A stretch of DNA of 64,000 bases from positions 898,062 to 962,061 of the forward strand of contig CM074805.1 of NCBI GenBank assembly GCA_037447605.1. The letters run 5' to 3'. The notes below the pieces were generated by a model. That model saw nothing but the letters and a program-made list of their open reading frames with translations. It ran no database searches and had not been told where the DNA came from. The position numbers and the translations under genes were made by a program. Each line of letters starts with the position of its first letter. The stretch's first letter is position 1. The DNA comes from Zygnema circumcarinatum SAG 698-1b. Lineage: Eukaryota > Plantae > Zygnematophyceae. This document shows, piece by piece, positions 1 through 64,000 of the stretch.

Positions 1-220
1 CTTTTTGGAATGGCATGGGGCCATGGTGCTGCTTGGGCGGTCTATCATGGCATGATGGGCGATCGTCCAAATGGTTTGCTACAACTTTCCGTGTTCTCCA
101 TCAACTTGGTTCAACTCTGTTGGCGGTTCAGAAGTCCCGGGTTCCGTCCAGCGATCACTTGGTGTTGTAGGAAGAAAATGAAAGAACGGAAACTTTCATT
201 GAAAATGGCATTGATCCTTG

Positions 221-323
221 ATGGCGAGGAGACCATCAAATGTGCATGGCCAAAATCATCATAAGGAACCACGAGGAACTGGTCGCAAAGGAACTAAGCA
301 CAAAAGAAAAAAGCTAAGAGCGG
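221..323 (-). mobile_element. Short degenerate copy of the 3' part of the retroelement at 62300-63201
   Basis: Aligns by eye over ~100 nt to 62369-62475 (ATGGCGA..CCATCA.ATGTGCATGGCCAA..AAGGAACCACG.GGAACTGGTCGC.AAGGA). Confidence 0.65.
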
Positions 324-790
324 AGCGGTGTTGTGGTTTGCACGGTTTGCAGCATGATACTGGTAGAAAAGCTTCTATTGGCTACTTTTTCATTTTAACA
401 TTTGTCCTTGTGTCGTGTCTTCCTCTGTTAGTTTTCCGTTCTTTAGGTTTTTAGTTCTTTACTGTATCCCTTTGCAATTCAATCGATTGTTTGTTTTTCA
501 CCTTTTTTTCTCTTTTTCTTTATGGTGTTTCCATTTTAGGTCTTTTTGTTTTTGAAATCAAAACTTCGCAATAGTGCATAAATGCTTTATAAGAAATAAT
601 AATAATGAGAAGGACACACAATTTAAATCACAACTTAGCACCTAGAGCCTTTCTCATTCTCCATAATATATTTTTTAGTTGCGGATCTTTGATCACCACC
701 TCGTGACCCTTCAAAAAGTCTGTAACCCTAACCTTAATTTTGCCCGCAACTTCCCGCTCCGCTTCTGCCTCCCCTCGCGGAAGCGCCAGC

Positions 791-799
791 AAACCCTAA
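791..799 (+). promoter_or_regulatory. Telo-box AAACCCTAA about 100 bp upstream of the gene 1 ATG
   Basis: Exact AAACCCTAA in a GC-rich proximal promoter. A second copy is at 61045-61053, upstream of the WRKY19-like gene. Confidence 0.5.
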
Positions 800-892
800 T
801 TCGCCCTCGAGGGCCTGCCTGCCTCCCTCCCTCCCTGCACGGTACGCCTCTGGAAGCAGGGCAGGGCCCGCTGTTGCACAGAGGGCTCCGCC

Positions 893-3857
893 ATGTCTTA
901 CGTTCCGCCGCACAAGCGGCCAGGAAGGCAACTGGAGGGGGCGGCTTCTGGTGCACTGAGAGTGTCTCTGCGACAGTCGAAATTTCCAGACTTGGTCAAT
1001 GCGCCTGTGTACCGCCAGAACGTTTTAATAGTGCCATGGGATGACTGTTCTGTCGAGCCCGTTGAGCTGCAGCTGGTGCCGACGGCGGTTCCGCAACCCT
1101 ATTTCCATCTGCAGGGCAAGCAGCTCTATCTGGTGAAGCGCTTGCTTCAGCATGGTGAGGGCGGCATTCAAATCTGGGTTCTGCCATCAAGAGAGTTGTC
1201 TGAATTAATTTGATGTTGCGCCGTGTTTCTTTTTCCCTTTAAAAGAAGTGACACAAGTGAAAATAAACTTCGTTAGAGACAAGACAGGCACAAAAGAGAT
1301 GAGAGATATGAAGTCACAAAAACGAGGCGACTACTCTCCTTGTACACTTCCGGTAGACAGAAGACCATTCTTGTCACTCCTTTCATTTTCCGAATGCGAC
1401 ACTGACACTTCTATTCGTCCTCCTCTCTCCAATGCGTCTCTAGACTCCGGAGCTGCTTGCGAAGGCGCAGACCAGGGAGTCACTCTAGAAGCAGTGGAGC
1501 AGCACTTTCAAAAGTTAGAAATAGGTGGGAAGAATGAAGACACTTGGAGCGGAATCCCGGCAGTCAAATTGGTGCCGCCTATGGAACGCTTTCCAACTGC
1601 GATTGGGGAGCGAATTAGACCCATTCTGATGGAGGCTCTGGAATGCCTACGATTGCAGATGATGCATGTGGGGCCCAGTAGAGATCGTCGTGCAAAGTTA
1701 ACGTTGCGATTTGCAAAATTCTTGCTTTTCTCACGCACATGCAACACGTGAGCTAATGTTTTTTTGGAATTCGCTCCCCGTTTCTAGAGCATTTCAAAGA
1801 AACAGAAAAGAAATGAGGAAGTTTTCCTTTAGAGCTTTGGCACTAGCCGTGGAATGTGATTCGAAAAGAGTGCAGAAATGCAGGGCTACAGTTTCATTGT
1901 TGTTGTTTTGGTTTGCTTCACTTTTCTTTGGCGCAGACTCGATTTAGAGGGCATAAATCCCATCCTCGCTACCAAATTGGAGCGCCTTTTAGATATTAAT
2001 AGTAACCGGATATCCAAAAGTGTGGAGACCAATCTGGAGCCCGCCGTATATAGCAATTTGAATGACATTGCATCAGCACAAGCTACTGTTCGTTGGAACT
2101 CGCCTTCGACATACTTGATCATTGTAACTATAGTCTAGCCTTCACATGTGTCTCCCTTCCCCCCTTTTTCGTACTTTCGGATAGTCATCAGTTAAACGCA
2201 AATGCCTTTCTCCGAATCAAGAACAGGTAGTAGATGCAACATATGGGCTCAATGCAGGCCTCACTTTTTGGAAGGTGCAGCTTAGATGTAGAGTCCTAGG
2301 AATATGTATTGTCCTTTGGCCACATGCATGATGAAGTATTGACATCCTGAATGCTGGATTCCATTGCAGGTGAAAGTTGATGACCGCGTCGATACGGGGA
2401 TCCGTGTGTTTTGTGTCCCAACTTCTGATGAAAGTTCGCAGCTCCGTATTTATAAGGTCAAGTCTGCTCCTGGATAGTCATGCCTTTGTGCGTGCTCTGC
2501 TACGAGGACAGATACTTACAGGAGATGTGATTTGGGCTGTGACGATGTGGTTCTGAATTGTAGTCCTAAGAGATAAGAAAAAATGCGGAAGATACTGAAT
2601 AGAATTGCCCAGCGAAAAAGTAAAACTTAGTCAGCTCTCAATGGCATATATCGAGGGGAAAACTGTGCGTTATTGGTACTTTCAATGTCTCATCGTGCTC
2701 CAGAAGGAATGTAACTTGTCCACTGCATGCTGTGTTTGTTGATAAGTTCAACATGTATCGCTGCTCACTTTAATGACCAAGGTTTGAATTTCAGAATGCT
2801 TCTAGAAAGTTTCTGGTCATGCCTGGAATTCTTCAAATATTTCAACTCTAACAACGTTTTAAGTGGTATCTCCTGTGCAGATTAAACGTTCTACAGTCAG
2901 AGCGACCGATATCGACTTGATGTTGCTTGGCCGGATTGCCGACTGCCGAATCACACTCTGGGCAGAAAACCATTTGACCGAGTTACAGGTACCATTCATC
3001 TTTTTGAACGTCTGTATGAACCAATAATGCCTGAGTTTTACGCTATAAAAAGGTGCTAGAAAACCCACAATCCGAGGAAATCGGTGAGGCTGAAAAACCA
3101 CACCTCTGTTCTGAACATGCTAAATCTTTGTAGTTCTTTTCTCCAGGGGGAAGAAAAAGAAGCAGTTGACGCTATTGTGAGCGCGGCAGTGATCGATCCG
3201 ACCGTGAAGGGCGGCCTCCGTTGGCCTTTGGGAGGCACAAGCTCGCCGTGGCCCAGGACGAGGCTGAAGCAGAGACTCACTGTCTATAGTGTGTCTGTGA
3301 GATACAATGTCACACGTTACAAGTGTAAGCAGTGGAAATGGACGTTCCAATCTGTGAGGAACTACAATTGGGAGACCACTGAGGAGCGCTTCGTGAAGGA
3401 AGCCAAGATGATGCCACTGTTGTGGGGCCAAATGTTGAAGCAGGTGACTGAGGCAGTGGAGTTCCTATCTTTTTCTGAGTAGTGGACTTCCTTTTCTGTT
3501 TGTTGTGTTTTCATCATATTAGGGTTTGTTCCATCAGTTCGTAATGCTGTGGGTTTCCTGCAAGAAAGCTGCTACTGTCATCTTCACCGATGATTTAAAC
3601 TGGAAACTGAATCAAACTGTGTGAAAGTAATTTCTTCTTTGTTTTGACGTGTAATGCTTAGTTGTGTGCGTGTTTCCTTTTGCTGCCAGATCCGGCCCCC
3701 GAAGGTTGAAGCCAATCACCCCGAAGGGGAGTCAGATGGCAGCGGAGTATGTGGGGTGAGTGTCCCCCCGCCTCCCCCCTTTGATCCGGAGGCCATAGTG
3801 GGGGGCCTTGCGGCTCTCCTCGACTGGCTCAAGGAATATTCCGCTGTCAAAGCATGA
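893..3857 (+). CDS. Plant-conserved uncharacterised protein, 7 exons, ~470 aa (893-1154, 1444-1747, 1937-2123, 2370-2456, 2881-2988, 3147-3443, 3690-3857)
   Basis: All introns are GT-AG with consistent phases. The N-terminal MSYVPPHKR and internal SAAVIDPTVKGGLRWPLG match a land-plant family of unknown function as I recall it (MAYIPPHKR...DPxVKGGLRWPLG). Confidence 0.8.
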
Positions 3858-4280
3858 AAACGTGAGCGCCTGAACTTGAGCTTTGCAGCGTTTGCAAAGC
3901 CGGGCCTCATACTGTACACTCCTTGCATAGCCGTCATTGGGTCACTTTCTTCGTGAGCTTAGAAGGCAATTAGCATAGGCGAGCAGCAGCTTGTAATGTA
4001 CAAAGCAGAAAAGGTCAGATCGTCATCGTCCCTCCATCAGTGTGGCGAGAGCAGCACCTCCTTTAGACAGCTTACTTGGCTGCCTCCTTCCGGGCGGCAT
4101 GTTCGTCCATTTGTAACTCATGGGCCATGTGTTGTTGTTCAACATGCTCTAAGCCGCGCCCTCTCATGCACGCCCTTGCTTCCTCTTGTTGTCGTTTGTG
4201 GTGGTCCATCATGCCATGTGGCGACTCATGTGACTCATGCTCTGTCTCATGGCTCTAAACTTCACTTGCGAGTGTTAAAA

Positions 4281-5335
4281 ATGCCATGGCCATGCCATGC
4301 CATGCCCTGCCCTGCCCTGCCCTGCCCTGCCCTGCCCTGCCCTGCCCTGCCCTGCCCTGCCCTGCCCTGCCTGCCCGCCCGCCCTGCCCTGCCCTGCCCT
4401 GCCTGCCCTGCCTGCCTGCCCTGCCTGCCTGCCCTGCCCTGCCCTGCCCTGCCTGCCCTGCCCTGCCCTGCCCTGCCACGCCCTGCCCTGCCCTGCCCTG
4501 CCCTGCCCTGCCCGCCCGCCCTGCCCTGCCTGCCTGCCCTGCCCTGCCCTGCCTGCCCTGCCCTGCCTGCCCTGCCCTGCCCTGCCCTGCCCTGCCTGCC
4601 TGCCCTGCCCTGCCCTGCCCTGCCCTGCCCTGCCTGCCTGCCTGCCCTGCCCTGCCTGCCCTGCCCTGCCTGCCCTGCCCTGCCCTGCCCTGCTGCCCTG
4701 CCTGCCCTGCCCTGCCTGCCTGCCCTGCCCTGCCCTGCCCTGCCCTGCCCTGCCCTGCCCTGCCCTGCCCTGCCCTGCCCTGCCCTGCCCTGCCCTGCCT
4801 GCCCTGCCCTGCCCTGCCCTGCCCTGCCCTGCCCTGCCCTGCCCTGCCCTGCCCTGCCCTGCCCTGCCCTGCCCTGCCACGCCCTGCCCTGCCCTGCCCT
4901 GCCCTGCCCTGCCCTGCCCTGCTCCTGCCCTGCCCTGCCCTGCCCTGCCCTGCCCTGCCCTGCCCTGCCCTGCCCTGCCCTGCCCTGCCCTGCCTGCCCT
5001 GCCCTGCCTGCCCTGCCCTGCCCTGCCTGCCCTGCCCTGCCCTGCCCTGCCCTGCCCTGCCTGCCCTGCCCTGCCCTGCCTGCCCTGCCTGCCCTGCCCT
5101 GCCCTGCCCTGCCCTGCCCTGCCCTGCCCTGCCCTGCCCTGCCCTGCCCTGCCCTGCCTGCCCTGCCCTGCCCTGCCCTGCCCTGCCCTGCCCTGCCCTG
5201 CCCTGCCCTGCCCTGCCCTGCCCTGCCCTGCTCTGCCATGTCCTACCATGCCCTACCATGCCATGCCATGCCATGCCATGCCATGCCGTGCCATGCGATG
5301 CGATATGATGCCATGCGAGGCCATGCCATGCCATG
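4281..5335. repeat. ~1 kb compound microsatellite: (CCCTG)n core with CCTG variants, flanked on both sides by (CCATG)n
   Basis: Directly visible. It produces the spurious PCPAL and GQGRA ORFs. Confidence 0.98.
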
Positions 5336-6237
5336 ACACGTCACGTCACGTCTCTGGTCCCTGCGCACTGTAGTGAACCTTCATTCCGTCCGTCCGTTCG
5401 GCCAGAGGGCGGGGACGGCCGGGCCGGTCTCTGCCGCCTCGCCGGCACGCCGAGCGGCCCTGCCCGCACCGAAAATGTCTTCGCGCCTGCCCGTTCAGGG
5501 GCCAATCCGTTGAACGACTGCCCCGACCGTCCGATGCGCGCGATTTGGCTCCGGAGGGTTGCCCGCGCGACCGGTCAGAGCAGAAACTTTTTGTTTTATG
5601 TCTTCGCTTCCTTCAGGCAGGAAACGAAATGTTTTTTGCGCCGCGACGTTACGGCGGGAGGCCCCGGGCGGCAGACGGCGCCGCCGCATAAATCCAACGG
5701 TGAGATACGGCCCTTGGCCGGCCATTACTCGCCAACTGGCGCCTTTGTCGGCTATTGCCGGCCACCGACACGGCCCGACTTTGTCGCCTCAGTCCGCTTC
5801 TCCCCCGCCGCCTCGTGTACGGCACCGACATTAGCCAGACAGGTCAAACCCCGCTCCGACATCGGGCAGACAAAACAAACGCTGCCGACGCAGACCGAGC
5901 GGCACGAATTTCCACCGGATCTGACGATTCCTTGTTCGTACGCATGTCGTGGGACGTACGGACGACTGCACCGACTATACCAGCTGGCGCCCTCAATCAT
6001 GTGCGGAGCCCCCTTTGGCCGTACGGACTCCGCCCGGCTGACACCTCCCCCCTCCGCGGCGGGCGCGCCACGTGGCCCGGCGGCCCTCCCCTCAGCACCT
6101 CCCTCCCTCCCTCCCTCCCTCCCTCCCTCCCACCCTCCCTCCATGGCGGACGCGCGCTCTCCCTCCCTCCCTCGCAACGCTGAGCCCTGAACCCTGAACA
6201 GCTGCGCGGCGGCTGCAAGGGCCGGTGGGAGGGCGGC

Positions 6238-7261
6238 ATGGGGTGCTTCGCCTTCGGGCGCTCCAAGCGGAAGGTGCCCGACCAGCGCTCGCCCGACGCG
6301 GCGGAGCCGCACCGCCCCAAGGCCGCGCAGGAGGAGAAGGGGAAGGAGGGGCAGGGGGAGGCTCCACCCACCCCTACCGCCCAAGCACCACCACCAGTAG
6401 GAGGAGAAGGAGGAGGAGGAGGAGCTACTGTGATGCTTCGCTCCTCCACCTTCCCCGCGGGCCCCGCCTCGTCTCCCTCCGCAAAGGCCCTCCTTACCGC
6501 CAAGTCCCACAACTCCACGGCGCCTCTGCCACTCCCGCTGCCCCTCTCGCCCGGCTCTCACGTCTCCCTCTCAAAAGACTCCTCCTCTCCCGCCCCCTCC
6601 CTCCCTCTCCCATCCTCCAAGGCGCAGGTTCACCCCATCCACCCTTCCAAAATACCCCACCCCCGCTCTCCCGGCGCCATTCTCTGGCCCTCCGGCTCCA
6701 AGTCTCACAAGTCGTCGCAGCCCCCCTCTCCCGCCACGCACTCTCCCCGCTCTCCCTCCTCCTCTACCGCTCCTCCCACTCCCGCAAACTCTAGCCTTAA
6801 ACATGCGGCCTCTCCCCAGCTCTTCGGGGGAGCCGCCGTCCCCTTGCCGACCCCCCCCCAGACCTCTCCCGGACCGAAGCTTCGCCGCATTCCATCGCTC
6901 GGGGAGCAGATCCCCGCGAATTTGCGGTTCTTTAGTGGAGCAGAACTTAGAACTGCGACGGATAATTTCTCGGAAGAGCACCTTCTCGGAGAGGGGGGCT
7001 TTGGCGCGGTCTATAAGGGCTATGTGGAGGAGTGGGTTCCTGTGGGAGGCGGTAAAGTCGCTCTCGAAAAGGTCGCTGTGGCAGTGAAGACTCTCAACGA
7101 GGATGGCCTCCAGGTACCCACTTCCCCTCTCTCCTTATCCTCACAATCTCCCACATTACTACATTCGACCGCATTGAGCTCTGGTATCACAAATTTCACC
7201 TCACCCTCAGTCAGTTAACCAACCCCATCATGCCTCTATCTTTCCCCTCTCCTGCGACCTT

Positions 7262-7350
<89 letters not shown>

Positions 7351-10300
7351 CCCCCTGTGCGAGTGAGTCCCTCCCTCCTTGCAGGGGCAGAAGGAGTGGT
7401 TGGCGGAGGTGAACTACTTGGGCAACCTCGCCCACCCCCGCCTTGTCCGCCTCCTCGGCGCGTGCTCGGAGGCCCCCCCCGGGCGGTGCCGCATGCTCGT
7501 CTACGAGTTCGTCGCGAACGGCAGCCTCGACCGCCACCTCTTTGAGGCGCCCAAGGGCGGGGCCCTCCCGTGGCTCGCACGCCTCCGGGTCGCACTGGAC
7601 GCCGCGCAGGGCCTCGTGCATCTGCACGAGGAGATAGAGCCGCCGGTAGGGAGAGGGAGAGGGAGGGAGAGGGGGGTGTTTTGAATAAGGGTGGACATGG
7701 ACCCCGCGGTGGAAAGTCGCCTCCTTTCCCTCTCTTTCTCTCCCCTTCTTATCTATGTCCTCCCTTTCTTCCCCTTCCCTTCAGGTGATCTTTCGCGACT
7801 TCAAGGCTGCGAATGTCCTCTTGGACGAGGCCCTCCACGCGAAGCTCTCCGACTTCGGGCTCGCCCGCGCGGGGCCGGAGGGCGACAACACGCACGTGAG
7901 CACGCGCGTGGTGGGCACGCCCGGGTACGCCGCGCCGGAGTACGTCCTCACGGGACACCTCACCGCGAGGAGCGACGTGTGGAGCTACGGCGTGGTGCTG
8001 CTCGAACTGCTCACGGGCCGCAGGGCCATGGACGAGGGGCGGCCCAAGGAGGAGGTCAGCCTGGTCGACTGGAGCAGGCCGTATCTCACGGAGAGGTGGG
8101 AGGGGGAGGGAGAGGGAGAGGGGGGAGGGGAGGGAGAGGAGTGGGAGGGGAAGGGAGAGGGAGAGGAGGAAGGGGAAGGAGAGGAGTGGGTGGGGAAGGG
8201 AGAGGGAGAGGAGGAAGGGGAAGGAGAGGAGTGGGTGGGGTAGGGAGAGCGGAAGAGAAGGGAGTAAGGAGTGAGGGAGGAAAGTGGGAGGAGTGCGAGG
8301 ACAGGGAGTGGGTGAAGGAGTGGGAGGAAAGGAAGAGGGGTGGGGGGGAGCGTGGCTGCAGGAGAGGGAGGGAGGGAGGTTGCATTCCCGGCGGAAGTAG
8401 AGAAATGGGAGTCGTGGTGGAGCAAAAGACAGGGGAGTGAGTGTGAGAGATGGGGCGCGGACAGGGGGATGCTCTCTCTGACACGTCACGCACTCTATTG
8501 TGATTCTCGCCTTGTTTTTTTTTCCTTTTTCAGTAGGAGGCTTTTCCGAATCATGGACCCCCTTTTGGAGGGGCGATATTCCGTGAAGGGCGCGCAGAAG
8601 GTGGCTGCTCTCGCCCAGCAGTGTCTGCAGAAGAACCCAAAGCAGCGCCCGCTGATGAGCGGAGTGGTGGCGGCTTTGGAGCCCCTGCAGGAGCTCACGG
8701 GTGAGGGAGGGAGGGAGGGAGGGAGGGAGGGAGGGAGGGAGGGGAGAAGACTGCTAAGTAAAATCTTAAGCAAACTGAGCAGCCTTAAGCACTCTGGGGA
8801 CTTTCCGTTGTTATGGGAGAGTCGGAGAAAGTGGTAGGAGGAGTTGCTGGTTGTTATGGGAAGGAGAGTGGTTAAGCATTAAAGCCAAATTTTGGATCTC
8901 AGACGACTCAGTTTAGGGCCCTTTCTAAACCAAAAAATGAGATTTGTGTAGAGTGCCAGGTTGGGATTGTACATGAGGCCACGGCTTGTCTAGTTCGTGT
9001 AGTTGCATTTGTAACGCTTTCGAAGCAGGTCCAGTATTTCTGTTTCAAGGCGTGTGAGCTAATCCTCACATGTCAGTTTAATTTCGTCATATATATACAT
9101 AAATGACAACGGAAGAGAGCAAGACAAGATTAGAGAGAGTAGATTAGTCGGAGCGGATAGAGCGAGCGAGAGAGAGAGTAGGGAGGACGGGAGGCAAAGA
9201 AGGTGGGGGAAGTGAGGAGAGTGCGAGTAAAGAAGACGGAGAGTGAAGTGGTACAGTGTACATTGACACTTTTGAAAGACATAGAATATCATCTGAGAGA
9301 TTGGTAATGCCGATCGACCATGCACAGGCACTCATGTAGGAAACCTCCCCTCCCTGAACTTCCTTCCGAGCTGTAGAACCTTAGATACTTTAGGTCCATG
9401 CCAGAGGTTTGCCTCATTCCCCTAATCCTAACCCTAATTCTAACCCAACCCTAACCCTTACCCTAATCCTAACCCTAACCCTAATCCCCCTCCCTCCCCC
9501 TTGTTTGCTCTGCCTCCTCAGACCTCGCCTGCAGCTCCCCCATCGGCTCTGAACCCAAAACCCCGACCACCTCCAGCTCGAGGACGCATTCCTCTTCCCG
9601 CATTCCAAGTGGCCGCTCGGGAGAGGCTCGCGCTTCCCCCCGACCTTCAGATCACCGCCACCTGTCGTCCCGGACGCCGTCCGATCAGTTCTCTCCAAGC
9701 ACGTCGAGCCGTCGATCGCCGCAGTCGCCTTCTCTGAGGGAGGAGGCGGCAGCGCGGGCGGCAGCTCACAGCCCTCCCAGCAAACACCCGCAACTGCCGC
9801 CAGGGAAGGAGGAGTACACGGCGCCGCTAGTGCTCTCCCTGAGAGAGAGAGCGAGTCAGGGAGGCAGCTTGAAGGACAGGAGAGGAGTGGCCCTAAGTCC
9901 TTTGGCTATAGGAAACCCGAAGCTGGGGAGGAGTAAGAGTCATAGGGGACCTCAGAGTGCTGATTCTAGACATGTGGGAACTGGGATGGGAGGGGGAGTT
10001 GAAGGGATAGAGGCACGAAGGCCGGCGACGGTGAAGACAACATTGCAGGAGAGGCGGGGGTTAGCGCTGAGTCCTCTTTCGGTGGGAGTGTCCAATGGAC
10101 AGGAGGGGCAGGAGAAGGGGGAGGGAGAGGTTGCTGGAGGGAACCACGAGGAACAGAGAGAGAGGAGGGAGAGGAGGTCGAGGAAGAAGGACAGGTCGAG
10201 GAGTAGCAGAAGCCTGCGAGCGGCTGCGAGTGTTGAGGGAGAGGAGGAGGCTGACTCCGGAAGCAGCTCCGAGGGGGTGCTGGAGAGACGGAAGGCGAGC

Positions 10301-10432
10301 AGGGGCGACTCGGGCAGCGAGGGATCGCGGCGGAGCAGGAGAGAGTCAAAGGGCGGCCTCGCGGAGGACACTGCGAGCAGTGGGAGCAGGTCGGGACGGG
10401 ACGCGGAGAGCGGGCAGCAGGAGGGCGTATGA
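6238..10432 (+). CDS. Receptor-like cytoplasmic kinase, RLCK-VII (PBL/BIK1/PBS1-like), 5 exons (6238-7113, 7385-7645, 7785-8095, 8534-8700, 9522-10432)
   Basis: N-terminal MGC acylation motif; [64 protein letters not shown]. Exon phases are consistent through to the stop at 10432. Confidence 0.93.
7262..7348. repeat. (ATC)29 trinucleotide microsatellite in RLCK intron 1
   Basis: Directly visible. Confidence 0.98.
8129..8240. repeat. Purine-rich 45-bp tandem repeat (~2.4 copies) in RLCK intron 3
   Basis: Unit GGAGAGGAGTGGG(A/T)GGGGAAGGGAGAGGGAGAGGAGGAAGGGGAA is repeated. Confidence 0.8.
9421..9486. repeat. Degenerate interstitial telomere-like (CCCTAA)n tract in RLCK intron 4
   Basis: About 11 CCCTAA/TCCTAA/TTCTAA units just upstream of the 3' splice site. 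Confidence 0.8.
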
Positions 10433-12289
10433 AGGCGGAGGGAGGGAGGGAGGAGGCCCTTTCTCACTGTCAAGGAGCGTTTCTTTTTTTTTTTTTAGTT
10501 TTTTTATGTCAATGCTATAGAGTGCGAATGAAAGGTATGGCCATGGCATGGCATGTGGGGCTGTAGGATATTAACTTCATGACTTTTTTATTTTTGAGTT
10601 TGGCCCGTCCATATGGAGATGGGCAATGTCTGTACGTCCCTCCAAGCAGAATTAGGAAAGCTTTCTCTTTCCGGCCGCTAGTGGCTGTCATGGTTTATTG
10701 TTTACTGAACTGTTAGCTTTGAATTACTCTGTCCAGCAGGTTGTAGGACTACTTTCAGCGATTTTAGGGTTGTGGTGTAACTTTAGGGTTGTTAAATAGA
10801 GTTATATTATACCGCAGGTAGTCTCGTGTCAGTCTATAAGGAGGCCTTCATTCTTTCAGACGAAAACGACGCATGGAGCTTGCTCGGGTGCGCACTCCGT
10901 GCGGTTTCCGCTTAGTTTGGCTCGTAGACAAAGAGAGGCTCCTGCTACTCCAGTTTAGAAACAGCACTCATTCTGTAGCCTCTCTTGTATTGTCCATTTA
11001 CTTTAGAAAAAAATAAGTCAATAAGGTCCTTGTAGCCGCTTTTCTTTCTCAAAAGTGGTTGGGTGGAATGGGGATCTGTTCTTTGGTCCTTCGCAGTTTC
11101 GAGATCAATGAAGGCCTCAGTAGATACTGCAAAACTGAAATCTGAATGGAGGGAGGACAGAAGGCGATGCCCATTTGCTGCAGCCCAAAAACGAAAAATG
11201 AAGGAATCGATGCAGACTGTTTACAAGTCCCTTCAATGCTAGTCACCCGATCCTCACCAGTCATATGATTAATACTACTAAGCGGCGAAATAATGTTAAG
11301 ATCCATAGAGAAATAGAGGACGCTGGATGGGGGGGGGATGACCTAACTGGGCAGGTACTCGATCCGATGGCTTCAGACTGTCAAGGCAGGAAAGGATCTT
11401 TGAGAAGCTAAGCTGATTATTGCTAACCCATCAGAATTGACTTTTCCAAAAGCAACAGCTCGAAAAAACGAACTGCAATCGTAAAGGGTTATGCAGGGCA
11501 TGTCTCGGCACGAAATGAAAGCTCCAAGGCTTTTTAAGTCGCCAACATTCAGTCAAATATGATCCTAAAGGACAGAGGAAAGAGAACTGGGAGACCACTA
11601 ATGCAGACGCCACTGGAACCTTATTCTTCATCTGCGGTAACAATTTTTGTCTCACATACACCAGTTTCAGAAGAATCAGCGACTACATAAAATCAAGAAG
11701 AAACAGAACACGAGACAAGATCAACGTAAAGTTGGCGAAAAGCAAAGTTTCTTCCTTAAAGTCAGTGGTGGGTACAAGCAAATCTTTATTCAGGCTGCTA
11801 CAATGCCTCAATATTGGAGCCGATTACTACACCTTGCCCTCACCAAAACAGAACCCTAACCCTGCTCGCTGCCAATATTCCGGCAAATCTTTTCAAATGC
11901 TGCAACTCAAATGTACAAAAAAATGATTGCAGCCAATAACTGCATAGAAACAATGTGGAACTCGAGCCCCTGCCTGCAGTCACTAAAATTCCCTTGAAAG
12001 CCCGCGAGCGACATCATCACTTATTTCTGGAGTCACCACAGATTGAAAGAACGACAAAGACGATGACGCTAGCGAGGGAACAGGTAATAGCTTCCGTCAT
12101 CGTCCATCATGGCTTCCGATCCACACTTCATAACTACCAGCAGATGGCCGAGCCTCAACTCTTCACGAGATGAAGTTGTCAGGATGGACAACTCTGCAGC
12201 GAATTGCACCTGTGAAATTCTCCGTCCAAAACGGGGCAAATACATCCTTTTCAAACTCCAGGAGTGCTCAAATGCTACGAGTCACAAGC

Positions 12290-12928
12290 TTACGCCTCGT
12301 CACGGGAGTAGGCAGGATCTTCGTTGTATGCTCCATACTTCTTCTTCATTTTGTCCGCCAATACATGTGCGCTCTTCGCTTCCATCTTCTCCTTCCTCCT
12401 CTCCGCCGCCGCTTGCTCCTTCGCTGCTTGCTTGGGATTCACTTCGACTGTTTGTGCTTCCAAATCTTCATAGAAATCAATGAGCCCGCACTGATAAATG
12501 AGGCATGACAAGAGGAAAGTCACGAGCTGGCTGCAGAAGAGAATGAAGTACAGCGCACCCTCCGCCCGCAGCAAGCTTTTCGCCGTCGACTTCTTCGTGT
12601 CATGCCCGATCTCGTTCAGCACGGTGTCAAGTTTGAAGAAAATCACCAGAAACGAAACGCAGAGCCCTGCAGTCGACAGAAGCATTCCAAGCAGATGGCA
12701 GCCAAAGCATCCTCCTTGGCCGGAAGAAATTGCGCCAAAGAGTCCAGCCACTGTAGTCACCACTCCAAGCGCCACAAAGCCCCAGCCCGCAGGAAAGCTT
12801 GGACTGTGCTTGATCACAAACATGATGACGATGGAGGCCAAAGCGCCCGACACCACCACCCAGTTCACCAGCCTGAGGAAGCCGGTTGAAATATGGGCCA
12901 CATGGCCCTTCAGAGATCTTCCAGGCAT
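12290..12928 (-). CDS. Four-TM tetraspanin-like protein, TOM2A/TET18-20-like; C-terminus may be spliced
   Basis: Four hydrophobic segments, a GCFGC inner loop, and a C-terminal KMKKKYG resembling the TOM2A RMREKYG motif. ATG at 12928. Confidence 0.7.
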   Translation of the reverse strand: MPGRSLKGHVAHISTGFLRLVNWVVVSGALASIVIMFVIKHSPSFPAGWGFVALGVVTTVAGLFGAISSGQGGCFGCHLLGMLLSTAGLCVSFLVIFFKLDTVLNEIGHDTKKSTAKSLLRAEGALYFILFCSQLVTFLLSCLIYQCGLIDFYEDLEAQTVEVNPKQAAKEQAAAERRKEKMEAKSAHVLADKMKKKYGAYNEDPAYSRDEA

Positions 12929-13680
12929 GGCGCCGCTTCCCTGCTCCCACAACAAATCAACAGAAACCTCCTCCCTCCTCCTCTCCTCCCTCCTCTCCTC
13001 CCTCTACTCTCCTCTCCTCTCCTCTCTCCCTCCCTGTCCTCTCCTCTGTCACCTCCCTCTCCCCTCTCCGGTCGCTCGCAGTCTCTGCCCCCTCCCTTTC
13101 CGACCCGTTGGCTGACGCTCCCGGTGATGTAGTCCGCTCCAAATGATGTAGGGTCAGCGCTACATCACCCTCCCATGCTGGCGGAAAAGTGATGCAGGCC
13201 TGGCCCAAAGTGATGTTGAGCGCTCCGAGTGATGTCGTGGATGCGGGCGGCGACCGCCGGAAGGGGCGGCGACGGGAACATTCCTCGCCGGCCACGTGGC
13301 AGTACGGCGTGAGGGACAGCTCGCGCTCGCACGGGCGAACTGCATACCCGACCCATGTGCAGCTGTTATTGTCCTGTTTTCCTCGACAGTGAGACTGTGC
13401 ACTGAACAGGGAAAGGCAGTTTTCTCTGTCAGCCCGCTCGGCCAAAAGGCTCCGTTCCGTAAAAGAGAATGCGAATCACGACATTATGACAGGCGGCAAG
13501 CCTGGATTGGCTCCGTGTAACGCGGCAACGTCAACGGTCAACGATCAGTGGCCGGATGGGGCCCGATTGGGGGCGTCGAAAGGGCGAATATGGCATGGGA
13601 AGAGTACGCAGGAGGACAGGCCTTGAGGGCGCCCAAGCCCTCCCCTCCCCCACATCGGCATTGAGCTTCGGGCTGCAGCA

Positions 13681-13764
13681 CTGGCACTGGCACTGGCACT
13701 GGCACTGGCACTGGCACTGGCACTGGCACTGGCACTGGCACTGGCACTGGGACTGGGACTGGGA
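13681..13764. repeat. (CTGGCA)11(CTGGGA)3 hexanucleotide microsatellite
   Basis: Directly visible. Confidence 0.97.
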
Positions 13765-14389
13765 CTCACTCATAGAAGCATAGTACTTTGTGTTCAGCAG
13801 CTCACTACACACCCTGAGAACTCCAAACTTCTGACAAACATCACGGAAGACCCGCTAAGTGTGGTGCAAGGGCTGCTTCAAGATGCGCCCACACAACTCG
13901 TGCGCATGTCACAGAAGCCAAACGCAGCCACGAGGCCCATGGCTTCCCGCCCAGTGCAGCCGCAGCAGACGGAGGAGGTCAACATCACACAGACACTGTT
14001 CGCATGCAAACCAATTACTTCAATCATTGCTTTTCCAACTCCAAGACAGTGTACAGAATCCACCTCTTCCAGCTTCACACTCTTATCTTTGTCTGCCACT
14101 ACTTGAAACCGCAATTCAAACGCTCTAATGGAAGGCCAATTGGCGGGTTCCTCCAATCACTGCCATAGGAAATGCGGACACAGGCAAGTAGCCGCAAAGC
14201 GGCGCTTGCTTCACTGACATTGAACAGAGAGTACTATTACTCTACAAAATATCTGAATAATCCGCCATTTCCCTGACACCAAACAAAATGACCAGGCAAA
14301 GCGTAGCAATAAAGAAATGGAATTTCACATCTTCTTACAAAGCCAGGCCCCGGAAGGGCAGTGGCAGCTTTTCGGTCAAAGGGAGGGCT

Positions 14390-17300
14390 TCAGGAAAAAA
14401 TTGCCTTGGCGCAGATGCAGACCTGGTCACACTCGCACAGCAGGCGCGCAGTGCTCTTGTGGAGGTGTTTTCTACACCGCGTAAATATTGAATCATAAAG
14501 AATGTCAAAATGGATGCCGGCACGAGCCGGGTTGAGGATGAAGGTGATATGGTCTGCCTCGAACAGGGTGTAGTACCTGCGCAGGGAGCAAAGCTCAGAA
14601 ATACCGTGAGAGGGAGGAGAGGGAAGGGAGGAACGAAATTGTGCAGGACAGTGATAGCATTCATCAGCCAAGGTTTGCAGCTACACCAACCAAGGTTCGG
14701 CACCTGCAGGAACTGCAACTAATGTGAACGTATGAACACATCATGTTAAGGCTGATCAGTGACATTCGAATCCCATCAAGCTATCGGTTTTAGAGTTTTC
14801 AAAGTGATCGTTAAGCTCCTCACCAAATGCCTGGCTCAAACCGTTGCCTTCCTTTAAGCTTCAGAGGACAATGCATATGCTTCGTCGGCACGCGAGGGTA
14901 GAGCATGGAAATAGTGTTCAGACAGCCGTCATTATCGTGCCAGTCCTCATCCCTGCTCCCCAACAGCGAAAAGGACGGAGTAATGAGTTGAGTTTTAGCA
15001 GCCACCCCTCATTTATTAGTGGAAGATAGCGGTCATTAAGCCGTCTGCGATACCTTCAATTGCGTCTGCAAACTGTACAGCCCCTAAAGCTGCTCATCTG
15101 ATGTTACAAGTGAAAGCTTACAGCAGTCACTGCAAGCAGTACTTGTAGCCCAACCTACCTGTAGCCCTCGTAAGGAGCAACACATGTCTGAGGAAGTCTC
15201 CATTGGCTCATTTGAAAAGACCGGATAAGAAAGACCGGGTGAATGCCTGCTGTGATAGGCAGTGTCCGCCCCATCACTCTCCTTGTCTTCTTTGTCGCAT
15301 AGCTGCAAGTGGTCATCAGCAGTGCCCACTAGAGTTAACCTTGGACAGTTGAAATGCCTACAGCTATTTGAACGGAAAAGTAGATGATGATTATGATGAG
15401 GGCTTAGCCAACTGTAAAAAAACATAAATGTAAAAACATCTTTAAGTCCTTTGCATACAAAGGCTGAGAGCTCAAGAGGCCATGTGTGTTGAAGAGCAGT
15501 AAATGCCAGGAAGGTGCTCCTTACCTAAAGTAGTACGTATTTGGATACGTCTTCAGCCGTTTATTGAGTTCCATGCTAGCCTGTAAGCTTAGGTCAGGCA
15601 GAATCCAGTCACCGGAATGTAAGGGGCCAATACGCTTCATAAGTAGATCCCATAGGCCAACCAATCCAACTTTATGCCATGATAAGTTGAAGTGGTCAAA
15701 GCCCCAACTATAGTAGCGCTTCAGGGGTGTGATGTCAAACCATTCGGTGAAGATAATGACTAAGTAGAGCACTTGAAGGAGTGTGCATGGGCGCAAAGAT
15801 AATCCATCACTAGGGCTGCACAATGTTTCACAGAACGAACGGCTGAGAAAGTTCCTAGTGCTCCTAGTTCCTAGTGTACCTAACACTAAAACACAGGGAT
15901 AGCCAGGACTGGTCCCCCGTGCATGTCGAGCTATGTAGGCGGCCTTTCCCTTTGCTACTAGTCATTCGCTCATGCTTCAATAAAAGTATGTCTCGATGTA
16001 AAAGAGATGTAGAGTATGGATTTATAAGGCCTTCTTTCCAAAAAGTCAATCATTAATAAAAACACTCTCAAATATGCTTTACTGATATGATTAAGGAAAT
16101 AAACAAAACGAAAGCAAAGGTTAAGAGTACTATAAATTCACCTCAGGCCATCAATATACACACGTGTTGAACCGTTCATGGCACCAGATATGGAAGTGAG
16201 GCTGGCCACCCAATCAGCATTGCTGTTCTCGAAGCCAGGGAAATACTGTTTCGGGCACAGAATGAACAAAATACAAATCAGACCACGACCACAGAAGGAG
16301 AGATTCACGTTCAGAAGATTGTTATAGAGGTCAGCATGTCAAGTATCAGATTTCAGGGTCTCTAAATCTTCTTTGGGACATGAAGAGCGCTTTAGGTTCC
16401 AAGCCAGAACTTTTTAACAACCCAGCGGTAAAATGCAACTTGATTCGTACCTTCTCAGCCAATAAAGTTTGCAGTAACCGCACGACCTGGACTCCAGATG
16501 AATGCCCAACAAAATGAATAGGATGATTCTCGTCCCATTCGGGATAGTGACCTGAGCATACAATTGCAAACGCAATAAGAGTGCTGTATCTCTCAGACTC
16601 CATACGGAAGTTGCAACAATCACCCGTCCAAGAGAGCAATTGGTGTGCTGTAGTGTGAAAAGGACTAACTGGCTAAGCAGATTCCGCTAAGGAATTGGTG
16701 AATGAAGAGATGACTCAACTAACTCAACTCGACTGTTTGTAACTTACCTATATTGTAAACCCTGCCAAATCGGTTATGTCCAAAATGTTGACTGTGCTCT
16801 TTTCCATAGTCCACGGTCCCGCCCTTCAGATAGTAAAAAAGCTCACAAGCCCTGCGGCAGCGAAAGAGTATTGCATACCACCATCAACCTAACTTGCTAA
16901 GTCATCCACTCAACCTATCGGAACCGAAGTTGGCGGAACCAATAAATGAGAAAACTGAGCGAGGGTCAGACAAGGGAAAACCACTGATTTGGAAGCTACA
17001 GTCCATGGATATCCTCAATGATTCGGCAGAATTGAACAAAACAGCAATTGCCAGGCGTATATGCTCTAGAATCCTCTCTTTACATTGCGTAATCTCTTGT
17101 CGGGCACATGCCATTATTCAAAGGCATGGAGTCCTTCAAATCATAACCAAGCTCGTGCAACTACTTGCCTGTCATGCAAACTTGACAACGATCCAAGATC
17201 AGGTACGAGGACACGATCGTCCCTTAACTCTGCTCCACCAAAGTACGAGAGACCCCCCAATTTCTGTTCTGCCAAATGCGACAAAATTCAAAGATTAGAG

Positions 17301-17784
17301 CTACCTTTCGCAACGATTTCAGGATTTGACTGTTATTATTCAAAGCTTGCACTTGTAGCTAATCAAGCACGCTGGTGCAAAAGCGGTCAGATGTGCACAG
17401 CCGAATTTACAACAGTCACACGTCGAGCAGCTTGCTTACCCCGTGGCCAAAACCAAAAATACCGTGTACTAGGACAATTGGCGCCAGATTCTGATACAAA
17501 TTTCCAGCTTTTTCGAAATCATCAGCATTGTAATTCAGATTTTCCCCTGAAGCCGGCGGAACATCCGCTGTGAATGTAGAAAGTGAGGCTTCAGTAAACT
17601 TCGACACTTTTCTCGGTAGGGCCGATGGGGGCAACTTCTCGGGAGTGCTCGTAAAAACCCTGAAAAACTTAATAAAGTCACAAACGAGGGCCCATGCTAT
17701 GACTGTTCCCGCGTAGGTAATGTGAACAATTATACTTATTGTAAGTTCCAGCGCACACATAAGTTGCCAAATCCTTTGCAGCAT
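14390..17784 (-). CDS. Alpha/beta-hydrolase lipase (plant family resembling staphylococcal/Geobacillus lipases), 9 exons (17440-17784, 17169-17263, 16748-16851, 16451-16551, 16142-16245, 15525-15815, 15159-15302, 14824-14952, 14390-14576)
   Basis: PIVLVHGIFGFG oxyanion region, HPIHFVGHSSG nucleophile elbow, GDWILPDL, DWHDNDGCLNTISM (catalytic Asp), EADHI (catalytic His). Phases are consistent and one intron is GC-AG. Confidence 0.92.
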
Positions 17785-19548
17785 GTTTCAACGATGCTTT
17801 CTACAAGTCCAAATTCTACTTCCAGGTAAAGCTCTCCACCAATGGTCGGGTCTCCTATGCTCTCATGAGCTCCTGTTCGATGCCCTTACAGCCTCAGCTG
17901 CAGGCGGATTCAAAACTAGCAACAAGCTCTATCTCGCCAGAAAAGCTGCCAAAACCCAGCATCTAAGTTCAACCGGCGACCCTCGGGCCTGCCAGCTCAA
18001 ACCATGCCAGGCACGGCAAGCAATCTCAAGCGCCCTTCTACATAACAGGAATGGCGGGCGGCGCCTGGAATTCTCCACACTGAACGCTCAGTGGCGGAGC
18101 TTTCCGAGGGTCCGCACAAGCTGGATGACCTGGCAGCAGCCATGGCTGCCCCCCTGGCTGGACCTGGAGCCGCCTCGCGACGCAGGCAGGCAGCAGGACC
18201 ACTGACAGGCGGGGGCTCCTCGACCAGACCTACGTTTCCTTTCAGCTGCCCGGAAGCCGGTCGGCCCAATCCCAAAACATATCACATTTCTGTACCAGCT
18301 CCGCTCGTTGGACACGTGTCCTTCCACTACTGGCTGGAACTAACCGTTTCCAGTTCGTACGGTAACAATTAATTCAAAAATAGGTCAGGAAAAAAGTTGG
18401 TGACCGACCCTGTCACACGTGTGACGGCTATATCTGATAGGCTGTCTGGATTTCCCCCCTGCGGGCAGCCACAAGCTTCCCGGCGGCAGGATCCGCCTCG
18501 GGCCGTCCGCCGCCAGTCAACGAAATCCGTACAGAAAGCCGTCGCACACGCCTAGGAGACGCGTGATTGGTCCAAAATTGTTCGGGCAGGCTGGACAGTT
18601 GGCCGGACGTTGTCAGAATCTTCGCTCGAGAAGTTTCCAGATAAGATTCAATATCGGGATATATCGTCTGGAAATGTTTTGGCGGAAATGGGCGCGGTGG
18701 TTCCTGATTGGTCAACTCGTGGTGGCTGTTCGGAACTGCAATTACTGTATTCCGGTACCGTACTGACTAAATTAACATGGATTCAACTGACTAACGTGAC
18801 TGACTACATTAGGCTTCATGTCGCTGACCATTGAATTGGCAACTTTGGCTAATCATCAGCCAATGGCTCTCAACCATCGAATGGCGGATCCAGCCAACCA
18901 TTGGCAATGGGTTGCAACCACTGGGTTCAATGGTTGGTAGACATTGCCAATGGTTGGCGTCTTTGAGACAACCATTTTAGTTTGCCCGGTGTGCTGCTTT
19001 CCATATCCAGGTTCTGGTTGTGCTGCAGTTTGGCGCTTGCACATGTTTCGGCAAAAAAGTGGCAATGGTAGGTGAGGGGCTCCATACCAATGGACACATG
19101 ACATGCGGCATGCCATGCTCAGTGCGTGTGCCATTCATAGCCATGTGTATTGAGCATTCCCTGCGTGCATGCATGCATGCACCGTGTTCACTGGATGTGC
19201 ATGCAAGATCGAGATCCCCGTAATAACCACTTTCTTGGGAATAGTGATGTGTGCTTCCATTGTTCCACGTGAGCCACACCACAAACGACACAGAATGGGG
19301 GGATGGCAGAAAGGATCACCAAGAATCTGCACCCTTGCGGGCTTGGAAGGCACCTCGATGGTAAAAGAATAACGAACTCAAGAATCAATACCTAAAAAAC
19401 TAGCCATTACATGTCTAACAGTAATAGAAATTCACTGACCATTTATTACCTGACAAAGTTCAGCCTCGATCAGAATGACAAGGCGGCCGAGTCACAGAAG
19501 CACCTTGGAAAGAAAAAAAAAAATTAAAAAAACGAGGGCAAGCCGTGA

Positions 19549-22500
19549 TCACAACTCATCATGGTCGTAGTCGCTCGCGAATTCCAGGACGAGTTCTTCA
19601 AGATACATCTTCTTCACCATGCGGTATTGGATTGTCAAGTCGATGAGCCCATTCAGCGCCCCAACATGGCCACAATGCTCCCCAGCGCACTCTGCCTCCT
19701 GCTTCCTCCTCCCTACATTGATGGTCTTTTTGTCCATCGTAATGGTGGTCTTGAACGACTCCAAGATTTCCAGACACCTTCTACTTACCGACACAAAAGC
19801 ATCCTCCACCTCCACCTCCCAGTCGGACTCATCAGCCGTCCACGGCCCCCCATGGGTCTCCCTCTCGAGCATAGCAAATGCCCCAATAAGCCGCGAGTCT
19901 ACAACTCCATTAGGATAAAGCACAAGGGCCTCTCCATGAGTGTTGTCATGCGGATCAATGTAATCCGACCCCACCGCATTCAAACGATTGGCTAAGTCAG
20001 CCCTCCCCACAGACTGCAGCTGCTTCGCAGCTCCCTCCTTCGCAGCCTCTATGAAGTGCTCAAATGCGTCCTCTGGTATGGCTCTTTTCTTTCCCCGAAA
20101 TGCTTTATGAAATCTGCACAGATAGTCCACGTCAAAATCTGTGGCTGAGACCATCCATCACCATCCTATAAACCTCAAATCACTCTTCTGTTCTTCAATT
20201 CTCCGTCCTAGACTCTTCCAACGACTGCTGTTACGAGGCAGAGATGAGTACCTTTTGATGTACCATTCGACAGCTTCAGCCAAGCTGTAGAACAAGACAG
20301 TGGAGTCACGTGGATTGGAAGCTGTCACCAGACCGTAAAACACAAACATTGCTTCCGTTGTAAGGTCTCCATAGTCCGCCAAAGCCGCACTCCCAATCGG
20401 AATATGACCCTGTGCGAGCAGCTCTACGCGGTCACTAAAAACGCCGACTCCTCGCCAATCAGTGTTGGGCTGCATGCAGAAAAAAGGAGGGCTCACCAAA
20501 ATGAGGTAGGAAGAATAAGTACGCAGCAGCAACCTCTACAAACCGGTGGACATAAATGGCAACAAGCCTCTAACCTTCTCCGCTTCAAAAAACTGGCCAG
20601 CTATTTTTCCATCGTGCATTCTCGAGTGACAAAGGCACAAATATACGACTCACTAAACGTTTCTGTCCCTGTCTCTCTGCCTCTGTCGCGGTTTCAGCCT
20701 CAGTTTCCTTCGCAGGCAACAAGTATGATGGCAGCATTCAAACCTCCACGTGGTGATTTAAGAGATCTGCAATGGGCAGAAACATGTAGCGCCAACTCCC
20801 TTCCAGACTTCCCTCACTGCAGGATAAACAGTCGAATAATGTATATTAAAATCGAAAAAAAAGGCCAACGACAAAAGCGAAAGCGAATGAAAGAATCGAG
20901 CAAACAATTTGGAATGCTTGTTCTTGTTCTCACCTCACCTTCTGGGTACAAACAACGCGAAAGCGTGATTCCACACCATGGTGAGGGCCCAACCAAAAGC
21001 CTCCCATGATGCATATGCGATTGCTTCAGGCTCACAAGCTTCATAGGCTTCCGCTGCCTCACTCTGAAGGTCCCTGATACGGCGGATGGTGGGCTCATAC
21101 TGCACTTCAAACAGCTGATCTTGATGGAGATCCATCCATGGAATGAGGTGGTGTTGAGGGAAGGTATCAAGGTATGGTTTCCATGGAGACTTATCACCCT
21201 GAACCGCATGGAAATAGGGATTCCAAGTCCAAAAGATTAAACATGTTAGGAATTTAGCTTCACTTGGTCGGTCGGTCTCGACCGAGGGGTTTTCAGATAT
21301 GAGTGAAAACTACAACCCCCCTCTCCCGCTCCCTCTCTCTCTCGCACGTTTGTGCTGTTGCTCCCCTCCCTTTCCCCAGAGGCACAGCCTCTACTCGCCT
21401 TCACTGCTCCCTCACTGCATTTTGACTTAAGGTTGAAACAGAAACCGCATTGTTTTGTCCATATCGACTGCATTCTGCGTCACCTAACTGCATTTCCATG
21501 TTGCTTGTTGAGTCAAAGTCTCACCAGTGCTAACTCGCGCAGGAGCTTTGCCGCAAGAGCAACCTGCCAGTCAGCTCCGTGATAAGGCCTAGGATCATTC
21601 TCCTGAAGTTCGAACGCTATAGAGTATGGGATTGTCACCATAACATCACCGAATTCAAATGGAGAAACTGTGAAAAGTGCTCTATCATCGGCTTGTACAT
21701 CGGGCAAGTATATGGACAACTTGTTGTGCGGGGGAAAAACCTGTACGGAACAATGAGGAGTGAGAATCAGATAAGCACAGAGTCTTGGAAACGAGAGAAA
21801 GTCAATCAAAGAGGAAGGAAAATGAAGAGGGAAAGAGATGAAGAATTAGAGTCGGAGAAAGAAACGAGAAAGAACAGAAAAAGGTAGGACAGTTATAGGA
21901 GAAAATAGAGAGAATGATAAACTGATGGAGGGTACAGAACGAGCTTCACTATCTTGCCTAAAGCGAGATCCAAAGTTAAGACCCAATAGTCTTCACTAGA
22001 AATTTCAGGTCTCCTTCAAAACGAAAGTGATCGAGTAAAATTGACGAGCTCTAATGCTTGGTATCCCGTGCAAATTCATGTAACCGAGTTTGTTACAGAG
22101 AGAGAGAAGCGTTGACAGTGAGCGTGTACACATTGATGCTAATGAAAAATAGCATGGATGGATCGTACAAGTGCATGGAGCATCCTTGCAGGTTTCAAAG
22201 CTCTCATTCTATTCAATAGTCGTTCTGAACTGATACATAGCGAGAAACTGCATAACTGTATGCTGTCCAAAAGTATGGTCAAATATTCACACGATTAAAG
22301 CAAAATACCTGGGGGCAAATTTCTTACAGACATGAGGGAAAGTAAACACGGTTTTAAACATTCAATGCAGATTTCGAAGTCATTTTATTGCTAATTCCTG
22401 ACGATCTGACTTGGTTTTGATTCTGTACTTCTGTCTGCCCTATCAGAATCACCTGGAAGGCTGCCGCTGTCAGGGACAACTAGAAAGCCCTCAGCGCAAA

Positions 22501-23061
22501 ATTTGTTAATTGTTGTGCTTCAAACCTCTCTGGCGAGCACGAGAGGTACCACAAAGACTTTCAATGCCATTTTGTAGGTCACAGCGACTTAGATTCTATA
22601 ATTACTTGACGCACCGAGCCGATTCGATACTCAAAGAGACTGAATGACGATAATTTATACACAAGCAATGCGAATTCTTTTCATATCAACCTTCTGAGAT
22701 CGAGCGAATTTGAGATTGTTACTGAAATACTGAAATCATTTCAAGAGCCTGCCGCAAGATAGCTGTGTTTCTATGTCTGACCGCCCTCCAGTCTGCAAAA
22801 GCAGCCTCATCATGCTTCAAGAGGGATCCATGGCGGGTGCGGATCCCGCAAGGATCTCTCAGGCTATTCCAGGCAGTGATGGCAGAGGTAACGGACCTCG
22901 GTCACATTGTTGTGCCGAAGCCAATCCAGAAACACAACTGTGGCATTGCGATCTCCCGATAAATCGCCTCCTGCCTCTTCCTTCTCGCTCTCTCCGACAG
23001 CCATGTCCGAGGCTGCGAGAAGAAATCCAAGAAGCAAAAGCCATAGCTCGACAGGTGGCAT
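19549..23061 (-). CDS. Rubisco-LSMT/SETD3-type SET-domain protein with signal peptide and C-terminal HDEL, 6 exons, ~498 aa (22897-23061, 21525-21740, 20939-21198, 20744-20816, 20252-20469, 19549-20113)
   Basis: FLDWLRHNN, GDVMVTIP, SPWKPYLDTFP, FGWALTMVWNHAF, FLPIADLLNHHVEPN, DYG...FYGL, and an LSMT substrate-binding-type CLEILESFKTT...QYRMVKK. Ends HDEL*. All five introns are GT-AG with matching phases. Confidence 0.85.
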
Positions 23062-23927
23062 CTAGCAGCCGCTCATTAGAAAGACTGCCGTAAACTTCCA
23101 CTTCCGGCGGACACGCGGCGGCTGCAGAGAGACGATGAAGGTGCCCCCTTATACCCTTCTCCTGGACGCCGAGACACTTCGCCCATAGCCTGCCCGCGCT
23201 GTCACCGCATTATCATCGCGGCTGTTCCAGCGCAGGGAGGGAGGGAGGTAGGGAGGGAAGGAGGCGGGAGTGAGCAGCGGCAACCCCGTTAAGCTACCGC
23301 GACGACCAGCACCACAGCTTAGGGAACCGAGGGACGTATCGGCTGTACACTGATGCCATGTCGAATCGAATCGAATCGTATCTTTACTATCTTGACGTGT
23401 ATCGATATGACAATTATGATCGTTACAAAACGATATATCGTACGCGCATATCGGTGCTCTGGGATGCCCTCGTCATACGGGCACATTGTTGTCACGTGGC
23501 ATTACGTTAATGGCTGCGTCCGCGACATGTGGCGTCATCAGACTGTAGGACAAGGGCTTGACTTTGTGCCACGGGGCGGCAGCTTTGTCGTTTGCGAAAA
23601 GGCCACTTCGCCGGCGTGTTGGCTATGACCTTCAGAACGTGCCGGCGCCGGCAAGCTCGATCGTGTATGGCCGGCAGCTCCGCTGGCCGGCCGAAGTACG
23701 GTCAAGGCGCCGGCGGAAAGGCCGGCCGGCACCGGCAAGCTCTGTCGGTCACAGCCGATACGCTGGCAAGTTTCCGATACGACCACCAATGGCCATGGCT
23801 TTGTTGACTTGGCGGTACAGTACTGATGATCACGAGCACCGTAATGGTTATAGTCATGGTCATGACTATAAGGGCGAAGATGAAGGGGGCGGGGAGGGAG
23901 AGAGGGAGGGGCTGAGGGACGGCGGCC

Positions 23928-25874
23928 ATGGCGGAAAGGGGCGTCTGGAGAATGCGGTGCTGCGATCCCTGTAGTTATGGCCGCAGCAAGGTTACTTCCA
24001 GCGGCAGCTTCAAAATCTTAAGTCACCCGGGTCGTCGTAAGCCTGAACTGTCGTCTGCAAATGTGAACGGTGTTAGCAACATCCATGGCGGTTACAGGTA
24101 CAAAATGAGGTTGGATTCTTCTCTATTTTACAGAAGTATGGCTATATTTAGGGGTTTTCATGCTGCTTACAAGGAAGACTGTTGCATTTCAGGAGGAAGG
24201 TTTGACAATGTTGCTTCAGGCTTGAGGTCAACTTCAAGGTTAAGGTTAGGGTTAAGTTTAGAGTTAGCTTTAGGGTTAGAGACCGGGTTAAGGAGCGGGC
24301 TTATTCACAATACTCGAGTTGTGAAGGCAAGGGCGTCTGGGTCATTTTTTGAGTTCAACAAAACACCGGCTCGCGATCGAAAATTAGATTTTGGCGCTCA
24401 TAAGGGTAAGTGGTTAGGGACTGTACCTCCTAAGTATCTCAAATGGATAGTGAAGGAGGGTTTCAAGCCTGAGTCTGATAAAGTTGAAGTATATAACGAG
24501 GATGGTGAACCAGTAGACAACCCTCTTGATTATTGGGCAGCAGCTGCAAAGGAAGTGCTGTCAGATTCCGTGTATAGGGACCGTATAGAATGGGAAGAAA
24601 TTTGGGGAGATAGTAAGATAGAGGAAGCTCATTTATGGAGGACAAAGGAAAAGTCATTCGGTTGGATACCAAGGGAAAATACAGAGGCCTGGAGGGGAGT
24701 TGATTATCGCTTGCTTGGAACATCCTTCACAAAACCCATTCCCAGGTTAGGAAGTGGTCGCGATAGGAAAGTCATTCTTGAAAAACGTAAGGCTTCAGTG
24801 AAACAGGTAGTCTTGCCGGGCGTTGAGAATGACTTGCAAAGAAGAAGGGCTATGAGACGGAGGCGGAGATTGATGGCGGAGCAAGAGGCCACTGAGGGGA
24901 CGGCAGTAGAGACCAAGGGATTCGGTATTGAAGGGAAACGGGAGGAGGAGGAGGAAGAGGAGGAGGTCGCAAGGGAAGTGGTTACGCCTGCAAGTCTGTT
25001 TCCAGGAAGACAGGGGATGCTCTCTCAGTTTAACGAACTGCGGACAAAGAGCAGGGATGCGACAAGCAGTGAAGAAAAGGAAAGGCAAGGTGAACTTGAG
25101 ACGGCCACTAGAGCGGAAGGACTGAGCTTCATTTCTAGACAGGAGCTGGCAGGGTTGGTCCGGATGGGAGCAGCTCCTCGAGGCAAGCCGACTCGCGGTG
25201 ACAAGGGAAAGGAGAGTGATGGGACACGCGCCAAGAGAAGGACAGTGACTAGATCGATGAATGAAGCGTTGAGCAATGAGCTCTTAAGGGTTTCAGAAGG
25301 GGATGGTAACGCAGCCAGAGATGACACACAAGCGAATGTTCAGACTGCTGATGGAGAGAGACAAGGACTATTGGCCAGGTATCTTAAACCAGTAAGGTCA
25401 AGGTCTACCATTCGAAGAGTTGAAGGAGATGAGAGTGAGGGAGTAGAACCGTCAGCTAGGTCTTCCAAGTCTCCCAGGTTGAGGAAGACCTCAAGGAGTC
25501 GACATGAAAGGGACGAAAGTGAGGGAGGGGAATCGCTGCTTGGTGAGGCACGTGAAGCGCGGGTCCCTTCTGCGAGCAGAAAGAGCGGAAATGCAGTTGG
25601 ATCTTTGTTGACCAAATATTCTAAAGCGGCAAAGTCACAGGAGCCTTTGGCTGATGCAGGGGTTAATGATGGGAAGGTACAAGAGTCTCCAGTTCACACG
25701 GGTGGAGATGGCAATAGTAATGTTGCAGGGAATGGGGAGAGAGCAACGAAGAAAACGTCTGATGAACGTGCGGAGCGGAAGAAGGGAAAGCAAGGAGTAG
25801 GCCTGAAGGGATTGGTGCATAGAGAGCTCGACATGGTCGAGAATCTTTGGAGTTCGCGAAGTTCTGAAGTTTGA
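23928..25874 (+). CDS. Plant-conserved unknown protein with a PARDRKLDFGAHKGKWLGTVPPKYLKW (DUF3820/ExoX-C-like FGxxKG) core and a low-complexity charged tail; start codon and 5' structure uncertain
   Basis: 648-aa open frame. The core and DSVYRDRIEWE resemble a land-plant family as I recall it (PARDRxIDFGKYKG...VYKDRxEWE). Confidence 0.7.
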   Translation: MAERGVWRMRCCDPCSYGRSKVTSSGSFKILSHPGRRKPELSSANVNGVSNIHGGYRYKMRLDSSLFYRSMAIFRGFHAAYKEDCCISGGRFDNVASGLRSTSRLRLGLSLELALGLETGLRSGLIHNTRVVKARASGSFFEFNKTPARDRKLDFGAHKGKWLGTVPPKYLKWIVKEGFKPESDKVEVYNEDGEPVDNPLDYWAAAAKEVLSDSVYRDRIEWEEIWGDSKIEEAHLWRTKEKSFGWIPRENTEAWRGVDYRLLGTSFTKPIPRLGSGRDRKVILEKRKASVKQVVLPGVENDLQRRRAMRRRRRLMAEQEATEGTAVETKGFGIEGKREEEEEEEEVAREVVTPASLFPGRQGMLSQFNELRTKSRDATSSEEKERQGELETATRAEGLSFISRQELAGLVRMGAAPRGKPTRGDKGKESDGTRAKRRTVTRSMNEALSNELLRVSEGDGNAARDDTQANVQTADGERQGLLARYLKPVRSRSTIRRVEGDESEGVEPSARSSKSPRLRKTSRSRHERDESEGGESLLGEAREARVPSASRKSGNAVGSLLTKYSKAAKSQEPLADAGVNDGKVQESPVHTGGDGNSNVAGNGERATKKTSDERAERKKGKQGVGLKGLVHRELDMVENLWSSRSSEV

Positions 25875-27288
25875 GGGCGCAATAGTTCTCTTTCTCTCCC
25901 TCTTCTCCTATCCTCCCCACCCCTCCCTCTCCCCCTCTCTCTCAATCCCTTTCTCTCTCCCTCTTTCACTTTCTCTCTCGCTCCCACACTCTCTCACCCT
26001 CTCACCCTCTCACTCTCTCCCTGTCATCTCTGCTTGTCTTTTACAAAAAATCTCGCGCAGCTATAATACATTTTTGAAAGAGGTAACTAACAGTTGAGTG
26101 GAAGACTTTTGGAGTGTCAAGAATTTTGGGTTTTTTAAAGTCTGAACTGCTTCCTGACAGCAACGGCGGGATAAAGCTTGTGAGCATTTGGAGACATCTA
26201 AGCATGAAAACAGTGCCAGCAAGAACTGAGGGACGAGCGATCGGGTTAATCCGGAATGCTATACTTGTGGAGGACGTAAGTGAGCCCAATGGAGTGTTTA
26301 ATTGAGCAATTTGATTTTACTTCCGGGGCAAGTTATCGAATGTAATTGTTTTCAACATTTCAAATGTCAGGAAGGTAAACTATCGAGGCAATGGTCATTT
26401 CCCCCTGCCATCTCTCGCAACACTGACAACCCTAAGGTCTGGGGAGGGGCCACAAGACGTTTCCCGGCTTCTTCCCACATTACAGTAAGGGAAATCGGCA
26501 ATTTTGCATTTCCAAAAAATGATTTGCTAGAGCACTTAGTAACTATCCGAAAAAGCTAATTTTTGTTCTCTCATGTTCTCTTTTCGAACAAAGTATACCA
26601 ATGTTTCATCATGATATGCCGTACTACTTTCCCGCGCAAATTGTAACTTTCATTTGATCAATAAAGTACTTCATAAATGGTTGTTCATACTAACGCAAGC
26701 AAAGGATTTGAGATTCCAATTGAGAGAATGAAAAGCTGACGTTGAAATGCCTTAGGCACTTCCTAGGAGAACATTACTTTGGTGGTGGTGTGATATTTCA
26801 CGGAGGTGGTGGCAGCTATGGTCTCAGCGAAAAATGGCAGGTCCATGACGCAGCGAAAGACCTGCCCACCGCAGGACGTGCCTTTCCTCGTCCCTTCCCT
26901 CCTTTTCTCATCCTTCTGACTTTGTCACTCAGAGAGACAAAGTTTAGTATCCTGTTGCTAGAGCCTTCCGAATGATTGCTACTCCTGGGCGGCAAGGCCG
27001 AGATGCCAACCCTCACCACCCCCACACCGGAATGGCCAGAATCCTCTCTGCCTGAGGCGCGTCTGTACCTTCGACCACCTGCGCTTATTGTCACACCTTC
27101 ACCAGCAACAGACCTCCACTACTGCTCGACACAAAGGTTTTCGGGGAGACAAGAAGCAAGAATTAAAGATCAAAATAGAATGCAGTAGCCCTCCAACTGA
27201 CAGGATTAGACGACGACTTGTATAAAGATTTAAAGCGGAAGTACATCATGGAAGGCCTTTTGATATACTCAGAGGACCCTTTCGGGTT

Positions 27289-30200
27289 TCAACCAAAGCC
27301 GCCAAAGCCTCCATGAAAGAACCCGTTGTCAAAGCCACCACCCTGCTGGAAGTGAAACTGCCCTCCACCAAAGGGGTTGAAACCACCCCCTTGATGACCC
27401 TCTGGAGGCTCATCCTCCCCACGGTCGAATCTTCCTCTCTTCTCCTCGTCTCCCAATATCTGCTCATAAAAGGCAACACGCACATACTACAATTAACACA
27501 AGGCTTGAAGGCTTTCGTTATAAGCAAAATAAGACATTCGAAAACTATTATTCTTCTGAAGTACATCAAGAGATATCAGTTAAACATGCTGGACTTCGCT
27601 ATCCTCCTAATCTAAGGATAGCACATTGGTGTTATCCCCTGGGTATACTATATACATGTTATCTCCTTCACAGCTTTGTCACAGCATCGTCACCCTCTCA
27701 TTGCAGTGCCCATCCAATTTCCATTCAGGAGGACCGACATTTCTAGAAAAAGGCGAAACCACGAAACAGACAGGATTCAGGTTTTCTTCGCTGCAGAGGA
27801 GCAGGGACCTACTCGATTAGCCCATCTCCAGGCAATAAAAAAATCATGTGTACAAAATTCCCATCCTTTCACTTTTTCTCTCCCACTCTTTCTCACCTCG
27901 TATGCCTCCGCGATCTCTCGAAAGTTCTTCTCAGCTTCCTCCTGATTCCCCACATTCTTGTCTGGATGCCACTGCAGTGCAAGTCTCTTGTATGCCTTCT
28001 TGATGGTCACTGAATCTGCATTCTTCTCCACTCCAAGAATCTTGTACCAGTCTTTGCGTTTGCTCATTTTCAACAGCTTCTCAGCCTTCATGAGTTTCTC
28101 CATTACTCCACGGTCCTGTACGGAAGCCAAGGACGTTCTGGACTGGTAAGCAGGTTCTGGGCTAACATACTCAGGGTTCCGAAAAGTCATGGAGTTTGTA
28201 AGAACACAGATAACTAAGGGAGGGGAAGCTCAAATGAAAGACACCATGTGCCTGAAACAAATGATTGAGTGGCCGAACATCGCGGATTTGGCCTCGAAAG
28301 CTGCTGGTGGTATCAACCTGATGCAGCTATGTACATACCTGTGGAGCCTTTTCCCGTGCCAGCTTAAAGTCACTGACAGCTGCATCCCACTCCTCCAAGA
28401 GAAGGTGTGCGTCTCCTCTCTGCAATTGCACACATATCCTTGCCGACTCAGTTGCTATACACTTGAAAGGTTGGAAAAATGCCCAGCTTGACACAGAGAC
28501 TCAGCTACACTGGGAAATCCAAATCGTAACAGACAAACTGAGAGAGGGGAATTCGGACCACATTTGCGTAAGCTTTTTGCATAGTCAGATGTTTCCAAGA
28601 GGCAGATAGCAATAGCAAGGCCTCACATTTGTCACAGCTTCCACGAGTTCTTCATCGATCTCTAAGGCTGATGAGCACGCTTTCAATGCGTCCTTTCCCC
28701 TCCCTAACTTTACCAACGTCTTGCAAAGCCCAAGGTACAACTTCACGTTGAAGGCTGAATGAGTAGGGTCCACCTGTTCCCGCTCATCCCTTGCGTTCTC
28801 ATGACTCTACTTCACAACCAGGAATTTCACTCGCCTCGCCTCGCTTACACAGAAAAGGGAATAAATAAAAAAATAAATAGGGCAGGAGAGGAGAGCTTTC
28901 CTGGTGCATTACGTCATCTTCAAGGGCCCTAGGCTATGCATTCACTCCCTCTCTAAGCTAACAAGCGTAGGCCCTTTTTACTTGAGCCCGAAGTAAAATC
29001 CCACCGATGTGCTTTGATCTTCCGTGGCAAGAATCAAACATGGTAGATAAACGAACAGTTATTTTCACCTCTAACGCTGCTTGAAACTCCTCTGCCGCAC
29101 TCCTCAGTTTACTCTTCGCCAACGACTCCTCAGCCTGCCAGTCATTCAGTCCTTAACTTTAGAAACCCGAGAGAGGCAAAGGCAATATTTTGCTTAGGCT
29201 ACAGTCACAATTTAGTCTGTGAGGTAGGTCAAGGAAAGCCGTGGACATCAGAAGATGGAATGGAAGAAGCATACAGAGGCGTGGTGAAGGATTCGGCACA
29301 GAATGGAATCTACTTACAGCTTTATATTTTTTCTCAAGGTTTTTCAGCTTGCGATACTCCTTTTTCAGTTCAGTGTGCTCAGGGTCTGAACGAAGTCCAG
29401 CTTGGAAGTGTCTGTCAGTGAAAAGCGATATCATCCCCCTTATAAGTACGATACCAACTCATATTGTTTACATTCACAGAACGTGTTGAACGAGAGTTCT
29501 CATATTAGAACCATCCTTTCTAGACTACTTTGGTATTGAGATCGAGTTCAGAAACGGGGACCAAAACCTCCCCCTCTCCCTCTCCCATCAAAAGTGTCCG
29601 TCTCCCTGACTCCGTTCTCAAATCTCCCTAATGAAAGTCAGGATCTGTCCACCTTTCATGACTTTTGATCACTTTGCCAGGGAAAGCAGACCTTACCTCA
29701 GGGCCAACTCATGATCGGCGATGTAATAGTAACCCTTGCCACGGAGCAAAAGCCCTCGCAGGTCATTCTCATCTGCTTTCAGCACCTTTCCTGCCTCTGC
29801 AACAGCTCCTGCATAATCCTTTTCACCGAGCAGGATTTCGGCCTTCAAGAGGTGTGCCTGGAAGATTATGAAGAAAAAGAATGTGAGGATATCAGCGACG
29901 CTTCAGAAGATTGTTACATGCCGCAAAATTTTGTGCAGTCCCTGTGTTGGGTTACATGTAGGTGTAGTCAGCATGTGAGGTTATGCGTGTATGTGAGAGC
30001 TTGTAGACCCAAACCTCTCGGCAATCAGGAGAGTGGAGCAGAACTATTTGATCTAAATGCCCTTTGGCATTTGCCATGTCGTTCCGGGATAGCCATTCCT
30101 TAGCAAACCCCAAGCTTTCTTCCGCTGCTTTCGCGTCTTTCAGCTCCTTCTCTGCTGCCGCATGGCCCGGCCTCATTTCCAATATCTTTTCGAAATCAGC

Positions 30201-31937
30201 CAGAGCGCCCACAAACCTGTTCTCTCAACATAAAAGTTGAACAATGTTATTGAAGACTTCGAGTGGCTGTGAAAATTCAGACCTTCAGGAACACAAATGC
30301 ATTAGGATACAATGGAAGTGTTTCCACTGAATAAGCAATGTAGCCTTGTTTGACAGCAATAGCTGGCCGAGGGCAGAGGGAGAGAAATAAAGAGTTGAGA
30401 GTGAAGCTGGGAAGGCTACTCACTGGCAGGTCTGCCTAAGAAGGCGACCTCGATGCAAGTAACCCTGGAGAAAGGAAGGGTCCACCTCCACTGCCATGTC
30501 CAAATCCTTCAACGCTTCACCATTCTTCCTTTGCTGCAGGTACGCCGCAGCACGCTTGGTATAACCAAGAGGTGCTTTAGGATCAGCTCCTGTCAGGTAT
30601 ACAAGTTGCGAAGGATAGAGGTTATTAGGAAGAATTGTGACGAGAGGGCTGTGATAATGGAAAAACTTTGTTATGGGTAATAGTCCATACAATCGCATCA
30701 CCTGATACTGATTGGCCTCGAATGCAATCATGCCTATGATGGAACATTCAGTAGTCGGATCAATTCTCAAAAACACTCTAGAATTGAATAAAGTAAGTGG
30801 TTTGCAACTTAACGGCATGAGTACACCAGTGTCCAATAAAACGAGAAGATGCACATTGGTAAAGAATTCATCTTGTCAATAATTTCAGTTGCCAAGAGCC
30901 CGTAGTCCCAAAATTATGACATGGAAAATGCTCATAACTTTGGAGCAAAGAGTTGACGAAAATTCATAGCTTATCATAGTTATGGTCAGTCTAGACAAAA
31001 GGAACACAAGCCTAAACAACAGAATTGAGGCCTCCAGATATTGACAAGCACATATCCTTTGATGCTCTATGGATGTTGACTGAGCACTCTGGTTGTTGTA
31101 AATAAATAGCTGTAGTTAAAGCAGTTTTACATTCTGCCAAAACCCAACATATGTAATGATAAAGTTCAACTTTATAGAAAATGCAAACGCATGTAAAAAG
31201 CAAAAAAGCGGGCGGAGCACAACTATGCCACACACTTGAAATGGCTGTAATCCCACCACTTCCATTACAATTGCATCCGCGTCCCACCGATAGGATGATT
31301 CCTTAATGCAAACCATCCAGCCACTTGTGGAAATGACAGTATTCATAATCTTTCTTATCCTATATTCCGCGGCCACCACCTAATCAGTAAACATAGGCAT
31401 TCTTGGTCGAATTGTCATTCGGCTGTCAAGCACTGTAAGTAGCTCAGGTTATGGTAGAAGGGTCTCACCAATAAAGTCACTGTAGTGTTTAATGGCCGCC
31501 GTGAACTCCCCTCTCGAGATAGCCTGGTCTCCTGCTTGCAAGAGAGAGCCTGCTCCCACAAGATCACAACATAGAGGAAGAGCATCAGCTCTATAACCTT
31601 CCCACTGAACCGCTGTTAAATAGGATCGTGAAGTAACAACTTTGTGTTCCTGACACGTGACATTACCACAGTACAAGACACATAGCAATTCCGGAAACGG
31701 AAATTTGTCGAGATCATTACTAGTCCTCAGAAGGTCAAGATTTGGGCATCTTCATATAAATGTGATTTGAAATAAAGACTTACCTGCGTCCGCTGAAACA
31801 CTCCTTATGAATGTAGCAGCAATAAGAGAAACAGCGATTTGAGCTGCTGAAGCTGATAAATGACGACTTCTTGAATTGCAAAGTGATCCCATCAGGAGAG
31901 GTGCACCCGAAAATCTGCAGATAGACAGTCCCGCCAT
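27289..31937 (-). CDS. P58IPK: P58IPK/DNAJC3 ER co-chaperone (TPR repeats plus J domain), 11 exons, ~513 aa
   Basis: Exons 31784-31937, 31469-31549, 30424-30589, 30015-30216, 29697-29857, 29318-29411, 29069-29134, 28627-28773, 28339-28419, 27897-28115, 27289-27459. Hydrophobic N-terminus, TPR helices, KDWYKILGV...[10 protein letters not shown] domain, G/F-rich tail. Confidence 0.95.
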
Positions 31938-32870
31938 TATGTAAAGGTGTCAGCAAACGGCTTCATCAGCCGTCTAGGTTTGTCGGCCGACAGCAGATCA
32001 AGCAAACAATCAAATCCGCAGAGTGGCGCCTTTTTTTTTATTTTTTCCTTGCAGAAACTTTTACTTTTCAACGACGAATTCTAAAGTTAAAAATGCGAAG
32101 GCTTGAACGTTCATGAGTCAGCTCGATTATATGCAGAAGATTCTGAGCAAACCTGGTGGGTTCTTGTTCCCGTCGGTGTTTGAATCTCCCCATCGAACGC
32201 GGATTAGTCAGAATTGCTCTAAAGGAAGAAACGGACGTTTCTGAGGGCAGCTAGTGATGTCAAACCAGCATTTTTGAAAAAGACGAACTCATCCCCTTCT
32301 GTACCCTAAAATCATTAAATCTTAAAAATAAAAGGCAAAATGAGTGGACACAGCACTGCAACTTCAATCAAACAAGCTATCTCCTAATTCCTCGCGACGT
32401 TCGACTTGCCAGACTCCAACGCAACCGCTTGCAATTGACGTCCTTCACCATGGATGCTGATCCTCCCTGCGATTCCTGTAGCATCTATTCACATCTGCAG
32501 CCGCATCCTGCACTCTGCATTCCTGCGTGCCCCAGGTCGACCTAATCCTGAACCTGCACCATTCCAAAGAGCAGCAATGGTGGCAGTACAAGGTACAAGG
32601 CACTAACCTACAAAGCGACCGAACCGGATTACGTCAAACCAATGTGAGCGCCACAACGACGTCCGCATGTGGCGAACGTGTGAGCGGACCGCTAGAAATT
32701 TTTCATTCCGAATTGGATGGTACCGATGAGCCCTGGCTCGGAGGGGGCTGTTTCTGACCGTCCGATATGACCGACAAAAGCAGCAAAACGATGCGCTGAC
32801 CGTGGAAGGATCTCGATTGTCGACGACTTTCCAACGATTTGCTCCATCTCTCATTGGGTGAAAAAAACAA

Positions 32871-32889
32871 CCAATGACCATATGCCACG
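32871..32889 (+). promoter_or_regulatory. ERSE-I (CCAAT-N9-CCACG) upstream of P58IPK
   Basis: CCAAT gaccatatg CCACG is an exact consensus match, ~940 bp upstream of the P58IPK ATG. Confidence 0.7.
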
Positions 32890-32911
32890 TAGGAGAGCTG
32901 CAATTTTTTTC

Positions 32912-32919
32912 TGACGTGG
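32912..32919 (+). promoter_or_regulatory. UPRE (TGACGTGG) upstream of P58IPK
   Basis: Exact consensus, 22 bp from the ERSE. Confidence 0.65.
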
Positions 32920-35180
32920 CGTTGCGCGATTGGGCGAAGTGAGTCGATGGGAGTGCACCCGTCCCAGAGTGCCCTCCCTCCCTCCCTCCCTCCCTGTCCC
33001 TGCGCCGTCCCTTGGTCCTTGGTGCCCTCTCCACTCCTCTCCTCTCCTCATGGCTTCCTCCTCTCCCGGCTCGTGCGCAAACCCAGCCCTACCTGCCCGA
33101 CGGGGAAAAATGGAAAGGGATGTTGCATTTATCTCACAGAAAAAGAGGCTCCACAGTCTGCACATGCGCATATGCGGTACATGACTGCAGTGGAGTTGGA
33201 GCAACCGGTCATGAGTCACACACCGGACGGTCCAATCCAGTCCAATGGCTTTGTAAAGTCCGTCCTCCCTGGTCTGTTCATGATGCGCACTGATGATTGA
33301 AGGTTTGCAATGTTACGGTGGAACAGCGGCCTCGTTACAAACACACGACAGCGCAGGAAGAAACTGGTCTGGCGAGACGGTAACCTCACTGTCGTTGACG
33401 GTAAAAGAGCGCTAAGAGCGTTCGCATCCTGCTCAGGGCCTCTAATTTGGCGGAGAGTGTGTGCTCGGCCTGCTTGCCTGCCTGCCTGCTTTTCATCATC
33501 ATAGGCACGCGGGATGAAACCTCCATACAAGTCCTGCCTACCGCAAGCTGACTACTGTGCATCCCTGGATTCAGCCCTCGCCAGATAGAGCAGCAACATG
33601 AATGAGGGAGGCCGAGCTGCAGGATAGAAAAAGGAGTTCTTGGTTCAGATGGAGCTGCAGAACTTGCAGAGGAGGAGCTAAGACGACGGAAGTGTCACAT
33701 GACAGTTACGGACAATTGACAATAATGTCAGCAGTGATATGGAGTTTCTGCTCTGACAGAATTGATGATTTTACTAACTACCTCTTCTATCTCAAGTCAC
33801 TTCCCGATTCTTGATTTTAATAGCATTGCTAGTTTACGAGACCATTGGCGGTTAGTTCATAGATATATTTGATAATTCTTTGCGAAGCTGCCTGACTGCT
33901 TAGGCATACAACTTTCTGCTTTAATGCTCAGTGTGTTTTGATGGCAAGATGGCTTGGTGCTTAAGTAGCACAACGATTCTAGGCAGCTTCTACATGTGGC
34001 TATTCCTAGGCATTTGCGTCGCCGGTTTAGACTCTTGTTAATGTTTAAGCAGTCCAAAGGAATTAACGTAGAGCTGCAAAGAACGTTACGTTAATGTCTC
34101 TGTTTTGAACAAATGCTTTACTTCTATTCTACCAGTCAACAAAGACAAAGGCTGCCACTTTTTGAGGCTGAATTCTTTTGGCATAAGGTGAGTTATGTAC
34201 GCTGTTATCTTCCAGGGAACATAGTAGGGCAACTGACATAGATGTATTCAGTGCTTCTAGACCTTTCCCAGGTCTTTTTCTTCTTGATAATGGCTTGGGA
34301 CAGCGACGGAATGTGTGAGAACATCAGCGGGGAGAGTGGCAACTCTGACCATCTCTTCTAAACAGTCTCATTCCTTCATTATTGCTTTCCTTACAGTTTA
34401 TTGAGGCTGAGATAATGGAGGAAAGGAAGAAAGGGCACATTTTCGAACAAGCATTCGTTGTTGACAGCAGGATGGCAGAGCATTGCTCTTTGCATTTAAG
34501 TGATTGCCTCGTAGTTTCTGGAGACTTCTATTCATGACTTTCTGTCTCTTGTTAACTTGAAGGTTCCCATATTGAGTATGCACTTGATTTTCGCCCGCAC
34601 TGGTTGCATATGCAGATCTCTTGTGCGGATGCAGGCAGTCAGCACGGCGGTGAGTGGGTTGAAGCAGTTGTCAATGTGTTGGAAGTCTGTAGTTCGTTTC
34701 AAAACGCTGTACAAAGTGTGCGACGGACATGAGGTGTACAACATGAGATCAACAACAGCTACGTTCCTAGGATCAGTTGGGATTAGCTTTGGTAAAACAT
34801 GGCTTGGTATTTATACACTCGGCTATCTTAATCGATTTAGCTAACTGCCCAAACTATCTTTGACTAGTGACGCCACAAACTTTTTGCTTTCCTATCGTCA
34901 ATTGAGCGCGTTTCGTTCTTGCAAGGAGATGGCACGGCACAAAACATTCAAATTAATTCATTAAAAGCAGGCAAGAGCAATTAATGTTATCGGCTTTATT
35001 CATTTATTCATACATCCTTCTTTCTCTGGAAACACATCAAACACGTTTCCTCGTCGCAACAACACCAAAGTTTGAAAGCTCCCCTGCCATGATTGTTCGC
35101 GAGAATAACGTAACGCATTATAAACGAGAAGTAATTATTGTTTTTAGGGTGGAAAAACGACGCGAAAAACTCACGACGCC

Positions 35181-35232
35181 GATGCCATCAAATGTACACG
35201 GACAAAAGCAGCATGGAGAACTACGAGGAACC
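35181..35232 (-). mobile_element. Third short relic of the same retroelement 3' segment
   Basis: GATGCCATCAAATGTACACGGACAAAAGCAGCATGGAGAACTACGAGGAACC aligns to 62377-62430 and 228-280. Confidence 0.5.
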
Positions 35233-35563
35233 AGCCAACCAACCGGTCACAAATGTCCAAGGACAAAAACGAACAACCCATTAACAGTACATATGACTGG
35301 TCCTGGCCCACTTGCGCCTCCGCGGCCCTCCCCCGCCCCGCCCCGCCCGGCGAGTCAAGCCGGGTCCCCCCAAGCCCCGCCCCGTCCCGTGCGCGCGCGC
35401 GTGCGGGCGCATAGCTGGCGCTGCCCGCATCCGCTGACTCGGACTTCTGCCGCGTGCCTCGTCCCGCCCGCCCGCCAGACAAATCTCCCGCCCTCCCTTG
35501 GCCCAGCCGCCCACGTGCCCCCCCCCAAGATCCGCCCGTCCGTCCATCCGCCCGTCCGTCCGC

Positions 35564-35666
35564 CCGTCCGTCCGTCCGTCCGTCCGTCCGTCCGTCCGTC
35601 CGTCCGTCCGTCCGTCCGTCCGTCCGTCCGTCCGTCCGTCCGTCCGTCCGTCCGTCCGTCCGTCCG
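35564..35666. repeat. (CCGT)~25 tetranucleotide microsatellite with degenerate extensions to about 35530 and 35820
   Basis: Directly visible. Confidence 0.97.
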
Positions 35667-36558
35667 CCGCCCGCCCGCCCGCGGCGCCTCCCGCGTCCGC
35701 CAAAGATCGCAATCCATCCATCCGTCCGTCCGTCCATTCCCGCGACTCCCGCGGACGGACGGACGGACGGAGTGGTGCGCGCACCCCCCAGGCCCAGCCG
35801 ACCCGCCGTCCGTCCGTCCATGCTGTCCTGCCGTGCCCGCACCACCGCCTTAGGCCGCCACCGCCCGTACGGAGCCTCGATTTCCGTTCGCTCCAGAGCC
35901 AGGGTCGCTACGCCCACGTGGCGCGCGGCCATTCGCACTACCGTACGCGACTCCGTACGTGTCGGTGGCGGATCGCACTCATGCTGCGCGAGTTCTGATT
36001 GGCTCCGCGCATTGCGGGCGTGAACCTTTGATTATCCGCCGGCGATCGGCGGCGCGCTTTACAGGCGAGAGCCCACTGTGGCCGTACGACCAATCCGTAC
36101 GATCGCTCCGCCTGCTGAAGCGCTTTCACGAGGCGGTCAAAAACCGACTGCCTGTCGTTTTGGGCGCATTCAATGCGCGAGGGCGGCGGAACGGACGACG
36201 CGAACCTGACCGCCGGCCTGCTGCCGGCCGGCAGCGGACGGCAACTGCCGGCCGGCCAGGCGCTGACGGGCCCGCCAATGAGAACGGGCAGACTGAGTGC
36301 CAGATGGCCGCCCGCTGCCGCGGGGCCCCCCTCCAACCGCACGGACGTCAACCGCAGGAACCGCGGAGAACGGATTCAGTTGCGGCCGCAGCAAGGTCTG
36401 CAGGATGCAGTGCAGGGGGAAGCGCGGTTGCTGGAGCTGCTGCTAGCAGGCAGGGCCATGGCGGCAAGGGGGGCGGGAACAAGAGAGAGAAGGGAGGAGA
36501 GAGGAAGGTGAGGTCTGTCGTAGAGTGATACAGCAAGAAATGCGCTGCGTCTTTCGTC

Positions 36559-39500
36559 ATGGATACGCCGCAGCAAGAACTCGTTTTGGCAGGAGACGAC
36601 TCGCCAGTTGTGCTGACTGAGCAGTCCGTGAAAGTTGCTGTGAATATCCGTCCACTGATTGCGTCGGAGGTTGCAAGTGCCTGTCAGGAATGTCTCGCAG
36701 CTGTTCCAGGCGAGCCGCAGGTGAGCCAGCAGAACACAGATTTGGAAGGAGCAAGCGTCCTGTCCGGGGAGCATGTTTGTGCTGGTTTACTGAAGGAGGA
36801 ACAGGTTGTAGAAAATGGAGGCTTAGAATGTCTCAAGCCGCAGATTGTAGAAAATGGAGGCTTAGAATGTCTCAAGCCGCAGGTTGTAGAAAATGGAGGC
36901 TTAGAATGTCTCAAGCCGCAGGAACTTCATATCTTGCTTGTAGTTCGTCGATTCCTTTTGCTTTGGTATAATCTCCTCTTGTTAGATGTAATCTTGTAGC
37001 AGATGGTCTGAGTATGCGTTGGCGGAAAGATATCCTGAACGCGGTTTAAGTCTTTAAAATTGACCGTCCTCATCCTTTCACCTGTGGGCTTGGTACCTCT
37101 CCTTCAGTCTGACAATGAAAAGTCAACGTTACATCAGATTGGCCATTTTCCAGCTTATTAGTCGGTCAGTCGTTTTTTGAAAGGCTTGTGAATATGCAGA
37201 ATTTGTACTCCGATAGCTCTTTCAGAGACGTCAGAATCAAAATATTGTGTGTATGTAGGACGATGGCTTTTGATTAGAAGTTAGTTCAATAGTCGCCAGG
37301 GAGTGCTAGGAACAGAAATGCAACTAGCCGTCTGAGCACTCAGTGTAAAAGTACGGTACAGCGCAGAGCTTAGCGTAGCGTAGGTGGTTGGGAAGCCTGT
37401 GATCGATTGAAATGCTTACCAAAAGCAGAACTCTTTGTATTCTTCATACCCCTTTCAACGTCAGTACTTGTGGCGATTTGAGACTGCGAAGTGAAATTTC
37501 ACTCATCTAGTTTATTTTCTTTGCGCCAATTCACTTGTTGTTTTGCATCCTGCTGCCTCTGCACTCCCTTTTTCATAACATTCGATACGTTATTTTAGTT
37601 TCATAGTTTTAATAGAGTACTTGTCGGGTTAGAGTCCTGATATCCTGAATATTTCACAAAAGAATATGGATTTTGTGTGATTATACAGGTGCAAGTAATA
37701 CCTTTGCGGGCGGCTTTCACCTTCGACCATGTCTATGGCGGTGGGGGGATTCCCATGTCCCGCCTGTTTGATGAGTGTGTTCAGCCTCTCGTGGATGGCC
37801 TCTTCCAAGGCTACAATGCGACTGTTCTTGCTTACGGACAGGTAATTAATGAGGGCATATTTCAGGTCTAATGCCAATTTACAACTAAGAAATTTGTGTT
37901 CCCTCCTCGATAGGATGGTGGTTAATTTGTTCCTTAGATTTCAGCAAGTCCCGCAGACGTGAATCCTCATTAGCATATGAGATAGAGCTGAACAAATATC
38001 ACGAAAGAGCTTTCCTAAATTGAAGTCTTTGTTGGATATGGTATTTTTGCAGACGGGATCAGGGAAATCCTACACCATGGGAACTGGATATTCGGTGAAT
38101 GGAGGCTTAGACCAAGGTGTCACTCCACAGGTCATGAATAGCCTCTTCGAACGGGTGGAGAGGCTGAAGCCCAGAGCGCGATTCCATATTCGCGTTTGTC
38201 TCATCGAGGTGTGTATGTACATAATAATGTACTCTCCATTTAGGATCGCATAGGTGGTTTCGTTTGATCAAGTGATAAATTCTTTATGACTTAATACACA
38301 CAATTGTCATTTTCATTTTCTATTCTTAACTCGCTAGATTGCATCATGACTTCCTTAGACATGACTGCTTGCCTCTGGCTCTCTTTCAGCTGTTGAAATT
38401 GTTCTAAGCTTGACTCTGTGACTATGGAGGGACGTGAAGCAGCCTCCACTGTGAGGTTCAGAGGGTCACCTAAGGGACTTAGACTTGACCATGGACGATG
38501 ACAAAAAGTCGCTAAATTTATTGACAATGCAAACTGTCTCGTCGTTTGAGTTTACAGGTGCACAATGATGAAATCAGGGACCTTTTGGATCTCTCTATGG
38601 AGACAATTGGATCAGGAGGAGCGTCACCTGCGTGCTTTCCCAGCACACCTAAGAAGCCGCCCCCAATTCAGCTAAGTGAAAAGCAGCCAATCACCATCAG
38701 AGAACTTGCGGGTGGAGTGGCCCTTGTTGGAGCAACAGAGGTGGAAGTGCATTCGCTTCAAGATATGGTGGAGTGTCTTGAGAACGGCCTCCTCTTCCGT
38801 GCTACTGGCAGTCATCTAATGAACGCACGCTCAAGGTAATTCTCTACAAAGCACACAACTTGAAAAAAATGTACTAAAAAGGCTGTGCTGCAAAGTTTCC
38901 GACGCAGCTTCCATGTCATGCTTGTGACTACTTTAGGCCCTTCTGTGAGTAGTGAAGGCTCGGAGTTTTCGCTGTGTTATCTCATTCTTTACTACTTGGC
39001 CATGAGGAAGGGTTACTCATTTAAGTCAAGTAAACATTTATTAGTTTGGTCACTCGACACTTTTGTATTATGCATAAGTTGTGTCATCCCTATAATCAGC
39101 AGAAAACTATGGATTAGGAGAAATTGGAACAAGGTATGTGATGGACTTCCATCCTGTGGATGAGTCTGACATACAATCTACGTTTGGCTATTTGGTGCAG
39201 CCGAAGTCACGCGATTTTCACAATTACAGTCGAACAGCAAAGGTGGCGCAGTGAACTCGAGGCGGGGGTTGAGGAGCCCGGAGAGTATCTGTCTGCAAAA
39301 ATGCATTTGGTGGATTTGGCAGGCTCCGAGCGCATAAAGCGTACAAAGGCAGAGGGTCTTCGTATGAAGGAAGGTAGGTGGCGGCAAATGTGTCTTTTTT
39401 TTTTAACAATGGCAGGAGCTGGTGTTTTGCAGTGATGCTTAGTTTTGAAGAGTTTTCAATGGTTTATATAGATCTCAGAGGATTCGCGACTATAGTGACC

Positions 39501-42500
39501 AAGGGCCGCTTCCACTTCTGGGCTGATTCTCTGTAACTCTTCTGGCAGGCATTCACATTAATAGGGGACTTCTTGCATTAGGAAACGTGATTAGCTCATT
39601 GGGCGATGAAAAGAAACGACGAGAAGGTGGCCACGTGCCATATAGAGACAGCAAACTCACTCGTCTTCTCCAGGTGAGACATCTGATTAAAGTGGCACTG
39701 CAAAACTTCAGAATCTTGTGATTAGCAATTATGTGGTTTTTGAGGGCAAGAGGCAAAACTTGAACTCTAACGTGGTGGGATGTAATATAGCACAAAATTT
39801 CGCGTGAGTCAGAAGCTTGGAGTGCTTGCATATGATTTTCATCAGGTACGGTGTGGGAGGACAGAGTTAGTTATTTGGCTGAACTGGGGTTCATGCAGCG
39901 ATTGAGATGGTCTGGTTTAAAAACAGTGTTTCTTGATTCCTATAACAAACATGTAGTAGTAATGTGGTTGGTTGTACAGGATTCGCTGGGTGGAAACAGC
40001 AGAACTGTCATGATTGGTACGTGACCACTCTTGCCCCTTCCAGTTAAAACTTGTTGTCCCAAGTTGTACTGGATATTGAAAAAGCACTCCTAACTGTAGT
40101 TCATCTGGGATACTTTCATGTGTTACTACCGAGAAGAGTACGTATGCGCTCCTGTCATGGGAAGTGACTGGTTGAGGACAGGGTTATACTGTAGGTTGCA
40201 TAGCCTCATCGGGTGCCCAACTGATAGTTTGCTTCAGCGGGTCTGAGGTTGCCAGCAATTTCTTTTGTGTTTTTGCTGCAAAGACTAGGGTGGCTGACGA
40301 TAACTGACCAAAGACTCGAATGAAGTCATAGTGAATTGGATATCAACTGTGGGGACGTTGTAAGGCGTTCAACTAGCATTGGAGATAGCAGTCATTGAGC
40401 CACTGGGAGGCTGCTCAATTGTAGCATAAGCAAGTGTGGGATTGCCCGGTTGGCAATGCAGCTTGTGTGAGCCCAGCAGACACCAACCTTGAGGAGACTA
40501 TGAACACCCTCAAGTACGCTAATCGCGCCCGCAACATAGAAAATAAGGCAACGGTAAAGCTCTCTTCCAAGGACTCATGGAGCAGGAGAAATGGCAACGG
40601 AGAGGGTGCAGAATGGAGCATGTTGGTCCCGTTTCTGCTGCATGTTATCCCTGTTGGGCTGCATGTTGAGCATATATGATGACTTTCCTTTCCTATAGCT
40701 GCATTAACATGAACCTGCAGAGGGTCTCTCTTTGAGCAGGTGAACCGATTAGGAGAGCAGCCATCGATTGAACTTCAACGCCTTCGGCAGCAGCTGTTGA
40801 TGCTGCAGGCGGAGGTAGCAGCGGCGAAGGGTAGCGTTCCAAGTGTCAGCAAATCTGGAGATGACATGCAGGTGAGGAGTTCAGCTGCTTGAAAGCAGTG
40901 ACTAAAGAGTTTTTTCAGTTGATAGATGCTGACCAGGTTGATCGCTGTAGTTGACCCACGTGATGCATTGATTACTCTTTTGCTTTGAGGTCTATGTATG
41001 CGATCATTTTCTTCAGATTTGCAAAGTGAAATAATTCCTATATCTTCTGGAAGGAGAGGCAAATTATAATAGCTTGGAGCTTTAGTCTGCCGAGTTCATG
41101 ACACTGTTTATGACTTTTTACGTATGTTACGTTAAGCATCGCAAATACGGGCAACAAGCTTCCTTCCGTCTGCCTTTTTAAAGGATAACCTGCTATTTCA
41201 ACGCATAATGAAATTAGCAGACACAATGGTGGATTGAAGAGACTGACCTGGGACTGGAAATTCTGCTTGCAGACCCTCAAGCAAAAAATGTCTTTTTTGG
41301 AGTCAACGAATGCTAAATTTCGGCAGGCATTAGTTGAGGCTCGCGAGGCACAGGCTACTTCAGCAAAGCAGGTTTCAGAACTTGAAGCTCGAAATGTGAA
41401 GCTTGCAGCGGAGTTGGCTCTCGCATTAGAAACAGCTCGGAGTGAAGCGCAGTCTGAGTTGGAGAGTAATGCCCAAACGATTGCCCAACTTCAAGCACAA
41501 TTGCAGGCCGCAAGAGCGGAAGCAAAGGCAGAGATGGAGAGGATGAAGGCTGCAGATTCTGAATTCCGATCAAAGTTTGTGGCACTGCGTGATAATGCGC
41601 GAGAAGAGGCAGAGGGATTATGGAGAAGTGAGGCACAACTTCGAGCAGAGATTGGAGCAGTTCAGGAACGTGTACACACTGAAGCGAAGCGAGTTTTGGT
41701 TGCAGAAACGGCAGAGAAACAGTTAAGGGCTCAGTTGAACGTGAGCAGAGAGCAGTTGGAGGCAGAGGAGAGGAAGGTTCAAGCAGCGGAAAGTGCCGGA
41801 AGAGCATTGCAGACAGAGTTGCTTGCACTTCAAGGGAAAGTGGAGGCTGAAACCAAAGACTTACAGGAGAAAAATGAGCTTTTGAAGACGGCATTAGCTG
41901 CTGCGCAAGAGGGAGGGAGAGCAGAAAAAGAGAGAGCTGAGAAGGCTTTGGCAGAAAACAAGCATCTTGCAGCTCGTGCTGAAGCAGCTGAGGCAAGAGC
42001 AGAAATGGAGACACAAAGAGCCATGGATGCTCAAGCAGCTGCACTTGCTGCACAATCGACCATTGTACAGCTCACATCTCAAATAATGGGGAGTAGAGAG
42101 AGTGTTGGAGTGGAGGTTGCGGCGACTAATCGACAAATGCAGACAAATTTGGTTGCTGCCCAAGAGCTCGTGCAGGTGGAGGCAACAAAGGCACTTGAAG
42201 CTCAAACTTCTGTTGCCCAACTTAGGGCTGAGGTGGCAGCAGCACAAGAGATGGTTAGGCGAGAAGAAGAGAGGAGAGAAGAGGTGCAGGCGGCCATGGT
42301 GAGGGAGCAGCAGAGGGTGGTTGAATCGCAGGAGAAGGCAGCGGAGGCCATGGCAAGAGCGAGAGAATTGGAAGGTAGCGTTGTTGCACTTCAGGAAACC
42401 ATGCGGAGAGTGGATGGAGAATTAAAGCAGGCAAGAGAGAGGATAGGAGAGGAGGAAACTAGAAGAAGGGAGGCAGATGGACAGGTCATGCAGCTCAAAA

Positions 42501-45500
42501 CAGAACTCGCTGTTGCTCAGGAAATATCGAAAGGAGCTGCTCAGAACTATCAGGAAGCATATGCTAACTTCCTGGCAGAGGGGAAAAAAGTGTTTGATTT
42601 GCAAACAAAGATGGGTGAGCTGAGCTCTGAACTTGCCGCAAATAAGGAGCGCCTTTTCGCCGCTGTGCAAGCAGCCGAAGTAGCGAACGCGAGTCTGGTA
42701 GAGGCACAGTCAGGGACGATTGCAGCGCAGGGAAAATACCAAGTGATGGTTGAGAAATGCGTTCAAGCAGAGGCTGCTGCAACTCATCTTCGCACTGAAT
42801 TGGGCCTTGCTCGAGAAACAGCGAAGCAGGAGGCTATGAAGGCGGCAAAAGCACAGTCTGAGCTTTTGGAGCTGACGAGAGAGCTCGGCGTTGCAGAGGA
42901 GAGGGCGAGGGAGGCGGGATTGAGAGCGTCACAAACTGCAGTAAGCTTCTCCATTTCCTGTTGAATGCTGCACGTGGTAAATAAAGGTCATGAAAATTAA
43001 GTCATGCCATCACCCAAGGCCGCGTCGTAACTCTTGTTACAACGCGGAGAATCTTCCTTTAGGCTTCACTGTGTGCCAGCAGCTGCCTCTTGTACTTCGA
43101 AGATGCACCTTTGTGACTGATGTTATCCACTTTTTAAAGACGTTAGCAGAGGATTCCCATTTGTGGGGTTTTTTCTGAGGTTTTTGGCGTGCATCTAAGT
43201 CTATATCCAAAGGCGTATGTTTCACCATATAGAAATATCTCTACACTTTCCGATGATATCTTCTGGCCGCCCATCTAAGCAAGTAGGTGAAAGAATTGTA
43301 CCTTCATCAGTAACCAACTTCAAGCAAGTGAACAGCCAACTCCAATTTCTGTGTGGCAGGTTGAGAGAGACGCCTTTCGTGAGGCTGCCTTTTCTGGGCA
43401 TTTAACAGACGACCATGTGAGACAGATTATTTCTCATGTTCGGACGAGGGGGGCCTCCTCCATCACCAGCTTCCGCGATGACATCTCCTCCCGCTCATCC
43501 TTTGTTGGCTCCTCATTGGATGAAGATGAGTTTGCGCAATTGGAGGGAAAAAGTGCGCAGAGATGGAGTGCTGCCACCTGCATTCAGACTTGGTGGCGCA
43601 TGTGGAGGATGAGACGAGAATTTGCAAGGCAGAAGGAGGCAGCAATTCTGATTCAGGTGAGAGGAGAGGGAGGAGGAGAGGATTAGATCTCATATGATAC
43701 TTGAGCATGCTTGTGTGAGACGAGGTGTGAAGGAATCAATTACCTGCAGTACAACTATACGGCTCGGGAGATATTGTGGCTTCGTAGTCAGCACGTGATG
43801 CTTGTATGGAAGAACATTGATATGATTTATCTGCCTTCTTCAAACTTTTCTAAAAATGAGCTTTATTTTCCATCGAGGTCAATCGCAGTTTACCGGACCA
43901 CCAATGGACAGTGTCCATTCATTGCCTTAGTTATCGTGTAACTTTTGAATTGAGTGGAGTGCATGGGGTCAGCAATTTGACGTTAATGTATTTGTTAGCA
44001 TCTACGCAATGCATGCTTGATGATTCAGTTTTCAGTCTCCATGTCACTGATTAACATGGCTTTTATGTGGAGTTACTTAAAAAGTCTGAGAATTAGGAGT
44101 GAGTGGTGCAGGGGACACTTTTGCATACGAGAAAAGTTGTCTTATACAGATTTTCGTCTGGTTTGGTTGTTGTTTTTATTAGGGCCCTTTGTCCTGTAAG
44201 TGCAGCCGTGTTTTCTGAAGCGTATTTGACTAACGGCAGCAACTCTGATGTGACGTACTTTCAGGTCCGCTGGCGATCCTATCTGGTGAAGCGAAAAAAA
44301 TTGAAAGGAGTGCGAGGGGCAGTAGGAAAGAGCAATCTCTCCGCCTCTGAAACGTCTGCTAATGCGGAGAGTAAACTGGGGAAGCCAAGCCCTATTGTCA
44401 GTTGGGGTTTTCTTGCATTGGACTCTCCGGGGAAGAGTGGTCAACGATTTGGTTTGTGGAAGGAAGCAGTGGAGGAGAAAACCTTAGCCATGAAAGAGCA
44501 GTTCATGGAGGAGAGTGGTAGCGAACGACCAGCTGCAGAAAGTAATGGATTTGTTGAGGGCCACCTTGAAGGTTCAGAATATGGAGCAGGTTTGGAGGCA
44601 AGGGACGAGTTTGGTAACTTCGATGACGAGGATGATGACATGGACAATGTTCCTGACAGCGGACTCCTCTCTGTGGATTACGATTACGAGGAGGATGAAG
44701 ATGATACGCTCGACAGTGAAGGGCATAAGTCTGACGGAGTGGATGTTAGAGACCATCGGTCTCCCAGCTCGGTCCTTGAATCAAGGTCTTCCTATTCTCA
44801 CGTTTCATTGTCAGATTCTGCCAACTCGTCATCCTTTGCGGACGAGATAGGAGAGCAGTCGGTCTCTCCCAGAGAGTCCTCTCTCCTACAGTCACGCAGT
44901 ACACCTGCAATGGCTCCTGTATCGGAAGATGAGGAGTTGGAGGATAGCAGAGATCGGCCTCCAAAGTTGAAGGGAAGTAGAAGTGTGGGTGGTGTGTTTC
45001 GCCTGCGTGTGAAGCAGAATCGGCCCACCGTAGTTGTACCAACCCAAGAAGGATATTCCGATCCACTTCTTGCTGGACAGAGACGCTTTACAAGCTCGAA
45101 TCGAAATCCTGCAAAGTCTCCGCAGAGGCCATTCTTGTCCTACAAAAAGTCATCATCCAAACAGGCTGCCCCACCTGCCCCATCTCCTGCGGCTGCCCCC
45201 TCAGACCCCCCCCCGGATAACTCAACCTCAACCTCTCCCCATAGGTTTCGGCAGGTGTCTCCTTCAAGAAGACACATGCGAAGTGTGTCATATGAGAAGG
45301 GGAGATTTTGGGGGGAGAGCAGGACTGCCACACTGGGCTTGAGCTTGGGCTCTCCTATTGGACATGAGGCTTCAAGGGTTTGGGGTTCATCTGCTCTCGG
45401 CCTCCATGGCAGCAATCAGCGTGCTCCTGCAACGCCCGCTGCTTCCCCGGTAAGGGGTGATGGGCTACGCTATTTGACAAGTGATGCAGAGTACAAGTCA

Positions 45501-45593
45501 GCAGTGGCACGTGAGAAGCTTGCGTGGGAGCCCTACGTGTTCAATAGGGGCAATTTCTCATCGCTAAGAAGAAGCAAATCTACCCCAGCATGA
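36559..45593 (+). CDS. Kinesin-4 (KIF4/FRA1-type) motor plus long coiled coil, two IQ motifs and an acidic/Ser-rich tail; 12 exons, ~1533 aa
   Basis: Exons 36559-36720, 37689-37841, 38053-38208, 38558-38835, 39201-39373, 39549-39673, 39980-40016, 40462-40553, 40740-40871, 41273-42940, 43360-43656, 44265-45593. [90 protein letters not shown]. Phases are consistent. Confidence 0.92.
36802..36918. repeat. 39-bp tandem repeat x3 in kinesin intron 1
   Basis: CAG(G/A)TTGTAGAAAATGGAGGCTTAGAATGTCTCAAGCCG repeated three times, head to tail. Confidence 0.95.
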
Positions 45594-46424
45594 TCATCGC
45601 TAGTGGCATGATGATGTCATAGCCGCCTCGCCTGTGGCTGTGCTTGGACGAGGAAAGTGATGGGCTGCATTTGGGGTTCGGGTGTGAAGCACAGGTGCGG
45701 AAAAGAAGAGAAGGGGATGGGGAGGTTGAAGGTGCGGAGGAGGAGAACTCACCCTCTGCGCGTACGGACGTGAATGCTGTGGTGGAATGAGTTACTCGGG
45801 AAGGGGACCCTTCTCTAAGGAGGGACTTCCCGGGGACGTGACTTTCACAGCAGATAGTGCTGTTCGTTTTTCCTCGTGGTTCCGCTGTTCGTGTTCCTCT
45901 GGCGGAGAAGCAAAGGAGCATCCGAGGATAATTCTTGCACGCGTTGGCACGCACAATGTGGGCTCACACGAGGCATCGCCTGCTGAAGACCACGGCTCGA
46001 CACCAGCATTTTTGTAGGTGGAGAGAGGGCACCTCTAAACAGCAGCTGAGAGCTGCTGCAATTATACTAGTTCATACAGTCTGCTGTATTTATTGAATTT
46101 TGAATAATCCCCTTGTTATAGTTACTGAGGACAAACTTATGGACTTCGAACTTGTAGATATCATTCAATTTCGTAACCGGTTGATTGGGTCTCTTATTTC
46201 TGAAGAAACGTGTAGATACGTGAAACTGGTCAGACGATTGACAGGTGTAACCAGCGGCATATGGTGGGAGTCAGTTCGGCTCACTTGGAAACGAGTTGAA
46301 GGGTCGGAGCAAGTCATGCATATGGCATCGTAACAATTCCTCTCCTGTGGGTGATCTCTACATTCTGGCTCCAATTCATCGGTCTTAATGCAAAGTTTCT
46401 GTACCATGGTCATGCCCTATTGCG

Positions 46425-46432
46425 TGACGTGG
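46425..46432 (+). promoter_or_regulatory. UPRE-type TGACGTGG about 1 kb upstream of the RAB1 ATG
   Basis: Exact 8-mer. A single short motif, so it could be chance. Confidence 0.35.
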
Positions 46433-46703
46433 TCATTTGTACGCTGTTTAATCTCTATTTTAGCCGTTGTCCATGAGAAGATCGCTCAAAAACCAACTGA
46501 ACCATGAACAAATGACATAGTGCACGCACGAGTAATTGTTTTTTTTCTCACTATTTTATTTCAAAAAAGACCAAAACTCAAAAAGGGTAGTGTTCAGAAA
46601 AGAGGCGTGTAACATAATTACAAACGACACATTCTCACACCTCCCCCTCCTTCCTCGCTTCCTCTCTGAGAGGGTCAGAGTAGTTCCTCTGGCAGAGCGA
46701 CTG

Positions 46704-46732
46704 CCATGCCATGCCATGCCATGCCATGCCAT
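46704..46732. repeat. (CCATG)n short microsatellite upstream of RAB1
   Basis: Directly visible. Confidence 0.9.
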
Positions 46733-47446
46733 GAGCCTGCCATCCATGCCCATCAAAACTGCTCCTCACCTCCCCCATCGATTACTTGCAACCGACGCCT
46801 CCTCTTGGAGCAAACAGCTTTTCCTGGTCCCCCTCTCTGCCGCCCCATTGGCTCCTCTCCCACCTACCGCTGGCCGGTTTTTCTCGGTTTTCCTCCAAAA
46901 ACTCGCCGTTGATTCGAAACTCAAAAAGAGGGTACAGCGCCCCCCCCCCCCGTCGGAAAAAAATCCAATAATTCAGAGCAGCTTTTTTGTCGGATAGTGC
47001 CGCCCGCCCTTCCGCGACGCTTCCGCCACCGTCCGATCGCGCGTCGCCAGATCCTTCGCGATCGCGTGCGTCGTCGCAGAGCGTCGCATATAGTCGCACG
47101 TCGCATGGCGTCGCCAGGCCCTGCTCCCCGGACAGGCGGGGCAGTAACCGATTGCGTCCGAAAGTGGCCTTCGGCTTTCCTCTCTGCCCTTCCCCCTCCC
47201 AGTCCCTCTCCCTCTCTCCATCTCCCTCTCTGCCTCCCTCTTCGCTCTCTACTGGCTCTGTCCTCGGCTACTTGAGCGTCCCAGGATTTTCTTCTGTGGG
47301 AAGAAAGAAGAAGCGTTTTCTGAACCAGCTCCTCTGTATTCGAAGCTTGCATAGGAAGGAGAGAGTAGGTGAAGAGGTTGTTGTTAAAGTTGCCGGCGCC
47401 GGTTGGAGTGTTGCACCAAGAGGAAGGGTGCAAGAAGCCGGGCAGC

Positions 47447-49638
<2,192 letters not shown>

Positions 49639-51692
49639 GAATATTGTCTTCGCTGCTCCGCTAGTTCAGATGGGGTCAGTGCATCGGATGTATCCTCAAA
49701 CTCTCTTTACGCTCCAAAGGCTCTGCCTGTGTAAGTATGGTTTGGTTGGTTGGGGTTCTTGTAGCGTAGTCGATGGCGGGCTAGGCATTGGAAGGAGATT
49801 TCCCAGCAAGATGGTCTAAAAGCTCGAACTTTCGGTGGCACAACTCGACATGCCCCTCCTTTGCAGCGTATGCTATAGGATGGTACTAAAGGGGGCTGCA
49901 CGATGGTTGATGGGTTCTAAACAATTGTGAGAGGGATGTTGTCCTAAGGCAGCCATTGCTAGCCGCATTCGGAAGGGGTGTTTGTAGCGGCGGGTCCTTG
50001 TAAAGCCTTGCCATGACTGATGGCTCACATTCAATCTATCCTAACTGTTTATGACTGCAATGGTGCCTCACCTTCCTGACCCCAAGACTATGGCCATTCC
50101 TTCTTGTTGCTTTGGGCCTAGCCATAGATCTATGTGCAGTCCTGCTGTTACAGTCCGGTTGCAAGGACGTACTGCGTTTCAAGAGGCTGTTCTATGAGTC
50201 CCGGTGACCTTTTCAGAGGAGCCTGCAAGCACCACCCGTGCCTCGTAGTGGTCAGGTTCTCTGCTTCTCTGTACACTTAAAGAGTGTCTGTCTCCTCTCT
50301 GAGGACTTCACGCAGTGGAGAGGGCTCGACTTACATAAAGATGGAGAGGGAACCAAGGTGTTTGGCTTCCAAGCTATCCTTGTGCTACAAGGGATCGGTG
50401 CTTCACTTTTGAAGCGGTCAGGGCATTCACAATCACGTCACAGCAGGTACTGATCCCGTGCACAGGCAAATCAAGTCACAATTGCGATTATGGCTACTGA
50501 AAAAAAAAACAGATGGTTACTTGGTTGAGTAGGGGGTGTGTGTTCCAACATTCCCCAAACATGTCCTTTTCACGGCAGTTGCTTGTTCACAGCCTTGGAG
50601 GGCTTGTGCGCGTGACTGAAGGAAGCATCGGTAGCTCGTTAGGGCCGGCGGGCGACGAGAGCAGTTGAACCAACCAGGGGCGCCTGCCTGCCACTTAGAG
50701 CGAGGTGCAGCAGCAGCCATGGCAGGGGCGCGTCCTGCAGGGATACAGCGACACGCAGCAGCCGCAGCAGCTTGCACGCCGCTGTGGGTCGTGCGGAGTG
50801 AGCCCTTGCGATAATCCTGTCTTCTGTATTTCGCGTTCTGTATGCGAAACGAAGAATGCAGAGTGAATCATTTGCATTCTTGATTGTGCATTCCACATCT
50901 CACATCATGCATGCAGAAGAAAAACGCTGAAGGAAACGCATTGTGCAAGATGCATTGTGCAGAGTGCAGAGACCTCCACCCTCGCATTTGTTTGCATTCT
51001 GCATGCGAAGTGCAAATCGCAGAATACAGCGTGCACTCTCTGCACCGAGCACTTTAGATGCACTGCACTGCACTGCACATTCAATTTTATTTACGTGCAC
51101 TCGAAATGCAACACGGGGAGTCCGCCAGTCGAGAATTCCGTACGGTACGGCCCCGTCCTTCACGACCGCGAGCGCAAGAAAAGAACGTCCGTCAGCGCGT
51201 CACACACTTCCTAGGAACCTTCGCGGAGCCGTACAGTTCGTACCGTACGGCAGACAGTCTATTTTTGTCGCCACTTGCCGCGAGTCAACGACGGCGGCGG
51301 CGCTCGCACTTGCGAACGCGCGCCCGCCTGCCCGGCCGAAAAACATTTGTTTCTGGGCAGCCCCAGCCGGGCCAGGCCGGGCCCTGATTGGCCGCCCCCC
51401 CTTCACGAAGCGTGCGACCGAGCGGCGGCCACGCCTTGAGGGCGGGGGCGGGCGATGTGGGAGAGGGAGTGGGAGAGGGAGAGGAAGAGGGAGAGGGAGA
51501 GGATTCATGGCGCCGCCCTTGCAAGGCACTCACTGCAGATGGCATGTATGTCTGTACTGAAGGAAGAGACTGCCGGGTAACTCCGTGGAAGGAGGAGGGA
51601 GGGCCCAGGGCCTTGCGGTTAGGCTCTGAATTGTATACATTGCAGTTTGGCCTTTGTATTCTGCGCTTTTCTTTCCGTGTTCATCAGTAATC

Positions 51693-54600
51693 ATGGAGGA
51701 GCCTTCAGGAGAGTTGCAACTTAACGAGATGCTGGCGCTGCTAAAAGCGAAAGACGATGAGATTTGCAGGTCGGCCGCATGTTCTCAAGTGGAAGGGTCG
51801 GCACAGCAAAGTGACTCCCTTACTGCTGACGTTTTGTCTCTCATATTCTTGAAGCTCGGCCAGCTGCCAGGAGTCGATGTTCTACGCGCCATGGCTGTTT
51901 GCAAGCAGTGGCGAGCGGTGGCAGTGTCGGAGCCGAATCTATGGACAAATCTGGACTTCAGCAGTTTTCCAGGAGTCCAGGCATGCATCATATTGCCTGG
52001 CCTCTATGAAAGGTTCCACATAGGATATGGAAGCATGCAACACTATGGCATTTTTTTTTACTTAATGCCAGACAGATTGACTTCATTTCTTTAATTGCGT
52101 GTCCTTCCAATTCCGCATTGATCTTGCATTACCTTACAATGCATTGAAGGATATAAGGGCAAGGTTCGTCGTCATGTAAACAAGTAGGATGTATCGTTTT
52201 GAATTTGCTGTTTTTGCTGAGCTTTAACGACCCTTAAGGGATTACGAAGCGGAGTCTTCTTGTTGGCGAATTCTGACAGCAAAGTTTTTCACTCGCGCTC
52301 TTCAGGACAACGATGTCGTGCGAGTGGTTCGAAGGGCACATGGTACGTCATTCTGCCGGCGGAGATGGTTTTCCTCGTTTGCTTGAACCCAGGCCTCTTT
52401 TGACGTATTTTCTGGATTGTAGCACCATGCACCCGAGAGATTTCTAGCTTACCATATCAGAGCGTGAAGGGTGATAGAGCAGGGAAAGCGCTTCCTCTCT
52501 CATTGACTTAGTTGTTGTGTACATGCTCAAAGTTAGTGTTGTGGTTCCGACGATGATTTCCCTTAGGTTTTGTACGTTTTCCCTCAGCCTTATCTGTATG
52601 TGTAAATTGTGCAGGTTGTGTGACGTTCTTCTCTATAAAGAGCTGTAACTTTGTTACAGACACTGCCCTTGAGGCCCTTCATGGCTGTCTGCATTTGGAG
52701 GAAGTGCATGCCGGCAGCAATCAGGTTACTGGTGCAGGTGTCCTCTCCCTTGTGACTGGCTTGAAAGAAGCAAAGAAAGGCCTTCCTGTGGTTGAAACTG
52801 CTTCGAATTCGCTGGAGGGCTTTCCTTCAAATATAGCTGAGAGTGAAACATGTGAGAACCTTCAGGGTATTCCCGGCCCTAGCGCCCAACAACCGTTTAT
52901 GAATGGGAATGAGGGTCTAGACGCTAACATTGGTGCTTCAACCACACGGTCAATGTCGAGGAGGCTGCGGTTTTCCGACCAATACTCCGATAGTGAGAGA
53001 AAAATGGGTGAAGCTGCAGACTTAGTTGACGATAAGGATGAAGAAGAGAGCAATTTGTTTGAAGGTAGTGGTAGTTTTAGGGCCGAATCACAGCTTGTGC
53101 TAGCTTTGGTGAACCGGCGGAGAGAGATACGTGAAAAACGATCCAGGAAAATCCGCAAACTGGAAGCTGAAGACGAGGAAAGGAAACTTCACCACCTTCA
53201 GCTGGAGTTGCTGCAGTTGCAAATGGAGGCAGGGGACTATGATGATGAAGAAGAAGACCCGCCTCAAGATGATGAAGATATCTGCAGTGAAGAGGATGGT
53301 GTCGTTGAGTCAGAGTGCAGCTACAGTAGTCCCCTTGAGCATTTTGCAATTGGAGAAGCTGGGGAAGCACGAGTTTGCGGCTTAACTGAAGATCCAATGG
53401 ACAGGGAGCAGGATGAAAGACATACAAAAAGCTCAAGGCCAAACAAGTCTAGTAGTCTAGTAGAGGAACTCCAAAAGAGCACCTTGGAGGAGGACGAAGA
53501 TTGCAAATTTACTGGGCATCCTGCTTCGTCCAAGATGACTGATGTGGGGAAGGTGGATTTATTAAAGGATTTGTCGTCTCGCTCGGAAGGAAGGTTGCCA
53601 GCGAAGGCAGCGGGTCAGGTGAGGTCAGAAAGCATGGTAATAGAGAGCCAGATTGGGGGATCTTCTCGCGTAGGAGGCGGCTCTTTAAGCAGAGACGCAC
53701 CGAGCCGAAGGATTGACTATTTGACTGTAGGAGACGGTGCTTCATCTAGTTGGAGTACGGATATGGAGGGAGAAGCACCTGCGTTGGAAAGTACGACCAA
53801 TGCTTATCTAGAAGGAACCGCAAATGCACTGGAAGGATCGGTTTTCGTTCGAGCCAAGTAATTCAGCACTTCCTTTCGACTGAAGGCCTATTTTTTGTGA
53901 ATACAATGCCTATTTGCTAAGCTTTGGACGCACAGAGTGCTTTATGAATCCTTCTCTGCAATTAAGTCTGTCCAGTTCCCAATTTGCAGCTTCGACGAAA
54001 TGATGCAGCAACTCTTCATTTGTTCCAATTTCTATTTTCTTTTCTGTACATATTATACTCTGCTAGATTCTTTTGGTTCATCACTCTTGGTCAACTGCAG
54101 TCATTCGTGTGGAAGAGCTTTGGAGTTCTTAACGCTCGTGTTGTCTCATGTACTCGTTCTTCCAGGCTGCCTTTGGAGAGACCGGCTTTAAGGAAGCTGT
54201 GGCTAGATGGAATCTCCCATATGACTGCGCATCAACATGAAATAATTAGGTCGCTGGTCGGATGGATAGATGGCGGCTGCTGCAAACAGTGTAAGGAGGT
54301 GCACGTCCTGCAGCACTGCATGCACTGCGAGAATAATTTTTGCTCCGTTTGTCGCGAATCTGCGCAGGTAAGATTGATGCCCTTTTCTACAGTCCTTTCT
54401 TGGTCGTCTGCTCTAAATGGTTTGGTATTGCTTCTGAGCGCATCTCTTGACCTCTCCTCCCTCTCTCCCCCACCCCCCTCTCTCAGTCTCTCTCTTGACT
54501 CCGTATACCTCCTGTTGATTCTTTCCTCGTTCAAACAGTAAGGCTATGTTTCCTCTGTCGACTGTCGATTATTTTCCTGTTCCTAATAAAAATGGACCTC

Positions 54601-55256
54601 GTGTTGAGTCAGAAAATCTACCTTGTTTCCTGATTCTCCAGTGATGAGTTGCTTTCCCCCTGCAGTGCGGAAAGTTGTTGTGCATGTGCTGACATCTTGG
54701 GAGGGTGGCCACACGGCAGTGTGCAGAGTGCGGCACATCCTCCTGCCGCCAAGCGCCCTGCCCTCCAATCACAACCTGCCAGGCGTGCGGAGAGGGCTTC
54801 TGCAGAACCTGTCGCATTATTTGGTGAGTATGAGATTCAAAGGCCTGCCTTTCCAATCATTTTTGTCCTTCTACGAATGAGAGGACGAGAGACGGTGTGT
54901 CTGTGTGTGAGGGAGGGCGAGGGAGTGGGAGTGGGAGCGGGAGCGAGGGAGGAGTTGGGGAGGGGGCGAGAGGCGAGGGGCGAGGGGGGGGGGGGGGGAA
55001 GAGGGGCGCGAGGTCGGGGGAGAGGAGGGGGAGAAAGGAGGGAGAGTGGGGGGAAGAGGACTCGCAAGTGATTGATTTCGTTGTGCTGCGGTTTCTGGTG
55101 ATTTGCAGGGAATGTGAAGCGTGCTGCAGGGCCTTCTGCGAGTCTCACCTCCGCTTCACCCAGTTCTGCGGCATAAGCCTTCAGTACTGCGAAACGTGCG
55201 TGTCCAACAACAAGCTGAGGATGCGCTTCTGGTCGTGCATCGGCTGCATGGGGTAG
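51693..55256 (+). CDS. F-box/LRR protein with a Cys-rich C-terminus (SKIP14/SKIP28-like), 6 exons, ~673 aa (51693-51980, 52306-52342, 52615-53857, 54166-54367, 54720-54823, 55109-55256)
   Basis: F-box LTADVLSLIFLKL...AVCKQWRAVA...LW; LRR-like SIKSCNFVTD and LRKLWLDGI; multiple CxxC pairs. Intron 1 needs a GC donor. Confidence 0.8.
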
Positions 55257-56515
55257 CTAAGGAGGGACGTGGTTCTCACAGCACGGCAAAAGCCGATGTA
55301 CTGATACCTCTCCAGTCCAAATGCATTCGCTCTGTGTGCACCCACGGGTTGCTATAGTTGTCCTGTACAGGTTCCTTTCTTGGGCCGATAAATTGAGCAA
55401 AGGCCTGGTCTCATGTGAGCTGTTCAAATCCAGCGGGCCGCCAGTGGTGGTGGCGCTTGTTACTGGCCTCTTTGCGGGCGGTGACCGGTGATGTCAGCCA
55501 ACGTGTTTTTACCACGGAAAGGGGCTGTTAGTGCGGCTATCAAGTTTGAGGGGAGTATGCCAGGAAGAGTACGGATTTTGGAGGGGATGAGAATGGAGGG
55601 AGGAGCTCATTAGGAAGGATTACTACGGAGTGGGGGCTCTTCCAGAATCCTCATTAGTGAGGTCCTATTCCAATGTTCAATCAATCTTTCCAAGAAGTCA
55701 GCCCATTCTACTCAATTGGAGTCAGCTGCCGCCTCGTCTCCTTTCAGCTTTCCCCACCTTCAAGCCAAAATGGATTTTTACACAAAAAAAAACTATATTT
55801 TTTGTAGCTTTAGTGAGCGAAGGGCTTAGGGAAAAAAACTGACTGATTTTCTGTTTTTTAAGGGTTCGGTGTCACGTTCACACCCCACCATTGTACGAAA
55901 GACATAATTCCACTTGTGATCAATCTGTCAACCGCGCATCTCACGAGGGAGAGAAATGTGAAAATGGGGAAAGGATGTGAAGTGCAATAGTTCCTCTGAT
56001 CTCATCATTCTCTATTTAAAAACTATCTTGAATTACGAGAACCAAAAATACGAAAGACGGGAGAACGAAGTTCAAGAGTGATGGCTTTTCCAATCATATC
56101 GTTCTCTGGCCAAAAACAATATCGATTCACTAGGATCAACAATAGAAAAAAGGGGAAGAAAGTTCAACTGCCGTGGTTCCGCCAATCGCATCATTCTCTG
56201 GTAAAAAAAAAAATATTGTACACAGGCTAATCCCACATCCCAACCACGACCAATATTACACCATGCCTGTGGGATAGACCATGCCAAGAGTGCCTCTCCC
56301 GCTATTCTCCTCGACTCCCTCTCTCTCCGCGCCACCTCCCTCTTCAACTCTTCCCCCTCGCTCCCCCCCCCCCAAACCTCCCCCATTCCCTATTCGAACT
56401 AGAATAAGAGCCCCCTCTCTCCTACTCTCCTCCCATACCCAGCCCAGTTGGCATCCGATGTATGTAGGGAAGGCAACTTCCTCACAGCCTATTCAGTGTT
56501 GCAGGCCGTCTCGTC

Positions 56516-59500
56516 TCAATCCTTACTCTGGCGGAGGCCCCTATAGGAACCACCTTGGACTGACTGCTTACAGCCAACCATGAAGGAGGGTACGAGCACC
56601 ATGCTGGGAATAAGGTGGGCCGCTCCTCCTGCATCCGCTTTCTCCGGCTCCGCCTTGCTCTTTGACACCACCTCCACGGTCCCTTTGCTAGTGGTTTCAG
56701 TCACCTCAGAAGCACTTCCACGAGTGAAGTCCCCTGACCCTTCTCCTGTCGACCTCAGAGGGGGCGGTGAGAAGCTGTGAGGCCGCTGCAGCCTCCCCTC
56801 TGAGGGGCTGTCCAGAGCCTGAACAGTGAGAGAAGAGACCGCCTCAGCGACACTGCTTGCTCCCTCCTTGGACATCAGCTCGTTCAAATGGGAGGAGGTC
56901 AACATTCTCAATTGAGAATGTTGAATTCCAGCCTCTGACCAGCTGCCATGTGTCATCGGTAATGGCTTTTGGGCTCCAAGCCCTCGGCCTGTCTGCATGT
57001 TGTTCCCAAGTTGAGACCCACAGTTGGTCATTTTTGCGAACCCTTCGAGGAAGGAGTGGGGTCCGCTAATGGCTTCCTGTAAAGAGGAGCCCTCTTGGCA
57101 GGTCCCGTGAAGCCCACTTTGTGACGTATGAGGTGATGTGTTGTAAAGGTTAGACATGGGAAAGGAAAGGGAGGGAGTGGGAGGCCCCCATTGACTAGCG
57201 ATAGGAGGGAGTCGGGCCTCCAGGGGGACTGAAGGTAGATGCTGCTGACAGAATTGAGACTTCGCTGATTGCTGGACAGCATACTGATGAGAAGGTTGCA
57301 AAAAACGATTCCCAAGTCTTAAATCGAATTTTCCCACAGATCGATCCCAATTAGTGGAAGCAGAGTTCTGCTGCAGGAGAGGGGCTAAAGGGGGCATTTT
57401 CCCCGGCAGGATGAAGGGGAGGGCGTGGGGACGGAGAAAGCTTTGTGGACCTGTTGAAGAAGAAAAATGCGGTTGAGGAGAAGGAGAATTTTGTGGTCCT
57501 TTTCCTACACCTCCTCGCCCCCCTCGCTGGGCTGTGCTTCCAGCTGCCTTTCCCTTCACAGGAGTAGCCTTTGAGGGCCCTTTCTTCTGAGAGCCGACGG
57601 AATTTCTGCGTGTCGGTGCAGAGGGACGGTCTGCCAACCGCTGCCGAACCAAAGGTTGAATTTTGCCCTTTTTCTGAAGCAAAGGGTCTGCCGGATTTGG
57701 AGGAGCCTCTCTGCTTTTCGGCATCAGACTCGCCGCCACGATCGCTGAGTATTCTGCTCTGAGCTGCTCTGCCAGCTTTGAACCCTCCGACTGGAGGTTC
57801 ATATCCGCGGCTAAAGACGTGTCCAGACAAGTGGGGTTCAGGGAGAAGCTTCTCTCTCGCTGTTCCTCTCCCGTTCCCACACCATCTACTGTTCCTGCTG
57901 TGCTTCGTTCTGAAGCCGCCATGGCTCCTAACTCCCCCTTCACACCGACAGCTTCTACTTTTACGCTTGTCCCGAGGAGGGCCATGGGACTCCTACCATG
58001 GGAAATACTCGCATTCAGAAAGTCGGTGGGCCAGTTCGCTCCTTCACAGTGCGTGACAGCGCTTGGCCTTCCCTCCTCCGCCTGCTTTAGGGTTGCAGTC
58101 AAAAAGCCTACTCTTTGAAAAACATTGTTGCTCTGCTCCACCATGAGGTGATGCGTGGTACATAATCCCGATTTCGCACGAGCGAACTTCCCACATGGCA
58201 ATTGTCCCGGTTGGGCCACCCAAGGGCACCTCTTCCCTCCTCCGTGGCTCTGCATTCCAAAGCGACGACAAATCAGAAAAAGGGAAGTTGTTTCTCCCCT
58301 CCTCCCTGCTAATTCTCCTTCCATAACAAAAGAATTGTAAGCCCCATACAAACAGAGCTCCCAAGCCCCCCACCACGTTTTCCAACGACAACCAAACCAG
58401 AAACCCACTCCCCAAAAATGGCCATAATCCTCACACATCCCCTTCCCCTTCAAGCCCTACTTCCATAGCCTCCCCTCCCCTCCCTCACCTTGCAATAGTT
58501 GGTGCTTCCCTGAGCACTCTTACTGCAATCCGGCGCAGCGCACCGCCTCCCTCCCCCGTGCCTCACGCAGTAGCTCGTCCTCCCTCTCGCACTCTTCCCA
58601 CACCCATCAAAGCTGCAACGCTTTCCCCCCCCATGGGCCACACAGAAGCGAGTCCCGGAATGGACGCTTTTTCCACACAGCCCTCCCCCTCCAAACTCGC
58701 ACCTCCTCCCTCCCCCATGGCCCTTACACAGTGGAGGGTCCCCCTTCCCTTCTGCTCCTTTCCGGCAGCCCGCCACATAGCATCTCCTCCCCCCCCCATG
58801 CGCTTTGCATAGAGACGTACCGCCCTGAGCTGACTTCGTACAGTCCGGAAACTGACACCTCTTCCCTCCTCCATGGGATATGCACCTCCCTGTCAGCCCT
58901 TCTGCGCTTTTCGTGCATCCTTCCGCCGTACATCTCTTTCCGCCTCCATGGCGGATGCAGTGGTCGGTGCCCCCCCGAGCCGACCTCTGACAGCCCTCCA
59001 CAGCGCACCTTTTTCCCCCTCCATGAGCAATACAAAAGCTCGTTCTTCCCTCCGCACTTTTCTTACAGTTGTCGAAACTGCACCGTTTCCCCCCTCCGTG
59101 CCCTTTGCAGAAGTCTGTCCTCCCTTCCGCCCCCTTCGTGCACCCCTCAGACACGCATCTCCTCCCTCCCCCATGGCCTATGCACAGCCCAGAAGGGCCT
59201 CTCGCTCCCTTCGTGCACTCCTCAACTCTACATATCTTCAGAGGAAGCTTCCTCGGAAGCAGTCCTCCTCCTCCCCCACTCCCATCCAGTCCTTCCGAAA
59301 CAAAGTCTTCCTCGTCCAACAGAGGCCTCCTCTCTTCTTCTTCCTGTTCCTCCCGTTTGGCAGAAGTTTCTCGAGTGAGAAAAAAATGGTTTGAAGGAAT
59401 CAACTTGTCTGCGTTTTTCGGAGTCGGCAGCAATTCCTCCACGCACTCGTCCCACAATTCTGCTCCCTCGCTCGTTCCCGCGTTCATCCCAAAACTCTCC

Positions 59501-60735
59501 GATTTTTCCAAACTGTCTCTCAGCTCCAAAAAACCTTCTTCTATTGGTCCCCTTCCTGCCTCCAGTTTCCGCTCTGTTTCCGCATGGAACGTGATCGCTG
59601 ACGTCAGCCCTATGTCTCCAAAGCTGCAGTCTTCCGTCTCACAGTATGGGCCTACTCCCACCTCTCCCACACCTTCTCCTCCCAAACTCCCCACTAAGGG
59701 AGGCTTCAGAATAGGGTCCATATCGAGAACTACCGCTGATCCCAAGCCGGTGAACAAAGAATGATCCAAAGATTCCTCCCCCACTCCTCCCAAATTCCCT
59801 CTCCCTTTCTCCCAGCAGCTCTCACTCAACTCCATGAACTCTGCACTGCCACCTTCATCCCTCCAACTATCCATCCCTCCCAACTGCTCCTCCTGCTCAC
59901 AGAGTCCAAACTGACTCTCCCTTAACCCCCCCATATCCCTCTCCCGCTGTTCTCCCGTTTCAAAAACTTTTCTCTCGAACTCCATTCCACCCCAAAGCTT
60001 CCCCTCAAACATCGACTCTCCCTCCTCTCTTCCCCCTCCCCCCGCTTCTCCCCGTCCCTCCCCTCCCCACACCCCACATGTCTCTCCCTCTATACTGTCG
60101 CCACTCCCACTGCCACTACCGCTCCCTTCTCCCGCTCCAAGAACCAATAAGCTCCTCAGCACTGCACTATACATCCCTCCTTCCGGATGCTTCTTCCCCG
60201 AGGTCGACCCCTCGTCCGCCACCATGGAAAGCATTTCCGCAAAGGGTTGCTGCTGAAGGAGAGGGGAAGGAATCCTAAGGAGGGGCCCATTGAACTCTCC
60301 CGAACCGCCAGCCGTTCCAAGGCCTCCTCCCGCCTCTCCCACTCCCCACATCTCTCCCTTCACTCTCTCACTGCCCACTCTCCGCTTCTTCACCAAACTC
60401 TCTCCCGCCACTTCCCCATGATACCCCTCTCTCTGTCCAAAGTTTTCCACCTCGCCCGGACCCCAACACTCCCCAATTTTCGACTTTCCGCAAATTTCCC
60501 CCACCCTCCACGACCTTCCATCCCTCCCCCCGTCCTCTCCTTCCTCCGTCCGCCAGCTGTCGACCACCGGGCGCTTGAACCCCAGGCCCGCCCCCACGCC
60601 TCCATACGGTGACCTAAAACTAGCGCTAATATGAGAGCTCTCTCCCAACCCTTCCACAGGCACACCCCCTCTCACTCTCCCCTCACAAAGACTCACCGGA
60701 CCCGCGCCTCCTCCCATGTCTCTCTCTCCGCTCAT
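56516..60735 (-). CDS. WRKY19-like zinc-finger repeat protein (11 Cx4Cx(n)Cx2H-GGG repeats), exons 58489-60735 and 56516-58249; possible alternative last exon 56136-56197
   Basis: Repeats such as CTAEGCTKSAEGLTGRCISHGGGKR. The phase-0 GT-AG intron 58250-58488 joins NYCK to SHGGGKRC. Confidence 0.88.
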
Positions 60736-62299
60736 GCCCCCCTCCCTCTCTCTCTCCCTCCCCCTCCTTGCCTTCCTCCCGTCCCCTCCCCCAGTCTCTC
60801 CCTCAGCTGCAGGCTCTTATCCATCCCTAATTTCACTACCGCACCCCTTTCAGAATCTCCAGATAGTAGCAGCTTCTGCGCTACAAAGTGACACGTGTCC
60901 ACGCCTCCCTCCCTCCAAGAAGCGCTTTCAGGGGCTCCACAACCCCACTCCCTCTCTCCGGATCAATGAGCAGCTGACAGGTGTCCGAACGAGAGCGCTT
61001 CAGTAGGGGAGAACGAGAGAAGAGGCGGAGGGCGAATTGGCACCAAACCCTAAAAATCGCACGCAGGGCCGCGTTCAGACGAATCTCAACAGGCAGCAAC
61101 ATGCAGCCATGAATTTTCTCGCTTCAGGGGAAGAAGGAAATGCAAAGGAGGGTTGTACCTCTCTCTACAGATTTGAAAAACGGGAGCACGTGGCGGCACC
61201 TCGCGAGAAAGAGAGCGAAAGAGAGAGGGGGAGAGAGACAGAGACAGGGAGGCCCGGAGGTTTGAACAGCGGTCACTCGCTCCAGTGGGCGCAGCGAGCC
61301 CTTGCGAAGGCTCAAATTTTAGGGCCTCCGTACAGTGTTCAAAAAACTCGATCCATTTAAGAAAAAAATACCGTACGATGGAATTCACACTGACAGAAAC
61401 TTTCCAAGGTAGAGAGACGTCACTATGTCGTCATTTTCACTTGTCTGTTTGTCACTTGCCCGTCGTCGTGACGTATAGCAAAAAACTGAACTTCTCGACA
61501 GCTTTTTTTTTGGGTTCGAAACATTCAAAAAACCGGAAACCAGGTTTCTGGAATTGTCCCCAAAAAGTTTGAGGTTTGCGGCACTGCCCGCCCCTAAGTT
61601 AACCACGCTATTTTTTTTTTTCTTTTTCCGGGCCGAGGACATGACCGGGCGGCGTCCAGACCAAGATTGAAAAATATTTTCCTTTTTTGGTACGGTCAGA
61701 GATTTTTATTACGGTTTTTAGTTTCTTGTTGTTTAGCCGCTCAGTGGGTGCCACGTGGCGATCGACGAGCGCCCTGCAGTGTCGGTTGACAGTTGGCGCC
61801 ACGCGGGACCGGGCGGGTGGGCGGGCAAGCCCGGGGGCTCCCGCATGGCGACAAAAAATCGTACATGTCGGTGCCACCCAGGACCCGCAACCGACAAGCT
61901 GTGCACAGTGAAGGTCGACCACGTGTGCAGCAGCCAATCAGGAGCGGCCGAGGCAGGCGCTGGACCAATCAGAGCCGAGTTTTGACCTCAAGGGAACGCC
62001 GTCACATGATCTCAGTTCCAAAAATCAGATAAATGTGGATCAATTTGATTGGCTGAAATCGTGTCACGTAGCGGCGGCATATCGGACGGCTACAGAGCAA
62101 AGCAGGAAAAGGTAGGGTCGTTAGTCCTTTTTTGTCGACTACTGGAATATTTTTTGTCGTTTATGGATCGAGATCCTAAATGACAGATGTGCCCTGTCGT
62201 TTAGATGAAGGTCAAATCGTGTCGTTTTCTGTTCGTACAAGGCGACGCGGTGTTTTCTAAAGGACAATTTGTTGACAGTTTTGTCTTTTAGGAAGTGGA

Positions 62300-63201
62300 C
62301 TCATTAAGTAAAGTTCCCTGACTTGAAGATACGATTTTGAGGCAAAGGATGGGGCATGGACCTCGCGCATGGCGATGATGCCATCACATGTGCATGGCCA
62401 ACATGAGCATGGGGAAGGAACCACGGGGAACTGGTCGCGAAGGACCTTAGGGCAGAAGTAGAAGGCGAGGAGCGGAAAGCCACGCCTCGGCTCAACACCG
62501 CCTCAAGCCCTCCCTCGAAGCAACCGCACGGTCACAATCGCGCGGAGGGAGGGGAGGGAGGGAGCGGCGGCACAGCACGGTCACCACCAACCCGCCGCAG
62601 CTTCACGCCGAAGGAGCGGAGCGGAGAAGCGAGGAAGAGGGCACCGCTGAAGGGCAGACGACGGACATGCGCTGGCGATAAAAAGTGGCGAGGATCGATC
62701 GGCGGAGGAGGAGGAGAGGAGCGCTTCCTTCCTTCCGGGGCCGTGCGCGCATCTCCGCGGAGCGAGCGATGGGCGCACTGGCCAAGGACGGACGGCATAC
62801 AAACGGGCGTCGACGCAACAGCCATGGGAACAAACTCGTCGGCCGCGTCACGTCACGGTGGGCATATGCGCGCTCCTTGTAAAGGGCCGCATCGCGAGCA
62901 GCCCCGCCTTCCACGTGTCAGATCGGTCAACAACATCCCAAAAATGCGGCGAGCATCGTCCATGAGTGAGGGCCAAATCAGGGCAAACTCCGCGCTTGCC
63001 ACAAACAGTCGGTCGAGGAGGAGTAAAGTCGGCCTCGTATGTCGCCGCAGCAATGGCGTCGTGCACAACATTATGAGCCAAAATGCATTCCCAACCATGC
63101 GCGCATCGAAGGAGATGGACGCCCTCCTGCACGTCGATCAAATCACCACAAACACAACAAGGAAAACCTTGCAATCGGGGGAGTCAGACCTTGACCATCG
63201 C
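62300..63201 (-). mobile_element. Decayed 3' end of an RLE-type (CRE/R2-like) non-LTR retrotransposon
   Basis: Frameshifted peptides CCVCG..D..GVHLLRCAHG...AHNVVHDAI (CCHC finger plus RH[N/D] motif), RGVCPDLAL (PD motif), GAARDAALYKERAY and EFVPMAVA, in the canonical order of RLE-element C-termini. Confidence 0.65.
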
Positions 63202-63312
63202 TTACGAAATTCCCGAATTCCTTATACTGAAAGTCACTTCTTTTGTGTACGAATTCCGAGTCGGGATCAGCGGCTCCGCTGCACCCAGCCGTGCCGAAAT
63301 GCGCACCTAGCC

Positions 63313-63352
63313 AATACTTAATACTTAATACTTAATTTAATTCAATACTTAA
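63313..63352. repeat. (AATACTT)n short tandem repeat
   Basis: Directly visible. Confidence 0.85.
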
Positions 63353-63682
63353 TTGTTTTGGCGATGGTCAAGGTCCGACTCCCCCTAATATAGCAAATTG
63401 CTCTAGTGGGCTAAACACCATGATCAATTTTCGTTTTCTAAGTATGCGCAAGCGCCACGCGGGAGGGAATGAACAAAGTCTACTAACTGTTAGGTGAGTA
63501 CAAACCTAGCTGACTTTGTACTAAACACTGACCGCTCTGCTTTCTAGTGTAAGTTGGTGCAGAGTGCTCTATTGTCTGGGTTGGTTATTGCGGCCTACGC
63601 ACCTTATTAGTAGCGCAGCCTGTTGATTAGTTCCACGCAGCCGATAAGCTGCGCTTGCTCACGAAGCTAGGGTGACCAGAGG

Positions 63683-63974
63683 GCGACCGAAGGGAGCAAG
63701 AGCGCAGCGAGCGCAGCGACCGAAGGGAGCAAGAGCGCAGCGAGCGCAGCGACCGTAGGGAGCTCGCGAGCGCGGCGCTCACTGCGTTCGCTTGTTTCAC
63801 CGTGACCCTCGGGAGCAGAAAATAGAGTAGCGCGGCGCTCACTGCGTTCGCTTGTTTCACCGTGAGCGAGCTTGTTTCACGTGAAAACAAGCTACCGAAG
63901 GGTGACGAAGTCACTGGCGACCGAAGGGTGACCAGAGGGAACAAGCGACCGAAGGGTGAGCGCAGCGAACAGGC
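63683..63974. repeat. Complex GC-rich repeat cluster next to the assembly gap
   Basis: 33-bp tandem x2.4 (63683-63763), 37-bp direct repeat (63769-63805 and 63829-63865), palindrome at 63869-63893, and recurring GACCGAAGGG. Confidence 0.9.
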
Positions 63975-63999
63975 NNNNNNNNNNNNNNNNNNNNNNNNN
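63975..63999. other. Assembly gap (25 N)
   Basis: Run of N. Confidence 1.
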
Positions 64000-64000
64000 A

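Follow-up and report, generated by a model that had tools for sequence, protein, structure and literature searches.

A kinesin-4 gene with a tandem pair of IQ motifs beyond the stalk in the streptophyte alga Zygnema circumcarinatum

Plant calcium signals reach microtubule motors via the helix of KCBP or indirectly via IQD scaffolds. A kinesin-4 with an IQ pair of its own would be a third, direct calcium route. The locus described here raises the question of whether such a protein is encoded in a streptophyte alga and, if so, what the pair would act on. It lies within 64,000 nucleotides of Zygnema circumcarinatum SAG 698-1b (contig CM074805.1, positions 898,062 to 962,061 of the forward strand), referred to as the window. 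A preliminary description of this DNA had proposed a kinesin-4-type motor with two myosin-type IQ motifs and had read the combination as an independent route to Ca2+/calmodulin control of a plus-end motor.

Gene structure and transcripts

The kinesin gene comprises 12 exons on the forward strand (36559-45593) with 1533 codons. All 11 introns (11/11) have GT..AG borders, and their phases are mutually consistent. The features are listed in Table 1; every coordinate of the preliminary description proved exact. Exon 1 matches residues 5-40 of P0006, a Trinity transcript of another alga in EukProt (1701 aa), with 64% identity, and exon 2 shares 69-77% identity with kinesin-4 proteins (both tblastn).

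Table 1 Features of the kinesin gene in window coordinates
Feature	Position	Strand	Description
Exon 1	36559..36720	+	54 codons; ATG at 36559; GT donor at 36721; first motor strand
Exon 2	37689..37841	+	motor, 51 codons; AG/GT borders, phase 0
Exon 3	38053..38208	+	motor, 52 codons; P-loop GSGKS/T (direct reading and tblastn)
Exon 4	38558..38835	+	motor; kinesin-4-type loop with PITIRE end; Pfam Kinesin PF00225
Exon 5	39201..39373	+	motor; switch I SSRSH, switch II DLAGSE; Pfam Kinesin E 9.2e-12
Exon 6	39549..39673	+	motor (stretch of 14 residues)
Exon 7	39980..40016	+	motor (stretch of 12 residues)
Exon 8	40462..40553	+	motor end and neck linker; joint 40553/40740 in contigs of 4 runs
Exon 9	40740..40871	+	neck coil, 44 codons; joint 40871/41273 in contigs of 4 runs
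Exon 10	41273..42940	+	coiled-coil stalk, 556 codons; AG acceptor, GT donor
Exon 11	43360..43656	+	99 codons, phase 0/0; IQ1 and first half of IQ2
IQ1 core	43582..43623	+	14 residues, ~1067-1080; Pfam and regular expression
IQ2, first half	43651..43656	+	I-Q dipeptide of AILIQ at exon 11 end, ~residues 1090-1091
Exon 12	44265..45593	+	442-residue tail and stop codon
IQ2, second half	44265..44300	+	12 residues at exon 12 start; NLS-like KRKK at end
C-terminal motifs	45375..45575	+	RVWGSxALGLHG and AREkxAWEPYxFN; common to window and P0006
Optional intron within exon 12	45450..45694	+	GT..AG; loose contig letters

Spliced contigs from four public runs of three studies contain all joints from exon 8 to exon 12, including those between exons 10 and 11 (42940/43360) and between exons 11 and 12 (43656/44265), and single contigs run through all five exons. 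The 30 loose contig letters before position 40461 are the end of exon 7. The contigs reach 1130-1207 nt past exon 8, and exons 1-7 amount to 1084 nt (plus a 5' UTR). These lengths fit the whole motor and thus place the motor and the IQ exons in one transcript, as the preliminary description had supposed. Exon 11 is found in the main contig of each of the four runs, with no exon-skipping joint reported among them.

The runs carry no RNA label on record, so their RNA nature is taken from the splicing itself. This missing designation is what speaks for an artefact, in which exons 10-12 would form a separate downstream gene or the contigs would stem from a retrocopy. Such an origin is close to refuted and is given hardly any weight here: single contigs cover exons 8-12 with a 5' overhang equal to exon 7, the exon order is collinear throughout with the single transcript P0006, and the introns appear as low-depth contigs beside high-depth exon contigs, resembling pre-mRNA. 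The locus is one expressed gene, and its product is a kinesin-4 heavy chain of 1533 residues.

At the 3' end, 27 loose letters at 45451 (runs X1, X3 and X6) equal positions 45697-45723. Splicing of 45450-45694 removes the C-terminal 47 residues, AWEPY motif included, and puts in their place 31 others that end at 45790.

Motor, stalk and closest relatives

All searches were run exon by exon. The motor is N-terminal (residues 1-392), with Pfam Kinesin matches in exons 4 and 5; exons 3-5 carry the kinesin superfamily signatures GSGKS, SSRSH and DLAGSE. A search of representative proteins with exon 4 returned 54 matches, the long ones being kinesin-4 proteins; against solved structures, the same exon reached an E-value of only ~0.07. 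The best PDB matches of exon 5 are KIF7 and KIF4, and exon 6 shares up to 90% identity with plant KIN-4 proteins. The best matches of the window exons are plant KIN-4 proteins. Per-exon motor identity to the kinesin-4 family ranges from 56 to 90%, and the named neighbours among the relatives are KIN-4A, KIN-4C and FRA1. The motor of P0006, used as a proxy, scores 328.8 bits against KIF4 in the PDB and 281.7 against KIF7, compared with at most 229 for other families. Judged by its nearest neighbours, the motor is of the kinesin-4 type, in agreement with the preliminary assignment.

The stalk is encoded by exon 10 alone and was correctly anticipated as an Ala/Glu-rich coiled coil of ~556 residues. 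It contains 21% Ala, 15.6% Glu and no Pro, and its heptad a/d positions are enriched in hydrophobic residues (0.372 versus 0.242 +/- 0.018 in 100 shuffles). The KIF21A-like domain PF25764, carried by 118 of the 120 best relatives, gave no Pfam match in exon 10 even at E<=1; P0006 and P0133, the latter a protein of Closterium sp. NIES-68 (CLOM_g15145), lack it as well.

The tail had been described as acidic and Ser-rich, lacking a Cys-rich domain, and this is what exon 12 encodes: 0 Cys, 16% Ser, three acidic runs and Ser/Pro-rich stretches. With one Cys each in exons 10 and 11, exons 10-12 hold 2 Cys in 1097 residues, and a Cys cluster of the KIN-4C/KIF4 (CXC-like) type was not found in them. 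The accompanying generalization, a Cys-rich domain as the usual end of plant kinesin-4s, is valid for the KIN-4C type (10-12 clustered Cys in P0070 and P0072) but not for the KIN-4A/FRA1-type protein P0078, whose last 250 residues include a single Cys. No Pfam family matched exon 12. AlphaFold2 predicts it to be mostly disordered (mean pLDDT 44, two short helices only). It contains five [ST]Px[KR] sites, and its sole basic cluster, KRKK, overlaps IQ2.

P0006, the closest relative, and P0133 are both collinear with the window gene in motor, neck and stalk. The stalk of P0006 is 39.6% identical to exon 10 over 528 aa, and P0133 shares 48% identity with exon 9. In summed motor bits against the window, P0006 (483.0) is no closer than a liverwort KIN-4 (483.6); what links it to the window gene is the stalk together with the C-terminus. 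At the C-terminus, the conserved motifs were recovered by tblastn (E 1e-9), by blastp (E 1e-8) and in the alignment. In a tree of relatives, restricted to kinesin-4 sequences with neither an outgroup nor the window gene, P0006 and P0133 form a group separate from the land-plant KIN-4 clade (SH-aLRT 98), though on long branches. Two further candidates were discarded: a match between 'SANAHS' of P0006 and 'SANAES' of exon 12 did not rise above shuffles, and P0172, a second P0006 isoform considered as an IQ-exon variant, is distinguished only by a stalk duplication of 32 residues. A contig record of the gene with the P0006 product was not found.

The IQ pair and its proposed role

Two myosin-type IQ motifs, the second split by intron 11, had been noticed at the end of the stalk, and both were recovered. 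IQ1 passes the gathering threshold of Pfam IQ (PF00612) with 26.9 bits (cut-off 20.3, E 3.2e-6). Read directly across the exon junction, which is present in all four runs, IQ2 fits the pattern [FILV]Qxxx[RK]xxxx[RK]. From I to I, the motifs are exactly 23 residues apart, and position 7 is non-Gly in both (M and S). The full IQ pattern occurs six times in the six frames of the window (~128,000 residues), one of them within the gene, and from this pattern frequency a second match at myosin-like spacing is estimated to arise by chance roughly once in 500 cases. The pair (~1067-1103) lies in an uninterrupted basic, Trp-rich helix that is predicted to be helical to the end of exon 11; AlphaFold2 places a helix over exon 11 residues 71-98 (pLDDT 71-77). 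In a protein-language-model comparison, the neighbours of exon 11 were IQ clusters, but the score was weak (0.82). An EF-hand was not found within the 64-kb window.

In myosins, tandem IQ motifs spaced 23-25 residues apart are binding sites for calmodulin or calmodulin-like light chains. The IQ domains bound by plant CML13/14 include those of myosins, IQDs and CAMTAs. The best explanation of the pair, in which we place about half of our confidence, is that it serves as a dock for light chains acting on the tail. Each heavy chain would hold two of them, either calmodulin or calmodulin-like, at the junction between the dimerising 556-residue coiled coil and the tail. IQ1 starts ~675 residues past the motor end (~392 to 1067), beyond the whole stalk, and because of this distance the light chains would most likely act on the tail, which they could stiffen or expose. 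In response to Ca2+, they could also change autoinhibition by back-folding, the loading of cargo or how the overlapping KRKK patch is used.

The proposal of Ca2+/calmodulin control stood in part. The IQ pair is real and belongs to the motor's transcript, but it lies far from the motor, a precedent exists in KIF1A, and the nearest relative has no intact IQ motif; calcium control of the motor is something we can only infer. In the direct form of that proposal, calmodulin on the IQ pair would gate microtubule binding or ATPase activity in the manner of KCBP, or the pair would form a myosin-type lever. The motifs are genuine by Pfam, and calmodulin-regulated kinesins such as KCBP exist (PMC1434745), but ~675 residues, including the entire coiled coil, separate motor and IQ1, whereas the KCBP regulatory helix and the myosin lever directly adjoin their motors. 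The pair could meet the motor only via a folded-back tail, and a direct switch is accordingly improbable. By analogy with KIF1A, regulation of the tail or cargo is likelier than gating of the motor.

A slightly less probable alternative still assigns the main function to the basic patch VKRKKLKG at the end of IQ2, predicted to act in nuclear localisation or in binding to microtubules or membranes, with the IQ likeness being secondary or at most a mask. Its overlap with IQ2 as the only basic cluster of the tail is in line with this, as are the [ST]Px[KR] sites, which suggest cell-cycle control, and the rice kinesin-4 BC12, described as dual-targeting (PMC3440585). IQ1 and the exact spacing of the motifs would nevertheless be left unexplained.

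More weight is due to drift. At the collinear place, P0006 holds a degenerate pair, LLQSWFWK...(24 aa)...IQRRWKE, that fails the IQ consensus, and Closterium P0133 has no IQ motif at all. The IQ regions of window and P0006 align weakly, with a score that 17 of 500 shuffles also attain, and homology of the region is suggestive only. As neither relative has an intact IQ motif, conservation lends no support to function, and the pair may be young. It could thus be a lineage-specific by-product in a poorly constrained basic helix, with no calmodulin-dependent role, in an ordinary divergent kinesin-4; the flanking tail is unconserved and predicted to be disordered, and kinesin domain architectures are mostly species-specific (PMC2867816). 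Two full-consensus motifs at exact spacing in one predicted helix, one of them above the Pfam threshold, are improbable by chance, however, and exon 11 is constitutively included in the four runs. We consider drift unlikely, though the most serious of the competing readings, and retain the light-chain dock as the preferred one.

The architecture is not already common among the proteins and papers covered. Kinesin plus IQ was found in none of 171 relatives (0/171) or 100 Atlas clusters (0/100), nor in the accessible part of a survey of 1624 kinesins. Literature searches returned IQD, myosin and CAMTA papers only, with no phrase joining kinesin and IQ. IQ is not listed in any kinesin by Richardson 2006, and the accessible portions of the Wickstead 2010 supplements contain no KISc-IQ string, a form that an IQ parted from KISc by another domain name would escape. 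Metagenome scans with exon 11 and with the conserved C-terminal alignment gave no match. The same applies to word searches with exon 12 or exon 10 alone, blanks that mean little since their length range leaves out full-length kin. The combination of a kinesin-4 with a tandem IQ pair was found in no relative and no paper.

A broader reading, held somewhat more tentatively than the dock itself, is that this is the first kinesin heavy chain found whose tandem IQ helix, built in the myosin style, bears calmodulin-like light chains. Ca2+ sensing would then have been fused directly, and convergently, to the tail of a streptophyte algal kinesin-4, where it takes the place of the KIF21A-like and Cys-rich modules seen in land-plant relatives. 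If true, the gene would be a natural model for the recruitment of IQ modules to microtubule motors. Its lineage stands close to where land plants arose, a setting in which motors for the phragmoplast and for cell-wall trafficking diversified. The 99-codon phase-0 exon would make it a clean case of domain gain in a motor family with otherwise poorly understood tails. Should the pair fail to bind calmodulin, the gene would encode a divergent kinesin-4 of an alga and nothing more.

Comparison with known systems

The window gene resembles KIN-4A/FRA1 and KIN-4C, as well as animal KIF4, KIF21 and KIF7, in its N-terminal motor, neck coil and long coiled-coil stalk. It differs in having neither PF25764 nor the KIN-4C Cys cluster and carries the tandem IQ motifs and a long disordered tail instead.

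In KCBP, a kinesin-14, the motor is C-terminal and minus-end-directed, MyTH4-FERM domains are present, and the calmodulin-binding helix adjoining the motor is not of the IQ type. The window motor, in contrast, is N-terminal and of the kinesin-4 type, with its IQ motifs at the far end of the stalk; no MyTH4 or FERM match was found by Pfam in any scanned exon. Shared with KCBP/ZWICHEL is a heavy chain with a calmodulin-binding sequence of its own (PMC1434745), which is predicted in the window gene.

In the neck of myosin V/XI, the same IQxxxRxxxxR motifs are found at 23-residue spacing in one helix. There, they follow the converter as a lever arm, which the distant window motifs cannot be. In the IQD-KLCR-kinesin-1 link of land plants, calmodulin is brought to kinesin via IQ motifs on a separate scaffold, whereas the window motifs are part of the heavy chain itself.

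The best functional analogy is the kinesin-3 KIF1A, likewise a plus-end motor with a calmodulin site far from the motor, although the window site is predicted. The Ca2+/calmodulin site of KIF1A (residues 691-752, stalk/tail) governs tail back-folding and cargo loading, so that Ca2+/calmodulin control of a plus-end kinesin via a stalk/tail site is already known (PMC6077247). The KIF1A site is single, basic and hydrophobic, has no defined consensus and has been shown to bind; that of the window gene is a tandem IQ pair and putative.

Gene structure and transcript evidence

The gene, which codes for a divergent algal kinesin-4 with two IQ motifs in tandem, lies on the + strand and comprises 12 exons (read over 36300-46200, borders checked by script). 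All 11 introns are of the GT..AG type with consistent phases, and the exons total 4602 nt (1533 codons plus stop). The residue ranges in the table are derived from exon arithmetic. The preliminary description had placed the start of E10, the stop codon, the first IQ motif (IQ1, 43582-43623) and the interruption of the second (IQ2) by intron 11 exactly.

Exons of the kinesin gene and parts of the encoded protein
Feature	Position	Strand	Residues
Motor			1-392
E1	36559-36720	+	
E2	37689-37841	+	
E3	38053-38208	+	
E4	38558-38835	+	
E5	39201-39373	+	
E6	39549-39673	+	
E7	39980-40016	+	
E8	40462-40553	+	
E9 (neck coil)	40740-40871	+	393-436
E10 (stalk)	41273-42940	+	437-992
E11	43360-43656	+	993-1091
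E12 (tail)	44265-45593	+	1092-1533

Of the words sampled from 40400-45700, 73-79% occur in six sequencing runs of one organism (three studies), approximately the exonic share of this stretch. Contigs of four runs show exactly the predicted joints 40553/40740, 40871/41273, 42940/43360 and 43656/44265, each removing a GT..AG intron, and are otherwise identical to the window. A single contig spans E8 to 45700 in run X2, and contigs of runs X6 and X3 reach from beyond E8 as far as 45451. The 30 loose contig letters preceding 40461 match the final bases of E7. Past E8 the contigs extend by 1130, 1180 and 1207 nt; with E1-E7 totalling 1084 nt, this accommodates the complete motor and a 5' UTR of 46-123 nt. 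This splice evidence covers a 5.3-kb stretch and comes from runs that are not recorded as RNA; no joint skipping E11 is reported in the contigs of the four runs, and contigs drop rare variants. The joint-spanning contigs practically rule out a separate gene for the 3' exons, and with E8-E12 joined and the 5' overhang matching the end of E7, an artefact of the gene model is hardly credible. The gene is expressed and encodes a heavy chain of the kinesin-4 family, whose stalk dimerizes and which carries, where stalk and tail meet, a single helix with two consensus IQ motifs.

Introns 10 and 11 are represented only by short contigs (covering 42969-43389 and 43638-44240), at 5-18x versus 45-100x for the exons, a pattern that resembles pre-mRNA before splicing or possibly some retention of introns at a low level. 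E12 contains an optional GT..AG intron (45450-45694, followed by 45695-45790): in runs X1, X3 and X6, contigs leave the window sequence at 45451 and the 27 letters beyond equal 45697-45723, and other contigs of similar depth read through unspliced. Splicing here replaces the last 47 residues, including a conserved AWEPY.FN, by 31 others (VRKRREGDGE...VVE). A (TCCG)x38 microsatellite (35531-35681) lies in GC-rich surroundings about 0.9 kb upstream of the start codon and yields a spurious + strand ORF with SVRP repeats. Intron 1 carries 3.1 copies of a 39-nt unit (36802-36922, 97% matches), each finishing with CCGCAG followed by GT; they repeat the exon-1 donor context and could be cryptic donors.

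Kinesin family assignment

Searched against the whole library, E4 returned 54 matches; all seven long matches scanned are kinesins, six of them with the KIF21A-like stalk domain PF25764. By tblastn, the E4-matched proteins cover E1-E8 collinearly, and KIF7 and KIF4 are the top matches of E5 among solved structures. The closest full-length relative is P0006, a 1701-aa EukProt Trinity transcript from another alga, whose motor scores 328.8 bits for KIF4, 281.7 for KIF7 and at most 229 for other families, and whose named neighbors are KIN-4A, KIN-4C, FRA1 and KIF4A. Judged by these nearest neighbors, with the motor scores of P0006 as proxy, the earlier designation as a kinesin-4-type motor is right.

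PF25764 was not found in the stalk of the window gene by Pfam scan. Among the best 120 relatives of P0006 it is missing only in P0006 itself and in P0133 (Closterium sp. NIES-68 CLOM_g15145). A motor tree of the relatives, built without the window gene or an outgroup, places these two together outside the land-plant clade (SH-aLRT 98), both on long branches. P0006 shares with the window gene 39.6% identity over 528 aa of the stalk (178 bits, including the run LWRSEAQLR) and the C-terminal motifs RVWGS.ALGLHG and AWEPY.FN (E 1e-9 and 1e-8). The motor provides no special tie between them, a liverwort KIN-4 scoring equally.

The sole difference between P0006 and a second isoform, P0172, is a tandem duplication of 32 residues, exact and situated in the coiled coil after residue 665; it may reflect a genuine repeat polymorphism or an error of assembly. 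P0133 as annotated is 2676 aa long and probably represents an upstream gene fused to a kinesin-4-like gene, since its motor begins only at residue 849.

The IQ pair, its surroundings and its distribution

The Ala/Glu-rich coiled coil noted earlier corresponds to the 556 codons of E10 (21% Ala, 15.6% Glu, 0 Pro), with a heptad a/d hydrophobic pattern of 0.372 versus 0.242 +/- 0.018 in shuffles (maximum 0.292). IQ1 (14 residues) reaches 26.9 bits against the Pfam IQ curated cut-off of 20.3. Ile-Gln of IQ2 ends E11 and its remaining 12 residues open E12, with basic residues at positions 6 and 11 (consensus fit by direct reading). The Ile-to-Ile distance is exactly 23 residues, the IQ spacing of myosin necks. 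Across all six reading frames of the entire window, the full IQ pattern turns up just six times. E11 alone is modeled by AlphaFold2 as a single helix (exon residues 71-98, pLDDT 71-77) that reaches the exon end.

The tail is acidic and Ser-rich and lacks a Cys-rich domain, as described previously (0 Cys, 16% Ser, three acidic runs). It matches no Pfam family and contains 13 SP/TP dipeptides; five [ST]Px[KR] sites (exon residues 54, 285, 324, 332, 394) suggest putative CDK-type phosphoregulation. Folded as a single sequence it is predicted to form two short helices only (mean pLDDT 44), weakly consistent with disorder. An NLS-like KRKK cluster (44289-44300) overlaps the end of IQ2.

The search for further kinesins with IQ motifs found none: PF00612 (Pfam IQ) is absent from the precomputed Pfam column for all 120 best relatives of P0006, 171 relatives show no IQ pattern except one chance repeat, and among the 100 named Atlas clusters nearest to P0006 none combines the two domains. 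A survey of kinesins of photosynthetic eukaryotes names no IQ (Richardson et al. 2006, PMC1434745). The available text of the supplementary architecture tables for 1624 kinesins from 45 genomes has no KISc-IQ string (Wickstead et al. 2010, PMC2867816), a string that would miss an IQ parted from KISc by another domain name. The phrase "kinesin with IQ" and variants had no occurrence in a literature search. The architecture appears to be undescribed; the comparison covers relatives, Atlas neighbors, two surveys and phrases, and sporadic examples in other eukaryotes are possible.

At the collinear place P0006 has LLQSWFWK, 24 residues and IQRRWKE, neither motif meeting the consensus, in a weak alignment (score reached by 17 of 500 shuffles); by sequence it resembles an IQ pair either in decay or in the making. 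Nothing comparable is present in P0133. Searches with E10-E12 and the C-terminal alignment, including metagenome scans, found no closer relative, and the gene's own protein is absent from the libraries searched; this alga is thus the single known source of the intact pair, which may have been gained here or lost elsewhere. A young and neutral IQ-like helix is a rather unlikely reading.

Proposed mode of action and known systems

Two calmodulin (CaM) or CML light chains are predicted, with about evenly balanced confidence, to dock per heavy chain at the IQ pair. A light chain might also mask the KRKK patch, speculatively a nuclear-localization or microtubule-binding element; that the basic patch has another role altogether is quite improbable. 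The observation itself is confirmed, and its interpretation is partly supported. The apparently undescribed combination of kinesin-4 with tandem IQ motifs is directly testable; its significance is limited by the intact pair being in one species, the nearest relative having none, and the CaM sites being putative.

The Cys-rich tail ascribed to plant kinesin-4s applies to the KIN-4C-type relatives P0070 and P0072 (10-12 clustered Cys) but not to the KIN-4A/FRA1-type P0078 (1 Cys in the last 250 residues). In myosin the IQ neck acts as a lever, and in KCBP a CaM plug sits beside the motor; here, in contrast, some 675 residues separate the pair from the motor, which contradicts both lever-like and motor-adjacent action. 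Direct gating of the motor by Ca2+/CaM, as first proposed, is improbable at this distance. Of the suggested new Ca2+/CaM route for a plus-end motor, the architecture stands as apparently undescribed, but such control is not unprecedented, since Ca2+/CaM bound to a site in the KIF1A stalk alters how the tail folds back and allows cargo loading (PMC6077247). KIF1A is the best analogy, its CaM site lying in the stalk as the IQ pair lies at the stalk-tail junction, and Ca2+/CaM could likewise alter back-folding of the tail here and permit cargo loading.
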